This document shows, one piece after another, positions 1 to 64,000 of a DNA stretch of 64,000 bases. Under the pieces are notes generated by a model. That model was not told the DNA's origin and ran no database searches. It saw only the letters and a list, made by a program, of their open reading frames with translations. Each line of letters begins with the position of its first letter. Positions within the stretch are counted from its first letter, which is position 1. The DNA is taken from the NCBI GenBank assembly GCA_902525435.1, contig CABZHD010000003.1, forward strand, positions 39,827 through 103,826. The letters run 5' to 3'. The stretch is from an uncultured SAR86 cluster bacterium (GTDB taxonomy: Bacteria > Pseudomonadota > Gammaproteobacteria > Magnimaribacterales > AG-339-G14). A program made the translations under genes and the position numbers.

Positions 1-44
1 ACATTTACGTGGGGTTTGGTTCTTTCAAATTTTTCTTTAGCCAT
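1..44 (-). CDS. tuf: Elongation factor Tu, first 14 codons only (gene continues off the left edge)
   Basis: Reverse complement of 1-44 reads MAKEKFERTKPHVNV, the canonical EF-Tu N-terminus. An AAGAGGA Shine-Dalgarno (rc of 51-57) lies 6 nt upstream. It sits downstream of tRNA-Tyr/tRNA-Thr, as in the thrU-tyrU-glyT-thrT-tufB arrangement. Not in the ORF track. Confidence 0.85.
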   Translation of the reverse strand, partial: MAKEKFERTKPHVN

Positions 45-72
45 TGTCTATCCTCTTTAAAAATGTACTGTC

Positions 73-148
<76 letters not shown>

Positions 149-272
149 ATAAATGTTCATAAATTCCGGATCAAAAAAGGATAAATTCTTGTTAAAAATA
201 CAATGAAATATCCTAGACCTTTCGCTCCGGTGGCATTTATACTGTTTTCTTGTCATAAAGGCAAGAATTTCT

Positions 273-355
273 GGTGGAGGGGGCAGGATTCGAACCTGCG
301 AAGCCGAAGCGGCTGATTTACAGTCAGCTGGGTTTGACCGCTCCCCAACCCCTCC
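273..355 (-). tRNA. tRNA-Tyr (anticodon GUA), long variable arm, CCA encoded
   Basis: The reverse complement GGAGGGGTTGGGGAGCGGTCAAACCCAGCTGACTGTAAATCAGCCGCTTCGGCTTCGCAGGTTCGAATCCTGCCCCCTCCACCA has anticodon stem GCTGA/TCAGC with loop CTGTAAA, T stem GCAGG/CCTGC and acceptor GGAGGGG/CCCCTCC. Confidence 0.9.
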
Positions 356-381
356 AGTCAGAGCGTGGTATTCTCGGAGTC

Positions 382-1179
382 ATGATAGAAGTTGTCAACA
401 AAAATCCTTTAGATAAAGAAAAAATATTATCGAAACTTAGTAATGAATTTAGATCAAAAGTTACTCTAGAGGTATTCGATACCATTAGTTCTACGAATGA
501 CTACCTTTTAAGAAAAGAAAAAAATAAAAATAAAGATATAAAAATATGCATTGCAGAAGAGCAAACTAAAGGTAGAGGACGAAGAGGTAAATCGTGGATC
601 AGTCCTAAATTTAAGAATATATATTTTTCCCTGAACTCATATTTGGAAAAAGAAGATTTATCTGGACTTAGCATAGCAGTGGCTTTATCAGTATCCAAAG
701 TCCTCACTAAAATAAATGTGATGTCTTTGATCAAGTGGCCTAATGATCTTCTTGTAAGAAATAAAAAAATTTGTGGAATTTTGATAGAAACAGCAAAAGT
801 AGGTGAATTGACCAAAGTGGTTATTGGCATAGGAATCAATGTAAACATGGAATATTCAGAACTCATAGACCAAGAGTGGACCTCAATAAAATTAGAAAAG
901 AAACAATCAGTAGATAGAAACTCAATCATTACAGAAATGATTAATCAATTATGCATCACCTTAAATAAGTTTGAGCAAGAAGAGTTTGATTACTTCCTTA
1001 AAAAATTTTCATCTTTAGATTTATTAAAAGACAAGGAATTTACTCTGAAAGATAAACCTAATGAAATATTCATTGGAAAAGGAATAGATAATAAAGGCCT
1101 CTTAATCGCTCAAAATTTGAAGGATCAAAGGATGGTGAAATTTAGTTCCGGAGAAGTATCTTTAAAATTAAAGAAATGA
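382..1179 (+). CDS. birA: Biotin--[acetyl-CoA-carboxylase] ligase, short form without an N-terminal winged-helix DNA-binding domain
   Basis: Contains the GRGRRGKSW biotin-ligase signature and KWPND motif. I start it at the ATG at 382 (MIEVVNKNPL...) because the track ORF start at 274 lies inside tRNA-Tyr. At 265 aa the catalytic motif begins about 70 aa in, leaving no room for a wHTH domain. Confidence 0.85.
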   Translation: MIEVVNKNPLDKEKILSKLSNEFRSKVTLEVFDTISSTNDYLLRKEKNKNKDIKICIAEEQTKGRGRRGKSWISPKFKNIYFSLNSYLEKEDLSGLSIAVALSVSKVLTKINVMSLIKWPNDLLVRNKKICGILIETAKVGELTKVVIGIGINVNMEYSELIDQEWTSIKLEKKQSVDRNSIITEMINQLCITLNKFEQEEFDYFLKKFSSLDLLKDKEFTLKDKPNEIFIGKGIDNKGLLIAQNLKDQRMVKFSSGEVSLKLKK

Positions 1180-1198
1180 GTTTATAATTCTTGTCGTT

Positions 1199-1274
1199 GC
1201 TGGCGTAGCTCAGTTGGTAGAGCTCCTGATTTGTAATCAGGCGGTCGTAGGTTCGACTCCTATCGCCAGCTCCA
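1199..1274 (+). tRNA. tRNA-Thr (anticodon UGU), CCA encoded
   Basis: GCTGGCGTAGCTCAGTTGGTAGAGCTCCTGATTTGTAATCAGGCGGTCGTAGGTTCGACTCCTATCGCCAGCTCCA has acceptor GCTGGCG/CGCCAGC and anticodon stem CCTGA/TCAGG with loop TTTGTAA. Confidence 0.9.
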
Positions 1275-1740
1275 CTTTGGAGACTAAAACTCCCGTTGAA
1301 TCTCCATAGACCCAATCATTTGAATTTATTATCAATCCGTCTATTTCAATAGAGGCATCAATGGAACCTCTATCTTTTTTTTCACTTTTTTTAGGAACAG
1401 AGCCAAGGGCAAAAATTCCCATATCGATTGTTTTCAAGACATCTACATCCCTGACGCAGCCGAGGATAATTATTCCATTCCAATTATTTTTATAAGCATT
1501 TTCAGCAATCATGTCTCCCAAGAGGGCGACCTCAAAACTTTTATTCCCATCGACAAAAAGAACGCCTCCCTGCCCTTCTGTTGCTAATATTTTTTTTACA
1601 AAAGAATTATCGTTTGGAGCATGAACTGTTTTTATAGGCCCATAAAGAAAATCTCTAGCTCCATAAGAATTAAATTGTAAGCCTACGAATGGAACGTTGG
1701 GATTAAGATCACTTAGGTCTGGAGTTGAAATTTTTTGCAT
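1237..1740 (-). CDS. rraA: RraA family protein (regulator of RNase E activity / 4-hydroxy-4-methyl-2-oxoglutarate aldolase fold)
   Basis: The 167-aa translation is collinear with E. coli RraA as I recall it (GGVLFVDG..., LLGDMIAENA..., GIIILGCVRD). The last ~12 codons are antisense to tRNA-Thr(UGU). Confidence 0.8.
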   Translation of the reverse strand: MQKISTPDLSDLNPNVPFVGLQFNSYGARDFLYGPIKTVHAPNDNSFVKKILATEGQGGVLFVDGNKSFEVALLGDMIAENAYKNNWNGIIILGCVRDVDVLKTIDMGIFALGSVPKKSEKKDRGSIDASIEIDGLIINSNDWVYGDSTGVLVSKVELAIGVEPTTA

Positions 1741-1742
1741 TT

Positions 1743-2672
1743 CTAAAGATTATTTAAAATTGGTTTATAAGTCGATCCTTTTTCAAACTCATCCATTATT
1801 TTAGATATTTGTTTAATTGATTTGGACGCATCCTCAACGGTAAAGCCCTTTCCTTCAAGAATTGATTCATAACTCTTGGTATGTAAATCTTGGAATCCTC
1901 CTGTAAATTCAAATTCATCTCCATTTATGGTGAAGGATCGATAAAGAACTTCCTCTTGTCCCATTTCTTTAAGTTTTTCTTTGGATAAAACATTGATCAT
2001 TATTAAAACTTTCGCGTTTTCATGTTCGATAAGAACGTTAGCTTGATTGAGAGATAACTTGTTGACATTGAAATTTGAAACTTGGCCAAAAATATCAATC
2101 AAAATATCCAGATAGTGAATACCAAATTCGAAAAGAATCCCTCCTGATTTATTTTCACTTCCTCTCCAAGAAGAAAAAAACTCTGAACCTCTTGTCGTAG
2201 CATATATCAGGATGACTTCATGTTTTTCTTCTGACTTTTGTGAGGTTATATTTTGTTTCAATTGAATTATTGATTCATGAAATCTTAATTGCATAATTGT
2301 AAAAACCTTAGCAGCAGAAACTGATTCAGATCTTCTAATCCTGTCTAAGTCTGAAACAGATAAAGCGAGGGGCTTTTCACAAATCACATTGATATCATTT
2401 TCTAAGCAAGTAATTATTTGATCAGTGTGTAAGTGATTTGGAGTGCAGATAGAAATATAGTCTAAGTTATCTTTCTGATGGAATTTGATCATTTCCTCAA
2501 GACTATCAAGGGTTTCTATGTTCTTTGAAAGGAATTCTTTTTTTTGGGCTGAGTTAAAATCCAAATCACTGACACATTTTAGATCTGCACCAATATTATT
2601 GATTGCTTGAATATGGCGAGGAGCTATGTACCCTAGTGCTCCCAATAATCCAAATTTGAGCTTATTACCCAT
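1743..2672 (-). CDS. Gfo/Idh/MocA family NAD(P)-dependent oxidoreductase
   Basis: N-terminal Rossmann segment KFGLLGALGYIAPRHIQAI and the EKP motif (VICEKPLA) typical of the family. Substrate unknown. Confidence 0.7.
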   Translation of the reverse strand: MGNKLKFGLLGALGYIAPRHIQAINNIGADLKCVSDLDFNSAQKKEFLSKNIETLDSLEEMIKFHQKDNLDYISICTPNHLHTDQIITCLENDINVICEKPLALSVSDLDRIRRSESVSAAKVFTIMQLRFHESIIQLKQNITSQKSEEKHEVILIYATTRGSEFFSSWRGSENKSGGILFEFGIHYLDILIDIFGQVSNFNVNKLSLNQANVLIEHENAKVLIMINVLSKEKLKEMGQEEVLYRSFTINGDEFEFTGGFQDLHTKSYESILEGKGFTVEDASKSIKQISKIMDEFEKGSTYKPILNNL

Positions 2673-2708
2673 TGAAAAAGTATACTTGAGTAACTCATTG
2701 AGACATAA

Positions 2709-4571
2709 ATGTTTAAAGGAATTGTAAAACTTTCAAAAAATGGCAAAGGATCTTTATTAGTATCTGAAGATCTATCATTTAAACTTTCAAGAAAGGAATT
2801 ATTCAAAGTATTTCCGGGCGATAAGGTTGAATGTTCAGTTCAGCAAGATAAGGCTACCATTCAAAAAATAATCGAGAGAAATACAACCGAAGTCATAGGT
2901 AAATTAAAAAAAACTAACAAAGGATGGATTGCAGAATCCGTCAACAATGAATTTCATCTAGAAATAGTTATAAAAAAGAATACTTCTAAAAAACTTAAAA
3001 ATGGTGACTTTTGTAAAATAAAAATAAAAAAACAACCAAGTTTAAAGCATAGGCCTGAAGGTTACATAGTTGAGCAACTTATATTTTCAAATATTTTTGA
3101 AGAAGCAGACGAGATTGCTTTGCAAACAAATCTTAATATTAAGAGAACTTTTCCAAAAACAATTTTGCCAGAAATAAATAGGATTTTGAAAGAATATAAT
3201 TCTGGAAATTTTCCTTCTGAATATGAAGATTTAACTGACAAAAATTTTTTTACCATTGATGGCAAAAATGCAAAAGATTTTGATGATGCAATTTGCTGCG
3301 AACAAACTTCAAATGGATACAAATTATTGGTAGCGATTGCTGATGTCTCTGCTTTTGTCTCTGAAGGATCTTCTCTGGATAAAGTGGCTGCAGAAAGAGC
3401 AACATCAATTTATTTGAATTCAAAAGTTATTCCAATGCTGCCAAAAGAATTATCAAATGATATTTGCTCTCTTCGTCCTCTTGAAAAAAGGTTAACGCTG
3501 GTCTGCGAAATGATTCTTGATAAAGATTGTTCTCTTAAAACTTTCAAATTTTATTCAGCAATAATCGAATCGAAGAAAAGGTTTACTTATGACGAACTTT
3601 CAAATCTTGAAAAAGATGACATGGATAGACATCCAGAATTTTCAGATGATTTAAAGAAATTGTTAGATATATGCAAAAAAAGAATTGAAAAAAGGAAACA
3701 AAGGCTCGCAATAGATTTTGAAATGAATGAGTACCGACCAGAAGTTAAGAAAGGAAAACTAAAAGCTTTTGTTCCGGTAACAAGATATTTAAGTCATAAG
3801 GCTATTGAGGAATGCATGATTTTGGCAAACATATCTGCCGCAAAATTTCTTAAGGAAAATCAAATAAGCACTATTTTTAGATTTCATGACTTCCCGGATA
3901 TGGATAAGATCATTTCATTACAGAAATTTCTTCAATCAAGAGGTTTACCTATATCTGAAGATTTTAATCTTTCAAGAAAATCTATTTTCGATTGGGTTCA
4001 AAAAACCTCAAAACATAAAATCAATGAAGTCTTAGCTCTTGAAATTCTAAAGAGTATGAAGCTCGCAATATACTCTTCTGAGAGGAGCGAACATTTCGCT
4101 TTGGGTTTAGATGAATATTTACACTTCACCTCACCCATCAGAAGATATCCAGATTTAGTGGTTCATAGATGCATAAAACAAATTATTCATAACAAGAAAT
4201 TTAAATCTTTATCAAAAAATGATTTAGCTGACATTGCTGAAAATTGCAGCTTTAGAGAACGAGAGGCTGATCAAATTTCTAAGGAAGCAGATAAAGTTCT
4301 GAGATCGCGATGCGGACAAAATTATATAGGGAATAAATTTTCTGGAATCATAACCGGAGTTACAGAATTTGGAGTATTTGTGAAGCTAGATCAAATTAAC
4401 ATTGAAGGGTTGTGTCACATAAGCGCATTCAAAAATAAATATTACAATTTTAATTATGAGATGAAATCCTTAGTCAGTAGACAAGGTACGATAAGCATTG
4501 GAGATAAAATGAGTTGCATTATCGAATCGGTGCATCCTTATGAAGGTAAAATAAGTTTAATACCGGCGTAA
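2709..4571 (+). CDS. rnr: RNase II/R family 3'-5' exoribonuclease (short, 620 aa)
   Basis: RNB catalytic motifs DGKNAKDFDDAI and HFTSPIRRYPDLVVHR, plus a C-terminal S1-like domain (GIITGVTEFGVFVKL). It is followed directly by rlmB, as in the rnr-rlmB operon. Confidence 0.85.
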   Translation: MFKGIVKLSKNGKGSLLVSEDLSFKLSRKELFKVFPGDKVECSVQQDKATIQKIIERNTTEVIGKLKKTNKGWIAESVNNEFHLEIVIKKNTSKKLKNGDFCKIKIKKQPSLKHRPEGYIVEQLIFSNIFEEADEIALQTNLNIKRTFPKTILPEINRILKEYNSGNFPSEYEDLTDKNFFTIDGKNAKDFDDAICCEQTSNGYKLLVAIADVSAFVSEGSSLDKVAAERATSIYLNSKVIPMLPKELSNDICSLRPLEKRLTLVCEMILDKDCSLKTFKFYSAIIESKKRFTYDELSNLEKDDMDRHPEFSDDLKKLLDICKKRIEKRKQRLAIDFEMNEYRPEVKKGKLKAFVPVTRYLSHKAIEECMILANISAAKFLKENQISTIFRFHDFPDMDKIISLQKFLQSRGLPISEDFNLSRKSIFDWVQKTSKHKINEVLALEILKSMKLAIYSSERSEHFALGLDEYLHFTSPIRRYPDLVVHRCIKQIIHNKKFKSLSKNDLADIAENCSFREREADQISKEADKVLRSRCGQNYIGNKFSGIITGVTEFGVFVKLDQINIEGLCHISAFKNKYYNFNYEMKSLVSRQGTISIGDKMSCIIESVHPYEGKISLIPA

Positions 4572-4573
4572 AA

Positions 4574-5284
4574 ATGTTCGAGACATCAGATTTAAATACG
4601 ATCAAAACTTTACTTGCCAACAAACCTGAGTCAGTTAGGTTGCTGGAAGTAGATGACAATTCAATTTCAAAAAGAATCAAAGATATAAAAAAGATCGCCA
4701 TAGAGAAGAAATTAAAAATAGAAATAAAAAAATTTAAAAATCCAAATAAAAAGATCAATCTGATTTTCAAACCATCAGAACCAAAAAATATAGAGTACCT
4801 GGAAAAATTTTTAGAAACTAAAGAGGACGGCGTTATTCTTTTGCTTGATCACATAACGGATCCCAACAACTTAGGATCAATCCTCCGCACAAGTTTGGGA
4901 GGAATGGTTGATGCGGTAGTGGTTCCAAAATCCAGGGCCTGTCATTTAACTAAATCGGTAAGAGAAGTTTCAAAAGGATCAAGCGAACTTATCCCATTTG
5001 TGATTGTGCCAAACCTTAAGAGGATTACAGAGATGCTAAAGCTTAGAGGGTTTTTAATCTATGGAGCTGAAGGGAGTTCACAGTCAGAATCTATTTACGA
5101 TACTAATTTTTCCAAAAAAATAGGCTTAATAATAGGTTCAGAAAATACAGGTATTCAAGAAACTTTAAAATCAAAATGCGATAAAATAATCAAGATTCCA
5201 ATAAGCGATAAATTGGAGAGTCTCAATGCAGCTATTGCAACTTCAGTAATTGTTTTTGAGATTAATAGACAAAGAACAAACTAG
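4574..5284 (+). CDS. rlmB: SpoU/TrmH-family 23S rRNA 2'-O-ribose methyltransferase
   Basis: SpoU motifs ([32 protein letters not shown]) and a position immediately after rnr. Confidence 0.8.
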
Positions 5285-5286
5285 AA

Positions 5287-6207
5287 ATGCTAGCTCAAAG
5301 AACTTTAACTAATCCCATCAAGGCAAGTGGCGTAGGCTTGCATTCAGGCAGAAAAATTACAATAAAACTTTTACCCGCACCTGAAGATACTGGAATTATT
5401 TTTCAGAGAGTTGACTGTGACCCAATTGTTGAGATCCAAGCTACCGTTGAAAACGTAGGAGCTACAGCGCTCGCAACAACACTGGTAAGTGGAGATATTG
5501 AAATCTCTACAGTTGAACATATGCTCTCTGCTTTTGCAGGTTTAGGCATCGATAATGCTTATGTCCAAATTAATGACATTGAAGTCCCTATTATGGATGG
5601 TTCGGCAAATCCTTTTGTTTTTTTGATCCAATCAGCTGGCATAAAGGAGCAAAAAGAAGTTAAAAAATTTATAAAAATAAAAAAACCGGTATCTGTGGAA
5701 GCTAATAATGGTGCAAGAGTATCACTTTCGCCCTATGATGGTTTCAAAGTAAGTTATGAACTTGATTATGATCATCCTGTTCATAAAAGACAGCCCAATA
5801 AGGCTACCATTGACTTCAATTCAACAACTTTTCTCAAAGAGATATCTCGTGCAAGAACTTTTGGCTTCATGAGTGAAGTTGATGCATTAAAAAAAGAAAA
5901 CTTAGCTCTAGGAGCAAGTGAGAAAAATGCTATAGCAATTGGTGAAAATGAAATTCTTAATGAAGAAGGTTTGAGGTCAGAGGATGAGTTCGTTAAACAT
6001 AAAATTCTTGATGTCATTGGTGACTTATATTTACTAAAACACAATCTAATTGGATCTTTTGAAGGTTATAAATCTGGTCATTCTCATAATAACCAACTTT
6101 TAAGAAAACTTATCGATAATCCTGATACTTGGGAAATAATTACTGCAGAGGAAGGCAATCAGTTCATCAGATATATCGATCCAATCATTGACCCGAGTAC
6201 AGGATAA
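5287..6207 (+). CDS. lpxC: UDP-3-O-acyl-N-acetylglucosamine deacetylase
   Basis: N-terminus QRTL...[16 protein letters not shown], the HKILD motif and the 306-aa length are typical of LpxC. It lies upstream of secA. Confidence 0.95.
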
Positions 6208-6210
6208 AAA

Positions 6211-8826
6211 ATGTTTGGCTTTTTATTTGGCTCAAAACATAAAAGAGTCATCAACCGTATTTCCAAAACTGTTGATCAAATTAATTCTTTGGAGTCCTCT
6301 CTTGAGCAATTAAATGCTGATGATTTACTGGCAAAATCTAATGAACTGAGAGATAAAGTTCGTTCAGGGGAAGCCTTAGAAAAAGTACTTCCCCAAGCAT
6401 TTGCACTAGTTAGAGAATCGAGTAAAAGAAATTTGGGTCTGAGACATTATGACTGCCAACTCGTAGGAGGAGTTATTCTTAATGAAGGGAAGATCGCTGA
6501 GATGGCTACCGGTGAGGGAAAAACCCTTGTGGCTACTCTACCCTGTTATTTAAACGCTTTGACCGGAAAAGGTGTTTACGTGATCACTGTTAACGAGTAT
6601 CTAGCTGAAAGGGATGCAAATTGGATGAGGCCCTTGTTTGAAGGCCTTGGATTGACAGTAAGTCATGTTGTTCCCAATCAAAGTTTTGAAGAGAAAAAAA
6701 ATGCCTATCAGGCAGATGTTGTTTACATCACGAACAATGAAGCTGGTTTTGACTATCTAAGGGATAACATGGCAATGGACAAAGCCCATAAAATGCAAAA
6801 AGACCTTTTTTTTGCTGTGGTTGATGAGGTAGATTCAATCCTGATTGATGAGGCTAGAACTCCTTTAGTCATAAGCGGTGTCGCCGAAGATAATTCTGAA
6901 ATATATAAAAAGATCGGCCAAATAATTCCTCGCCTTAAGCAAGAAGAATTTGATTTGGAAACAGGAGATGTTTTTGTAGAAGGAGATTTTCAGATTGACG
7001 AAAAAGTAAGATCTGCTGAACTTACCGAGAAAGGTCATGAAAACGTTGAACGTCTTCTTGTACACAATGGACTTCTTAAAGAGGATGACTCGCTCTATGC
7101 GAGTGAAAATCTAAAATTATTAAATATGGTTCAGTCTTCCCTAAGAGCCTTTAATCTGTTTGAAAAAAACACAGATTATCTTGTGCAAAATGGTCAAGTA
7201 GTATTGATTGATACAAACACTGGAAGAGCTTTGCCAGGTAGACGATTATCAGACGGAGTTCATCAAGCGCTAGAACTAAAGGAAAATGTAAATATCCAAG
7301 TCGAAAGTCAGACTTTAGCATCAACCACTTTTCAAAACTTTTTTAGACTCTTCGATAAATTATCTGGCATGACCGGAACTGCTGAAACTGAAGCTCAAGA
7401 GTTTGAGGAAATTTACTCTTTAGAGACCATTGTCATACCAACGAACCTGCCCATGATCAGAGACGATAAGGAAGACAAAATTTATTTAACCCTTGAGGAG
7501 AAGTACGATGCTCTTGTTGAGGAAATAGAGAAAATTAACTCGACCGGCGCGCCAATTTTGGTTGGGACAATTTCCGTAGAAACTTCTGAATTAATATCCA
7601 GCAAACTAAAACAAAGAAAAATTGAACATAACGTTTTGAATGCAAAACAACATGAAAGAGAGGCTGAAATAATATCTCAGGCAGGAGCTCAGAATGCTGT
7701 AACCATAGCCACAAATATGGCAGGAAGAGGAACAGATATCGTCTTAGGAGGCAATGAAAAGGACGCTTCTTTCAGAGAAAAAGTTTTATCTCTTGGGGGT
7801 TTGCATGTGATTGGAACTGAAAGACACGAATCAAGGAGAGTTGATAATCAGCTTAGAGGAAGATCTGGGAGACAAGGAGATCCTGGTTCCTCACAATTTT
7901 TTCTGTCATTAGAAGATAGCTTGATGAAGATTTTTGCACCGGAAAGAGTTAAAAATCTTATGCAATCAATTGGAGGTATGAAGAAGGGAGAATCGATAGA
8001 ACATAGAATGCTAACCGGAGCGATCGAGAGAGCTCAAAGGAGAGTTGAGGGAAGAAATTTTGATCTAAGAAAAAGAATTCTTGAATTTGACGATGTCCTT
8101 AATGAACAAAGACAGGTTATATATTCACAAAGAGAGGAAATTCTTCAGGAAGATGACTTAACAGAATTAATTGATTCAATGCGATTCAATGAAATAGCAG
8201 ATTTAGTTTATTCGTTTCTGCCGCCTTCTAGTGTAGAAAGTCAGTGGCAAACAGATAAGTTAAAGAATTCCTTGTCTTCTGATTTCGCTTTTGAATTTGA
8301 CCCAGCTCAGTTCTTAGATGATGAAAAGAATAATCAAGATACCTTAATCAATGAAATTGTAAGTCAGCTTAAAAATAAATATCTTGAAAAAAGAATCGAA
8401 TATAGCGAAGTTCTTCCTGGTCTAGAAAAACAAATTGTTTTGCAAGTCATAGATATATCTTGGAAAAATCATATCAATGCTCTTGAATACTTAAGACAAA
8501 ATATAGGCTTTAGAAGTTATGCAGGAAAGGATCCCAGGCTTGAATATAAAAGAGAGGCTTTTGAAATGTTCGAGGGTCTTCTCACAAACATCAATGCCGA
8601 GGCCATTAAGTTTTTATCCAAAATTCAAATCAATAAAGAAGAGCAAACAGCTCAAGAAAGTTCTGTTATAAAAAAAACGATAAGTCATAAAGAAGAGATT
8701 CAATCCGCTTTTGATTCACCTCAAGAACAAGTCAATAAAAATAAATCTGAACCAAATGAAGAATTTTCAGGAAATAGAAGAATGAGAAGACTTCAAGCAA
8801 AAGCCAAAAGGAAAAAAAGAAAATAG
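6211..8826 (+). CDS. secA: Preprotein translocase ATPase SecA (no C-terminal zinc-binding motif)
   Basis: Walker A MATGEGKT, the DEVDSILIDEARTPLIISG-type motif and TNMAGRGTDI. 871 aa. The C-terminus is Lys/Arg-rich and contains no Cys. Confidence 0.97.
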   Translation: MFGFLFGSKHKRVINRISKTVDQINSLESSLEQLNADDLLAKSNELRDKVRSGEALEKVLPQAFALVRESSKRNLGLRHYDCQLVGGVILNEGKIAEMATGEGKTLVATLPCYLNALTGKGVYVITVNEYLAERDANWMRPLFEGLGLTVSHVVPNQSFEEKKNAYQADVVYITNNEAGFDYLRDNMAMDKAHKMQKDLFFAVVDEVDSILIDEARTPLVISGVAEDNSEIYKKIGQIIPRLKQEEFDLETGDVFVEGDFQIDEKVRSAELTEKGHENVERLLVHNGLLKEDDSLYASENLKLLNMVQSSLRAFNLFEKNTDYLVQNGQVVLIDTNTGRALPGRRLSDGVHQALELKENVNIQVESQTLASTTFQNFFRLFDKLSGMTGTAETEAQEFEEIYSLETIVIPTNLPMIRDDKEDKIYLTLEEKYDALVEEIEKINSTGAPILVGTISVETSELISSKLKQRKIEHNVLNAKQHEREAEIISQAGAQNAVTIATNMAGRGTDIVLGGNEKDASFREKVLSLGGLHVIGTERHESRRVDNQLRGRSGRQGDPGSSQFFLSLEDSLMKIFAPERVKNLMQSIGGMKKGESIEHRMLTGAIERAQRRVEGRNFDLRKRILEFDDVLNEQRQVIYSQREEILQEDDLTELIDSMRFNEIADLVYSFLPPSSVESQWQTDKLKNSLSSDFAFEFDPAQFLDDEKNNQDTLINEIVSQLKNKYLEKRIEYSEVLPGLEKQIVLQVIDISWKNHINALEYLRQNIGFRSYAGKDPRLEYKREAFEMFEGLLTNINAEAIKFLSKIQINKEEQTAQESSVIKKTISHKEEIQSAFDSPQEQVNKNKSEPNEEFSGNRRMRRLQAKAKRKKRK

Positions 8827-8829
8827 ATT

Positions 8830-9987
8830 ATGAAAGAAGTTAAAATTGGATGTTCTTCGAGTTACCAAAAATATGGTAAAAGGCTTGATACCGCAATAAT
8901 TCAATTACCAAGCAACAGCAACATCTCTGGGTTATTTACTTCAAATAAATTTCCTGCAGCGCCGGTAAAGGTTGCAAAAAGGAATTTAACAAACCTTGAT
9001 AAAAAAAAGAAAACTGCATTATTTATAAATGCAGGCAACGCAAATGCTGCAACTGGACCAGAAGGTTTAAAAGATATAAATAAAATGTTTGCTAATTATA
9101 AAGATGTAAATGTTCTGCCCTTTTCAACCGGAGTGATCGGAGAAAGACTGGATCTACAAAGTTATGGAAAATCCTTTTTTAATGCTTATAAAAATCTTGG
9201 TAGAGGTAGTTGGAAAAATTTTGCTACTTCAATAATGACAACAGATAAGAAAGAAAAAATAGTTAAAAAGAGTATCAAGATAAATGGTGAGACTATAAAT
9301 TTCGTTGGCATCGCTAAAGGTTCAGCAATGATTGATCCTAACATGGCAACAATGTTGTCCTTTGTATTTACTGACCTAAAGATAAGCAAACTGAAGTTAG
9401 ATAAAATCCATAGATTAGCCTGCGAAGGTTCTTTTAATTCAATTACTATTGACGGAGATCAATCTACAAATGACTCTTCTTTGCTTATCGCTACAGGATC
9501 ATCACTAATTTCACTGTCGAAAGCCAATGAAAAAAGGATATTAGAGACTCTTAAAGATATTTTTTACTCTTTAGCAGAAAAAATAGTTCTCGATGCTGAA
9601 GGAGCAACAAAGCTAATTTCGATCACTGTTAAAGGACTCAAGACTGAAAACGAATGCAAAAAAGTTGCTAAAAATATTGCTAACTCTCTTTTAGTAAAAA
9701 CAGCTGCTTTCGGGGAAGATCCAAATTGGGGGAGAATTTTAATGGCAGTTGGCAATACAAATATTAGCTTTGACGAGAAGAAATTTAATCTTAAGCTTGG
9801 AAAGCTCCAGGTATTTAGAAATAACAAACTTAGTTCAAGTTATTCAGAAAAATTAGGATTGAAAGAATTTAAAAAAAGAAGAATAGAAATAGTCATTAAG
9901 CTGGGTGATAGCAATAAGACAAGCAAAGTCCTTACGTCGGATTTATCTAAAGATTATGTAAGCATGAATGCAGACTATAGATCCTGA
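8830..9987 (+). CDS. argJ: Bifunctional ornithine acetyltransferase / N-acetylglutamate synthase
   Basis: Autoprocessing site motif ATMLSFVFTD, GDQSTND and a C-terminal NADYRS motif. Confidence 0.9.
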   Translation: MKEVKIGCSSSYQKYGKRLDTAIIQLPSNSNISGLFTSNKFPAAPVKVAKRNLTNLDKKKKTALFINAGNANAATGPEGLKDINKMFANYKDVNVLPFSTGVIGERLDLQSYGKSFFNAYKNLGRGSWKNFATSIMTTDKKEKIVKKSIKINGETINFVGIAKGSAMIDPNMATMLSFVFTDLKISKLKLDKIHRLACEGSFNSITIDGDQSTNDSSLLIATGSSLISLSKANEKRILETLKDIFYSLAEKIVLDAEGATKLISITVKGLKTENECKKVAKNIANSLLVKTAAFGEDPNWGRILMAVGNTNISFDEKKFNLKLGKLQVFRNNKLSSSYSEKLGLKEFKKRRIEIVIKLGDSNKTSKVLTSDLSKDYVSMNADYRS

Positions 9988-10519
9988 TTATTTTTTTATT
10001 ACACCTGAAGTAATTCCTGAGAATTACCTAGAACTGTTGGAATCGATCAAGATTAAAAAAGAATTGCTTTTGTTAAGATGTTTAGATAACTCAGAACTTA
10101 ATAAAAATTTAAACAAATTTTTATTAATAAAGAAAAAGTATCAAACCAAACTGATTTTGAGCTCTAGACACCTAGACATCTCAGAACGATTTGATGGCAT
10201 TCATTTCAATTCATCGGATTTGATGAATTTATCAGACTTAGAAAGCTATCAAAATTATTTGGGTGCTTCTTGTCATAATGAGGAGGAGATCAATAAAGCA
10301 AACCAACTTAAGTTGGATTATATTTTTATTTCACCAGTCAAAAAAACAAAAAGTCATCAGGATGCATCTTCTATAGGTTGGCAAAAATTCAAGGAATTAA
10401 GATCTCTAACTGAAATTAAGACTTATGCTCTAGGTGGAATGAGAATTTCAGACTTAAATGAGGCAAAAAAATATTCTGCTGATGGAATAGCAGGTATTTC
10501 TTCTTTTATGGATCAATAG
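9968..10519 (+). CDS. Thiamine-phosphate synthase (ThiE/TenI)-like domain protein, no Nudix domain
   Basis: TIM-barrel ThiE-like motifs (GASCHN..E, DYIFISPV..TKSH, ALGGM, ADGIAGISSF). It occupies the position between argJ and yacG where related genomes carry mutT or a MutT-ThiE-like fusion. It overlaps argJ by 20 nt. Confidence 0.6.
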   Translation: MQTIDPDYFFITPEVIPENYLELLESIKIKKELLLLRCLDNSELNKNLNKFLLIKKKYQTKLILSSRHLDISERFDGIHFNSSDLMNLSDLESYQNYLGASCHNEEEINKANQLKLDYIFISPVKKTKSHQDASSIGWQKFKELRSLTEIKTYALGGMRISDLNEAKKYSADGIAGISSFMDQ

Positions 10520-10679
10520 AAAGATCATCCTCATCTATTATAGGTCGGGAAATCTTGTGTTTCTCAAAAAACCAATCGCCTAAGTCAATGGCCTGACATT
10601 TCTCACTGCAAAAAGGTCTGTGATTTGAATCTTTAATCACAGAGTACATTTTTCTGCATCGAGGACATTTTTTTTTCAT
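10506..10679 (-). CDS. yacG: DNA gyrase inhibitor YacG (zinc-finger protein, 57 aa)
   Basis: Hand translation gives MKKKCPRCRKMYSVIKDSNHRPFCSEKCQAIDLGDWFFEKHKISRPIIDEDDLSIDP. This has the C-x2-C...C-x3-C zinc finger and the DLG.W motif of YacG. Its ATG overlaps the coaE stop (ATGA), matching coaE-yacG synteny. Below the ORF-track size cut-off. Confidence 0.85.
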   Translation of the reverse strand: MKKKCPRCRKMYSVIKDSNHRPFCSEKCQAIDLGDWFFEKHKISRPIIDEDDLSIDP

Positions 10680-11272
10680 TTAAGAATTTCTTTTTCTAAA
10701 TCTTGATGTATTTTTTTAACTTTCTCCTCTAATTCCTTTAGAGATCCATCGTTTGAAATAATAATATCTGCAAGCTCATTCCTGCTTTTTCTATCTATTT
10801 GGGAATCAATAATTGATTTAATCTGACTGGCTTCAACATTATCCCTTTTGGTGGTTCTATCGATTTGATTGTCTTCGCTTGTGTCGACAACTATTGTTTT
10901 TGAACAAAGGTCTTTTTGATTTGTTTCAAACAACAAAGGAGATACCAAAATCGCATATTTTGAACTTGCTGTTGCTAAATCATCTATGAGTATTTGATGA
11001 ATTAATGGATGAAGTAGATTTTCCAACCAGTCTTTTGCAGAACTCTCTTTAAATATAATTTCTCTGAGCTTTCTTCTATCTAATTCTCCCTCAGAGGTAA
11101 GAATATTTGATCCAAATTTTTCAGCGATTTTTTTTAAAGCTGGTTGTCCTCTCATCACAGGTTTTCTAGAAGCTACATCTGCGTCCACAACTTTCACTCC
11201 TAAGCCCTCAAAGATTTCTGAGACGGATGATTTTCCTGATCCAATTCCTCCTGTTAAGCCTACTACTATCAT
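10676..11272 (-). CDS. coaE: Dephospho-CoA kinase
   Basis: P-loop GLTGGIGSGKS at the N-terminus, ~200 aa, synteny with yacG. Confidence 0.9.
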   Translation of the reverse strand: MIVVGLTGGIGSGKSSVSEIFEGLGVKVVDADVASRKPVMRGQPALKKIAEKFGSNILTSEGELDRRKLREIIFKESSAKDWLENLLHPLIHQILIDDLATASSKYAILVSPLLFETNQKDLCSKTIVVDTSEDNQIDRTTKRDNVEASQIKSIIDSQIDRKSRNELADIIISNDGSLKELEEKVKKIHQDLEKEILK

Positions 11273-11336
11273 TAAAATTATTTTTCTGGATAATGATTAT
11301 ATTCCATGAACGGATAAATAATTCAACTGGGGGAAT

Positions 11337-12602
11337 ATGAATCCATATAGGTTACTTTTCTTTTTGACGCTTCTGAATCTTTTAAATTTTGTGGACCGTC
11401 AACTTATTGCGAGCTTCGCAAATTTTATTGTTCCTGACCTAGGCTTAACTGATTGGCAGTACGGTATTTTAACTGGATTAGCTTTTGTCTTTTTTTATTC
11501 AATCATGGGATTGTTCATGGGAACGCTGGCAGATAAGTACAACAGACCAAGATTAATTGGTTTTGGGGTTCTGTTATGGAGTGTTTTTACCGCGTTTACA
11601 GGTGCGGCAAAAGGATTTATAAGCATGGCCATTCCTAGAGCCTTTATTGGGGTCGGAGAATCAATCTTAACGCCAACATCCATGTCTATGCTTTCAGATA
11701 GCTTTCCAGCAAATAGGATGGGTTTTGCTGCTGGAGTCTATTATATGGGTGTTCCTATCGGGGTTGGGATAAGTCTTCTTATAGTAGGATTTCTTGGTGA
11801 GCCTCTAGGATGGAGAAATTGTTTTTACATTTTGGGAGGTATCGGAGCAGTTTTGGGGATCATTGCATTTTTCTTTAAAGATCGCCCTAGAAAACATCTT
11901 ATCGATAATCCAGATGAGGTTAATCTCTCTTTTTCAGAGATAGTTTCTACTTTAAGGCAAGCCTTGACCTCTTCTAATGCATTAATCTTAACCATAGCTG
12001 GAGGAGTTCTTTATCATGTAGCACTGGGAGCAGCAGTTTTTGAACAACTTTGGTATGCCCAGGAAAGAGGTTTCGAAAGATCAGAAATTGCTCAACTAAC
12101 TGGGATCATTGGTGTGGTTGCGGGTCTTGCTGGAAACTTGTTTGGTGGTTTAATGAGCGACTGGTGGCTTAGAACTTTCAATCAAGGTCGTCCAATGTTT
12201 CTTTTTTGGCTCACTCTGTTGCTATTACCTCTTGGAATAATTTATAGATTCGTAGAACCAAATACTTTTATTTTTTGGCTGGGAGTTGTTATCGGTTATT
12301 TCCAACTAGGATGTTTTTATGGCCCTACCTTTTCAACTGTTCAGGAGCTTGTGCCGCCAAAAATAAGAGCTACTGTAGTGGCGTTTTATATTTTATGCCT
12401 AAACCTTATAGGTCTTACATTTGGCTCTTTAGGAGGTGGAATCTTTACTGATCTTTTGAGATCATTTGATGTGGCTGAACCATATACAATAATGCTTGTT
12501 ACTTTCTCCTTGATCGCTGGATTAGCTATACCTTGCTATTATTTTGGTGGCAAAATTTATGAATCAGATAGAAAAAGACTTTTGGAAGAATTTAACAATT
12601 GA
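11337..12602 (+). CDS. MFS transporter
   Basis: About 12 predicted TM helices and an MFS loop 2-3 motif (GTLADKYNRPRLI). Substrate unknown. Confidence 0.75.
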   Translation: MNPYRLLFFLTLLNLLNFVDRQLIASFANFIVPDLGLTDWQYGILTGLAFVFFYSIMGLFMGTLADKYNRPRLIGFGVLLWSVFTAFTGAAKGFISMAIPRAFIGVGESILTPTSMSMLSDSFPANRMGFAAGVYYMGVPIGVGISLLIVGFLGEPLGWRNCFYILGGIGAVLGIIAFFFKDRPRKHLIDNPDEVNLSFSEIVSTLRQALTSSNALILTIAGGVLYHVALGAAVFEQLWYAQERGFERSEIAQLTGIIGVVAGLAGNLFGGLMSDWWLRTFNQGRPMFLFWLTLLLLPLGIIYRFVEPNTFIFWLGVVIGYFQLGCFYGPTFSTVQELVPPKIRATVVAFYILCLNLIGLTFGSLGGGIFTDLLRSFDVAEPYTIMLVTFSLIAGLAIPCYYFGGKIYESDRKRLLEEFNN

Positions 12603-13753
12603 AATTAAAAGATTGTCATAACATTAGCGATTTAAGAAAAGCTGCAGAAAAAAGATTGCCAGCAGCAATGTTCCATTACATTGATGGTGCTGCAGGAGAT
12701 GAATGGACAATAAAACACAATACGAATTCCTTTGAACAATACGAAGTGATCCCGAATTATTTAGTTGATGTAGATAAAATTGATACTTCAACAAAGGTTC
12801 TTGGGACACAGATTGATTGGCCATACATATGCTCGCCCACCGGCTATCACAGATTATTTCATCACGAAGGTGAAATAGCAGCTGCAAATGCTGCAAGTGA
12901 TATGGGTACGATTTTTTGCCTCTCTACCCTTTCAACAACTACTATCGAAGAGGTTGCAGAAAAATCTAAAGGTCCTAAAGTTTTTCAAATTTACGTTCTG
13001 AAGGACAGAAGTATCTCAGTCGAATACATTGAAAGATGTAAAGCTGCTAATTACGATGCTCTCTGCTTGACTATCGATGTTCCTGTTAACGGCAGACGAG
13101 AAAGAGATCTGCGCACGGGCATGACCGTGCCACCAAAATTAACACTGAAGTCTTACCTAAATATTGCCAGTAAATTTGATTGGACATTGAATTATCTTAC
13201 TCATCCCCCCACGCCATCCATGGTTAATATTGAGCATAGGCTGAAAGATGCTGCTAACGATATTTCTGTAATGGATTTTATGAACAGTCAGTTTGATAGG
13301 ACCGTTACTTGGAAAGATGCAGAGTGGATGATAGGTCAATGGGATAAGGCTTTTGCGGTCAAAGGAATTTTATCTGTAGAAGATGCTAAACGGGCAAAGG
13401 ATATTGGTGCTTCAGCAATAATGATTTCAAATCATGGAGGAAGACAACTGGATGGATGTCCAGCGCCATTTGAAATGTTGAAAGAAATTAGAGATGCTGT
13501 TGGAGACTCTATTGAGATTATAGTTGATGGTGGCATCAGAAGAGGAATTCATATCATAAAAGCTCTCGCCATGGGAGCTAATGCTTGCATGGGGGGTAGA
13601 CCTTACCTTTATGGACTATCTGTGGGAGGCTACAACGGAGCTAAATATGCGTTACAACTTTTAAAAGATGAAGTTGAACAAAGCATGATCCTAACAGGAG
13701 TCAAAAACGTTAATGAATTAAATAGATCTTTTTTGAGGAGGCCCGGAGAATGA
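12599..13753 (+). CDS. FMN-dependent alpha-hydroxy-acid dehydrogenase/oxidase (L-lactate dehydrogenase LldD / glycolate oxidase family)
   Basis: SNHGGRQLD active-site motif, DGGIRRG, and N-terminal FHYIDGAAGDE. A probable TTG start overlaps the MFS stop (TTGA). Confidence 0.85.
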   Translation: MKLKDCHNISDLRKAAEKRLPAAMFHYIDGAAGDEWTIKHNTNSFEQYEVIPNYLVDVDKIDTSTKVLGTQIDWPYICSPTGYHRLFHHEGEIAAANAASDMGTIFCLSTLSTTTIEEVAEKSKGPKVFQIYVLKDRSISVEYIERCKAANYDALCLTIDVPVNGRRERDLRTGMTVPPKLTLKSYLNIASKFDWTLNYLTHPPTPSMVNIEHRLKDAANDISVMDFMNSQFDRTVTWKDAEWMIGQWDKAFAVKGILSVEDAKRAKDIGASAIMISNHGGRQLDGCPAPFEMLKEIRDAVGDSIEIIVDGGIRRGIHIIKALAMGANACMGGRPYLYGLSVGGYNGAKYALQLLKDEVEQSMILTGVKNVNELNRSFLRRPGE

Positions 13754-15891
13754 GGATTAGATTACTGATTATTTTAGCTTTGTTAAATCTTAATGTCTTT
13801 GCTGTTGAGGGTATGTGGGAACCTTCTCAAATGGGCAATTTAAAAAAGGAGTTAAAAAATACAGGGTATTCTGGAGACGCAGATAATCTAACAGATTTAT
13901 TTTCTTTCCCGCTTAATGCAATAGTGAGTCTTGGTGGATGCTCAGCATCGTTTGTCTCTCCAGAAGGTCTTATTGCAACGAATTACCATTGTATCGAAGG
14001 GTCATATTTACAATTTAACTCTTCCGAAAAGGAGAATTTGTTCGAAACCGGATTTGTTGCTAGAAGAAAATCGGAGGAAAAACCTTCTGCGCCTGGGTCA
14101 AGTGCTTATGTCACTCAAAGCATCACTAATGTTACCAAGGCTGTATTGAGACAAACAGAAAACCTTAAAGATGATCTTGATAGATACAATAAAATTGAAA
14201 GTAATAAAAAAAGCATCATTGAAGAATGCGAGACAAGCGATGAAATAAGATGCAATGTCAGATCTTTTTTCAGCGGAGAGACTTATCAATTAGAAAAAAG
14301 ATTAAAAATAAGAGATGTCCGATTGGTCTATGCTCCACCTGCTTCGATAGGTGAGTACGGCGGCGAGATAGATAATTGGATGTTCCCAAGGCATACAGGG
14401 GATTTTGCCTTGTTGCGAGCTTATGTGGCTCCTGATGGTAGCAGCAAAGAATTTGCTAAACAAAATAAACCATATAAATCCAAGAACTATTTAAAGATAT
14501 CAGCAAAAGGAGTTCAAGAAGGAGATTTTGTTATGGTTGCCGGATATCCAGGCACAACCAATAGGTTGCTTACATATAACGAAGTGGAATTTGATATTGA
14601 GGAAGGATTTAAAGGTTTCGTTAATTTTTTAAAGTCTGGGATAGACATAATGAGATCTTCTACGAAAGATGAAGATGGTTCTTCTTTAAAATATAGAGGA
14701 TTAATTAGCGGTTATGAGAATTATTATAAAAAAATATCAGGACAAATAGATGGCGCAGAGTCATTCAGAGTTCAAGACAACGCTAATTCTGATTGGTTAG
14801 GTTTCATAGATTATTTAAATGAAAAAGGCTCTAAACAAGAAAAGGAGTCTTTAAGCTCGCTTCTTTCTTTGATTAATGATCAAAAGGCAGAAGAATTACC
14901 TAATTATTATTATGGAAATTCAAGAATGATTTCTACCGCTCAAAGAATTTACAGATACGCCTATGAAAGAACCAAACCAAATGATCAGCGAGAAATTGGC
15001 TTCCAAGAGAGAGATCATGAAAATATTGTGAATGGAATTAAATCTCTTGATTATCGACTTGATAAAAGAGTTGATAGAGAAATTTTTATTAACCGACTTG
15101 AAAAATATAGAACTTTTGACAGAAATTTAAGAAGGCCTCAATTTAGCAATTATTTTCAAATAGATGCAGACTTTGAAAAGTCTAAAAAAATTGTTGAAAA
15201 TATCTACTCACAAAAATCATTATTGGATTCTGCTGAAGATAGACTTTCCTTGATTGACTTATCTCTAGATGAACTCAATTCAATTGAAGATCCTTTCATT
15301 AACATTGCAAGGATTCTATTTGATGAGCAAATGGAGTATGAAAACATTGCTAAGTCTGAAGCTAGCGAAAAACAAAGACTCAAATCAACTTTCATAAAAT
15401 CGTTAAGAAAATATTACAAAAGTATTGGAAAGTCATTGTACTCAGATGCTAACGGTACCCTCAGAATTACCTTTGGTAACGTTAAGGGAGTATCTCTAGA
15501 AGACGGCATTACCTATGGTCCATTTACGCGTTTAGAGGGTATTAATAAAAAACATAGTGGAGAGGAGCCTTTTAATGCTCCAGATAAGCTAATGGATTTA
15601 ATCTCTCAAAAAAATTATGGAAGATATGAGTTGGAATCCTTAGGTTCTGTTCCGGTGAATTTTTTGTGCGATCTTGATATTACAAATGGAAATTCTGGGT
15701 CAGCAACGCTAAACGCTAAAGGTGAGTTGGTAGGTCTTGCTTTTGATGGGATGCTTCAGACGATTATCGCTGACTATAAATATATTCCAGAGGCGAGAAC
15801 TATATCCGTAGATTCAAGGTACTTTCTTTGGACTTTAGAGAAGTTTGATGAAGCTAGAAATATTCTTGAAGAGTTATCGGTTGAATACTAA
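13750..15891 (+). CDS. Peptidase family S46 (dipeptidyl-peptidase 7/11-like), secreted
   Basis: Signal peptide followed by EGMW, GGCSASFVSPEGLIATNYHC (catalytic His region) and C-terminal TNGNSGS (catalytic Ser). 713 aa. The ATG overlaps the upstream stop (ATGA). Confidence 0.85.
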   Translation: MRIRLLIILALLNLNVFAVEGMWEPSQMGNLKKELKNTGYSGDADNLTDLFSFPLNAIVSLGGCSASFVSPEGLIATNYHCIEGSYLQFNSSEKENLFETGFVARRKSEEKPSAPGSSAYVTQSITNVTKAVLRQTENLKDDLDRYNKIESNKKSIIEECETSDEIRCNVRSFFSGETYQLEKRLKIRDVRLVYAPPASIGEYGGEIDNWMFPRHTGDFALLRAYVAPDGSSKEFAKQNKPYKSKNYLKISAKGVQEGDFVMVAGYPGTTNRLLTYNEVEFDIEEGFKGFVNFLKSGIDIMRSSTKDEDGSSLKYRGLISGYENYYKKISGQIDGAESFRVQDNANSDWLGFIDYLNEKGSKQEKESLSSLLSLINDQKAEELPNYYYGNSRMISTAQRIYRYAYERTKPNDQREIGFQERDHENIVNGIKSLDYRLDKRVDREIFINRLEKYRTFDRNLRRPQFSNYFQIDADFEKSKKIVENIYSQKSLLDSAEDRLSLIDLSLDELNSIEDPFINIARILFDEQMEYENIAKSEASEKQRLKSTFIKSLRKYYKSIGKSLYSDANGTLRITFGNVKGVSLEDGITYGPFTRLEGINKKHSGEEPFNAPDKLMDLISQKNYGRYELESLGSVPVNFLCDLDITNGNSGSATLNAKGELVGLAFDGMLQTIIADYKYIPEARTISVDSRYFLWTLEKFDEARNILEELSVEY

Positions 15892-17789
15892 GAAATGACT
15901 GTGCTTTTAACAGGCTTGTTTCTTGCAGCCCAAATAAGTCTTAGGAATTTGACAATAAATAACCTAACAGTTCGATCATAAAAAGATATCTTTTCTTTAG
16001 TATCTTTAGCCTCTGATGTTTGCTTCCCTCTTATGACTTGACCTGGAAGAGTTCCGGTCGCTTGACCATTCTCATAAACAACCTCACCACTTTTAATAGT
16101 TGCTAAATAACCAAAGGATTCCTGAACAAGCCTTTTCCCTCCTTTAGGTAGATCAAAGATCATTTTTGGAAGAGAGACATTTAATTTTTCAAAATCAATA
16201 ATATTGATATCTGCAATCATTCCAGTTTTGATTTCTCCCCTATCAAATAGTCCATAAGTTTCAGCAGTGTCTTTTGTCTGCTTTCTAATGATGAGTTCTA
16301 AAGGAATTTTATTGCCTGCTGATCTATCTCTTGCCCAATGAGATAAATTTGTTGTGGGCATGCTTGCATCACAAATGAGGCCACAATGCGCTCCTCCATC
16401 ACTCCCACCAGCCACAGACGATTTAAGTTTATAGAATGTTTCAACGAACTTAAGTTTATGATTTTCATAAGGGGTGAAACATGCATAAATTAAGCTTTTA
16501 CCGTCATCTTTTGTCAATTCGTCGTAAATAACCTCTTCTTCTGACTGGTTTCTCTGTTCAGCTAAGTAAGCAATACTATCTTCTCTTGTTGGTTCGTAAT
16601 TAGGAGGATCACTTAAAATAAATTGAGTTTCATAGTTAGAGATTAGTTTTTTACCTATTTCTGCTTCAGCTTTAATTTCTTCTTTAGTCTTGTTAGATTT
16701 TTGTTCTTTAGCAGCTTTCTGTAAATCTTCTCTAAAGCTTGGCGACTCATTTAAAATTTTTTGCTTAAAAGCAGGATCCCTCATAATTGACAGTCTCTCG
16801 TTGAGGGGAAGATGAGCAATATCTTTGTAGGAAGGATGCCCTATAAATGGATGCAAAGAACTTTCTAGACCAAACATAAGTCCCACGTTTCTTCCTGGGA
16901 ACTGAGGTCGAACATTTTTACCTTTAAGAAACTGTTCTTCGCAGTAAAGAATGGTTTTAACGGAGTCGCCATTTGTTTGAAGAACAGTCAAACCGCAATC
17001 AGACTTTTCAACGTATTCTTTCATCCATGACATTTCTATTTCTTGGTCCAGCCAATCAGAAACAATTTCTAAAGTACCCTCACCTGCGCGGTCCACTGCA
17101 AAAGCAAGTTCCTTCATTTCTTCTGAGCTTGCTTCTGTGCCAGGCACATAAACACCATGAACGTCCCTGTGTAAGATGGTTCTAGATGTGCTAAATCCTA
17201 ATGCACCAGCATTGATTGCTTTTTCTACTATTTCTGACATTTGGTTGATTTCGTCTTTAGATGCATCAACTTGGTTTTGACATCTATCGTAGCCCATCAC
17301 ATAACTTCTTACTGGCCCATGTCCAATCATAAATCCTAAATCCATTACAAATTCTTTTCTTTCTATTGCATCTAGAAATTCAGGAAAAGTTTCCCACTCC
17401 CAATCAATGCCTTCATGCAGTGCGGTACCTGGGATGTCCTCAACACCCTCCATAAGTTGAATAAGGAAATTTTCTTCTCCGGGTTTCACGGGTGCGAACC
17501 CAACTCCACAATTGCCCATAACAACTGTGGTTACACCATGCCAGCTCGAAGGAGTTAAATAAGGATCCCAACAAACTTGTCCATCGTAGTGTGTATGAAT
17601 ATCTACCCACCCAGGAGAAACAAGGTTTCCATCAGCATCAATTTCTTTTTTACCTGAGTTAATGACTTCACCGACTTTGGTAATTTTTCCATCATCAATT
17701 GCAATATCACCAAGAAAAGGTTTTTTCCCGGATCCATCTACTATGTTGCCATTTCTAATGACTAAATCGTGTATGTGCATTTCTCTCAT
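15888..17789 (-). CDS. N-acyl-D-amino-acid deacylase (D-aminoacylase) family amidohydrolase
   Basis: GWVDIHTHYDGQ metal-binding motif, and the N-terminal beta-sandwich pattern (LVIRNGNIVDGSG) typical of D-aminoacylases. A ~40-aa C-terminal extension has unknown function. Confidence 0.8.
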   Translation of the reverse strand: MREMHIHDLVIRNGNIVDGSGKKPFLGDIAIDDGKITKVGEVINSGKKEIDADGNLVSPGWVDIHTHYDGQVCWDPYLTPSSWHGVTTVVMGNCGVGFAPVKPGEENFLIQLMEGVEDIPGTALHEGIDWEWETFPEFLDAIERKEFVMDLGFMIGHGPVRSYVMGYDRCQNQVDASKDEINQMSEIVEKAINAGALGFSTSRTILHRDVHGVYVPGTEASSEEMKELAFAVDRAGEGTLEIVSDWLDQEIEMSWMKEYVEKSDCGLTVLQTNGDSVKTILYCEEQFLKGKNVRPQFPGRNVGLMFGLESSLHPFIGHPSYKDIAHLPLNERLSIMRDPAFKQKILNESPSFREDLQKAAKEQKSNKTKEEIKAEAEIGKKLISNYETQFILSDPPNYEPTREDSIAYLAEQRNQSEEEVIYDELTKDDGKSLIYACFTPYENHKLKFVETFYKLKSSVAGGSDGGAHCGLICDASMPTTNLSHWARDRSAGNKIPLELIIRKQTKDTAETYGLFDRGEIKTGMIADINIIDFEKLNVSLPKMIFDLPKGGKRLVQESFGYLATIKSGEVVYENGQATGTLPGQVIRGKQTSEAKDTKEKISFYDRTVRLFIVKFLRLIWAARNKPVKSTVIS

Positions 17790-17831
17790 GGACTTATTAT
17801 GTATCTGTAATGATGAAAATTGAAGTATTTT

Positions 17832-17907
17832 TGGTGGAGCCAGGCGGGATCGAACCGCCGACCTCCTGCGTGCAAAGCAGGCGCTCTCCCAGCTGAGCTA
17901 TGGCCCC
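17832..17907 (-). tRNA. tRNA-Ala (anticodon UGC), CCA encoded
   Basis: The reverse complement is GGGGCCATAGCTCAGCTGGGAGAGCGCCTGCTTTGCACGCAGGAGGTCGGCGGTTCGATCCCGCCTGGCTCCACCA. It has the G3:U70 alanine identity pair and anticodon loop TTTGCAC. Confidence 0.92.
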
Positions 17908-18044
17908 AAAAGAAGGGAGTAGATTAGAGAAAGATAGAGGAAATGTCTAATGTTTTTATTAAAACAAAAATGCTCTTTTTTAGAGCAATTTGCACTATTT
18001 TATTTCTAATATAATCTTTTTTGTTAATCTATTGGGAGGAATTA

Positions 18045-19253
18045 ATGGATTCTGGAAATACAGCGTGGATTCTTACATCCACAGCACTAGTTTTGTTCAT
18101 GACTATGCCAGGTTTAGCACTATTTTATGGCGGTCTGGTTAGGTCTCAAAATATTCTATCGGTATTAATGCAATGCTTTGCGATTGCTTGCTTGGCTTCT
18201 TTTGCATGGTTGTTTATGGCATACAGCATAGCTTTTTCCGAGGGATCTCCTTATTTTGGGGATTTAAATCAAATGTTCTTGATGAATATGGCAAGAGATA
18301 GCCTTTCTGGAGATATTCCAGAATCTGCATTTTTTATGTTTCAAATGACATTTGCAATTATTACTCCAGCATTAATTGTAGGAGCTTATCCTGAAAGAAT
18401 TAAATTCAGTTTTGTAATAGCTTTCTCATTTCTCTGGATTTTATTTGTTTATGCGCCCGTAACACATTGGATATGGGGTGGCGGCTGGTTGGCAGAAATG
18501 GGAGTTCTAGATTTTGCCGGAGGCTTAGTGGTGCACTTAACCGCTGGAACCACGGCGCTGATTCTAGCTTTCCTATTAGGACCCAGAGAGGGTTTTCCCA
18601 ATCAAATAAAACCTCCTCATAATCCTGGGTTAACTATGATGGGGGCTTGTATGTTGTGGGTTGGTTGGTTCGGCTTTAACGGTGGTAGCGCGCTCGCTGC
18701 AAACCAAGATGCAGGGATGGCCATACTTGTAACTCATATTTCTGCTTCTGTAGCATCTTTGGTATGGATGTTCATTGAATGGATTAAATTCGGAAAACCT
18801 AGTTTGGTTGGAATAGTAACAGGATCAATTGCAGGTCTAGCTTCAATTACACCTGCATCAGGATTTGTAGGCCCTATAGGAGCGGTCATTATTGGTTTAG
18901 TGTCCGGTTACCTTTGTTACGTTGCAGTTGGATTTGTTAAAAATGCCCTAAAAATTGATGACTCACTTGATGTATTTGCAGTTCATGGTCTTGGAGGAAC
19001 TTTGGGAATACTTTTATTGCCTTTCCTAATTGGTTCAAATCTTGGAGGAGTTGGTCTTTCTGAAGGTCAGACTGTCATGAGTTTTTTCAATACTCAACTT
19101 ACAGGCACAATTAGTGTTTTAATTTTCACTGCGATTATGACAGTGATAATTGCTTTGATCCTAAGATCGTTCTTTGGTTTAAGAGTAGATGATGATCAAT
19201 TGGAAGAAGGTTTAGACCTATCCTCTCACGGTCAATCCGGATACAAATTATAA
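18045..19253 (+). CDS. amt: Ammonium transporter (Amt family)
   Basis: MDSGNTAWIL..., DFAGG.VVH and GFNGGS motifs. I chose the ATG at 18045, preceded by GGGAGGA, over the TTG at 18021 used by the track. No glnK gene is adjacent. Confidence 0.9.
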   Translation: MDSGNTAWILTSTALVLFMTMPGLALFYGGLVRSQNILSVLMQCFAIACLASFAWLFMAYSIAFSEGSPYFGDLNQMFLMNMARDSLSGDIPESAFFMFQMTFAIITPALIVGAYPERIKFSFVIAFSFLWILFVYAPVTHWIWGGGWLAEMGVLDFAGGLVVHLTAGTTALILAFLLGPREGFPNQIKPPHNPGLTMMGACMLWVGWFGFNGGSALAANQDAGMAILVTHISASVASLVWMFIEWIKFGKPSLVGIVTGSIAGLASITPASGFVGPIGAVIIGLVSGYLCYVAVGFVKNALKIDDSLDVFAVHGLGGTLGILLLPFLIGSNLGGVGLSEGQTVMSFFNTQLTGTISVLIFTAIMTVIIALILRSFFGLRVDDDQLEEGLDLSSHGQSGYKL

Positions 19254-19260
19254 ATTTTTA

Positions 19261-19935
19261 TTAAACAGGCAATGCATTAGAGATAGCTTCAAGGAGCGGT
19301 CTCTGATGCGCTTGCTTAGTTTTTGCATAATGAGGATGACCTAAACTAGCTAAATCTTCTGCTTTCTCCATTATTCTTTTTTCAAAATCGGAAGATGATG
19401 CTATTTCATCAAGTAGTCCGGCCTCAATACACTTGTCAAAAGGATAAGGATCAGCATGATAAAGAACAGAGTAAACATGCTTTTTATCGATTCTGCTTTC
19501 AGCAACTTCCATAATAGGAGAAGGAATATCCATATTGTTTCTAACTTCGTTTGCCTGAGCAACAAATTCCCCTTCTAGAGCTATGCGATAGTCTCCGCAA
19601 CAAACAATAAAAATTCCCATGGCAATTGCATGCCCTGTAACAGCCATAATTATTGGTCTAGGAAAAGTATATAGATCATGCATAGTTTTCATTCCTAAAG
19701 CAGTCATTTTTTGTGCCTTTTTCGCATCTCCACTTTGAAATGTTTTGAGATCAAATCCTGCTGAAAAAATGCCTTCTCTTCCTCTTATAATTAATGCACC
19801 ACTATCTTTGGAAACTTGATCTAGACAATTTTGTATAGATTCAAGCATTTCTAATGAAAAGACATTTACCTTCCCATCATCCAATGTAATAGTTGAAATA
19901 TCTCCTTCTTTGCTAAGGATTGCTGGTTCACTCAT
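19261..19935 (-). CDS. Enoyl-CoA hydratase/isomerase (crotonase) family protein
   Basis: Crotonase fold pattern (FSAGFDLK oxyanion-hole segment, GHAIAMG). Specific reaction unknown. Confidence 0.7.
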   Translation of the reverse strand: MSEPAILSKEGDISTITLDDGKVNVFSLEMLESIQNCLDQVSKDSGALIIRGREGIFSAGFDLKTFQSGDAKKAQKMTALGMKTMHDLYTFPRPIIMAVTGHAIAMGIFIVCCGDYRIALEGEFVAQANEVRNNMDIPSPIMEVAESRIDKKHVYSVLYHADPYPFDKCIEAGLLDEIASSSDFEKRIMEKAEDLASLGHPHYAKTKQAHQRPLLEAISNALPV

Positions 19936-19951
19936 TTTTTCCTCCTGAAAA

Positions 19952-20533
19952 TTATATTAAATCACAAGCTGCGGGCGGCATCCAATGGGCGTCTTTGCCA
20001 TCCCACTTTATATTACATCCAATTGGGTTGGTAACTGGAACTGAAATGATACTTCCTCTTAGATAATCATCAATTGCATTTTCCAAATCGTTTATTGTTG
20101 ATTCAGATCCATTTCTTGGATTATCAATTCCTCTTCCTGTATAAATCAATGATCTGTTGGAATCAAAGACAAAAAAATGAGGAGTTTTTAGAGCTCCATA
20201 ATTAGTTGCAGTCTCTTGAGATTCATCGTGAAGATAGTCCCAGGGGAATTGATGCTCTTGCATTCGAATTTGCATATTCTCAAAACTATCTTCTTCATAG
20301 GTATTTTTACTGTTCGAATTGATACATACCAACTTGATGCTCTCTCGATTGTACTTTTCAACAGTTTTGCGAGTGGTTTCATCGGAACCAATTACATAAG
20401 GACAATGATTACAAGTGAAAGAAATTATCAATAACTTATATTCACTGTAACTTGCTAGATCATGAAACAAGTTGTCAGTTCCAAGAAGATTAAAATCTGG
20501 AGCTTTGTTGCCTATTTCTAATGTATAAGCCAA
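19952..20533 (-). CDS. Thioredoxin-fold (AhpC/TSA / redoxin-like) protein with CNHC motif
   Basis: APDFNL...SFTCNHCPYV redox motif and a conserved C-terminal GCNIKW segment. Confidence 0.65.
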   Translation of the reverse strand: MAYTLEIGNKAPDFNLLGTDNLFHDLASYSEYKLLIISFTCNHCPYVIGSDETTRKTVEKYNRESIKLVCINSNSKNTYEEDSFENMQIRMQEHQFPWDYLHDESQETATNYGALKTPHFFVFDSNRSLIYTGRGIDNPRNGSESTINDLENAIDDYLRGSIISVPVTNPIGCNIKWDGKDAHWMPPAACDLI

Positions 20534-20540
20534 AGTAATA

Positions 20541-21458
20541 TCAAGTCAGCGGGTTAAAGGATATTTTTTCTGGAATGTCATCTGCACCGGGCATATTTTT
20601 AGCAATCATGAACGGTCTTAAAGCCTCTATAGCTTTTGGTTCATCGTGATGACAAATTTTTGGATACATATGATGCATGATATGAATTTGCATTGAATGA
20701 TTTAAAAACCTAGGTAATCCGTTTCTCCAGAATCTTGTATCGCTATGTCTTCCAATTTCGAGCCCATTATGAGGCTCTCTTGAAAAAACTAATCCTAAAT
20801 AAGAAGTGATAATCTTTAATGGAAGCCACCACAAAAAAAGAGTTTCCAAAGGAAAAAAGAAAGCCGTAACCATTTGCGTTAAAACAATGAATAATTGAAC
20901 CATAGATCCTCTATCTATGCTTTTTTTGAATTCAGGATCTTTGTCACAATAGTCATTAACCATTTTTTCTATCCTTTCATCTGATCCCTGATTATGAACC
21001 CTCAAAGCTGCTTCAAACCATGAGTCAACATGCGTATGGAAGTAATCAGGGTCCTTTTCAGGATCATTTGTGTGAGCGTGATGTTTCATATGAAGAACTT
21101 TTAATAGTTCATGAGATCTTGCTAAAGGAATCAAGGAAATCTGACCCACAAAAGAATTAACCCACTCAAGGTTCTTATGGTTCCCTGATAGATGTCCGTG
21201 TTGGCCTGCATGAGATGGCAAATAGGCAAAAGATGTAGAAATTAGAGATATGAAAAAACCTAACCATAATGGAATAGTTGATGAAATAACTAAATACCAG
21301 ACAAGACACCATACAAAAAATTGCGTAAAGGCAATAACAATCATTTCCCACTCTATTCTTCCCATAAAAGCTCTAGCTATTTCTTTTTCTTGATCATGAG
21401 AAAGTTCAGAGGATTGGTAATCGTACATCTGGCTATCGGTCATACTATCCAGCCCCAT
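20541..21458 (-). CDS. Membrane fatty-acid desaturase family di-iron enzyme
   Basis: Three His boxes (HAGQHGH, HMKHHAHTN, HIMHHMYP) and TM helices. The start is uncertain because in-frame ATGs at 21443 and 21428 would reduce or remove the overlap with the upstream small ORF. Confidence 0.7.
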   Translation of the reverse strand: MGLDSMTDSQMYDYQSSELSHDQEKEIARAFMGRIEWEMIVIAFTQFFVWCLVWYLVISSTIPLWLGFFISLISTSFAYLPSHAGQHGHLSGNHKNLEWVNSFVGQISLIPLARSHELLKVLHMKHHAHTNDPEKDPDYFHTHVDSWFEAALRVHNQGSDERIEKMVNDYCDKDPEFKKSIDRGSMVQLFIVLTQMVTAFFFPLETLFLWWLPLKIITSYLGLVFSREPHNGLEIGRHSDTRFWRNGLPRFLNHSMQIHIMHHMYPKICHHDEPKAIEALRPFMIAKNMPGADDIPEKISFNPLT

Positions 21459-21658
21459 TTTTTATATTTAGCTAACAAGCCAAAAAGGAACCCAGTCAGA
21501 TAACTGGCTACAGTAAAAAAGAGTTCATTTTTTGGTTCAAAAAAGTAAATGGTTGCAGCATTAAAAACACTGCCAAAAAAAACAAACGCAAATAAAACAA
21601 TAAACCATTGCTCTATTATTGAAATTTTATCCTCTGTTTTTGAAGATTTTTCATTCAT
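21440..21658 (-). CDS. Hypothetical small membrane protein (72 aa, 2 TM helices)
   Basis: Open frame directly upstream of, and overlapping, the desaturase gene, with two hydrophobic helices. No recognisable motif. Confidence 0.4.
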   Translation of the reverse strand: MNEKSSKTEDKISIIEQWFIVLFAFVFFGSVFNAATIYFFEPKNELFFTVASYLTGFLFGLLAKYKKWGWIV

Positions 21659-21750
21659 AACAGTTTTATTTTACTAACAGAAATTAAATAAATATATATT
21701 TAAGACCTAGATTAGCTTGGATCATCCTAATTAGAGAATATAATTTATCT

Positions 21751-22980
21751 ATGGATTATGTAGCTTATGCTGTCCCATTTTTCCTTCTCCTGATAGTTCT
21801 CGAGTTAGGTTATGGTTTTTTAGTAAAAAAAAATAATTATCGAATCTCCGATACATTAACAAGCTTATCTTTAGGTTCAATCAGTCAATACGTGCCAATT
21901 TTAAAATTGGGCTTTCAGGGAGCTGTATTTGCTTTCATCGCGGACTATTTTAGCTTGCCTTTGTTATCCAGTTCTTCATGGATAGTCTGGGTTGTAGCTT
22001 TTATTCTTTATGACCTTTGCTATTACTGGTTCCATAGGATGCATCATGAAGTTAAAATTTTTTGGGCGAGTCATGTGGTTCATCATCATGGGGAAGAATT
22101 CAATTTCTCTACAGCCCTAAGACAAACTAGTTCAGGTTTTTTGTGGAGCTGGATTTTCTACATACCTCTATTTATTCTTGGCATTCCTCCTGAGGTTTTT
22201 ATCACTGTTGGATCTCTAAATCTTATTTATCAATTCTGGGTTCATACTGAACATGTAAAAACTATAGGAATTTTCGAGTACATATTAGTAACTCCCTCAA
22301 ATCATCGGGTGCATCATGCTCAGAATGAGGAGTACATCGATGCTAACTACGGAGGAGTATTTATATTTTGGGACATTATTTTTGGTACTTTTATAGAGGA
22401 AAAAAAAGAAGTGAAACCAATCTATGGAACAGTCAAGCCCTTAAATAGCTGGAATCCAATTAAGGCTAATATAGATGTGTATTGGTTGATTTTAAGAGAC
22501 TCTTTTGCAACTAAAAGATGGGAAGATAAATTTAAGGTGTGGTTCTCAGATGCCAGATGGAGGCCAGATGATGTTTCAGAAAGATTTCCAGTTCAAAGAA
22601 ATGACTTATCGTCTTTTGTTAAATACGATCCAAAATTAGACGTTTTACAAAAAATTTATGCATTTTTTCAAATCTTTAGCCTAATAATTATTCCAAATTT
22701 CATTGTCTCTGACTTAGATAAACAGACTTATTTTCAATCTTTAATTCTTATTGGTAACACGGTACTTTTTATTACTTTCACTTTGATGTACTTGGAAGGA
22801 AAACAATACGCTTTGTGGATGGAATCTATCAGATCAATATCTTTTATTATTCTTATTTTCTTCGGAGTGATTAAATTAAGTCTCCTCTCGGTTCAAATGT
22901 CAGGAATACATGCTCTTGTTTGTCTTTTATATTTAGCAATTGCTTTGCCTTTGAGAATCACCAAATTCCAATCTGCCTAA
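21751..22980 (+). CDS. Sterol desaturase / fatty-acid hydroxylase superfamily protein with an extra C-terminal multi-TM domain
   Basis: His boxes HRMHHE, HVVHHHGE and HRVHHAQN in the N-terminal ~230 aa. The C-terminal ~170 aa is hydrophobic and unassigned. Confidence 0.7.
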   Translation: MDYVAYAVPFFLLLIVLELGYGFLVKKNNYRISDTLTSLSLGSISQYVPILKLGFQGAVFAFIADYFSLPLLSSSSWIVWVVAFILYDLCYYWFHRMHHEVKIFWASHVVHHHGEEFNFSTALRQTSSGFLWSWIFYIPLFILGIPPEVFITVGSLNLIYQFWVHTEHVKTIGIFEYILVTPSNHRVHHAQNEEYIDANYGGVFIFWDIIFGTFIEEKKEVKPIYGTVKPLNSWNPIKANIDVYWLILRDSFATKRWEDKFKVWFSDARWRPDDVSERFPVQRNDLSSFVKYDPKLDVLQKIYAFFQIFSLIIIPNFIVSDLDKQTYFQSLILIGNTVLFITFTLMYLEGKQYALWMESIRSISFIILIFFGVIKLSLLSVQMSGIHALVCLLYLAIALPLRITKFQSA

Positions 22981-22984
22981 GTTT

Positions 22985-24991
22985 TTAGTGTGTTATCCAG
23001 ATTGGAGAAGACCAAGCTCTTTCCTGAATTGTTGATTTTATATCTGATCTAGGAAGTTGATTACTTCTAATTGCGTCCCAAGTAGACCATCTGCAAACTG
23101 GGTTTTCTAAAACTCTAACGTAATAAAAGGCTTCCTGATCTTCAATAAATTCTGGATCTTTCCATAAAGTTTTTAGCTCCCTAGAGCCCTTATTTTTGGA
23201 GATAGAGCAATCATCCAAATTAACTTTTGCACCATTGTCAGGACACCTATGAGATGATTTGTCTACTTCCAATCCATCGCTACAGGTCGCGTCATAGACC
23301 TTCTCTTTAGATTCTCCATTATCGAGCCAACCCTTGATTATTTGTACTCTCTGTAAGTTTGTACCTTGGGCATCAGCCATCGCCCATACAAGAAAGATAG
23401 GAGACTTGTCCTTCTTGGTTTTGAGGCTACCTCCCATTGTCGTAGCTGTTTCATAAAGGTAAGCAGTAGTATTTTCTTTGCTGAATGCATTCTCAATGTC
23501 ATATCCAGCAAAAAATCTAATTTTTATTCTTGGTCCGCTAGTTGCAAAAGTTTCCTTTCTTTTAAATGCATTAAAGATTGACTCTCTTGTGTTCTCTTCA
23601 GCCCATACTCCTGCAAGGCCGGAAGCGCTCCAGCTAATAAGCCTACTGCTGCCTGCGAAATAATCTTTTTCATCAACCTCTGCAATTAAATTTGGTCTTA
23701 GGACTTTCAATACGGATCCATAAGTCTTATTGAAAGGAATAGATCCCCTGAGTTCAGGTGTTCCATCGAGAATACCTATTTTTGAAAAGTATCTATCTTC
23801 TTCGAAAGATGATGCAGATACATGAGTATCAGTTGACCCAATAAAACCAAATTTATATGGATTGACACCACTTTTGTTTTTCAAAGCCATGCCTCTTAAC
23901 AAGGCACTTCTTGTATAACTCCCTTCATCATTATCTGCTGTATTTTCAATTTCAAAATCAGCCCACTCATCATTTTTTGATAAGAAGGGACTCGTCTCTG
24001 AGGAAGCTTTCACTTGAGTTATTTCAACAACAGGCTCATTACTTATTCTCTTTCTGCTATAAGATTCATCTATTGGAGCGCCATTAAAATCATCTAGCAT
24101 AAACATTAAGCCTCCAGAGAGATTAGAATTATGAGGTATGGCCATGCTCTCAACTCCATTATCTCTCAGAGAATCCATCCAATCCCATAACTTTTCTGGA
24201 TTCGGACTATCCATTCTGCTGAAGGGCATTAATGGTAAATTTTTAGTATCCTTGAAAATAACGTTTCTATGCAGTGTTGTAAGGTCTGCTCCGCTACCTG
24301 CCGAGTATTCGTAACCAGCAAAAGTAGTCAAAACTCCTGGTTCATAGGCTCTATCAGCAGCCTGAATAATATCCTGCCAAACACTACTGGAAATCTTATT
24401 TAATTCATCGGTAAGATCATTGGTAAGATCATTGGTAAGTCTTCCCTCTTCTGCGAGCCTCTGGGCAAAAGGTCTAAAGAGGTTAGATCTCCTGATAACC
24501 TCAAATATGCCTGCACCCGCTGAATCATTTAAATTATGTAATGGTTTCACCCAATCATATTTAGACAAAAAAGAATTTTCGTCACTTGCGGTTTTCATCA
24601 CTCCTAAAAATATCCCGTGATCAGTAACCGCATAAAAATCTAAAGGTCTCTTAAGCTGGATTTGATATCCAGATGGATGAGGTAAAGCAGCTCCCCGAGC
24701 ATAACGATATGCATCATCTGGAGAATTAATATTACCGAATGAGTAAGAATCAAAAGAATTAGCCGTGTGAACGTGCAGATCCCCAAAATAGGCATTTTTA
24801 TCAGGATTTTTCTCTCGTCTTTCATTAGTCTCATACTTCATGGAAGATTGTTGTTTTGAGAAAATATCGTCTATTTTTTCTATAGTTTTTTTAGTCTGCC
24901 TCTCTTGATATTGATAAGAAATAAATATGATTAAAACCAAGCTAAAAGTAATTCCTACGATCCAAAAAAATGATTTTTTTAAAATACCCAC
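22985..24991 (-). CDS. DUF3604 domain protein (PHP-like metal-dependent hydrolase fold), N-terminal membrane anchor or signal
   Basis: YFGDLHVHTANSFDSY near the N-terminus and a size of ~670 aa are characteristic of DUF3604 as I recall it. Confidence 0.65.
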   Translation of the reverse strand: MGILKKSFFWIVGITFSLVLIIFISYQYQERQTKKTIEKIDDIFSKQQSSMKYETNERREKNPDKNAYFGDLHVHTANSFDSYSFGNINSPDDAYRYARGAALPHPSGYQIQLKRPLDFYAVTDHGIFLGVMKTASDENSFLSKYDWVKPLHNLNDSAGAGIFEVIRRSNLFRPFAQRLAEEGRLTNDLTNDLTDELNKISSSVWQDIIQAADRAYEPGVLTTFAGYEYSAGSGADLTTLHRNVIFKDTKNLPLMPFSRMDSPNPEKLWDWMDSLRDNGVESMAIPHNSNLSGGLMFMLDDFNGAPIDESYSRKRISNEPVVEITQVKASSETSPFLSKNDEWADFEIENTADNDEGSYTRSALLRGMALKNKSGVNPYKFGFIGSTDTHVSASSFEEDRYFSKIGILDGTPELRGSIPFNKTYGSVLKVLRPNLIAEVDEKDYFAGSSRLISWSASGLAGVWAEENTRESIFNAFKRKETFATSGPRIKIRFFAGYDIENAFSKENTTAYLYETATTMGGSLKTKKDKSPIFLVWAMADAQGTNLQRVQIIKGWLDNGESKEKVYDATCSDGLEVDKSSHRCPDNGAKVNLDDCSISKNKGSRELKTLWKDPEFIEDQEAFYYVRVLENPVCRWSTWDAIRSNQLPRSDIKSTIQERAWSSPIWITH

Positions 24992-24998
24992 TTAATTT

Positions 24999-26645
24999 TT
25001 AGTTTGACCAGTAAATGTAGTCATCTCCCTCTTCATATTTTTGTCCATCGTATTTATCAATGAGGATTGGAACTTCATAGGCGGATGGTATGACAGGATC
25101 AGCTTGTTCTAAATTAAATTGATCCAATAGACTTTTTAGAAGTTGTGCTTTTTTAGGATGAGATTCTATAAGATTGTTCTTTTCAGTGGGATCAACAGAA
25201 GTGTTAAAAAGCCAGTGAAAATTTTCTTTTTTACTTACGATGTATTTCCAATTTTCATGCAATACAGATTGATGATTTCCTGAGCGCCAAAAAAGTGTTT
25301 TATGCGGTTCAGTGGATATTTCTTTATTTATGAAAGATAGAAGATTAACGCCATCCAAGTTACTTTCTTGAGAAGGTTCTATGCCAGCAGCTGAAGCAAT
25401 TGTAGAAAAAATATCAAAATGATGGACGGCGGCATTGGATTTTTGTCCTGGATCTATTATGTCAGGCCAACTAACAATATAAGGAACTCTTATTCCGCCT
25501 TCAAAAAAGCTTATTTTCCAGCCTCTGTAAGGCTTATTAATATCTTCTAACTCAATATAATCGGCTCCACCGTTATCGCTTGTAAAAATAATTAAAGTTT
25601 TACCATAAATCTCAAGTTCCTTAAGTTTTGCAATAACTTTACCTACGCTGCGATCTAGCGCAGTAATCATTCCTGCATAAACCTGTAAATTATGCCCTTC
25701 CATATGGCTCATATTCTGCACATCACTTCTCAATGCCTGCAGAGGATTATGAACTGCCCAATGACTTAAATATAAAAAAAACGGTCTGTTTTTATTTTTT
25801 TCAATAACTTTCAAAGCTTCATCAGTATAGTAATCGGTTACATATTTATCTGGAGCAAAAAAATCGCCTCCATTAAACATTGCTGAATACAGCCCAATGC
25901 CCCAAATCATTCTATCGATTCTGGTATCAAACTTTGCATTTACAATTTCTGGGTCATCTTCTGGGGCATACAGAGGTCCTATTAGGGATAAAGAATCTTT
26001 AAATCCTTGGCTTTGCGGATCCATGCCATTGGCTTGACCAAGATGCCATTTTCCTATGTGAGCTGTGTAATATCCTGCATCACGAAGAACCTCTGCAATT
26101 GTTATTTGCTCGGTTGGCATACCTTGTTCCCATAAGGGGGGTAGCCGAGTGGCTACTTCTCTATCAATTCTAGCTTTAAGTTCTGAGTCATCCTCTTCAG
26201 CAAGCCATCTCATGATTAATCTTCCAGTTGCCGGCACTGGAGTGAATTCATACCCAAACTTTGTTGGATATTTCCCAGTCATGATGGATGCTCTTGAAGG
26301 AGCACAAGTAGCATTCGCGGCATATCCTCTTGAAAAGAGAATGCCATTTTCTGCTAATGAATCAATATGAGGCGTCATCAAAGAGCCATCTGCTGCACCG
26401 CCGTTATGGGCAGAAATATCGTTGTATCCCAAGTCATCAGCCAAAATTAAAATAATATTAGGACGATCATCTTGTGTAGGTGTTTCAGGTCCCTCCGTCC
26501 AAGTGGTTGGAATGTTATCCTGCACTGGCATAAAAATAGCCGCTAATTTCGGTATGGACCAAATTAATATATTTATTTTAAATTCCCAAGCTGTGACGCC
26601 TAGTATGGCAAGAAGGCTTAAAGTGATTAAAGATTTCCTAAGCAT
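24999..26645 (-). CDS. Arylsulfatase-family sulfatase (formylglycine type), secreted
   Basis: Sulfatase signature CAPSRASIMTGKYP, DDLGYND and GKWHLG motifs. Confidence 0.9.
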   Translation of the reverse strand: MLRKSLITLSLLAILGVTAWEFKINILIWSIPKLAAIFMPVQDNIPTTWTEGPETPTQDDRPNIILILADDLGYNDISAHNGGAADGSLMTPHIDSLAENGILFSRGYAANATCAPSRASIMTGKYPTKFGYEFTPVPATGRLIMRWLAEEDDSELKARIDREVATRLPPLWEQGMPTEQITIAEVLRDAGYYTAHIGKWHLGQANGMDPQSQGFKDSLSLIGPLYAPEDDPEIVNAKFDTRIDRMIWGIGLYSAMFNGGDFFAPDKYVTDYYTDEALKVIEKNKNRPFFLYLSHWAVHNPLQALRSDVQNMSHMEGHNLQVYAGMITALDRSVGKVIAKLKELEIYGKTLIIFTSDNGGADYIELEDINKPYRGWKISFFEGGIRVPYIVSWPDIIDPGQKSNAAVHHFDIFSTIASAAGIEPSQESNLDGVNLLSFINKEISTEPHKTLFWRSGNHQSVLHENWKYIVSKKENFHWLFNTSVDPTEKNNLIESHPKKAQLLKSLLDQFNLEQADPVIPSAYEVPILIDKYDGQKYEEGDDYIYWSN

Positions 26646-26712
26646 TTTGAATTAGTGATCTTTGAGAAAATATAAATTATGACAGTAATTGTGTCAAAAG
26701 ATTCTTAGGAAT

Positions 26713-26758
26713 TTGGTGGGTCTGGCAGAACTCGAATCTGCGACCTCACCCTTATCAG
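26713..26758 (-). repeat. Orphan copy of the tRNA-Ile(GAU) 3' half (att-like direct repeat, distal copy)
   Basis: ttggtgggtctggcagaactcgaatctgcgacctcacccttatcag is identical at 46/46 positions to 29761-29806. No 5' half of a tRNA follows it. Confidence 0.9.
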
Positions 26759-26780
26759 TAGTGAGAACTATCTAAAAAAC

Positions 26781-26803
26781 CTTATAATATCAATACTCTC
26801 AGA
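26781..26803. repeat. Left terminal inverted repeat of the island (23 bp)
   Basis: CTTATAATATCAATACTCTCAGA matches the reverse complement of 29733-29755 (CTTATAAAATCAATACTTTCAGA) at 21/23 positions. Confidence 0.75.
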
Positions 26804-26810
26804 CTAGTAA

Positions 26811-26829
26811 TGTGCACGAGTGTGTGCAT
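26811..26829. repeat. Paired TGTGCA(C) palindromic motifs, left end of the island
   Basis: TGTGCACgagtgTGTGCAT. Both motifs are centred on the GTGCAC/TGCA palindrome. The counterpart lies at 29683-29700. Confidence 0.6.
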
Positions 26830-26865
26830 GATGTTGAAACATTATTTTTCAAAAATATAGACATT

Positions 26866-27192
26866 TCATGATAGCAATTTAAGTATTTGTTTTTTATTTT
26901 TTTCACCAAATTTTTGATATTGATTAATAATCCCTGATAGTGATTTACCAAAATCTGTTAATGAATATTCAACCCTTGGCGGAATAGTTTGAAAATCATC
27001 TCTATGAATGAGATTGTGACTTTCTAGTTCTCTTAACTGTTTAGTAAGCATTTGCTCTGTGATCGGAGACAGAGTTCTTTTTAATTCACCAAATCTTTTG
27101 GGTCCAGACTGTATGGTATACATTAATGGCATTTTCCATTTGCCACCAATAAGTTTAGTAACCTGGTGAATTGCACAATAATTGTCTTTCAT
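26866..27192 (-). CDS. HxlR-family winged-helix transcriptional regulator
   Basis: 108 aa, with CAIHQVTKLIGGKWKMPLMY...GPKRFGELKR matching the HxlR-type HTH pattern. Transcribed divergently from the doxX-gst-pirin genes. Confidence 0.85.
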   Translation of the reverse strand: MKDNYCAIHQVTKLIGGKWKMPLMYTIQSGPKRFGELKRTLSPITEQMLTKQLRELESHNLIHRDDFQTIPPRVEYSLTDFGKSLSGIINQYQKFGEKNKKQILKLLS

Positions 27193-27197
27193 AAATT

Positions 27198-27251
27198 TTG
27201 TACTATGTTATTAGTTAGTACTCAATTATTAATTAGTACTTGTTATTTTCA
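27198..27251. promoter_or_regulatory. Three tandem imperfect 18-bp units with GTAC cores in the hxlR/doxX divergent promoter region (candidate HxlR operator)
   Basis: The units are TTGTACTATGTTATTAGT / TAGTACTCAATTATTAAT / TAGTACTTGTTATTTTCA. GTAC cores lie at 27200, 27218 and 27236, an exact 18-bp phasing. AGTACT is itself palindromic. Confidence 0.5.
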
Positions 27252-27295
27252 TTGTGAAAAATATTATACACAGATTCAATTAAAGGAGAATAACT

Positions 27296-27688
27296 ATGAA
27301 TAAATTAAATGAATATATTGACCAAGTTTCTTTTGTAGGACCATGGTTGCTTAGAATTACTCTTGGTGTATCTTTTTTCTTATATGGATTCGGTAAGTTT
27401 CCTTTGCCATCAGAATTATTGCTCAGTTTTGGATTCTCTCAGTTTGTTGCTGTATTAGTTCCTCTTGTTGAGGTAATTGGTGGTATTGGAATAATTCTCA
27501 CTGGTTTTATAAGTGGATTGTGGGGTCAATTATTAACACGCGCATTGGGTTTGGTTTTATCAGTATTAATGATTTTTGCTCTTGTTCTTGCGCATTCTGA
27601 TTGGTTAATAAATGCAGAACTTTTTAAAAATATACAGGTTTACTTACTTGTCGTATCTTTACACTTTGTTTTTAAACCAAAAGGTTAA
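27296..27688 (+). CDS. DoxX family membrane protein
   Basis: 130 aa with four TM helices and the LLRITLGVSFFLYGFGKF pattern typical of DoxX. AAAGGAGA Shine-Dalgarno upstream. Confidence 0.75.
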   Translation: MNKLNEYIDQVSFVGPWLLRITLGVSFFLYGFGKFPLPSELLLSFGFSQFVAVLVPLVEVIGGIGIILTGFISGLWGQLLTRALGLVLSVLMIFALVLAHSDWLINAELFKNIQVYLLVVSLHFVFKPKG

Positions 27689-27705
27689 ATGAATAGGAGA
27701 TAACT

Positions 27706-28635
27706 ATGGGTAAACTAATTGAGGGTGAATGGATAGTAAAATCCATTATTACATCAGACGATTCAGGTGCATATGATCGCCTACCAAGAACTTTTTTAGA
27801 TACTATTGAGAAAGGCCATGAAAAATTTCAACCAGAGTTAGGTCGTTACCACTTGTACGTTAGTTACGCATGTCCATGGGCTACTAGAACTTTGATATAT
27901 AGACAACTTAAAGATCTTAACGATCACATAAGTGTCAGTGTTGTTCATCCAGATATGCTCGAAGAGGGATGGGTATTTGACACAAGCTTTCCTGGTGCTA
28001 CTGAGGATCATCTATATGGCAAGAAGTTTTTAAGAGAGATATATCAGAAAGCAGACCCAACAATTACCACCAGCGTTACTGTACCAATACTGTGGGATAA
28101 AAAAACTGAAACAATTGTTAACAATGAATCTTCCCAAATAATTAGAATTCTGAATACTGCATTCAATGATTTAACTGGCAACCATAATGATTACTACCCC
28201 GAAGATAAAAGAGAATTAATAGATGAACTGAACGATATCATCTATGACAGCGTGAACAATGGCGTCTATAAGTCAGGCTTTGCTCTTTCCCAAGAGGCTT
28301 ATGATAATGCTGTTTCAAAACTGTTTGAAACACTTGATTTTCTCGACAATAAACTAAGCAAAACCAAGTTTCTAATTGGTGATGAAGTCACAGAGGCTGA
28401 TTTAAGGCTGATTCCAACGCTATTAAGATTTGATCCTGTTTATGTCACCCATTTTAAATGCAATATTAGACGAATCATGGACTACAAAAATTTATATAGA
28501 TACATGCAAGACATGCTAAAAATACCTGCAGTAAAAGATACTTGCGATATTGATCACATTAAACGTCACTACTATTACAGTCACGATCAAATCAATCCAT
28601 ATCGTATTATTCCTCATGGACCAATTGAATTATGA
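27706..28635 (+). CDS. Xi-class glutathione transferase / glutathionyl-hydroquinone reductase (YqjG/ECM4-like)
   Basis: GRYHLYVSYACPWATRTLI contains the Cys-Pro-Trp-Ala active-site motif of GS-hydroquinone reductases. ~310 aa. AGGAGA Shine-Dalgarno upstream. Confidence 0.8.
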   Translation: MGKLIEGEWIVKSIITSDDSGAYDRLPRTFLDTIEKGHEKFQPELGRYHLYVSYACPWATRTLIYRQLKDLNDHISVSVVHPDMLEEGWVFDTSFPGATEDHLYGKKFLREIYQKADPTITTSVTVPILWDKKTETIVNNESSQIIRILNTAFNDLTGNHNDYYPEDKRELIDELNDIIYDSVNNGVYKSGFALSQEAYDNAVSKLFETLDFLDNKLSKTKFLIGDEVTEADLRLIPTLLRFDPVYVTHFKCNIRRIMDYKNLYRYMQDMLKIPAVKDTCDIDHIKRHYYYSHDQINPYRIIPHGPIEL

Positions 28636-29444
28636 GTAAAATGATAATTCCTGCATACGAAACCTCCGATGGTGCAGGAGTTAAAATTTTTCGCAGCCTT
28701 GGACAAACCCAAGATGTTCGCCTTGACCCATTTTTAATGTTAGATGAATTCTGCTCTGACAATCCAGATGACTACATTGGTGGATTTCCTTCACATCCAC
28801 ATAGAGGGTTTGAAACATTCACGTATATGATTGAAGGACATCTACAACATGAAGATAGTATGGGCAATAGTGGTGAACTAAAGTCGGGTGAAATGCAATG
28901 GATGACAGCAGGTAGAGGCATTATTCACTCAGAGATGCCATTGCAAAAAAATGGTCTAATGAAGGGTTTTCAGTTATGGGTTAATTTACCTGCAAATGAA
29001 AAAATGCAAAAACCAAAATATAGAGATATAAAAAAAAATGAATTCATTGATTTATTTGACGGTTCAACGCAAATTAAACTAATTGCAGGCGAGTACAAAG
29101 GTCATACTGGACCAATAAGCGGCCTAACTACTGAATTAGAATATTTTGACATTAATATTTCAAAAGAAAATTTTAAGTTTTACGGTAAAAAAAATAAAAA
29201 TTATTTTATATATCCATTTGAAGGAGATCTGATAGTTGATAATGAAGTGGTCCCAAAAAGGACAGGCATGAAATTTACTGAAACCGTGTCAATTTTATCT
29301 AGAGAGAATCAGGCAAGATTTCTTCTAATTGGAGGGAGGCCAATAAATGAATCAATTGCTCAATATGGACCTTTTGTAATGAATACAAAGAAAGAGATTA
29401 TTGATGCGATGAGTGATTATCAGAAGGGCTATTTTAATTATTAG
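28632..29444 (+). CDS. Pirin family protein (bicupin)
   Basis: GFPSHPHRGFETFTYMIEGHLQHEDSMGN is the pirin metal-binding His/Glu motif. The ATG overlaps the upstream stop (ATGA). Confidence 0.85.
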   Translation: MSKMIIPAYETSDGAGVKIFRSLGQTQDVRLDPFLMLDEFCSDNPDDYIGGFPSHPHRGFETFTYMIEGHLQHEDSMGNSGELKSGEMQWMTAGRGIIHSEMPLQKNGLMKGFQLWVNLPANEKMQKPKYRDIKKNEFIDLFDGSTQIKLIAGEYKGHTGPISGLTTELEYFDINISKENFKFYGKKNKNYFIYPFEGDLIVDNEVVPKRTGMKFTETVSILSRENQARFLLIGGRPINESIAQYGPFVMNTKKEIIDAMSDYQKGYFNY

Positions 29445-29480
29445 TTCTTTTATAAACTTTAAAATTAATAGGAAGTGATT

Positions 29481-29600
29481 ATGGAATGTGGTTGTGGAAG
29501 AAGTCCAACGGGCAAATGTATCGGTTGGCATAAACTGTCAGAAGAAGAGTATCAAGAAAAGTTAAAAGAATATCAAGATAAAGAAAAAGAAGAAGATTAG
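29481..29600 (+). CDS. Hypothetical 39-aa Cys-rich protein
   Basis: Hand translation gives MECGCGRSPTGKCIGWHKLSEEEYQEKLKEYQDKEKEED. An AGGAAG Shine-Dalgarno lies ~6 nt upstream. The pattern is C3, C5, C13, H17 followed by a charged helical tail. Below the ORF-track cut-off, and I cannot confidently name a family. Confidence 0.4.
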   Translation: MECGCGRSPTGKCIGWHKLSEEEYQEKLKEYQDKEKEED

Positions 29601-29682
29601 AAGTTATAGAAACTTAAAATCATTTAAAGAAGTTTATTTGAACTTCTTTTCAAAAAGTTAACTATGATTAGTAAGTTTTTAG

Positions 29683-29700
29683 TGTGCACAGGTGTGCACA
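29683..29700. repeat. Paired TGTGCACA palindromes, right end of the island
   Basis: TGTGCACAggTGTGCACA: two perfect 8-bp palindromes with a 10-bp period. The pair could instead fold as a 6-bp hairpin followed by atatcTTTTT, i.e. a possible terminator. Confidence 0.6.
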
Positions 29701-29732
29701 ATATCTTTTTAAGAAAGGAGATATACCCACAC

Positions 29733-29755
29733 TCTGAAAGTATTGATTTTATAAG
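29733..29755. repeat. Right terminal inverted repeat of the island (23 bp)
   Basis: TCTGAAAGTATTGATTTTATAAG is the reverse complement of 26781-26803 at 21/23 positions. It lies 5 nt from the att-like repeat. Confidence 0.75.
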
Positions 29756-29761
29756 ATTTAT

Positions 29762-29838
<77 letters not shown>

Positions 29839-29890
29839 ATATGAAATGGAATGCAACCTTAGCAAGCTATTATCAATAAATAAAGTTAAA

Positions 29891-30841
29891 TTAATTATCA
29901 GAATCCCTCCTTATGACATAAGGACGGTTTTTATTCGAAAAGTAAATTCTGACGACCACTTCAGCCAATAAACCGGTCGTTAAAAGTTGGGTTCCAAACA
30001 CAACAGAAAGTATTCCGCCGTAAAAAAGAGGTCTGTCGCCTAAGTCTATGCCAAGCATAATTTTTTGGGCGCTTAATACAAATAAGATAATTATTCCAAG
30101 AACCAAAAAAACTAAACCGGGAAAACCAAAAAAGTGCGCTGGTTTAGATAAAAATCTTTGGAAAAATATAATTGAAAATAAATCTAAAGGTACCCTAGCA
30201 ATTCTTCCAAACCCATATTTGCTCTCGCCAGCAATTCTAGGTCTATGATTTACCACCTCTTCGCTTATCCTTGCCTTATCAGTATAAAGACTCATCCAAG
30301 CAGGAATTAACCGGTGCATTTCGCCGTACAGTTGAACTGCTTTGAGAGTTTTATTTCTGTAGACCTTTAAGCTACATCCGTAATCATGGAGCTTTATATC
30401 AGTCGACCAGCCAATTAAAGAATTTGCCACCTTTGATATGAGACTTCTAAGAAAAGGATCTTTTCTATCTTTTCTCCATCCAACAATTAAATCCAATTTT
30501 TCATCTTTCAGCCTATTCAAGAGTCTTAAAATATCCTTCGGATCGTTTTGAAGATCACCGTCCAAAGTTGCTATGTATTTTCCTTGCAGGTGATCAAAAC
30601 CTGCTTGCATTGCAGCTGTTTGCCCTGAGTTCCTTCCTAATTGTAGGTACCTGACTTCTTTTTTTACTTTGGCAATTGATTCACATATATCTCCAGTATT
30701 ATCTTTGCTTGAATCGTCAACAATGAGTAATTCCCATTCTTTGTCTAGAGATTCCATCGATTGATAAATCTCATCGACGAGAGGTTTTATATTTTCTTCC
30801 TCGTTGTAAACAGGAACAACAATGCTTAAATAAGTTTTCAT
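29891..30841 (-). CDS. Family 2 glycosyltransferase, polyprenyl-phosphate sugar transferase type (ArnC/GtrB/DPM1-like) with two C-terminal TM helices
   Basis: SIVVPVYNEEENI, the DD.S.D motif, DGDLQNDP (DxD) and a C-terminal TM pair, which is the typical ArnC/GtrB architecture. Confidence 0.8.
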   Translation of the reverse strand: MKTYLSIVVPVYNEEENIKPLVDEIYQSMESLDKEWELLIVDDSSKDNTGDICESIAKVKKEVRYLQLGRNSGQTAAMQAGFDHLQGKYIATLDGDLQNDPKDILRLLNRLKDEKLDLIVGWRKDRKDPFLRSLISKVANSLIGWSTDIKLHDYGCSLKVYRNKTLKAVQLYGEMHRLIPAWMSLYTDKARISEEVVNHRPRIAGESKYGFGRIARVPLDLFSIIFFQRFLSKPAHFFGFPGLVFLVLGIIILFVLSAQKIMLGIDLGDRPLFYGGILSVVFGTQLLTTGLLAEVVVRIYFSNKNRPYVIRRDSDN

Positions 30842-32474
30842 GTCTTCTTAATGAATGTTGAAACAATTGCAAGGATAAGACTATATAAAAGAACAGTAAA
30901 GTGAACCAATAAAGAAGCACTGATCATTGAATCGATATTAATATTTTTATCAAAAGAATTTAGTCCAAATATTATGCCTCCCTCATATGTCCCCGTTCCT
31001 GCAAAGCCATGGATGGGTAGGATTGATGTTAATTCACCAAAAATAACGGCAACGAAAGAACTTTCTAAGCTTGCTGAAATCAAAGATAACAGAAGATAAG
31101 TGAGTGCAAATATTTTCATGCACCAAGCTAACAAAGACAAAATCAAAATTTCAATTTTTTCAAAAAGATTTTTTTTAATATCTCTTTCTTGCAATAAATA
31201 GCTTACTCCCAAGTACCAAGCAACTAAAATTAAAAAATTAAGCATTAAAGAATAGTAGAAACTAAGAAAGACAAATAAAGACAAAAAAATGATTGATAGG
31301 AGATCTGTGATCCTGAAAATAAAAAGTGCCCTAAGGGATATCTTATTATCGATCCCATAAGATTCTCTCAAAAGCAAAGGAAAAGAAAATTCTCCAATTC
31401 GCATAGGTAAGAAATTATTTAAAAAGTTATGCAAGAAAGTGATTCGCATAACTCCTAGACTCTTTGTTTCTTTTTTAAAAAATCTTCTAATTCGAGCAGC
31501 CCTTATCAATAGGCTTAAAACCATAAGACCTAATGCAACTGACACCAGGAGAAAATCCAAATTTTCTGTCATGAAAAGAAAGGAACTAAAGGATCCATAT
31601 TGATAGATTAAATATATGAATGTGGAAGAAATAAGCAAAGGTATAAAGATTTTAAAAAAATTACTCTGAGATACCTTTATTTTAGTGAAATAGTCTAAAG
31701 CAATACTAAGGATGTTCTCTATCTTCAGTAAATTAAGAAATAAAAGGGGACTCAAGAAAATAAGAATGTATAACCAACCAATTTCATTTGCAAAATCATA
31801 AGTAGAAAAATTGCCAATGAGAATTGTGTAAAGTGCGATGCTTAATAAAATAATAAAAAATACCGAATATAAAGTGTCCAAAATTTTTGACGATCTATCT
31901 GCCAATGAGGCTAAGAGTAAAGGCAAGCTAAAACCCAAAGAAGCCCCTATCAGAATATCCATTGGCCAGTGAGCCCCAACTAATATCCTTGTAAAAGCAA
32001 AAAGCGAAAAGGCGAAAATTAACAGTACAAAATAATTTTTTTTAATCATGCCTGAGACAACCAAACAAGAAAAAAATAAAAAGAGACTAAATGCGTGTCC
32101 AGAGGGCACGGATTGAGAGGTCAAAAGAGGTTCAACAACAAAAAATTCTTCTCTTGGTAGGATTGCTCCTGGTCTTGGAATATCCAGTAAAATTTTTAAT
32201 CCCCTCGAGAGCAAGATTCCAATCAGTGTAGATGAGATGATTAACCTGAAAAATTTTCTTGAATAATATATTGGGATTACAGATGCAATCAGAAGTACGG
32301 CTGCATTACCAAATTCGGTAAGAAAAGTTAGAGCTGATTGATTTATAAAAGCTCCCGCACTATTTAGTCCAATAAAAATAAAGTTATTTAGAACAATTAC
32401 AGGATCTAAATAATTCAAACCAATCAGAACCAGCGCAAAAGCAAAGACAATAAATCCTGTTTTGTGCTGAGGAT

Positions 32475-32478
<4 letters not shown>
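30838..32478 (-). CDS. Fusion membrane protein: N-terminal PAP2 lipid phosphatase domain plus C-terminal flippase-like (LPG-synthase-TM / UPF0104) domain
   Basis: PAP2 motifs KILLDIPRPG, PSGHAF and TRILVGAHWPMD in the first ~200 aa. The rest is multi-TM and carries the MRIGEFSFPLLLR segment reminiscent of the UPF0104 R.GE motif. Confidence 0.65.
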
Positions 32479-35043
<2,565 letters not shown>

Positions 35044-35556
35044 CTAATACTCAATTGTAGTTTCACTTTCAGAAATGAGAAAGTTTTCACCTGTACCCAT
35101 TCCAAGCAGACCTGATCTGGTAACCTCTAAAAACTTTTGCTTATTTAAAGAAAGAAGAAAATCATCAACTTCATGGTTCGAACCAATAAGTTTAATCATT
35201 ACAAATGCATCTTTGTGATTAATAATTTCTCCAACAACAGGAAAAGCACTTTCAATAATTTTTTTTGCTTCTTTCTCGGTAATTTTTAATTTAACAATAG
35301 CAATTTCCAGTGAGACAGATTCAATGTCGGACAGATTCTGAACTTCGACAACATCAATTACTTTGTTTAATTGTTTGAGTATTTGAGATATTACGCTTTC
35401 TTCTTCTTTAACGACCATAGTGAGCCTTGATAAAGATGAATCGTTAGTAGGAGCCACAGATAAAGAGTCTATGTTGTAACCTCTTTGTGAAAATAAACCT
35501 ACAACCCTAGAAAGAGCTCCCGGTTGGTTTTCCATTAAAATCGATATGTGACTCAT
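35044..35556 (-). CDS. ilvH: Acetolactate synthase small (regulatory) subunit
   Basis: MSHISILMENQPGALSRVVGLFSQRGYNIDSLSV is the ACT-domain N-terminus. I start it at the ATG at 35556, 1 nt after the ilvI stop, not at the track start 35667, which lies inside ilvI. Confidence 0.9.
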   Translation of the reverse strand: MSHISILMENQPGALSRVVGLFSQRGYNIDSLSVAPTNDSSLSRLTMVVKEEESVISQILKQLNKVIDVVEVQNLSDIESVSLEIAIVKLKITEKEAKKIIESAFPVVGEIINHKDAFVMIKLIGSNHEVDDFLLSLNKQKFLEVTRSGLLGMGTGENFLISESETTIEY

Positions 35557-35557
35557 T

Positions 35558-37291
35558 TTAAAAAGTCTTTTTAGTTTTACTAACTCGCATTTCAGACATA
35601 TTGCCACCGGCTTCAAGCATTGGGTATACATGCTCATCTGGATCAACATATACATCCATGAATACAAGTTTATCTTTCATGGAAATACATTCATCCATTC
35701 TTTCTTCTAGCTCACTGATATCCTCTACCTTCATACCCACATGTCCATAAGATTCTGCAAGCTTAACGAAATCAGGTAAAGAATCTTCGTAGAGAATACT
35801 GGAATACCTTCCGCCGTATTGCATATCCTGCCACTGCTTAACCATTCCTAAAGCTCTATTATTAAGATTAATTATTTTCACAGGCAGTCCATACTGCATA
35901 CAAGTAGATAGCTCCTGAATACACATTTGAATGCTGCCTTCACCGGTTACACAAACAACATCCTCATCAGGAAAAGCAAATTTAACTCCCATGGCAGAAG
36001 GCAGACCAAATCCCATTGTTCCTAGGCCGCCAGAATTGATCCATTTTCTTGGTTCATCAAATTTATAATATTGAGCAGCAAACATTTGATGTTGGCCAAC
36101 ATCAGAAGTTATAAATGCCTTACCGTTTGTAGACTTGTAAAGAGACTGTATTACTTGTTGAGGAAGGATTTGCTTCTGATGAAATTTCTTGTCCAGAAGA
36201 TCATGATTAAGACCATGAGTTTCTCTCCAGTTCAGAATCTCATTATTCCAGAGATCTATTGATGCTTTATCAATATTTTTTGGATCTATTTTATTGAGAA
36301 TTTGATTAAGAATCTTTTTAGCATCTCCATTTAGAGATACATCGACATTTATAATTTTTTCTATAGAACCGTAATCACAATCTAAGTGAATTTTTTTGGC
36401 ATTTAATGAGTATTTTTTAGGATTGTTTGTAGTTCTATCATCGAATCTTGAACCCAAAGCAAAGATTAAATCAGCTTCATGCATTGCCATGTTAGCTTCA
36501 TAGGTTCCATGCATTCCTAACATTCCAATAAAGTTTTCATGAGTTGCAGGAAAGGCTCCCAATCCCATTAGTGTATTTGTCACAGGAGCATTCATGATTT
36601 TCGCTAACTTTTTTAGCTCCTCAGATGCATTACCTTGAATTATCCCACCGCCCGCATATAAAACTGGCTTTTTTGCTTTCTCTAATAATGAAACTGCCTC
36701 ATCTACGTTACTTTCTTCTTCTTCAGAGGGGGCTGAATAAGATCTCATCTTTATATCTTTAGGATACTGATAATCAAAAAGATGGTTCGGATCTGTCATA
36801 TCCTTGGGTACATCTATTACAACTGGACCTGGCTTTCCTGTTTTCGCAATAATAAAGGCCTTTTTGACAACCTCTGGTATCTCTTCTGGACTTTGAATTA
36901 GAAAGCTATGTTTTACTATTGGTCGGGATATTCCCATCATATCTGTTTCTTGGAAGGCGTCTGTTCCTATTAAATGGCTTGCAACCTGACCTGAAATTAC
37001 TACCAATGGAATAGAGTCCATATATGCAGTTGCAATTCCAGTGATTGCGTTTGTTGCTCCTGGACCAGATGTTACAAGAACAGTTCCAACTTTTCCTGTG
37101 GCTCTGGCATATCCGTCAGCTGCATGGACTGCAGCCTGTTCATGCCTAACTAAAATATGCTGAACTTTATCCTGTTGATAGATTGCATCGTAAATATGAA
37201 GAGCAGCTCCTCCAGGATATCCAAAGAGAAGGTCTACATTTTCATCTGCTAAAGCTCTGATAAGCGCAGATCCGCCTGATTCTTTCTTCAT
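35558..37291 (-). CDS. ilvI: Acetolactate synthase large subunit (ThDP-dependent)
   Basis: GYPGGA, GPGATN and GLGTMGFGLPSAMG ThDP-binding motifs. 577 aa. Confidence 0.95.
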   Translation of the reverse strand: MKKESGGSALIRALADENVDLLFGYPGGAALHIYDAIYQQDKVQHILVRHEQAAVHAADGYARATGKVGTVLVTSGPGATNAITGIATAYMDSIPLVVISGQVASHLIGTDAFQETDMMGISRPIVKHSFLIQSPEEIPEVVKKAFIIAKTGKPGPVVIDVPKDMTDPNHLFDYQYPKDIKMRSYSAPSEEEESNVDEAVSLLEKAKKPVLYAGGGIIQGNASEELKKLAKIMNAPVTNTLMGLGAFPATHENFIGMLGMHGTYEANMAMHEADLIFALGSRFDDRTTNNPKKYSLNAKKIHLDCDYGSIEKIINVDVSLNGDAKKILNQILNKIDPKNIDKASIDLWNNEILNWRETHGLNHDLLDKKFHQKQILPQQVIQSLYKSTNGKAFITSDVGQHQMFAAQYYKFDEPRKWINSGGLGTMGFGLPSAMGVKFAFPDEDVVCVTGEGSIQMCIQELSTCMQYGLPVKIINLNNRALGMVKQWQDMQYGGRYSSILYEDSLPDFVKLAESYGHVGMKVEDISELEERMDECISMKDKLVFMDVYVDPDEHVYPMLEAGGNMSEMRVSKTKKTF

Positions 37292-37339
37292 ATTTATTTA
37301 ACAGTTTTAAAAAGATTCGAATTGTGACACTAGAAGCCT

Positions 37340-38299
37340 TTAAGTCAAGTTTTCATTGGTTTTTAGACGATCCAATAAACTTTGAAAATCTTTAGGAATT
37401 TCGCTTTCAAAATTAACTGTTTCATTAGACGAGGGATCTATAAAAGAAAGTTCTCTAGCATGTAGGGCCTGTCTCGGAAACTTGATAATAAAATCTTTCA
37501 AATCGTCTGAAGTATTTTTTGCAAATCTTTGACTTGTTCCATAAGTTTTATCTCCAACGAGAGGATGTTTGATATGGCTAAAATGGACTCTAATTTGATG
37601 AGTTCTGCCTGTTTCTAAATAAGCTCGGATATAAGTATAAAATCCCAAAAATTCTAATACTTTAAATTTAGTAATTGCTTCTTTTCCTTTTTCTGTAACT
37701 GATTGTTTTGTTCTTACCGTACGATGCCTTCCAATTGGGAGGTCCAAAGTTCCGGCTCTCAACGTTTTTCCAATTACAATTAGGTCGTATCCCCTTTTAA
37801 CGGTTCTAGAGGAGATTTGATCTGACAAGTGTTTATAAGCCTTCTCATTTCTTGCAATAACCATTAGTCCAGAAGTATCTTTATCTAAACGATGAATTAT
37901 TCCAGCTCTTGGAAGATCTGCCAGCTCTGGAAAGTTAAATAATAAACTATTGAGAATTGTTCCTGATCTATTTCCTGAGCCCGGATGAACAACAATTCCT
38001 GGAGCTTTATTTATAACTATGAAATCCTTTGTCTGCTTTTTTATTTCAATCTCAATATCTTCAGGAAGATCTTCAACTTCAGCATCAATTAGACCAGATA
38101 AATTTATCTTGCTTCCAATTGAAGCTTTTTCGCTTACTTTGGAAATTGTTTGATTATCAATAGACAAAAAATCTAGTTCAATAAACTTTTTAATTTGCAT
38201 TCTTGAGAACTCTGGATGTCTCTTGGATACGATTACATCTATTCTTTTTCCTGACTCTTCGGCGTTGACCTCGAAATTAATTGAAATTTTTTTTGGCAT
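37340..38299 (-). CDS. rluD: 23S rRNA pseudouridine(1911/1915/1917) synthase
   Basis: N-terminal S4 domain, the HRLDKDTSGLMV catalytic motif, and divergent from bamD as in E. coli. Confidence 0.85.
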   Translation of the reverse strand: MPKKISINFEVNAEESGKRIDVIVSKRHPEFSRMQIKKFIELDFLSIDNQTISKVSEKASIGSKINLSGLIDAEVEDLPEDIEIEIKKQTKDFIVINKAPGIVVHPGSGNRSGTILNSLLFNFPELADLPRAGIIHRLDKDTSGLMVIARNEKAYKHLSDQISSRTVKRGYDLIVIGKTLRAGTLDLPIGRHRTVRTKQSVTEKGKEAITKFKVLEFLGFYTYIRAYLETGRTHQIRVHFSHIKHPLVGDKTYGTSQRFAKNTSDDLKDFIIKFPRQALHARELSFIDPSSNETVNFESEIPKDFQSLLDRLKTNENLT

Positions 38300-38332
38300 G
38301 TTTTTTAATCTTTAAACAGATAGAATTAGCAG

Positions 38333-39106
38333 ATGCAAACTCGTAATAAGCATTATTTTATCTTTAATCTACTTTTTTTACTGATCTTGATGGGTTTATC
38401 CGCATCGTGTGCAAATAAAGAAGAAACTATTGAAAGGATCTTGCTTGAAAAAGAACTATTTGATCAAGCGCAGAATAGATTGAGATCTGGCAATTTTGCT
38501 GCTGCCGCAATGAGTTTAGAAATGCTTGAGGCTAGATACCCTTTTGGAAGATTTGCCACACAAGCTCAGTCAGAGCTTATTTATGCTTATTTTAAGTCAG
38601 CAAACTATGAGGCTGCCATATCAGCTGCTGATAGGTTTATCAGCTTGCATCCTAATCATCCAAATATAGATTACGCTTACTATTTGAAAGGAATGTCCGG
38701 TTACACAGCCGATATGTCTATTTTTAATCCAAATATGATTTTAGAGGATGCGGCCTCGAAAAGAGATCTCAATCAAGCAAAGAAATCGTTTTCTGACTTG
38801 AGTGATTTTTTACTTAGGTTTCCAGATAGTGACTACGCCGATCAAGCAAGGCAACGAATGGTTTTCTTAAGGAATTTGATCGCAAAAAAAGAAATCTATG
38901 TAGCGACTTTTTATATGGAAAGAAAGGCTTTTGTTGCTGCCTTAAACCGAGCTAATTATGTGATTGAACATCTCCCAAATAGCTCTCAAGTAGAACAAGC
39001 TCTTGAGATTAAAATTGAAGCCTATAAAGAACTCAACCAGTCAGATTTGGCCAACATAACTCAAGACTTACTGGACGCTTTCAAAGAAAAGAAAATTAAA
39101 TCCTAA
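38333..39106 (+). CDS. bamD: Outer-membrane protein assembly factor BamD (lipoprotein, TPR)
   Basis: Lipobox LSASC, TPR-like repeats, and divergent from rluD. Confidence 0.85.
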   Translation: MQTRNKHYFIFNLLFLLILMGLSASCANKEETIERILLEKELFDQAQNRLRSGNFAAAAMSLEMLEARYPFGRFATQAQSELIYAYFKSANYEAAISAADRFISLHPNHPNIDYAYYLKGMSGYTADMSIFNPNMILEDAASKRDLNQAKKSFSDLSDFLLRFPDSDYADQARQRMVFLRNLIAKKEIYVATFYMERKAFVAALNRANYVIEHLPNSSQVEQALEIKIEAYKELNQSDLANITQDLLDAFKEKKIKS

Positions 39107-39294
39107 TGGCTATTTTAATTTCAGTTTTAATTTTTGTAGGAATAGTCGTTGGGCTTGCACGTCTTTTGGGAGAAAATTCAGTTGATATCAGTGAAGATCA
39201 ATCCAGCATGGTCAAATGTATAGAATGCAATGTTTATTTCCCTGCCTTAGAAGCTAGAAAAACATCAAGGGGTTGGATCTGTAAAAATCATTAA
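39106..39294 (+). CDS. Small membrane-anchored protein with a C-terminal C-x2-C...C-x2-H motif (possibly PP0621-like)
   Basis: 62 aa with an N-terminal TM helix and CIECNVYFP...WICKNH at the C-terminus. Its start overlaps the bamD stop (ATGG/TAATG junction). The family name comes from memory of the Pseudomonas bamD neighbourhood and is not verified. Confidence 0.5.
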   Translation: MAILISVLIFVGIVVGLARLLGENSVDISEDQSSMVKCIECNVYFPALEARKTSRGWICKNH

Positions 39295-41630
39295 AATTTG
39301 TATCTGATTTTCAATACAAACTGATCAGAATAAGTAGTATCCCAACCGGTTGTATAAAGGTCCCCGAAAGAGGATAAGTCTTTATCCTCATCAAAATAAT
39401 ACCCACCTCTGGTATATACAGCATAAAAATGGGATAACGGAGCTAACTCGTAACGATATCTTATTTGAAATGCAACTTGGCTCAATTCAAAAGGATTTAG
39501 CTGTGCATCTGAATATTGCATTTTTCCATCCTTAGATACTGAGAATGCACTAGGGTTGTCTGCAGTTAAGGCGTAAAACTGTGCTTTAATTCTGAGCTCA
39601 TGAGTATTATCCAAGAACCAACCTAAAGATAAAGAGGAGGAAAGTTTTTTATAATCGTAAAATCCAAAAACTTTATCGTATTCGAATTTATTCCAATTTT
39701 TTTCTTCATCATATCTAATTAAACCCAAGTTGATATCTAAATTATCGGTTGGTTGAATGGTTGCGCCTAGATTAAAACCCCATCCTTCTCCTCGTCGAGA
39801 GTACACAGGATCATCAAATTTATATCCTCCAGAATTACTTTGCACTTTAAAACTTGGGATGAAGACTCTGTCCTGAGGAGCTTGGTATCTTACAAAAAAG
39901 TTATAACCTCCAAGACGTCTTATAAAAGGTGCTTCTGGATTTCCTCTTGTTTCCAAATAATCCTTTCCTGGTACTAAAATACACTCACAAAATAAATCAA
40001 CAGAAGAATAATCCTTAAAATCAAGATTTAATGAAAAGTACGCCATCCCGCCACCATTAATTCCTGAAATACTTCTTTGATGACCTCCATTCGTTTCTAA
40101 TGTGAGATTTCTCAATGGTGAGGACTCAGAAAATTCAGACTCTTTATATCTGGCTTGCCAACCTGTTGAGATATATTCTTTCATCTCCATATATCCCATA
40201 TCGTTTAGATCGTATCCTTCATCAAATACTGATAAGGCCCAGAGCCCAGAAAATTTTTCATTAAACACTCTTGATGCAACTGCTCTTAATGCAGCACCTT
40301 CCGTTGAAACTCCTAATTGATCAATCTCAGAATAACTAACCATTCCAAAAAGTCTTGTGTTTCTATCAATTGAATATTCATAATCCATGGTATGAACTTG
40401 CGCTGTTCTTGAAATATTTGGTTTATCAGCATAAGTCAACATATATCCAACTTTGCCTTCGTCAAATATTCTTCTATATCTAATTGCTTGAAAATTTCTT
40501 CCTTGATACAAAGGATCATCTCTCTCAAACGCAGAAAAAACACCAAATTCATTTTCCTTTTCTTTTTGCGTATATCTGAGGGCAACATCAATATCACTGG
40601 ATGATCTATTCTCTGATTTACATCTTTCGATAAGATTTTCTTTAAGAGTATCGCAGTTGTAGTCTGGAGAACCGCCAATTCTTCTAGTATTGATCAAGTA
40701 AAGTCGCCAACCTGTAATAGAGAACAAACTTTGATTTTCGGTAAAAAATGGCCTTTTATCATCGTAAAAAGTTTCTGTTGCATCAAAACTAACAATAACA
40801 TCATCACTTTCGACCTGCCCAAAATCTGGATTCAAAGTCACATCTAATCGTTTCTCAGCATCAATGGACCAAAAGATTTCACCACCAATCTTATTTTGCT
40901 GTTCTTCAGTAACTTGTTCTTGTGAAATTGTTAAATAGGGATAAAAGTCCACATCAGCAGAACTCTCCTTGGAAAAATTTTGAATTTGTATCGGTTCAAA
41001 TTTGGAAATAAACCTTGTATCGTCCCCCCAGATAGGTGGATAACTTGTCCATTCATTATCTTCAAAAAAATATCGAACGAGCCTGACTTTAACTTCAATA
41101 AATTTTTCTTCTGTTACTGGAATTGGAGCTACGTCCCAAGGTAAATAAAATTCGGAAAACCACTTATCACCTTCTTGACTTTCAGCTGCATACCAAAGCC
41201 CATCCCAGTCAGATGAAGGTTCATTTTCATTCTGCCAGATTGCATCTCCTAGAGATCCTCCAAGAGTTATTCCAAAACTGTAAGCATTACTTGAATTTCC
41301 ACTGAAGTCTAAAAATACAAAATTTCTATCAGCGCTAACCATCCAAGAATCTCTTTTGTGGAGTCTTTCTGTTTGAGACTCTTTGCTTTGGTTATTCTCA
41401 AATCCAAAATATATTCCATCTTCATTTGCAAAGTAGAAAACTCTTGTTTTATTTTCTGGTTCTTTAAGTGTATTAGGCTGAACAACTAAAAAATCTTCTA
41501 TATAGGCTGCTTCGGACCACTCTATTTCAGAAAGTTTTCCATCAACAGTGATCTCAGACGTAAGATATGAAGCGTATATAAAAAAAGAGAAGACTAGAAA
41601 TCTAGTATATTTAAATAGCAAACTGATCAA
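39291..41630 (-). CDS. Large secreted / outer-membrane protein, CBM9-like N-terminus plus DUF5916-like beta-rich region
   Basis: A signal-like N-terminus followed by ITVDGKLSEIEWSEA (the CBM9/DOMON-like motif seen in DUF5916 proteins). Alternating aromatic beta-strand pattern, and a C-terminal ...LKIRYKF ending in Phe as in OM beta-barrels. Confidence 0.55.
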   Translation of the reverse strand: MISLLFKYTRFLVFSFFIYASYLTSEITVDGKLSEIEWSEAAYIEDFLVVQPNTLKEPENKTRVFYFANEDGIYFGFENNQSKESQTERLHKRDSWMVSADRNFVFLDFSGNSSNAYSFGITLGGSLGDAIWQNENEPSSDWDGLWYAAESQEGDKWFSEFYLPWDVAPIPVTEEKFIEVKVRLVRYFFEDNEWTSYPPIWGDDTRFISKFEPIQIQNFSKESSADVDFYPYLTISQEQVTEEQQNKIGGEIFWSIDAEKRLDVTLNPDFGQVESDDVIVSFDATETFYDDKRPFFTENQSLFSITGWRLYLINTRRIGGSPDYNCDTLKENLIERCKSENRSSSDIDVALRYTQKEKENEFGVFSAFERDDPLYQGRNFQAIRYRRIFDEGKVGYMLTYADKPNISRTAQVHTMDYEYSIDRNTRLFGMVSYSEIDQLGVSTEGAALRAVASRVFNEKFSGLWALSVFDEGYDLNDMGYMEMKEYISTGWQARYKESEFSESSPLRNLTLETNGGHQRSISGINGGGMAYFSLNLDFKDYSSVDLFCECILVPGKDYLETRGNPEAPFIRRLGGYNFFVRYQAPQDRVFIPSFKVQSNSGGYKFDDPVYSRRGEGWGFNLGATIQPTDNLDINLGLIRYDEEKNWNKFEYDKVFGFYDYKKLSSSLSLGWFLDNTHELRIKAQFYALTADNPSAFSVSKDGKMQYSDAQLNPFELSQVAFQIRYRYELAPLSHFYAVYTRGGYYFDEDKDLSSFGDLYTTGWDTTYSDQFVLKIRYKF

Positions 41631-41651
41631 TGATAAATAAAAAAGAATTGA

Positions 41652-42050
41652 TTATTCAACGTAGATATATATTTTATCTGAAATAACAGGTTTTTTGTGA
41701 GGAACGTGAAGGTAGTTACCCAGTAAAAGCTGCAAACTTCTTTTACCTTTAGGTAAATCAATTAAAACTTCTGTTTGTCCTTTTCCAAAATGAATGTGGT
41801 TTATATTAGCAGGGATAGGTTTTGTAAGATCAGGTAAATTTTCTATATCAACAAGTAGATGATGATGACCAGTATTAGGAAAATCTATTCCAGCCGGAGC
41901 CACTCCCATTCCAGATAATCCAAAAACTATTTTTACAGGTCCATTTACTGTTGCACCGTCTTTAGGTTCAATAAAGTAAAGTTTTATGTCGCTTGAAAAT
42001 GCTGAGCTTGAGCACAAAACAAAAATTAAAAGATAAAGAAACTTAGACAT
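41652..42050 (-). CDS. DUF4399 domain protein, secreted
   Basis: Signal peptide and a GHHHLLVD motif characteristic of DUF4399 as I recall it. 132 aa. Confidence 0.6.
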   Translation of the reverse strand: MSKFLYLLIFVLCSSSAFSSDIKLYFIEPKDGATVNGPVKIVFGLSGMGVAPAGIDFPNTGHHHLLVDIENLPDLTKPIPANINHIHFGKGQTEVLIDLPKGKRSLQLLLGNYLHVPHKKPVISDKIYIYVE

Positions 42051-42501
42051 ATTTTCCTTCTTGATATACCAAGGGTTTTAAATTGTCATTATGAATTAAA
42101 TCTTGAACCTCGCCAACGAAGATCGAGTGAGTTGTGTCTTCCATAATTTCTTTTAAATTACAGAAGAGGTTTGATTGAGCGTTCTCTAAATATGGTGTCT
42201 CTTCCTTATTAAGCCATGAATCATTGGAAAATCTTTCATTTATTTTCTCTGAGTTGCTACAGATATCAGCTACATGTTTTTGTCCATTGCTCAATAAATT
42301 AAGACAAAACGATTGAGTTGTTTTTAAAAAATCATGCATGGCAGCAGATTTATTAATGCAAACTAACATTCTTGGCGGATCAGCTGATAACGATGCTACT
42401 GAAGAAACTGTCATTGCCTCTTTAGAATCTGAATTTCCTGAAGAAATAACATATACAGTTTGAGCCTGCGTTCTTAAAATATTTAGAAATATATCTTGCA
42501 T
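42043..42501 (-). CDS. Flavin reductase-like domain protein
   Basis: MTVSSVASLSADPPRMLVCINK matches the flavin-reductase (FMN-binding split barrel) pattern. It overlaps the DUF4399 gene by 8 nt. Confidence 0.65.
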   Translation of the reverse strand: MQDIFLNILRTQAQTVYVISSGNSDSKEAMTVSSVASLSADPPRMLVCINKSAAMHDFLKTTQSFCLNLLSNGQKHVADICSNSEKINERFSNDSWLNKEETPYLENAQSNLFCNLKEIMEDTTHSIFVGEVQDLIHNDNLKPLVYQEGKYV

Positions 42502-42539
42502 TGATAAGTGATTAGAAAAGAGAATTATAAAAGAAAATT

Positions 42540-43109
42540 ATGAGCAATAAAGCAAATAAAGGTTCATTTAGAATAATCAGCGGAAAATATAAAGGAAGAA
42601 AATTCGAATTCTTACCTTCTAAAGATCTTAGACCAACTCCAGATAGACTAAGGGAAACATTGTTTAATTGGCTTGGACAGGTCATTGATCGGAAGACTTG
42701 TCTTGATTTATTTTCTGGAACAGGTTCTTTAGGATTGGAATCATTGTCTAGAGGTGCTCAAAAAGTTACATTTATCGAAAAAAATTTTGAGCACTTTGAT
42801 AAATTAAGAGGCTATGTCAAAAAGCTAGGTGCTATTGAGGATATATCAATAATTAATAAGGATGTCCTTGCTTGGTTGGATGAAGCAAATGATGAATTTG
42901 ATCTAATTTTTGTTGATCCACCATTCTATGAACAACTTGCTGAAAAAGTTCTTTTAAAAATTAAAACAAAATCTCTTCTTGCTAAATCTGGAAATATTTA
43001 TCTTGAAGTAGAAAAAGATATAGATCTAAGTTTTTTAGAAACGGATTGGGAAGTTATAAAAGAGACTAACTCTGGGAGGAAGCAATATTTACTTCTTAAA
43101 GAAAAATAG
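42540..43109 (+). CDS. rsmD: 16S rRNA (guanine966-N2)-methyltransferase
   Basis: RIISGKYKGRK..., RPTPDRLRETLFNWL and FVDPPF motifs. Confidence 0.85.
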   Translation: MSNKANKGSFRIISGKYKGRKFEFLPSKDLRPTPDRLRETLFNWLGQVIDRKTCLDLFSGTGSLGLESLSRGAQKVTFIEKNFEHFDKLRGYVKKLGAIEDISIINKDVLAWLDEANDEFDLIFVDPPFYEQLAEKVLLKIKTKSLLAKSGNIYLEVEKDIDLSFLETDWEVIKETNSGRKQYLLLKEK

Positions 43110-44372
43110 TTATTTTCCTTTCTTCATTGAACTGAAGAATTCATTGTTTGTCTTGTGTTTTCCAAGTTTGTCTATCAGCCATTCAGTTGCATCAACATCT
43201 TCCATATCATTGAGAAGCTTTCTAAGAATATTTATTCTCTGAAGTTCTGCATCATCGGTTATGAGCTCTTCTCTTCTTGTGCCTGAACGCCTTATGTTAA
43301 TAGCTGGAAAGACTCTTCTTTCAGCAATTGCTCTATCAAGATGAATTTCTTGGTTTCCAGTACCTTTAAATTCTTCGTAAATTACTTCATCCATTCTCGA
43401 TCCAGTGTCAATGAGCGCTGTAGCAATAATGGTAAGACTTCCTCCACTTTCTATATTTCTGGCAGCACCAAAAAATCTTTTTGGTTTTTCAAGGGCATTA
43501 GCGTCAACACCACCTGTTAATATTTTCCCAGAAGCTGCTTGAGTAGAGTTATAAGCTCTAGCCAAACGAGTGATTGAATCTAGCAAAATAATGACATCAT
43601 TTTTTGTTTCAACAAGTCTTCTAGCTTTGGCAATTACCATCTCAGCTACTTGAACATGTCTTGATGGAGGTTCGTCAAAGGTAGACGCGATTACTTCCCC
43701 TCGAACAGAACGTTTCATGTCAGTAACCTCTTCAGGTCTTTCATCAACTAAAAGAACCATTAGCTTGCTGTCAGGGCTATTCCTTTCAATTGAATGAGCG
43801 ATAGTTTGAAGAAGAAGAGTTTTTCCTGCTTTGGGTGGAGAAACGATAAGTCCTCTCTGACCCTTACCTGTTGGAGCAGTTAAATCAATTATTCTTGCTG
43901 ATAAATCTTCAGTTGTTCCATTCCCTGCCTCCATCACAATTCTTTCTTCAGGAAACAAAGGTGTTAAGTTTTCAAAAGCAACCTTTGATTTCGTTTGCTC
44001 TGGTGCATTAAAGTTGATCTCATCAATCTTTAACAAGGCAAAATATCTTTCACCCTCTTTTGGTGGTCTTATTTTCCCAGAAATAGAATCACCTGTTTTG
44101 AGTCCAAATCTTCTTATTTGGCTTGGTGAAACATATATGTCGTCTGCACCTGCTAAATAAGAAGACGACGGTGATCTCAAAAATCCAAACCCATCATTTA
44201 AAATTTCAAGAACTCCCTCGCCCTCGATATCCTCACCTTTTCCAGAATGAGATTTGAGAATTCCAAAAATAACATCTTGTTTTTTTGAGCGGGCTAAATT
44301 TTCAATGCCCATTTCCTCAGCGAGACTGAGCAATTCTTCTACGGGCTTGGCTTTTAATTCGCCTAAATGCAT
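43110..44372 (-). CDS. rho: Transcription termination factor Rho
   Basis: N-terminal MHLGELK...L..LA, Walker A PPKAGKT, 420 aa. Confidence 0.97.
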
Positions 44373-44456
44373 AACAAATTTTGGGATTTAATTAAAGATT
44401 GTCTAAGACAAGGTGAATAAATGTAACACCTTAGTTTGCCCTAGTCTAGGTTAAAT

Positions 44457-44777
44457 TTATAGGTGTTGTTCCAAAAAAGATAGAAGCTGAGACTTTGATA
44501 AAGCACCTATTGCCTGATCAACTACCTCTCCATCTTTGAATAAAACTAACGTTGGAATGCTCATTATGTTTAATTGGGCTGCTAATTCTTGATTTTCATC
44601 CACATCAACTTTGCCAACCGTAAGCTTATCTGACATATCTGAAGCAACTTCCTCAAGTATTGGGGCTACCATTTTGCATGGACCACACCATTCTGCCCAA
44701 TAATCGACTAAAACAGGTTTATTTGACCCAACCGTTTCTGTGAAGTTTTCCTTATTTAACTCTATTGTGTTACTCAT
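44457..44777 (-). CDS. trxA: Thioredoxin
   Basis: WAEWCGPCK active site, 106 aa, upstream of rho as in E. coli. Confidence 0.95.
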   Translation of the reverse strand: MSNTIELNKENFTETVGSNKPVLVDYWAEWCGPCKMVAPILEEVASDMSDKLTVGKVDVDENQELAAQLNIMSIPTLVLFKDGEVVDQAIGALSKSQLLSFLEQHL

Positions 44778-44812
44778 AATTTTTATATTAGGTTAAATTT
44801 TAAAAATGCAAA

Positions 44813-46483
44813 TTAAAAATCATCTGTTACAGCCCCCTGGGAAGCTGAAGATACTGATCTAGCGTATTTAGCTAACACTCCTCTGCTAGGAGGTTCTTTT
44901 AAAGATCGCCAGTTTTTCTTTCTATCTACTAACTGTTCTTCTGAGATATCAATGTTTATTTGATCTTTTTTTGCGTCTATGGTGATTAAATCTCCATTCT
45001 GTAAAAGTCCAATTGGACCTCCATTCGCTGCTTCAGGGGTAATATGACCAACCACAAAACCATGAGATCCGCCTGAGAACCTTCCATCAGTAATTAGAGC
45101 AACTTTATCTCCTAGCCCAGCTCCCATGATTGCCGCAGTCGGTTTTAGCATTTCACGCATACCTGGGCCTCCTACAGGACCTTCGTATCTGATAACAATT
45201 ACCGAACCTTCTTGAATGGTATTCTTGAAAATTGCTTCAACAGCTTCTTCTTCAGATTCAAAAATTATTGCAGGACCAGAAAACGATAGTCCCTCTTTCC
45301 CAGTTATTTTAGCTACCGCCCCTTGAGGAGCTAGATTACCTTTCAAAATTCTAATGTGACTTTCTTTTTTTATAGGTTTACTAATTTGAGCAATAATTTT
45401 CTGATCGTCTTTATAGGGTTCTATGTCTTTAAGATTCTCTTCTAAAGTTTTTCCTGAAACGGTCATACAACTTCCATCCAGTAATCCATCATTAAGCATC
45501 ATTTTCATTAAGGGTTGAATACCGCCCAGTTCATTCAGATCACTCATTAAATAGTAACCAGAAGGCCTGATGTCAGATAAAACAGGTGTATTTTTCCCTA
45601 TCCTAGTAAAGTCGTCTAAATTTAAATCAACATTTGCTGATTTTGCCATTGCTAGGAGGTGAAGGACTGCGTTAGTAGAGCCACCTAGTGCAATAACTAC
45701 TTTAATAGAATTTTCAAAAGCGCTCTTGGTTAGAATATCGCTGGGTTTAATATCCTTTTCTAATAAGTAATCGATAGCCTTACCTACAGCCAGGCAATCA
45801 TTTTTCTTCTCCTGAGAGATTGCATCTTGTGAGCTACTGCCAGGCAGACTCATTCCTAATGCTTCAATTGCCGATGCCATAGTGTTTGCAGTGTACATTC
45901 CTCCGCATGAACCAGGCCCAGGGAGTGCATTTTTCTCAATTGCTATTAGTTCGTCTTCACTTATTTGATTTTGAGAATATGCGCCAACCTTTTCAAGAAC
46001 AGTGGCAAAATCAGTATGATCCTTCCCAGGCTTGATAGAACCACCGTAAACAAACAGACTTGGTCTATCTAACCGTATCAATCCCATCATACAACCTGGC
46101 ATATTTTTATCGCATCCGCCTATTGCTACAACAGAATCAAATGACTGGCACCCAACAACAGTTTCAATTGAATCTGCAATGACTTCTCTAGAGACCAAAG
46201 AATATCTCATTCCAAGAGTACCCATTGAAATACCGTCAGAGATTGTGATGGTATTGAAAAGAACTGATTTGAGACCTGCATCATCAACAGAGCTACATAT
46301 GGTTTGTGCTAATTCATTGATGTGCATGTTACAAGGAGTCACATTTGACCAAGTTGAAGCAATACCTACTTGTGGTTTTTTAAAATCCTCATCTGAAAAA
46401 CCTGTTGGCCTAAGCATTGATCGAGCACCAGCTTGATCAATTCCATCAACCAGAGAGGATGAATATTTTCTTTTTTTAGACAT
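44813..46483 (-). CDS. ilvD: Dihydroxy-acid dehydratase (short form)
   Basis: IlvD/Edd family motifs ([20 protein letters not shown]). 556 aa. Confidence 0.9.
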
Positions 46484-46488
46484 TGATT

Positions 46489-48084
46489 TTAATTATAAGC
46501 AGCATTTATAAGATTGATTGTATATTCATCTTGAGGTGTATCAAATATCTGATCAGTTGGACCAGATTCAACTATTGAGCCCTTTTTCATGACTAAAACT
46601 CTATCTGACATTGACCTGATTACTCTTAAATCATGACTTATCAAAACGTAGCTTATATTTTTGGAATTTTGTAAATCCTTCAAGAGCAGAAGTATTTCCT
46701 TTTGAATTGAAACATCTAATGCTGAAGTTGGCTCATCGAGCAAGATCAATTTGGGATTTGTAATCAATGCTCTTGCTATTGCAATTCTCTGTCTTTGGCC
46801 TCCAGAAAATTCATGCGGAAACTTTTCAAGGCATGATGGATCTAAATGAACGTCATTTATTGATTCTATGATACGTTGTTTTTTTTCTTGTTTGCTCAAT
46901 TGCTTAAAATGAATATCCAAACCTTCTTTGATGATCTCTTCCACCCTCATCCTAGGAGATAGAGAACTAAAGGGATCTTGAAAGACAACCTGACACTTCT
47001 TCCTCAAATCACTTAGCTTATCTTTTTTTAATATTTCATTTTCAAAGAGAATTTTTCCTGAATACTCTTCTATGCCCAGAATTGCTTTGAGAATGGTAGA
47101 TTTTCCTGATCCTGATTCTCCAACAATTCCTAGAGTTGAATTATCGGATAAAGAGAATGAGACTTCTTTGACTGCATCAAATCTTTCTTCTTTTTGGAAA
47201 AGGGAAGCTTCTCTTACTAGGTAGCTTACATTTAATTTTTCGCATTCCAGAATTTTGGAATCTGAAACATTATTAATCTCTTTGGGTTCAGGAATGGACT
47301 CTATTAACCTTTTTGTATAAGAATCCTTTGGATTAGAAAAAATTTCTGCAGTAGTTCCTCTTTCGATCACATTACCCTGATTCATCACCAGAACCTTATC
47401 TGCGAATCTTTTGACAACATTTAAATCATGCGTGATAAAAATTATGCTGAGGTTTTCCTCTTCTTTTAATTTATTTAAAAGAATTAATAGTTCTTTTTCG
47501 ACAGTCACATCCAAGGCTGTTGTTGGTTCGTCTGCAATCAATATCTCAGGATTGTTTGACAATGCCATTGCGATCATCACTCTTTGTCTTTGTCCTCCAG
47601 AGAGCTGATGAGGAAATGAAGAAAATTTTTGTTCTGGGTTTGGTATTTCAACTTTCCTTAATAGATCTATGGCTTTTTCTTTTGCCTCTTTGTTGGAACT
47701 CTTATTATGGACTTGAATAGACTCCATAATTTGCTTACCGACCTTTATAAAGGGATTCAATGAAGTCATTGGCTCTTGGAATATCATTGATATTCTTTTA
47801 CCTCTGATATTCTCAAGTTCTTTTTTGGGAAGATTTATAAGTTCTATACCTTGAAAGTTTATGGAGCTATCTTTGCTGTGAAATGCAATTGGATAAGGAA
47901 GTAGTTGCATAATAGATAAAGCTGTAACTGATTTGCCTGATCCGCTTTCTCCTACAACGGCTAAAGTCTCTTTTTCAGAGAGGTTAAAATTTAAATTATT
48001 AACAGCCTTAAAAGTTGAAGATTCATTTGCAAATTCAACATTAAGGTTGTTAACTTTCAAAATTGGTTCACCAAAATTATTCAT
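46489..48084 (-). CDS. ABC transporter ATP-binding protein with duplicated ATPase domains (YejF/DppDF-fusion type), no adjacent permease
   Basis: Two Walker A motifs (GESGSGKS twice), two LSGGQRQR signatures and two Walker B motifs. I prefer the first ATG (48084, [14 protein letters not shown]...). The track uses a TTG at 48126. Confidence 0.8.
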
Positions 48085-48523
48085 GAATTTATTTTTACTT
48101 TTTGTTTCAGCTGTCTTTTCAAGCAATAGTTTCTTGTTTGTTGAAACGAGTGATCAGTTCGTATCTCCTGAGGAGGCATATACTATCACTATAAATTCTT
48201 TTGATGATCATGTTTTGATAGATTTGAAATTACATCAAAATGTTTACGTTTATTCCGATAAGCTAAACTTCACAATCTCTCCGGAAAATAAAAATTTAAA
48301 GGTAGAAACAGAATCATTAGTTATAAAAGATGAGTTTTTTGGAGAGTCTGAAGTCTTCATTAATAATATTTTCTTTAATGTCCCAAATCTGAAGGATGGC
48401 ATCTTGTCATTCAAATTAAACTATTTGGGATGCTATCAAGGAAAATATTGCTATCCAGAAAAAAATAACGAAATAGATCTATTATTCAAAGAAAATCGTT
48501 TAATTTCTAAAAAAATACTTTAA
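48083..48523 (+). CDS. Stand-alone DsbD N-terminal (alpha) domain protein, secreted
   Basis: It is collinear with E. coli DsbD-alpha as I recall it: QFVSPEEAY vs QFVPADQAF, YVYSDKL vs YLYRKQI, KDEFFGESEVF vs EDEFYGKSEIY, and LGCYQGKYCYPE vs QGCADAGFCYPP (both catalytic Cys present). The signal peptide [13 protein letters not shown] starts at the ATG at 48083. The ORF stops after ~146 aa, with no TM or thioredoxin domains, 10 nt before aroQ. Confidence 0.7.
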   Translation: MNLFLLFVSAVFSSNSFLFVETSDQFVSPEEAYTITINSFDDHVLIDLKLHQNVYVYSDKLNFTISPENKNLKVETESLVIKDEFFGESEVFINNIFFNVPNLKDGILSFKLNYLGCYQGKYCYPEKNNEIDLLFKENRLISKKIL

Positions 48524-48533
48524 AATTCGCTCA

Positions 48534-48980
48534 ATGTCTTCGATCTTGCTTTTAAATGGGCCAAATTTGAATCTTTTAGGTGAAAGAGAGCCAGATATTT
48601 ATGGAGATTTTTCTCTTGAAGATATTGAAAAAACAATAGAAAAGCTAGGCAAAGAGAACAATATTGATACCGAATGCTTTCAAAGTAATGCTGAGCATGA
48701 GTTAGTTGACAAGATTCATGATGCTAAATCTAATGAAGTAAAAATTATTCTATTCAATCCAGGCGCCTTCACCCACTCAAGCATATCTTTGAGGGATGCG
48801 ATACTTGGTGTAAATATTCCTTTGATTGAAATACATTTGTCTAACATTTATGGCAGAGAAGAATTCAGAGAAAAGTCATATTTTTCAGACATTGCTTTAG
48901 GAGTGGTTTCAGGATTTGGAAAGCAAAGTTATTTAATGGCTTTTCAAGCAGCAAAAAATTATCTACTAAGGGAGGATTAA
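48534..48980 (+). CDS. aroQ: Type II 3-dehydroquinate dehydratase
   Basis: LLLNGPNLNLLGEREP.IYG N-terminus and the HLSNI motif, upstream of accBC. Confidence 0.93.
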   Translation: MSSILLLNGPNLNLLGEREPDIYGDFSLEDIEKTIEKLGKENNIDTECFQSNAEHELVDKIHDAKSNEVKIILFNPGAFTHSSISLRDAILGVNIPLIEIHLSNIYGREEFREKSYFSDIALGVVSGFGKQSYLMAFQAAKNYLLRED

Positions 48981-49465
48981 TGGATATTCGTAAAGTAAAA
49001 AAATTAATTGAAATGTTAGAAGAATCTAATCTCAATGAAATAGAAATTAAAGAGGGTGAAGAAGCTGTAAAACTTGTAAAGAGTAACCCTGTTCCAAGTA
49101 ATTTTATTTCTTCTACTCCTGCTATCATTTCAGAACCTACTCAACAGTCTCCAATTACTAAGCCATCGGCACCTTTGTCTGAAGCAACAGTTACTCAAGA
49201 AATAAGCCAAACATCAGATGTTCTTGAAAGTGGAAATAAAATGAATTCTCCTATGGTAGGAACTTTTTATTCTGCTCCAAATCCAGAGTCAGAACCCTTT
49301 GTAAAAGTTGGCGATCAAATTAATGAAGGTGATGTACTTTGTATAATTGAAGCCATGAAAATGATGAACGAGGTAAAGTCAGAGTTTTCCGGAACAGTAA
49401 AACAAATCTTAGTTGACAATGCTGAGCCTGTTGAGTTCGATCAAACCTTATTTGTTATTTCTTAG
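48980..49465 (+). CDS. accB: Biotin carboxyl carrier protein of acetyl-CoA carboxylase
   Basis: EAMKMMNE biotinylation motif and a Pro/Ala/Ser-rich linker. Confidence 0.93.
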   Translation: MDIRKVKKLIEMLEESNLNEIEIKEGEEAVKLVKSNPVPSNFISSTPAIISEPTQQSPITKPSAPLSEATVTQEISQTSDVLESGNKMNSPMVGTFYSAPNPESEPFVKVGDQINEGDVLCIIEAMKMMNEVKSEFSGTVKQILVDNAEPVEFDQTLFVIS

Positions 49466-49471
49466 AGTCCA

Positions 49472-50809
49472 ATGTTTAAAAAAATCCTTATAGCTAATAG
49501 AGGAGAAATCGCCTTAAGAATCTTAAGAGCATGCGAAGAACTTGATATAAAGACTGTTGCTGTTTATTCGTCAGCAGATAAAGATTTAAAACATGTAAAG
49601 ATGGCGGATGAATCCATTTGTATTGGACCTGCAGAATCAGCAAAAAGTTATCTCAACGTCGCTGCTATTATAAGCGCATCAGAACTGACAGGGATTGATG
49701 CTATTCATCCGGGTGTAGGTTTTCTCTCTGAAAACGATCATTTTGCTCAACAAGTAACATCTAGCGGATACAAATTCATAGGGCCAGATTCAGAAACCAT
49801 AAAAGTGATGGGAAACAAAATCACTGCAAAAGAAGCAGTTCTATCAGCTGGAATGCAGCCCGTGCCGGGCACAGGAAGAATTAACTCGGAGGAAGAAGCA
49901 TTGAAGATGGCTGATGAAATTGGCTATCCAGTGATAATAAAAGCTGCTGCAGGAGGCGGAGGTAAAGGAATACAAATCTGTGAGAAAAAAGAAGAATTTT
50001 TGTCAAAACTAAGTCTCACTCAAATTGAAGCCTTAAATAGCTTTGGAAGTGACGAAGTTTATATAGAGAAATATCTCCAAACTCCAAGACATGTAGAAAT
50101 ACAAGTTGCTGCTGATGATCATGGCAATGCTGTTCATTTTTTTGAAAGAGACTGCTCAATCCAAAGAAGAAATCAAAAAATCATTGAAGAAGCCCCTGCT
50201 TTTGATGTTCCTCAAGAAAAATTAGATGAAATAAGAAAGATAGCAGTGAACACCTGCAAGAAGCTAAATTATAAAGGTTTAGGTACCTTTGAATTTCTTT
50301 ACGAGGATGGAAATTTTTACTTCATTGAAATGAATACAAGATTGCAGGTAGAACACACGATCACAGAAATGATAACTGGGATTGATCTTGTAAAACTTCA
50401 AATTATGATTGCTGCAGGTCAGGAAATTCCTTTGTCTCAAGATGATATTAACTGCCGCGGTCATGCAATCGAATGCAGGATAAATGCTGAACATCATGAA
50501 ACTTTCATTCCATCTCCTGGTAAGGTAACTGAATTTCATCCTCCAGGCGGATTTAGGATTAGGACCGATTCTCATCTCTATTCTGGTTATACAGTTCCCC
50601 AATATTATGATGCTCTAATAGCGAAAATATGTGCGCATTCAAGTGATAGAATTTCTGCAATAAGAAAGATGCGAGTAGCTCTCGAAGAAACATATATAGA
50701 GGGAATAAATACAAATTCTCCTCTTCATCAAAGAATTCTTGTTGAGCCAAACTTTGTTGAAGAAAAAATCTCAATAAATTACTTAAGAGATATTCTTAAC
50801 ATAAAGTAA
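49472..50809 (+). CDS. accC: Biotin carboxylase subunit of acetyl-CoA carboxylase
   Basis: KILIANRGEIALRI N-terminus, ATP-grasp motifs and EMNTRLQVEH. Confidence 0.96.
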   Translation: MFKKILIANRGEIALRILRACEELDIKTVAVYSSADKDLKHVKMADESICIGPAESAKSYLNVAAIISASELTGIDAIHPGVGFLSENDHFAQQVTSSGYKFIGPDSETIKVMGNKITAKEAVLSAGMQPVPGTGRINSEEEALKMADEIGYPVIIKAAAGGGGKGIQICEKKEEFLSKLSLTQIEALNSFGSDEVYIEKYLQTPRHVEIQVAADDHGNAVHFFERDCSIQRRNQKIIEEAPAFDVPQEKLDEIRKIAVNTCKKLNYKGLGTFEFLYEDGNFYFIEMNTRLQVEHTITEMITGIDLVKLQIMIAAGQEIPLSQDDINCRGHAIECRINAEHHETFIPSPGKVTEFHPPGGFRIRTDSHLYSGYTVPQYYDALIAKICAHSSDRISAIRKMRVALEETYIEGINTNSPLHQRILVEPNFVEEKISINYLRDILNIK

Positions 50810-50817
50810 ATATTTTC

Positions 50818-53202
50818 ATGAAAGAGTATGATCCAAAAGTCATTGATCAATCTATTCAAGATTACTGGGATTCAAATAATGCTTTCGAGGTAGATCCCGA
50901 TACTGATAAAGATAAATTTTACTGCTTAAGCATGCTGCCCTACCCGTCTGGAAAAATTCATATGGGTCATGTTAGGAATTATACGATTGGTGATTTAATC
51001 TCTAGATTCAATATTAGATTAGGAAAATGCGTCATGCAACCAATGGGTTGGGATGCTTTTGGGTTACCGGCAGAAAACGCAGCAATAGAAAACAAAGTTT
51101 CTCCAAAAGACTGGACCTATCAGAATATAGAAACAATGAGAAGTCAGCTTAAACAATTAGGATTTGCCTATGACTGGCGTAGAGAATTTTCTACTTGTGA
51201 TGAGAGCTACTATAAATGGGAGCAAGATCTGTTTTGTAAAATGTTTGAAAAGGGTCTGGTTATTAGAGAAAAAGCTGAAGTAAATTGGGATCCAGTTGAT
51301 AAAACAGTTTTAGCAAACGAACAAGTCATCGACGGTAGAGGCTGGAGATCTGGAGCTCCGGTAGAAAAAAAATTCCTTAATCAGTGGTCTCTAAAGATAA
51401 CTGACTATGCTGATGAACTTCTTTCAGAATTAAGGAATCTCTCTGGCTGGCCTGAACAGGTAAAGCTAATGCAAGAGAATTGGATCGGTAAATCAAAGGG
51501 AATGGTATTCCAATTTGAAAACTCAGTGATAGATAAGCCAATTGAAGTTTTTACTACAAGGCCTGACACCATTATGGGTGTCAGCTTTATTGCACTTTCA
51601 TCAGAACATGAAATCACGAAGAGAAAACTATCCGAGAATAAAGATTTACAACTCTGGATAGAAGAAATGAGTAAAGTTAAAAGCGCAGAAAAAGATCAAG
51701 CACTACAAGAAAAAAAAGGTTTTTTTCTTAACGAATTTGCCTATCACCCAGTCACAAAAGAAAAGATACCTATTTGGGTAGCAAACTTCGTTCTTTCAGA
51801 TTATGGATCAGGCGCATTGATGGGTGTACCTGGTCATGATCAAAGAGATTTTGAATTTGCCACAAAATATTCACTGCCTATCGTTAGAGTAATTTCTTCC
51901 GAGAACGAAGATTCTGATCAAGCATCTACAGAGAAAGGGAAATTGATTAATTCGGGTCAATTCGATGGTTTAAGTTTTGAAGATGCATTCATAGAAATAC
52001 AAAAATTTGCAGAGCAAAATAATTTTGGAAGATTTGAAGAAAATTTCAGGCTCAGAAATTGGGGTGTTTCCAGACAGAGATCTTGGGGCGCTCCTATTCC
52101 GATGATGATTTCTGAGAATGAAGATGACAATGATGCCATTCCTTTTTCAGATCTATCCGATGATGAGCTAAAGGCAGAGTCAATAGAGAGAAATGGAAAA
52201 AAATACGTTAAAGAAAAAGATACGCTTGATACTTTTTTTGAATCCTCTTGGTATTACGCAAGGTATGCATCTTTTAAATCAGATAAAGATATCTTGGATG
52301 ATGAAGCAAATTATTGGTTACCAGTCGATCAGTACATCGGAGGAATTGAACATGCGATACTTCATCTGCTCTACTCAAGATTTTTCTGCAAAGTTCTTAA
52401 CGAATTAGGATATTTGGATACAAGGGAGCCGTTTACGAATCTTCTCTGTCAGGGAATGGTTCTTATGGATGGTGCAAAAATGTCTAAGTCAAAAGGTAAT
52501 GTAGTGAATCCAGATGATTTAATTGAAGAATACGGTGCTGACTCTTTAAGATTGTTTATGATGTTCGCAGCCCCTCCTGAACAGTCTTTGGAGTGGTCCG
52601 ATAGTGGCATTAAAGGCTCATTTAAATTTATCAATAAACTTTGGGCAATGTCCCAAAAACATTTTTCAACTGTTGGGCACTATGAACATAACTCTGAAGA
52701 TTCTGAAATGGAAAAACTTTACATCAAAGTGAATCAGACCATCAAAAAAGTTAATGATGATTTCTCAAGAAGATTTTCTTTCAATACCGCGATTTCTTCA
52801 GTCATGGAAATGATAAATGCAATACCTGATAAATTCCTTGATGATAATTCTTCTGAAGATCAAAAAACATTAGTTAATGAAACTTTAAGGGTTGCTATAA
52901 GTCTTCTCAATCCAATCATTCCCCATGTTACAGAACAACTATGGAAGGATGCTGGAGGTCATTTTCTTTACAATGAAAGTTGGCCAGTTCCAAATGAAAA
53001 TTTCCTAGAATCTAATGAAGTTGATTTCATTGTTCAAGTTAATGGGAAATCAAGAGGTAAGTTAATCATTGATATTGAAGCAGGTGAACATGACGTCAAA
53101 TCTATGTCGATGAAAATTGAAAATGTTGCAAAGTATTTAGATGGGAAAGAAATAAAAAAAATAATATTTGTTAAAGGTAAATTGATAAACTTTGTTGTGT
53201 GA
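50818..53202 (+). CDS. leuS: Leucine--tRNA ligase
   Basis: HMGH (HIGH-type) motif at PSGKIHMGH and the KMSKS motif at GAKMSKSKGN. 794 aa. Confidence 0.96.
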   Translation: MKEYDPKVIDQSIQDYWDSNNAFEVDPDTDKDKFYCLSMLPYPSGKIHMGHVRNYTIGDLISRFNIRLGKCVMQPMGWDAFGLPAENAAIENKVSPKDWTYQNIETMRSQLKQLGFAYDWRREFSTCDESYYKWEQDLFCKMFEKGLVIREKAEVNWDPVDKTVLANEQVIDGRGWRSGAPVEKKFLNQWSLKITDYADELLSELRNLSGWPEQVKLMQENWIGKSKGMVFQFENSVIDKPIEVFTTRPDTIMGVSFIALSSEHEITKRKLSENKDLQLWIEEMSKVKSAEKDQALQEKKGFFLNEFAYHPVTKEKIPIWVANFVLSDYGSGALMGVPGHDQRDFEFATKYSLPIVRVISSENEDSDQASTEKGKLINSGQFDGLSFEDAFIEIQKFAEQNNFGRFEENFRLRNWGVSRQRSWGAPIPMMISENEDDNDAIPFSDLSDDELKAESIERNGKKYVKEKDTLDTFFESSWYYARYASFKSDKDILDDEANYWLPVDQYIGGIEHAILHLLYSRFFCKVLNELGYLDTREPFTNLLCQGMVLMDGAKMSKSKGNVVNPDDLIEEYGADSLRLFMMFAAPPEQSLEWSDSGIKGSFKFINKLWAMSQKHFSTVGHYEHNSEDSEMEKLYIKVNQTIKKVNDDFSRRFSFNTAISSVMEMINAIPDKFLDDNSSEDQKTLVNETLRVAISLLNPIIPHVTEQLWKDAGGHFLYNESWPVPNENFLESNEVDFIVQVNGKSRGKLIIDIEAGEHDVKSMSMKIENVAKYLDGKEIKKIIFVKGKLINFVV

Positions 53203-53675
53203 TGCGTTATGTCTGTTTATCCCTTTTATGTCTGTTTATTTATTCCTGTGGGTATAGTTTAGTTTCTAATAATCCATCAAAGCTTGATGCTGTATTGATT
53301 TACGAAAGCACTCCTCTTAATAAATTACTTGTTAAAAATATTAAATCTAATCAGGGGTATGTAGGATTGAACTTATCTAAAACAGATCAAGTTGATTTGA
53401 AAATTAGAATTATTTCACAAAGAATTGGAAAATTTCTTTCTGCTACCGATAAAAATCTTACACCTGCCGTGGGAAGCATTGAGTATTCTTTAGATTATGA
53501 ATTTATCTTAGATGACAAAATCATTTCACAAAGTTTCTATGACTCGGAACTTTATCCTTATAATACTTCGAATATTCTTTCGAATGACAAGATTACAGAA
53601 GAAATCAAAAATTCTTTTCTTGATAAAGCTCTAGATGATATTAAGTTTAATCTGATAAAAATCTCTGATGGCTAA
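53199..53675 (+). CDS. lptE: LPS-assembly lipoprotein LptE
   Basis: Lipobox FIYSCG, ~160 aa, and the conserved position between leuS and holA. Confidence 0.75.
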   Translation: MMRYVCLSLLCLFIYSCGYSLVSNNPSKLDAVLIYESTPLNKLLVKNIKSNQGYVGLNLSKTDQVDLKIRIISQRIGKFLSATDKNLTPAVGSIEYSLDYEFILDDKIISQSFYDSELYPYNTSNILSNDKITEEIKNSFLDKALDDIKFNLIKISDG

Positions 53676-54588
53676 CATATATTGCTTTATTAGTGATGAA
53701 CCCTTTCTGCTTCAAGAAAATAGATTAATCGAGATAAATAAATTAAAAAAAGAAGGGTATCTAAATAGAAAAATTTTTTTTGCGGATAAAAAGTTTAACT
53801 GGGATACATTTGATAGCAATGACAGTTTATCTTTATTTGAGGATAAAGAGCTTTTAGATATAAGAATTAATGGATTTGCTCCTACGAAAGATTGTCTCAA
53901 TTATTTAGAGGACTTCTCAGGTAAAGCAGGAAGTTCCAAAATAATTATCTTATCAATTGAAAACGTAACCAAAGTTAAAGGCAGTGCATGGTTTAAAAAA
54001 ATTTCCTCCATCACGAAATCGTCATACATAGAAAAGATTTATCCAAATCAATTTCCTGCATGGCTTAAGTCTAGAGCTAAAAGAAGAGGTTTGAATTTAG
54101 ATGTTCAAATGACTGATTATTTAACTGAACTGACAAATGGAAATCTCTTGGCTGCCGATCAAGAGCTAAAATGTCTCAAACTCATATCAAAAAATGAAGA
54201 TTTAAATATGATCACCATCAAAGATTCATTGATTGATAGTTCAAGCAAAGATATATTTTCTTTTTCAAGGAGTTTCATCAATTCAAATGCACAGCTTTTT
54301 AATAAACTTCTTAATCAACTCCTGATTGAGAAAGTACCATTAACTTTAATGCTTTGGAGCTTAAATAGAGAATTGTCTTTTATCGAAGCATTACAAGCCA
54401 ATCCAACAATGAAAGTGCCAGGGCCTTTTGATTATGTATCTGATTTAAAAAATAAGGCTAAAACAATATCAGAAGATTCAATTAATAAAATTAAAATTGA
54501 AATTGCTAAATTAGATAGGTTGATTAAATCAGAAAATAATGAAAAGTTAATTAAGGTTCGTTTCAATACCTTAATGTCTTATGTTTGA
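53668..54588 (+). CDS. holA: DNA polymerase III delta subunit
   Basis: Position after lptE, 306 aa, and a delta-subunit-like helical C-terminus. Sequence motifs are weak, so the call rests mainly on synteny. Confidence 0.7.
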   Translation: MANIYCFISDEPFLLQENRLIEINKLKKEGYLNRKIFFADKKFNWDTFDSNDSLSLFEDKELLDIRINGFAPTKDCLNYLEDFSGKAGSSKIIILSIENVTKVKGSAWFKKISSITKSSYIEKIYPNQFPAWLKSRAKRRGLNLDVQMTDYLTELTNGNLLAADQELKCLKLISKNEDLNMITIKDSLIDSSSKDIFSFSRSFINSNAQLFNKLLNQLLIEKVPLTLMLWSLNRELSFIEALQANPTMKVPGPFDYVSDLKNKAKTISEDSINKIKIEIAKLDRLIKSENNEKLIKVRFNTLMSYV

Positions 54589-55418
54589 TAAATTTCTTGT
54601 AAATATATTTCTCTTAGTCTTAATGTGAGATCACCTAGTTTATCTGTATGAAACTTAGAACCTATTATTCTCACTACAGGAATAACTCCTTTGGTAGTTG
54701 AAGACATAAAAACCTCTTGAGCGTTATCAATTTCCGATAAGGGAATAATCCTTTGAATCACTTTTATGTTATTAGCTTCCGCTAAATTAATGAGTTTTGC
54801 CCTTGTGACGCCGGGCAGTATGTTTGCATCAAGAGATGGTGTATGAAGATCATCATTTATGAATAGAAATAAGTTTGATACCGCGCCTTCATTTAAAAAA
54901 CCACCTTTATGCAAGATTACTTCGTCATGGCCTTCAGAATCAGCTTCAATTTTATTCAAAACATTGGCTAATAAAGATGTAGATTTGATATCTGTTTTTA
55001 ACCACCTCTCATCATCTTTAAGTAAAGCAGAAATTCCTTTGTGTCGATCTGATGGATCATCAATTTTGATAGACGTTATAAAGACTGTCGGACTTAAATT
55101 TTCTTCAGGAAGATGATTTCTAATTAGTTGGACTCCTCTAGAAATTTGAACGTATATTGCTTGAAAAGGAGCATTATTTACTTTTGCAATTCTATTAATT
55201 TCATCCTCTAAGTTTTTTTCTTTAAAATCTGGAATTAGTTTTATGGATGCAAGACTCTGCTTTAACCTAGCAAGATGATCTTCAAGAAAGATACATCTTC
55301 CGTCTATACATAGAATCATTTCATAAACAGCATCCCCAAATATAAAGCCCCTATCAAAAGGAGATATAAAAAGTTTATGAGATTCTTTTATCTCAAAGTT
55401 TAAAGAAGAGAAAGACAT
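54579..55418 (-). CDS. Class IV (fold type IV) PLP aminotransferase, D-amino-acid transaminase-like
   Basis: FDRGFIFGDAVYEM near the N-terminus and a class IV signature region (EGAVSNLF, GVTR). Adjacent to dacA. Substrate (D-Ala, BCAA or ADC lyase) is not resolvable by eye. Confidence 0.7.
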   Translation of the reverse strand: MSFSSLNFEIKESHKLFISPFDRGFIFGDAVYEMILCIDGRCIFLEDHLARLKQSLASIKLIPDFKEKNLEDEINRIAKVNNAPFQAIYVQISRGVQLIRNHLPEENLSPTVFITSIKIDDPSDRHKGISALLKDDERWLKTDIKSTSLLANVLNKIEADSEGHDEVILHKGGFLNEGAVSNLFLFINDDLHTPSLDANILPGVTRAKLINLAEANNIKVIQRIIPLSEIDNAQEVFMSSTTKGVIPVVRIIGSKFHTDKLGDLTLRLREIYLQEIYQT

Positions 55419-56581
55419 TAAGTAGTTTCATCTTGCATGAAAAAACTGTAGACGGAGAAAATTAAGTTATCCCATAATGCTGAAATAAAACTTTTTTTCT
55501 TTACGTCTGTTATGGCTACTAAATCATAAGACTGAATTCTTTCACCATTAGATAACAAAATTAACTCATCGAGTTTTTGATCCCTGGATATTGGCGCTCT
55601 TACACCCAAGCTGCTGGGCAAATCTAATTCAAGATTTTTAAATTTATTTCTTTGCAGAGTAATTTTTAAATCCGATCCTAAACCTAGCGAGACTTTTTCA
55701 TCAATTCCAGCCCAAACATCGATGGTTGTTAATGGCTCGTATGCTTTAACGATTGTTTTTGTTTGGTAAAACCTAAATGCATAGTCCAGCAATCGTCTTG
55801 TATCTCTTATTCTTGTCTTTTCGGATGCACTATTCAATACAATGCTGACAAATCTTGTTTCTCCTCTGATGGCAGAGCCAGCTAGACAATATCCTGAGTC
55901 ATTTGTATGCCCAGTTTTAATCCCATCAACGGAATCGTCTTGCCAGAGCAAGCTATTTCTATTCAATTGTCTTATATCATCAAAAGTAAATTCTTTTTCT
56001 TTATATAAAGCATAGTGCTCTGGAAAATCATTTATCATGCTGATGCTTAATTTTGCTAGATCTCTAGCGGTTGAGTAATGGTTTACATCAGGCAATCCTG
56101 TTGGATTTACAAAATTTGAATCTAGCATACCCAATTCAGAAGCATACTCATTCATCAAGACAGCAAAATCCCCTTGGGTACCAGCAACATGTTCAGCTAA
56201 AGCACAGCTCGCATCATTACCAGATTGAATAATCATTCCTTTAAGTAAATCATCAACAGAAACTCTTTTTCCTTCCTGGATAAACATTCTTGAGCCCTCC
56301 ATTCGCCAACAAACTTCAGAAATCAAAACTTGATCTTCTTTTGATATGAAGCCTTTCTCAATCTGATCAGCAACCACATAACCTGTCATAATTTTTGTTA
56401 AGCTGGCCAAACCAGATGGCAGATCTGCATTTTGCTCTGAAATAATTTCATTGGTATGAGCCTCAACTAAAATGTAACTTTTTGCATTTACCTCAGGAGG
56501 ATCGGGTATCAAAGTCTGAGATGATATATTTGAAATTGAAAGTAGAAAGAAGATAAGTAATATTTTCAAATCAAACCTCAT
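55418..56581 (-). CDS. dacA: D-alanyl-D-alanine carboxypeptidase (PBP5/6 class)
   Basis: SxxK (ASLTKIMT), SGN (IQSGNDA) and KTG (IKTGHT) motifs, plus a signal peptide. Confidence 0.88.
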   Translation of the reverse strand: MRFDLKILLIFFLLSISNISSQTLIPDPPEVNAKSYILVEAHTNEIISEQNADLPSGLASLTKIMTGYVVADQIEKGFISKEDQVLISEVCWRMEGSRMFIQEGKRVSVDDLLKGMIIQSGNDASCALAEHVAGTQGDFAVLMNEYASELGMLDSNFVNPTGLPDVNHYSTARDLAKLSISMINDFPEHYALYKEKEFTFDDIRQLNRNSLLWQDDSVDGIKTGHTNDSGYCLAGSAIRGETRFVSIVLNSASEKTRIRDTRRLLDYAFRFYQTKTIVKAYEPLTTIDVWAGIDEKVSLGLGSDLKITLQRNKFKNLELDLPSSLGVRAPISRDQKLDELILLSNGERIQSYDLVAITDVKKKSFISALWDNLIFSVYSFFMQDETT

Positions 56582-57527
56582 TAATAGTGAAAGCTAACTC
56601 TTTGCTTAATAAAAATACCGCAATAATGTAAAAAGAGCTTTTATTATATCTTGATAAGACCTTCAGGTTCTCGCCACCTATCCAATAAGATTTGTCACTA
56701 ACGGAGACTTGTAAGTATGTTTCACTTTTCAGATCATCAAATTCAACCTGATTTTTAGGCTTTAACTCTAGGTATTCGTTCTTTTTCATTTTCCAAATTG
56801 TTGAAATAGGATTTTGCTTATCAACTAGGTTTGCTTCTACAGCAATATTTGCATCCTTTTGCCAACCATTTCTCTTTAAGTAATTGGCAACACTTCCGAT
56901 GGCATCTACTGGATTATTGATAATATCTCTTACACCATCATCATCAAAATCTATGGCAAGCCTCCTGTAAGAATCAGGTAAAAATTGTCCATAGCCCATG
57001 GCTCCAGCGTAAGAACCGTTTAATTTAAGAGGATCAAAATTTTCTTCCCTTGAAAGTAATAAAAAATTCTCTAACTGGATCTTAAAGAATTTCGATCTTC
57101 TAGGATAATCAAAACTTAAAGTAGCGAGAGAATCAATCACTCTGGTGCTTCCTTTTATGGAACCATAACTCGATTCAATGCCAATTATCGAAGCTATGAT
57201 TTCTTTTGGAACGCCAAATTCTTTTTCTGCGGCAATAAAATCTGTCATGTATTTATTTAAGAATTTTTGACCATTTTCAATCCTCATTGGCGAAACAAGT
57301 CTTTTTCGATATTTATCCCAAGAAAAAGTTTTTTCTGCAGGCCTATTCATAAGATCTATGATCTTTTGCTGCTTGTTGGCACTTGAAAAAATTGAAATTA
57401 GATAGTTTTGATCAAAATCATGTTTTTGATGCATCTCTTTGATAAAACTTTTTGCATCGTCATGAGAAGAATAATCAGCAAAGCATAGCGGTGCGAGAAA
57501 CATAATCAAAAATATGATTCTTCTCAT
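56571..57527 (-). CDS. mltB: Lytic murein transglycosylase B family
   Basis: IIGIESSYG catalytic Glu region and GAMGYGQFLP motif. Confidence 0.85.
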   Translation of the reverse strand: MRRIIFLIMFLAPLCFADYSSHDDAKSFIKEMHQKHDFDQNYLISIFSSANKQQKIIDLMNRPAEKTFSWDKYRKRLVSPMRIENGQKFLNKYMTDFIAAEKEFGVPKEIIASIIGIESSYGSIKGSTRVIDSLATLSFDYPRRSKFFKIQLENFLLLSREENFDPLKLNGSYAGAMGYGQFLPDSYRRLAIDFDDDGVRDIINNPVDAIGSVANYLKRNGWQKDANIAVEANLVDKQNPISTIWKMKKNEYLELKPKNQVEFDDLKSETYLQVSVSDKSYWIGGENLKVLSRYNKSSFYIIAVFLLSKELAFTINEV

Positions 57528-58624
57528 GCTGTCCTCCTGAAAGACAAAATAATTCCAATCATGATCATGTTAATGATTAGTGCTGTTCCACCTTGGCTCA
57601 AGAAAGGAAGTGGCATGCCGACAACTGGTAAAATTCCAACAACCATAGCAGTATTGAATGCGACATATGTTAAAAGAAGAAAGATAAATGTGCCGGCTAC
57701 TAGTTTTACAAAAAGAAAATTTGAGTTCTTTGCAATCATAACTAATCTAAAAGCTAATAATAAGTATACCAAGAACAGTCCCATTACTCCGAATAATCCA
57801 AATTCTTCAGCTACAACAGCGAAAATAAAATCTGTATGACTTTCAGGTACAAAATTTAATTGGCTTTGAGTTCCTTGTAAAAATCCTTTACCAAAAAGAC
57901 TTCCTGAGCCAACAGCAATTTGTGATTGGATAATGTTCCATCCAGTACCTAATGGATCTGAACCAGGATCAAAAAAAGTGAGTACTCTTTGTTTTTGATA
58001 ATCCAATAAATTCATCCAAATAAAAGGTGTCGATAATAAGATAGTAACTATTCCAATTATTTGATAACTGACTGGAAATCCGGATATTAAAACTGGAAGA
58101 ATCCCCGAAATCAAAACCATAATCGAAGTTCCTAAATCAGGTTGAATAAAAACTAGATAAAAGGAGAAAAAACTTACTCCGATAACTATCATCCAATCTC
58201 TGAAGACTATTCTTGGATTTCTTGAAAGAAATGCTGCTGCGCTTATTGTCAAAACACAACGCATGAGCTCAGAAGGCTGAAAACCAAAAATTCCCAGATC
58301 AATCCATCTTCTAGTAGCTGCATCAGAAGGAATTACAAGAACTACCAATAAAAAAAATAATCCTATCCAAAATACATTCAGGTAAATGGGTAATAACCTC
58401 TGATAATCGCTGAATGATAAATAGATCATAAAGACAATGCCGATTACTGCAAAAATACCTTGTCTCAAAACCATCTCCACAGAGCCAGAAGCACTGTAGA
58501 TCATCATTAATCCAAAACTAACTAAAGAAATGATTAAGAAAAGAACTAACCAGTCTTGATTAAGCCACCTTTTTGGCTTGATCATTCTAGAAGATAAAGA
58601 AAATTCTAAAGGGTTTCTACTCAT
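57524..58624 (-). CDS. mrdB: Peptidoglycan glycosyltransferase RodA (SEDS family)
   Basis: SEDS motifs (QPSE, PESHTDFIF, LPFLSQGGT) and a position downstream of mrdA. Confidence 0.92.
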   Translation of the reverse strand: MSRNPLEFSLSSRMIKPKRWLNQDWLVLFLIISLVSFGLMMIYSASGSVEMVLRQGIFAVIGIVFMIYLSFSDYQRLLPIYLNVFWIGLFFLLVVLVIPSDAATRRWIDLGIFGFQPSELMRCVLTISAAAFLSRNPRIVFRDWMIVIGVSFFSFYLVFIQPDLGTSIMVLISGILPVLISGFPVSYQIIGIVTILLSTPFIWMNLLDYQKQRVLTFFDPGSDPLGTGWNIIQSQIAVGSGSLFGKGFLQGTQSQLNFVPESHTDFIFAVVAEEFGLFGVMGLFLVYLLLAFRLVMIAKNSNFLFVKLVAGTFIFLLLTYVAFNTAMVVGILPVVGMPLPFLSQGGTALIINMIMIGIILSFRRTA

Positions 58625-60428
58625 TCTTAGTTAAATAATAATCAAAACCTGCTTTCGCGATTGGTGCCGCTACCCTGCTTCCAGATTCTCCATTTTCAAT
58701 GATTACTAAGATAAGAAGTTCTGGGTCAGGGATAGGAGCATAACCAACGAATAAAGCATGATCTCTGAAGAATGGATTTTCTCTAATATCTTCATATTCC
58801 TGATCTTCATAGCTTTTGATTTGAGCTGTACCGGTCTTACCTGCAATCACATATCTAGTATCCTTTATGTTATTGGCAGTGCCATTTGGAGCGTTAATGA
58901 CTTCGATCATTGATTTTTCAATTTTTTCCCAATTAGTTTCATCTTTAAGGTTAATTTTTCCTAAAGACTCTAATTCTGTAGGTGATTCATCAATTTCTTC
59001 TACTAGACGAGGTTTAATTATGACTCCTCTATTGGCTATTACTGCTATAGCCTGTGAAATTTGTATGGGGGTGGAAAGCATATAACCTTGCCCAATGCCT
59101 AAGTTGATGCTGTCTCCTTTGAACCAAAACTCTCCTATGTAGCCTAACTTCCATTTTTCGTTAGGGACAAGTCCATTTGATTCTTCCGCATCAATATTAG
59201 TCTTAGCACCAAAGCCAAATTTATTCAGAAAAGGTTCTAACCTTTTTATCGTAAGATCGTAGGCTGTGGAATAAAAATAAACATCCGAGGATTCCACGAT
59301 TGCTTTTTCTAGATCAACCTTGCCATGACCATCTTCCTTCCAACCTCTATAGGGTCGAGGATCACCTTCAACATAAAATTCTCCATCATCTTGAATAATA
59401 GTATTCCAATCGACTATTCCCTCATCAAGAGCTGCTAAACCAAGGATTGGTTTTATTGTTGATGCAGGTGGATAATTACCCATAGTTGCCCTGTTGAATA
59501 AAGGCCCTTCATCATCACTGAAGATTGATTGGATTTCAGCTAGAGAACTACTTGAGTTGAAAATATTTGGATCGTAAGAGGGCGAACTTATTAATGCCTT
59601 AATGAACCCTGTTTTAGGTTCTAAAGCTACCAGTGCACCTTTATGTCCCTCAAAAAAAGGAATTAAGAAGTTTTGTAGATCAAGGTCAATAGAAAGTTTT
59701 AAGTCTTTCCCGCTTTCAGCATTATTTTCAGATAGAACCCGAACAAACTTACCAGACACATCTTTTTCTTCCATTCTCGTGCCTACTTTGCCACTTAATT
59801 GATCATGATAAGTTTTCTCTATCCCAGAAATTCCAATTTGACTACCTGAAATAAAATTTGAACTTTTATTAACATCATTTGACTCGGAATATCCCATATA
59901 ACCAAGCACGTGAGCTAATGATTTCTTATTTACTACAGATCTAACTAAGCCGGTTTCTACGCTAAATCCCTTAAATTTTTCACTTGAAACGCTAAATAAA
60001 GCTATCTGTTCATCATTCAATGATTTAGCTAGAGTAATTGGTTGAAAAGGATACCTAGATTTTTTTATTTGTCTTTCATAGACATCTAACAAAAAAGACT
60101 TTTCTAAGTTCAAAAGGTCAGCAATCTCTTTAATTTTTTTTAAGGTATCTGTTGATCTTTCAGGAACCAGATTCAACTGTGATGAGGCAATATTTTCAAC
60201 TAATAACTTATCGTTTGTATCGAAAATTAGTCCTCTCGTAGGATAGATTGTTCTCGATACGATTCTATTGTTCTCTGACTGAGTCTCATATTTTTTTCCA
60301 TTTATAACTGTCAAGTTAATAGTTTGTAGCAAAACTACAAACATAATAAAAATAGGAAAAATTAAATACAGTACTAGCTTGCGGAACTCTGAGTCTCGTT
60401 TACCCGAAAAAAACTTTTTTATTTTCAT
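58617..60428 (-). CDS. mrdA: Penicillin-binding protein 2 (elongasome transpeptidase)
   Basis: The serine motif reads PASTIKP (STIK as SxxK), with KTGTAQ as the KTG motif. 603 aa. Confidence 0.92.
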   Translation of the reverse strand: MKIKKFFSGKRDSEFRKLVLYLIFPIFIMFVVLLQTINLTVINGKKYETQSENNRIVSRTIYPTRGLIFDTNDKLLVENIASSQLNLVPERSTDTLKKIKEIADLLNLEKSFLLDVYERQIKKSRYPFQPITLAKSLNDEQIALFSVSSEKFKGFSVETGLVRSVVNKKSLAHVLGYMGYSESNDVNKSSNFISGSQIGISGIEKTYHDQLSGKVGTRMEEKDVSGKFVRVLSENNAESGKDLKLSIDLDLQNFLIPFFEGHKGALVALEPKTGFIKALISSPSYDPNIFNSSSSLAEIQSIFSDDEGPLFNRATMGNYPPASTIKPILGLAALDEGIVDWNTIIQDDGEFYVEGDPRPYRGWKEDGHGKVDLEKAIVESSDVYFYSTAYDLTIKRLEPFLNKFGFGAKTNIDAEESNGLVPNEKWKLGYIGEFWFKGDSINLGIGQGYMLSTPIQISQAIAVIANRGVIIKPRLVEEIDESPTELESLGKINLKDETNWEKIEKSMIEVINAPNGTANNIKDTRYVIAGKTGTAQIKSYEDQEYEDIRENPFFRDHALFVGYAPIPDPELLILVIIENGESGSRVAAPIAKAGFDYYLTKNE

Positions 60429-60430
60429 TG

Positions 60431-60757
60431 TTAAAGTAAATCAGGATCCCAGAGACTCTCCAGATCATAAAGTTCTCTGGCAGATTTGGACATTATGTTG
60501 ACTACAATATCTCCTAAATCTAATAACACCCATTCGCTTGAACCTTTTCCTTCCACTGAGATAATTGGGATGGATTTTTCCTTTAGGTTCTCTTGAATCT
60601 TGTCTGAAATAGCAGACATATGCCTAGAGGAAGTGCCAGAAGTTATGATCATAATATCTGTGAAACTACTTATATCTTTCAAAGACAATATTTTAGTATC
60701 TACCGCCTTTAATTCTTCCAAAGAATTCATAATTAAATTATGAGAAGTTTTAGTCAT
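60431..60757 (-). CDS. rsfS: Ribosome silencing factor RsfS
   Basis: 108 aa with the FTDIMIITSGTS and WVLLDLGDIVVNIM pattern. Position between nadD and mrdA. Confidence 0.88.
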   Translation of the reverse strand: MTKTSHNLIMNSLEELKAVDTKILSLKDISSFTDIMIITSGTSSRHMSAISDKIQENLKEKSIPIISVEGKGSSEWVLLDLGDIVVNIMSKSARELYDLESLWDPDLL

Positions 60758-61400
60758 GTTTATTATAGATCTTTTGCTCTTGTAAATACTTCAACACATC
60801 ATCGTCAAGACCTTCCGCCAAAACACTTTGATCATCTATATTCTCTCTAATATGAGTTGACGAAGCTGAGTTTGGTTTAATTTGAACAAAATAAATTTTT
60901 CCTTTTTTTAAATTGTTATCTCCATCGATATTTTCAATACAATCTTGATGAAGTTCAATTGCCTTTGCAGTCAGGTCATTATTTAAGCCAGGTCGATTCA
61001 TAACTAATGTTGACGTCATTTTTATGATGTGTTGATAGTTTTTCCATCGATGAAAGGTTTGAAATGAATCCTCTCCAATTATTAATAAAAAATGTTTATT
61101 CTTTCCTAATTTCTTATCCAAGTATTGCAGTGTTTCAATCATAAAAGATGGACCTTTCTTCTTTAATTCATAATCTTCAATTTCAATCTCTTTGAAGTCT
61201 TTGAAAGCTATTTCAAGCATTTTGATTTTTTCCAACGAGCTTGCCACTGAAAGATCTTTTAAAGGAGAAACCTTATTTGGTATTACTAATACTTTAGATA
61301 AGTTTAATTTCTCGGCGACGCATTTTAAGGACTCTATGTGCCCTTTATGAATAGGATCAAAAGATCCTCCAAAGATCCCTATGTAATCTTTTTTACTCAA
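60750..61400 (-). CDS. nadD: Nicotinate-nucleotide adenylyltransferase
   Basis: GGSFDPIHKGH motif and the SSTHIR (ISST-type) motif near the C-terminus. Confidence 0.9.
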   Translation of the reverse strand: MSKKDYIGIFGGSFDPIHKGHIESLKCVAEKLNLSKVLVIPNKVSPLKDLSVASSLEKIKMLEIAFKDFKEIEIEDYELKKKGPSFMIETLQYLDKKLGKNKHFLLIIGEDSFQTFHRWKNYQHIIKMTSTLVMNRPGLNNDLTAKAIELHQDCIENIDGDNNLKKGKIYFVQIKPNSASSTHIRENIDDQSVLAEGLDDDVLKYLQEQKIYNKHD

Positions 61401-62659
61401 GATCTAATTTGGCCTCTTCCTTCCAGAATAAATTTTTGAGTTGTTAAACCATTCAATCCTACAGGTCCCCTAGCATGAAGTTTATCTGTAGATATTCCTA
61501 CCTCAGCTCCCAAGCCATATTCGAATCCATCTGCATAACAAGTTGGTAAATTGTGCATGACAGAGCTTGAGTCAACTAACTTAAAAAATTTATCTTTCTT
61601 TTCTTGGTTTTCAGTGATGATGCTATCCGTATGACCAGAGCCGTAGTGATTAATATGCTTTATTGCTTCGTCTAAGCCTTTGACGATCTTAATTGAAATA
61701 ATTGGTTCTAAATATTCTGTTGACCAATCTTTTTCAGTAGCTTTGTTCGCTGAGACAATATTGAGTGTTTGACTGCATGCCCTTACTTCAACTCCTTGCT
61801 CATTAAATTCATTAACTATCTTTGGCAGGAATTTTTGGGCAATATCTTCAGAGACTAGAAGGGTTTCCATAGCTCCGCAGATACCATATCTATAAGATTT
61901 TGCATTGCTTGCAACTTTTTGCGCCAGCTCTAAATCTGCTTCTGAGTCTACAAATACATGACACAATCCCTCAAAATGCTTAAGTATTGGAACTTTTGAC
62001 TCGGCAGCAATTAGTCTCACCAAACTAGATCCTCCTCGCGGAATAATTAAATCAATGCAGTCATCAAATTTAATGAATTCTTTAACCAAGTCTCGATCTT
62101 GATTTTGAATTAATTGAACACTGTCTTCAGGCAAATTAGCTTTTGTAAGGCCTTTTCTTACTTGTGTAACAATATGGTTATTTGAATGAACGGCCTCAGA
62201 CCCCCCTCTTAAGATTGATGCGTTTCCCGATTTAATGCACAAAGCCGAAGCATCAGCCGTCACATTTGGTCTTGATTCATAGATAATTCCTATAGTGCCT
62301 AAAGGCACTCTCATCTTGCTAACTTTGAATCCTGAAGGTGAAGGATTCATTCCTTCTAACTCTCCAATAGGATCGTTTAAGTTTATGACCTTATTGAGGC
62401 CATCTATCATTGAGTCTACTCTTTTATCATTTAGCTCAAGCCTGTCAATGAAGCTATTTTGCAAGTCCAACTTTTTTGCTTCTACTAAATCTTTTTCATT
62501 TTCTTTGAAAAGATCAGATCTGTTTACATGTATTTCCTCGCAAGCAAATTTTAATGCATCATTTCGTGTGTCCACAGACGAATTAAGCAAGAATTCCTTT
62601 GCTTCTTTAGCTTTAGCTCCTAAAGAATTTAGCTCTTTCTTAAACTTTTGATTCGTCAT
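61397..62659 (-). CDS. proA: Gamma-glutamyl phosphate reductase
   Basis: Aldehyde-dehydrogenase fold with the VMHNLPTCYADGFEYGLGAEVGIST C-terminal pattern. 420 aa, with proA-nadD synteny. Confidence 0.92.
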   Translation of the reverse strand: MTNQKFKKELNSLGAKAKEAKEFLLNSSVDTRNDALKFACEEIHVNRSDLFKENEKDLVEAKKLDLQNSFIDRLELNDKRVDSMIDGLNKVINLNDPIGELEGMNPSPSGFKVSKMRVPLGTIGIIYESRPNVTADASALCIKSGNASILRGGSEAVHSNNHIVTQVRKGLTKANLPEDSVQLIQNQDRDLVKEFIKFDDCIDLIIPRGGSSLVRLIAAESKVPILKHFEGLCHVFVDSEADLELAQKVASNAKSYRYGICGAMETLLVSEDIAQKFLPKIVNEFNEQGVEVRACSQTLNIVSANKATEKDWSTEYLEPIISIKIVKGLDEAIKHINHYGSGHTDSIITENQEKKDKFFKLVDSSSVMHNLPTCYADGFEYGLGAEVGISTDKLHARGPVGLNGLTTQKFILEGRGQIRS

Positions 62660-62703
62660 ATGGGTTATTATGCTATGGATTTAATTATTTCCAGAAAGAT
62701 ATT

Positions 62704-63318
62704 TTGTTTGATCTAAGTAACATTATGGAATTTCTTCAAGCTAATCCTGCTTGGATTACTTCCGCTATGTTCCTGCTTACTTTTGGTGAGTCCATAGTCA
62801 TTCTTGGTTTATTCATTCCAGCAAGTTTAGTCATGCCAGGAATTGGTGCCTTAGCCGCAGCAGTTGGTATCGGCCCAGTTGAGATAATGTTTTATGCTAG
62901 TCTAGGAATGATTATTGGCGACACCGTAAGCTATGCAATAGGACTAATAATTGGCACAAGAATTGAGACCTGGGTACCTATTCAATATCAGAAACAACTT
63001 CATCAAGCAAAGCAATTTATGAATAAGTACGGAATATTGTCTGTTGCTTTGGGTCGGTTTTTAGGACCTTTAAGATGTCTTGTACCCATGACTGCTGGCT
63101 CTCTGGGTATGAGATTTACCATTTTCGCTCCGGTTGAAATATTATCTGCACCTGTTTGGACAGGCTTGTATGTTTTATCGGGATATTTCTTGGGAGAAGT
63201 ATTTATAGAAAATTTCTTAATCGGTATGGGTGTAATTTTTGTTATTATCTTTGTCTACTCAATATGGAAAGATCCTTTTGGAGTAATGAAACAAGCAGGA
63301 GAAAACGATGAAAAGTAA
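62704..63318 (+). CDS. DedA family membrane protein
   Basis: The DedA pattern (FGES..ILGLFIP, G..LGRF.GPLR). The start is either the TTG at 62704 or the ATG at 62725. Confidence 0.8.
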   Translation: MFDLSNIMEFLQANPAWITSAMFLLTFGESIVILGLFIPASLVMPGIGALAAAVGIGPVEIMFYASLGMIIGDTVSYAIGLIIGTRIETWVPIQYQKQLHQAKQFMNKYGILSVALGRFLGPLRCLVPMTAGSLGMRFTIFAPVEILSAPVWTGLYVLSGYFLGEVFIENFLIGMGVIFVIIFVYSIWKDPFGVMKQAGENDEK

Positions 63319-64000
63319 AAATAAATTTTTAGATGGTAATTGGCATCCTGTTGAAGAAACTTCGGCTGAAAACTTAAAAGTCTCAGGAGAAATTCCAAAG
63401 GAATTAGCTGGATTGTTTCTCAGAAACGGTCCAAATCCAAAAAAATTTGATGAGGCTAATTATCATCCTTTTTTTGGTGATGGCATGATTCATGGTCTAA
63501 GACTTGAAAACGGTCAGGCACTTTGGTACCGAAATAAATTTGTGACCTCCCCTAATGGATTTGGTCCAAATACTCACGTCATGAAACATGGAAATAAAAT
63601 ATACGCTCTTGTGGAAGGCGGACTTGCTCCAGTTATTATGGATGAGGAAATGAACTTCCTAGATGAAGAGCCCTTTCCTTCTGCGCAGAACAAGAGATTC
63701 ACTGCTCACCCAAAAATTGATAGTAAATCTGGAGAGATGCATGCTATCAGTTATGACTTTAATGAATATTTAAAAGGAAAGGAACAAGTTCACTATGTAG
63801 TGATTGATAAAAATGGAAAACAAACAAAAGATCAAATTATAGAACTTTCAAGTCGTCCAATGGTTCATGATTGTGCAATCACGGAAAACTATATTTTGGT
63901 TTTTGATCTACCTGCAACCTTTAATTTAGGCAGAAGAGAAGGACAAAACAAAGCAACTTCTGGTGACTATCCGGTGATTTGGGATCAGGATCATAATTCA
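63308..64000 (+). CDS. Carotenoid oxygenase (carotenoid cleavage dioxygenase / RPE65) family protein, N-terminal 231 codons (runs off the right edge)
   Basis: Hand translation gives MKSKNKFLDGNWHPVEE...LRNGPNP...HPFFGDGMIHGLRLENG...FTAHPKID...MVHDCAITENYILVFDLP. The His-containing motifs are typical of CCD enzymes. The frame stays open to the window end. It overlaps the dedA stop by 11 nt. Not in the ORF track. Confidence 0.8.
   Translation, partial: MKSKNKFLDGNWHPVEETSAENLKVSGEIPKELAGLFLRNGPNPKKFDEANYHPFFGDGMIHGLRLENGQALWYRNKFVTSPNGFGPNTHVMKHGNKIYALVEGGLAPVIMDEEMNFLDEEPFPSAQNKRFTAHPKIDSKSGEMHAISYDFNEYLKGKEQVHYVVIDKNGKQTKDQIIELSSRPMVHDCAITENYILVFDLPATFNLGRREGQNKATSGDYPVIWDQDHNS

Follow-up and report, generated by a model that had tools for sequence, protein, structure and literature searches.

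Conserved ends of a small gene-cassette family at tRNA-Ile(GAT) in SAR86 bacteria and their prediction as sites of integrative recombination

We report the analysis of a 3-kb insert in a SAR86 bacterium, which is a precisely bounded insertion into the gene for tRNA-Ile(GAT) and whose ends, on the evidence of sequence comparison, are the conserved ends of a small gene-cassette family present in unrelated SAR86 genomes. The insert spans positions 26759-29760 (3002 bp) of the window, by which we mean the whole 64-kb stretch of DNA that was analysed, and consists of a left arm, a cargo of five genes and a right arm. Each arm carries one member of a 23-bp inverted repeat (IR-L and IR-R) and a pair of tandem 8-mers. 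We consider it probable that these motifs are the attL and attR ends of a miniature, recombinase-less integrative cassette specific for the tRNA-Ile(GAT) of SAR86, and predict that such ends most likely serve to dock an enzyme that comes from outside the unit, because they recur in unrelated SAR86 genomes on units that have no recombinase gene.

The insert, its target gene and its ends

The features of the insert and its immediate surroundings are as follows, with positions numbered as in the window.

26713-26758, minus strand: left direct repeat, the 3' 45 nt of tRNA-Ile(GAT) as a displaced copy with one flanking base, adjoining the host flank (identical to 29761-29806)
26759-26780, plus strand: junction spacer of 22 nt, TAGTGAGAACTATCTAAAAAAC (read from the sequence)
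26781-26803, plus strand: IR-L, left inverted repeat, CTTATAATATCAATACTCTCAGA (repeat search and whole-window mismatch search)
26810-26829, plus strand: left tandem 8-mers, ATGTGCAC (26810-26817) and GTGTGCAT (26822-26829), 12 nt from start to start
26866-29600, both strands: cargo cassette of five genes (Pfam)
26866-27192, minus strand: hxlR (HxlR, Pfam)
27296-27688: doxX (DoxX, Pfam)
27706-28635: YqjG-like GST (Pfam)
28632-29444: pirin (Pfam)
29475-29600: Cys-rich ORF of 41 aa (no Pfam match)
29626-29651, plus strand: AT-rich hairpin with a T-run behind it, immediately downstream of the small ORF (-8.4 kcal/mol, z = -2.8)
29682-29699, plus strand: right tandem 8-mers, GTGTGCAC twice (29682-29689 and 29692-29699), 10 nt apart
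29700-29732, plus strand: spacer of ~32 nt from the right doublet to IR-R (length comparison), with an AT-rich hairpin at 29701-29724
29733-29755, minus strand: IR-R, right inverted repeat, reverse complement CTTATAAAATCAATACTTTCAGA (repeat search and whole-window mismatch search)
29762-29806, minus strand: right direct repeat, the 3' 45 nt of the intact tRNA-Ile(GAT) (ARAGORN, Rfam)
29762-29838, minus strand: tRNA-Ile(GAT), intact (ARAGORN and Rfam, 72 bits)

The two direct repeats, which a repeat search finds to be identical over 46 bp (26713-26758 and 29761-29806), begin at the first anticodon-loop base of the tRNA and extend through its CCA end, with one flanking base in addition; the insertion strikes the 3' part of the tRNA and the repeat restores the gene. 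A sister genome of the A lineage (L005) has an empty site, in which the tRNA is followed directly by the distal flank at an exact junction and the left direct repeat sequence occurs a single time, while another genome (L001) carries the same island as the window. Two genomes of a third lineage, C, are empty (L243 and L251) and two are occupied (L242 and L245), and inside each of the three lineages the presence of an insertion varies, always with precise junctions. Point mutations are present in the left repeat of other copies of the insert, as expected of a pseudogene.

An earlier note on this DNA had described a 23-bp inverted repeat at both ends, lying 22 nt and 5 nt inside the direct repeats, together with GTGCAC-centred doublets, and the present searches recover all of these at the same coordinates. 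IR-L matches the reverse complement of IR-R at 21 of 23 positions, and the longest inverted repeat in 26600-29900 extends the pair to 30 nt at 87% complementarity (arms 26774-26803 and 29733-29762). With up to three mismatches allowed, the 23-bp repeat has two copies only in the 64-kb window, against 0 expected from 100 shuffles. In agreement with the coordinates of the 46-bp repeats, IR-L lies 22 nt and IR-R 5-6 nt inside them; the distance of 5-6 nt from IR-R to the CCA end of the tRNA is found in every family member, and a core of the inverted repeat, AATCAATRCTYTCA, is conserved family-wide. A match to the IHF consensus inside the repeat occurs at the frequency expected by chance in an AT-rich window. 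The doublets lie at 26811-26829 (TGTGCACgagtgTGTGCAT) and 29683-29700 (TGTGCACAggTGTGCACA), and TGTGCAC is confined to these two sites within the 64 kb. The junction spacer is 22 nt long in all family members, with 15 of its 22 columns invariant, and its GTGAG mirrors CTCAC across the anticodon-loop sequence TTATCAG, a symmetry that suggests a core-type half-site.

The insert contains no recombinase gene among its five ORFs (HxlR, DoxX, GST, pirin and the unmatched 41-aa ORF, by Pfam), as had been claimed, and the same is true of its relatives, in which no recombinase domain was found; a regular-expression screen of the 64-kb window for a tyrosine-recombinase motif flagged none, and neither a transposase nor Cas1 was found in the insert or in related units. 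The non-cargo DNA amounts to 107 + 160 nt, 267 nt in all, which is too little to contain the remains of an integrase gene. A regulator and divergent promoters are part of the cargo itself, and the hairpin and T-run at 29626-29651, a stretch that is absent from the shorter right arm of L162, are probably its own terminator. The same five-gene cassette, 95-99% identical, is present on other contigs that have no tRNA, inverted repeat or doublets, and there the homology ends at the hxlR end and at the small-ORF end.

Conservation of the end motifs across the family

Relatives with other cargo include units of 0.54 kb (the mini-element), 2 kb and 6.5 kb. Their common layout reads: repeat, 22 nt, inverted repeat, 6 nt, 8-mer pair (12 nt apart), cargo, 8-mer pair (10 nt apart), ~32 nt, inverted repeat, 5-6 nt, repeat. 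The window unit, the mini-element, L162, L163 and the 6.5-kb unit of L245 all differ in cargo and share this layout with at most one base of deviation, and the family as described is based on ~5 independent arm variants. The 12-nt period of the left 8-mers and their 6-nt gap from IR-L are retained in the mini-element and the 6.5-kb relative, the 10-nt period of the right 8-mers in all relatives, and the length of the right spacer is constant to within one base in every member. A hairpin can form in the right spacer of each variant, and no compensatory changes were counted at fixed register.

The sequence of the 8-mers is far less constant than their placement. The mini-element has GTATGCAC twice at both ends, on the same strand; the 6.5-kb relative has TGTTCAAA twice on the left and a second 8-mer pair, CTGTGTAT twice, such that the left and right 8-mers of L245 are unlike each other; L242 has no clear doublets, and L154, a natural copy of the insert, has lost one of its two right 8-mers. 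Between the window unit (GTGTGCAC) and the mini-element (GTATGCAC) all four 8-mers have switched together without compensatory pairing. The earlier note had taken palindromy to be the motif, which these relatives contradict: since the 8-mer sequence varies among members and is not always palindromic, the palindrome is incidental, and the conserved feature is a tandem 8-mer site 10 or 12 nt apart. As to its question whether the motifs recur in related genomes, spacing and layout are kept with different cargo, and the sequence of the 8-mer is not. In a generous shuffle test, which accepted any tandem 7-mer pair with 1 mismatch allowed, 9-13 nt apart and in both arms, a pair common to both arms arose in 184 of 20,000 shuffles (~0.9%).

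The proposed comparison of motifs with the surrounding spacers favours the motifs, with invariant columns at 58/78 (74%) as against 45/84 (54%; Fisher p = 0.009). Taken whole, the arms show no clear excess of conservation over synonymous sites, to judge from two alignments. Against a copy diverged by 5.5% (L107) the left arm of the window differs by 6.5% and the third codon positions of hxlR by 22%, whereas against L163 the arms diverge by 6.9-11.5% and third codon positions by 4.9-15.7%, the arms being no better conserved.

The doublets and the right-spacer hairpin might instead be mere transcription terminators or insulators of the cargo, with the inverted repeats incidental and no recombination site present, an explanation that we regard as unlikely. 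A scan calls TGTGCACAGGTGTGCACA with ATATCTTTTT as a plus-strand terminator downstream of the last plus-strand gene, the right doublet folds at -10.3 kcal/mol and is followed by a T-run in every variant, and both sets of motifs follow genes that read outward. The terminator alternative, which had also been raised before, may hold for the right doublet, which scores as an intrinsic terminator; the left does not qualify as one, its fold on the hxlR strand being weak (-6 kcal/mol, z = -1.4) and without a T-run behind it. The small ORF, moreover, already has its hairpin and T-run upstream of the right doublet, and in the mini-element 2 of 7 stem pairs are broken with no compensation (-5.9 kcal/mol), although a weaker wobble hairpin remains. 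An identical 8-mer at both ends of a unit, with parallel change at four sites, is unexpected for independent terminators, and the exact spacing to the inverted repeats and tRNA repeats is independent of cargo.

Spread between lineages and the predicted mechanism

The same insert occurs in the tRNA-Ile of another SAR86 lineage, where it is 99.4-99.7% identical and its flanks are non-homologous. In L158 a tandem array comprises the tRNA, the 0.54-kb mini-element, a repeat, the five-gene unit and a further repeat; L163 has a tandem array as well, and the partners seen in both are without integrase. The neighbours of the tRNA are a GT2 gene (in the window) or a UPF0259 gene, with no recombinase among them. 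One A-type host, L149, carries a B-like insert variant over its whole length, by which allele exchange through homologous recombination between resident copies is indicated.

CIMEs (cis-mobilizable elements), known from streptococci and other Firmicutes, are flanked by attL and attR without integration or transfer genes, form tandems with further elements at the 3' ends of tRNA or other genes and are moved by a recombinase that they do not encode; they are described as decay products of ICEs or IMEs, mobilised in cis once an ICE or IME inserts alongside (PMC5704250). The window unit resembles them in keeping attL/attR-like ends while integration and transfer genes are missing. It differs in having neither backbone remnants nor pseudogenes, in that arms of 107 and 160 nt abut the cargo and are common to several cargoes, including the 0.54-kb unit, and in that the partner in the L158 array is also integrase-less, with no conjugative element in view. 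That the insert is itself a dead CIME, the remnant of an autonomous integrase-bearing island whose motifs are relics spread by vertical descent and homologous recombination, strikes us as quite improbable. The missing integrase gene, the exchange indicated for L149 and the commonness of decayed, att-flanked tandem elements at tRNA sites (PMC5704250 and the tycheposon preprint 10.1101/2020.12.28.424599) would all fit such a history. It is at odds, however, with a whole 3-kb insert of such identity between unalignable flanks and in different tRNAs, which requires recent transfer to a new genome, with at least five cargo variants that have compact arms in common and no pseudogene debris, and with presence and absence that vary in each of three lineages at precise junctions.

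In the integrative-cassette reading that we prefer, attL and attR would be joined in a circle to give one attP of ~310 bp, and a recombinase encoded elsewhere, whether by the host, by a phage or by a helper element, would act on the anticodon loop to exchange strands. CTCAC and GTGAG, the stem halves, would serve as core sites; on each arm the tandem 8-mers may be arm-type or directionality-factor sites, and the 23-bp inverted repeats, one on each side of the core, could be bound by the recombinase itself or by a protein that bends or bridges the DNA; the overall layout would be like that of a small lambda-type attP. The insertion, the empty site, the spread, the conserved end layout and the missing recombinase gene are what is predicted by the earlier proposal that the recombination sites are intact and the recombinase gene absent, and precise insertion, spread and spacing-conserved ends stand in its favour. 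On the other side, no recombinase or excisionase for these ends was identified anywhere in the searches made, viral contigs and phage records held no related sequences, and a search of metagenome contigs for a circle or attP junction (exact IR-R, then IR-L 55-85 nt downstream) gave 0 matches, assemblies rarely retaining such forms. Because recombinase, excisionase, circle and attP junction were not found, the assignment of motifs to particular proteins is one that we infer.

A puzzle concerns the tRNA-derived repeats, both of which correspond in every case to the tRNA type of the host. The tRNAs of A-type and B-type hosts differ at 6 of the 46 repeat positions, and both repeats match the host in all A-type (n=3) and B/C-type copies, a result of limited weight given the few underlying transfer events. 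An attP-derived repeat differing from the host tRNA after transfer was not seen despite inserts of 99.4-99.7% identity; host-type repeats count against a simple attP-carrying circle, because they are not predicted after a jump between lineages.

Repeats of host type in A-type and B/C-type hosts, around the same insert, are the prediction of a true target-site duplication, in which an enzyme supplied in trans, similar to a transposase or to Cas1, would read the subterminal inverted repeats and make staggered cuts at both ends of the 3' 45 nt of the tRNA. Repeats near the ends and subterminal tandem sites resemble transposon ends, and no unit has an integrase, yet we rate such an enzyme as rather improbable. 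A 45-nt duplication far exceeds those of known transposons and casposons. Its limits fall exactly where the anticodon loop begins and at the CCA end, the standard identity block by which tyrosine integrases restore a tRNA; the left inverted repeat is 22 nt inside the junction and not terminal; and the CTCAC/GTGAG symmetry around the anticodon loop is typical of core-type sites. To account for the host-type repeats, it would also suffice that the insert crossed between lineages once or twice and that homologous exchange came afterwards.

Least probable of the explanations weighed, and in our view very unlikely, is general recombination of the RecA type between the 45-nt tRNA repeats alone, by which intervening DNA would loop out and re-enter tRNA-Ile and the arm motifs would be irrelevant. 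Integrase-less units with entirely unrelated arms do lie between copies of the same 45-nt repeat at SAR86 tRNA-Ile (L262, L265, L266 and L270), and heteroduplex repair during homologous integration could turn both repeats host-type. However, homologous recombination works very poorly on 45 nt with 6 between-lineage mismatches, and this process neither accounts for different cargo between arms with the same inverted repeats, tandem sites and base-exact spacing nor explains the origin of the first repeat pair.

Comparison with known mobile elements

The attP sites of lambda, P2 and HP1, on which heterobivalent tyrosine integrases act, have inverted core half-sites around a 7-nt overlap, tandem arm-type repeats and sites for IHF and Xis. 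The predicted SAR86 site is similar in that its core half-sites flank a 7-nt overlap, the anticodon loop, that short tandem repeats about one helical turn apart lie in both arms, 50-125 nt from the core, and that each arm has an intervening site where a bending protein could act. It differs in that the intervening element is the 23-bp inverted repeat pair and not a recognisable IHF site, the IHF match being at chance, and in that a unit lacking both int and xis would carry the whole of the predicted site.

Tycheposons and related elements of Prochlorococcus islands, according to the preprint (10.1101/2020.12.28.424599), insert at tRNA genes, are flanked by partial tRNA copies, stack in tandem and carry niche-adaptive cargo; the hallmark of tycheposons is a recombinase of the tyrosine or, rarely, the serine type, which a replication module usually accompanies. 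The SAR86 units are likewise found in streamlined marine genomes, with full and partial tRNA flanks and tandem stacking, but without the hallmark recombinase and the replication module. The preprint mentions partial tRNAs and degraded fragments and, in the part consulted, does not describe a recombinase-less cassette family with conserved ends.

Integron cassettes with attC sites are, like the SAR86 units, small and recombinase-less. Each has one structured recombination site built as an imperfect inverted repeat, and they are captured serially at a fixed chromosomal site into arrays, respects in which the SAR86 units may be similar. When the reconstructed attP is folded single-stranded, IR-R pairs with IR-L around the core (z = -6.5), and one array, that of L158, was seen. 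Here, in contrast, the insertion site has no integrase gene (intI) beside it, its neighbours being GT2 or UPF0259, the target is a tRNA gene of which 45 nt are duplicated per insertion, the cargo comes with a regulator and divergent promoters of its own, and the R'/R'' core and attC sequence motifs are absent.

From transposons with terminal inverted repeats and from casposons the units differ in that the inverted repeats lie 22 and 5-6 nt inside the junctions and the duplication is of 45-46 nt at tRNA landmarks, and the host-type repeats are the sole feature in favour of such an origin. MITEs differ from the SAR86 units, which have strict specificity for one tRNA gene, a 45-nt repeat that restores the gene, subterminal inverted repeats and no known parent transposase. 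They are alike in being short, non-autonomous and, as predicted for the SAR86 units, moved in trans, with inverted repeats near both ends, and the 0.54-kb mini-element is almost ends alone.

Conserved ends of the tRNA-Ile insert

The 23-bp inverted repeat that the earlier note described inside both ends of the insert (26759-29760) is borne out: CTTATAATATCAATACTCTCAGA (26781-26803, IR-L) agrees with the reverse complement of 29733-29755 (IR-R) at 21/23 positions, as read from the sequence, and the motif, allowing up to three mismatches, is found at only two places in 64 kb, where none is expected. In a repeat search the match lengthens to 30 nt at 87%, and no other inverted repeat in the region is as long. 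The insert is bounded by direct repeats, each made up of one extra base and the 3' 45 nt of the tRNA, a segment that begins with the first base of the anticodon loop and finishes with the CCA end.

26713-26758 and 29761-29806: identical direct repeats, 46 bp each
29762-29838, minus strand: tRNA-Ile(GAT), source of the 46-bp direct repeats

The note had also claimed paired TGTGCAC(A) palindromes at both ends. The doublets themselves stand, every TGTGCAC in the window falling inside one or the other, and a tandem 7-mer common to both arms (the non-cargo DNA at each insert end) arises in about 0.9% of shuffles under what is a generous test; palindromy as a conserved property does not stand, since the 8-mers of relatives differ. 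On a 67-kb scaffold (L158) tRNA-Ile is followed by a 0.54-kb unit with two tiny ORFs (the mini-element), then by a tRNA repeat, the five-gene unit, a further repeat and host flank, and the arms of the mini-element are ~80% identical to those of the window and share their layout. At the left end this layout reads repeat, 22 nt, IR, 6 nt and two 8-mers at a 12-nt period, and at the right end two 8-mers at a 10-nt period, ~32 nt, IR, 6 nt and repeat. It is kept to within one base in the right-arm variants L162 and L163, in the hybrid L167 and in a 6.5-kb relative from a third SAR86 lineage (L245/L250), the cargo of which comprises Mrr- and HNH-nuclease genes and several unknown ORFs; a 2-kb relative (L242) is partly decayed in appearance. 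The IR core, AATCAATRCTYTCA, is conserved across the family.

Table. Tandem 8-mers in the arms of three units
Unit; left 8-mers; right 8-mers
Window; ATGTGCAC, GTGTGCAT (GTGTGCAC-like); GTGTGCAC x2
Mini-element (L158); GTATGCAC x2; GTATGCAC x2
L245; TGTTCAAA x2; CTGTGTAT x2

All four 8-mers of the mini-element lie on one strand and its end doublets are direct repeats of each other, the IRs being inverted. Palindromy is thus peculiar to the 8-mer of the window, and the conserved feature is a tandem site at fixed period and position, not a palindrome. In one natural copy (L154) a deletion of 10 nt has taken out one right 8-mer of the pair (window equivalent 29682-29699), so the doublet is not strictly kept in every copy.

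Were the right doublet a transcription terminator, its T-run and its fold energy of -10.3 kcal/mol would be accounted for, and a terminator scan does call it as such, but on the hxlR strand the left doublet lacks a T-run and its fold is weak, and the small ORF already has its own terminator-like hairpin at 29626-29651. Furthermore, two of the seven stem pairs are broken in the mini-element with no compensating change, leaving only a weaker wobble hairpin, all four of its 8-mers carry the same change relative to the window, and the doublets keep a fixed distance from both the IRs and the tRNA repeat. Sequence-specific recognition would fit the doublets better than independent terminators, though the right one may also act in termination. 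A separate hairpin in the right spacer is able to form in each variant; its changes give a visual impression of compensation, but none of the pairs is altered on both sides once the register is fixed.

Two other readings of the IR were rejected. Promoter-like sites, of which its TATAAT would be one, occur at shuffle expectation in the region (16 vs 14.9), and the same place reads TTTAAA or TATAGA in relatives. The IHF consensus, which AATCAAnnnnTT matches, occurs 22 times in the window against 26 expected, a chance frequency, and is kept as a lead only.

The earlier note proposed comparing the motifs with the surrounding non-coding sequence, and they are indeed the more conserved, with 58/78 motif columns and 45/84 spacer columns invariant in the arm alignments (p = 0.009); changes within the arms fall mainly in spacers. 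Comparison with L107, a copy at 5.5% divergence, gives differences of 6.5% in the left arm, 22% at hxlR third positions and ~19% in the hxlR-doxX spacer, whereas against L163 the arms are 11.5% and 6.9% divergent, no better kept than third positions (4.9-15.7%), and the evidence for constraint on the arms is therefore mixed. In L163 (1-535) the tRNA-side repeat does not continue into the tRNA 5' half; other sequence and a gene containing DUF4116-like repeats come next. Between island and tRNA there is another unit, which makes this an array.

Insertion in different lineages and the search for a partner

The window derives from a SAR86-cluster gammaproteobacterium, and a single-cell contig (L001), 97.8% identical across 20.8 kb, carries the same insert. 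Among the GORG single-cell assemblies, GCA_902570595.1 and GCA_902616535.1 contain the island. A sister genome (L005) aligns on both flanks and lacks precisely 26759-29760 and one repeat copy, and so represents an empty site; in a third lineage L243 and L251 are also empty, with precise junctions. Orthologous loci sought in genome contigs through the neighbouring GT2 gene amounted to two SAR86 loci only, the rest being distant GT2 genes, and those two yielded the empty site, while many further insert copies were found by looking up the island proteins in public assemblies. In a second lineage, 'B', tRNA-Ile holds the same insert, with a UPF0259 gene on one side and a Zn-peptidase/GFA/MFS block on the other; the window can be aligned with neither flank, and its tRNA is unlike that of the B host, which has T-stem GGTGG/CCACC, not GCAGA/TCTGC, and an extra A in the D-loop. 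Across these two host types the 3002-bp inserts are 99.4-99.7% identical, as close as within one type. With flanks that cannot be aligned, this identity requires that the insert recently entered a different genome, at the identical base of the same tRNA. In some copies the displaced repeat has point mutations, as expected of a pseudogene.

The interval from tRNA-Ile to tRNA-Ala also varies among close relatives, and the sulfatase and DUF3604 genes beside the window island are absent from L004. The window yielded no additional tRNA-Ile fragments and no additional family motifs.

Window 17908-29761: tRNA-Ile to tRNA-Ala interval, 11.9 kb
L004:11081-12465: the same interval, 1.4 kb
L005:11081-17325: the same interval, 6.2 kb

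The insert encodes hxlR, doxX, a YqjG-like GST, pirin and a 41-aa ORF, and no recombinase. Block 26866-29600 recurs at 95-99% identity in many contigs from which the tRNA, IR and doublets are all absent, and there homology breaks off in the final codons of hxlR and the small ORF. This confines the element-specific DNA of the window to two stretches, 26759-26865 (107 nt) and 29601-29760 (160 nt), with no space for a decayed integrase gene.

The earlier note had looked to related genomes for the motifs beside an integrase, and none was found there: no recombinase turned up in any unit at the tRNA-Ile site, those with unrelated arms (L262, L265, L266, L270) included, and loci anchored on UPF0259 in four further SAR86 lineages gave only empty sites and integrase-less units. 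Tyrosine-recombinase motifs were not flagged among window ORFs of at least 150 aa (64 kb, by a regex screen that is a weak test), nor did the unknown proteins of relatives match recombinases in Pfam or PHROGs. As for the 23-bp repeat in metagenomes, which the note had also suggested searching, one genuine match was obtained (L107), the other 34 of the 35 being chance matches in unrelated sequence. The pattern of the attP form, the junction expected if both arms were joined in a circle, had no match in metagenome contigs; in viral contigs neither the IR pattern nor the family-level pattern had any, a looser pattern gave 67, all by chance in coding DNA, and the only matches of a tRNA-Ile fragment pattern were tRNA genes of phages and the end of one unrelated prophage with a serine integrase. 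By BLAST the only match of the reconstructed attP to phage records was a phage tRNA-Ile gene.

Other DNA also occupies this site. The integrase-less units with unrelated arms (L262:9503-13372, L266:1204-3623, L265 and L270) have the same 45-nt tRNA-Ile repeat as their boundary, and their metal-handling cargo includes PepSY_TM, CsoR-like repressor, MerT-like and HMA genes; in L262 and L270 the tRNA-side arm has a tandem 9-mer of its own, AGTGCTACA x2. It appears that tRNA-Ile(GAT) is a general SAR86 hotspot for integrase-less units. On an unrelated low-GC viral contig (L235:1-1524) a 507-aa large serine recombinase ORF runs into a tRNA-Ile(GAT) 3' end at the contig end, and this is probably a prophage using that tRNA as its attachment site.

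Mechanism and comparison with known systems

Insertion is precise and site-specific, from the anticodon loop to the CCA end, occurs in unrelated hosts and extends to tandem stacking, and one end layout surrounds different cargo with the recombinase gene absent in cis. The motifs are conserved end parts of a mobile, recombinase-less cassette family and, on balance, are probably cis-acting recombination ends. The suggestion that the recombination sites are intact without a recombinase gene is thus partly supported, in that the ends of such a family are conserved; no protein partner or attP form was found.

We infer that a recombinase supplied in trans would exchange strands at the anticodon loop. 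The junction keeps CTCAC and GTGAG as inverted halves on either side of TTATCAG, the first belonging to the tRNA and the second to the element; the corresponding pair within the tRNA itself is CACCC/GGGTG. Inverted half-sites around the anticodon loop are the usual core-type arrangement for tRNA-targeting tyrosine integrases. By analogy with lambda-type attP, the tandem 8-mers of both arms could be arm-type or directionality-factor sites, and the IRs could bind a bending or bridging protein or the recombinase itself. The attP junction of a circle would read ...TATAAGATTTA + 45-nt tRNA segment + TAGTGAGAACTAT...

What does not fit is that both repeats are always of the host tRNA type, in A-type hosts (the lineage of the window) and in B/C-type hosts, despite near-identical inserts; if a circle brings a 45-nt core of its own, one of the two repeats would be expected to be of foreign type once it has jumped between lineages. 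A history of one or two jumps of this kind, and then homologous exchange among resident copies, is compatible with the informative sites, in which case a rare core swap could account for the repeats; one copy (L149) is B-like along its whole length. A core swap would require the integration and excision crossovers to fall at opposite ends of the identity block. A target-duplication mechanism, or heteroduplex repair, would explain host-type repeats directly.

A bolder and rather doubtful proposal is that SAR86 tRNA-Ile(GAT) is a cassette-capture platform serviced wholly in trans, a counterpart of the integron without a linked integrase. Each cassette would bring a structured site of ~310 bp (tandem 8-mers, IR, tRNA-like core, IR, tandem 8-mers), and an enzyme encoded by host, phage or satellite would insert cassettes serially and exchange them between distant SAR86 lineages. 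Such an enzyme might remake both 45-nt repeats from the host tRNA, via target duplication or a folded single-strand substrate, as an alternative to classic conservative attP x attB exchange.

The nearest named category is the CIME, likewise att-flanked and without integration genes (PMC5704250), but a CIME arises by decay and is mobilised in cis when an ICE or IME lies next to it, and the SAR86 units show no decay debris and no such partner. Tycheposons share their ecology and tRNA-repeat signature; as outlined in the preprint, these are defined by a recombinase, usually with a replication module (preprint 10.1101/2020.12.28.424599), and on that outline both are absent from the SAR86 units. 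Integron cassettes follow a similar logic, being recombinase-less units with one structured site each that are captured in arrays, but the SAR86 units have neither a linked integrase nor attC motifs; in the single-strand fold of the reconstructed attP the IRs pair (z = -6.5), as expected of complementary sequences. TIR transposons and casposons have inverted repeats and host-type repeats in common with these units, which differ in their 45-nt tRNA-restoring duplication and subterminal IRs. We therefore file the units as trans-mobilised, att-flanked integrative cassettes.

SAR86 bacteria are among the most abundant surface-ocean heterotrophs, with small, streamlined genomes in which classic mobile elements are rarely reported, and islands, integrases and tRNA sites go unmentioned in a 2024 isolate-anchored comparison. 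A family of cassettes that moves between unrelated lineages at >99% identity, and of which only ~270 nt is not cargo, would allow flexible genes to be exchanged very economically, and the cargo ranges from redox/quinone detoxification genes and restriction-like nucleases to metal handling in the unrelated-arm units. The family offers a concrete handle on how streamlined marine bacteria build gene islands: its conserved ends are a signature for locating more members and the missing recombinase, and the host-type repeats are a clear mechanistic test of classic att recombination against something else.

Cargo in a second vehicle and in other contexts

The five-gene cassette also sits in a second, unrelated vehicle, close to glmS and the atp operon, where small groups of genes form arrays. 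The groups are separated by an unrelated ~190-nt repeat unit containing the hairpin ACTACTCCACTGTAACGGAGTAGT and GCCGGGGTTAAA...TATAACCCCCGC; the arrays have no tRNA and no Rfam match, and they may be another SAR86 cassette-array system.

L139:2040-9100; also L138, L142-L145 and L147: second-vehicle arrays with cargo equivalent to window 26866-29600

In other SAR86 lineages (L119-L137) GST-pirin pairs of 68-85% amino-acid identity follow recG or adjoin a short-chain dehydrogenase, ordinary chromosomal contexts in which the family motifs are absent, and the island cargo is thus a mobile version of a pair that other lineages have as core genes. In L159 (7483-10666) the left arm (displaced repeat, IR-L and doublet) is followed by hxlR, doxX, GST and pirin and then, at the pirin end, by a cold-shock-protein/H+-PPase context that holds a 74%-identical GST-pirin pair in other SAR86; either the assembly is chimeric here, or homologous recombination between the two GST-pirin copies has led to a replacement.

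The 41-aa ORF (29475-29600, MECGCGRSPTGKCIGWH...) accompanies the cargo in both vehicles and has no match in Pfam or PHROGs; its C-x-C...C...H pattern recalls SEC-C-type metal-binding motifs. Third-position divergence between L107 and window 26866-28578 is strongly graded, from 22% in hxlR through 13% in doxX to 3.4% in GST, which points to recombination within the cargo.
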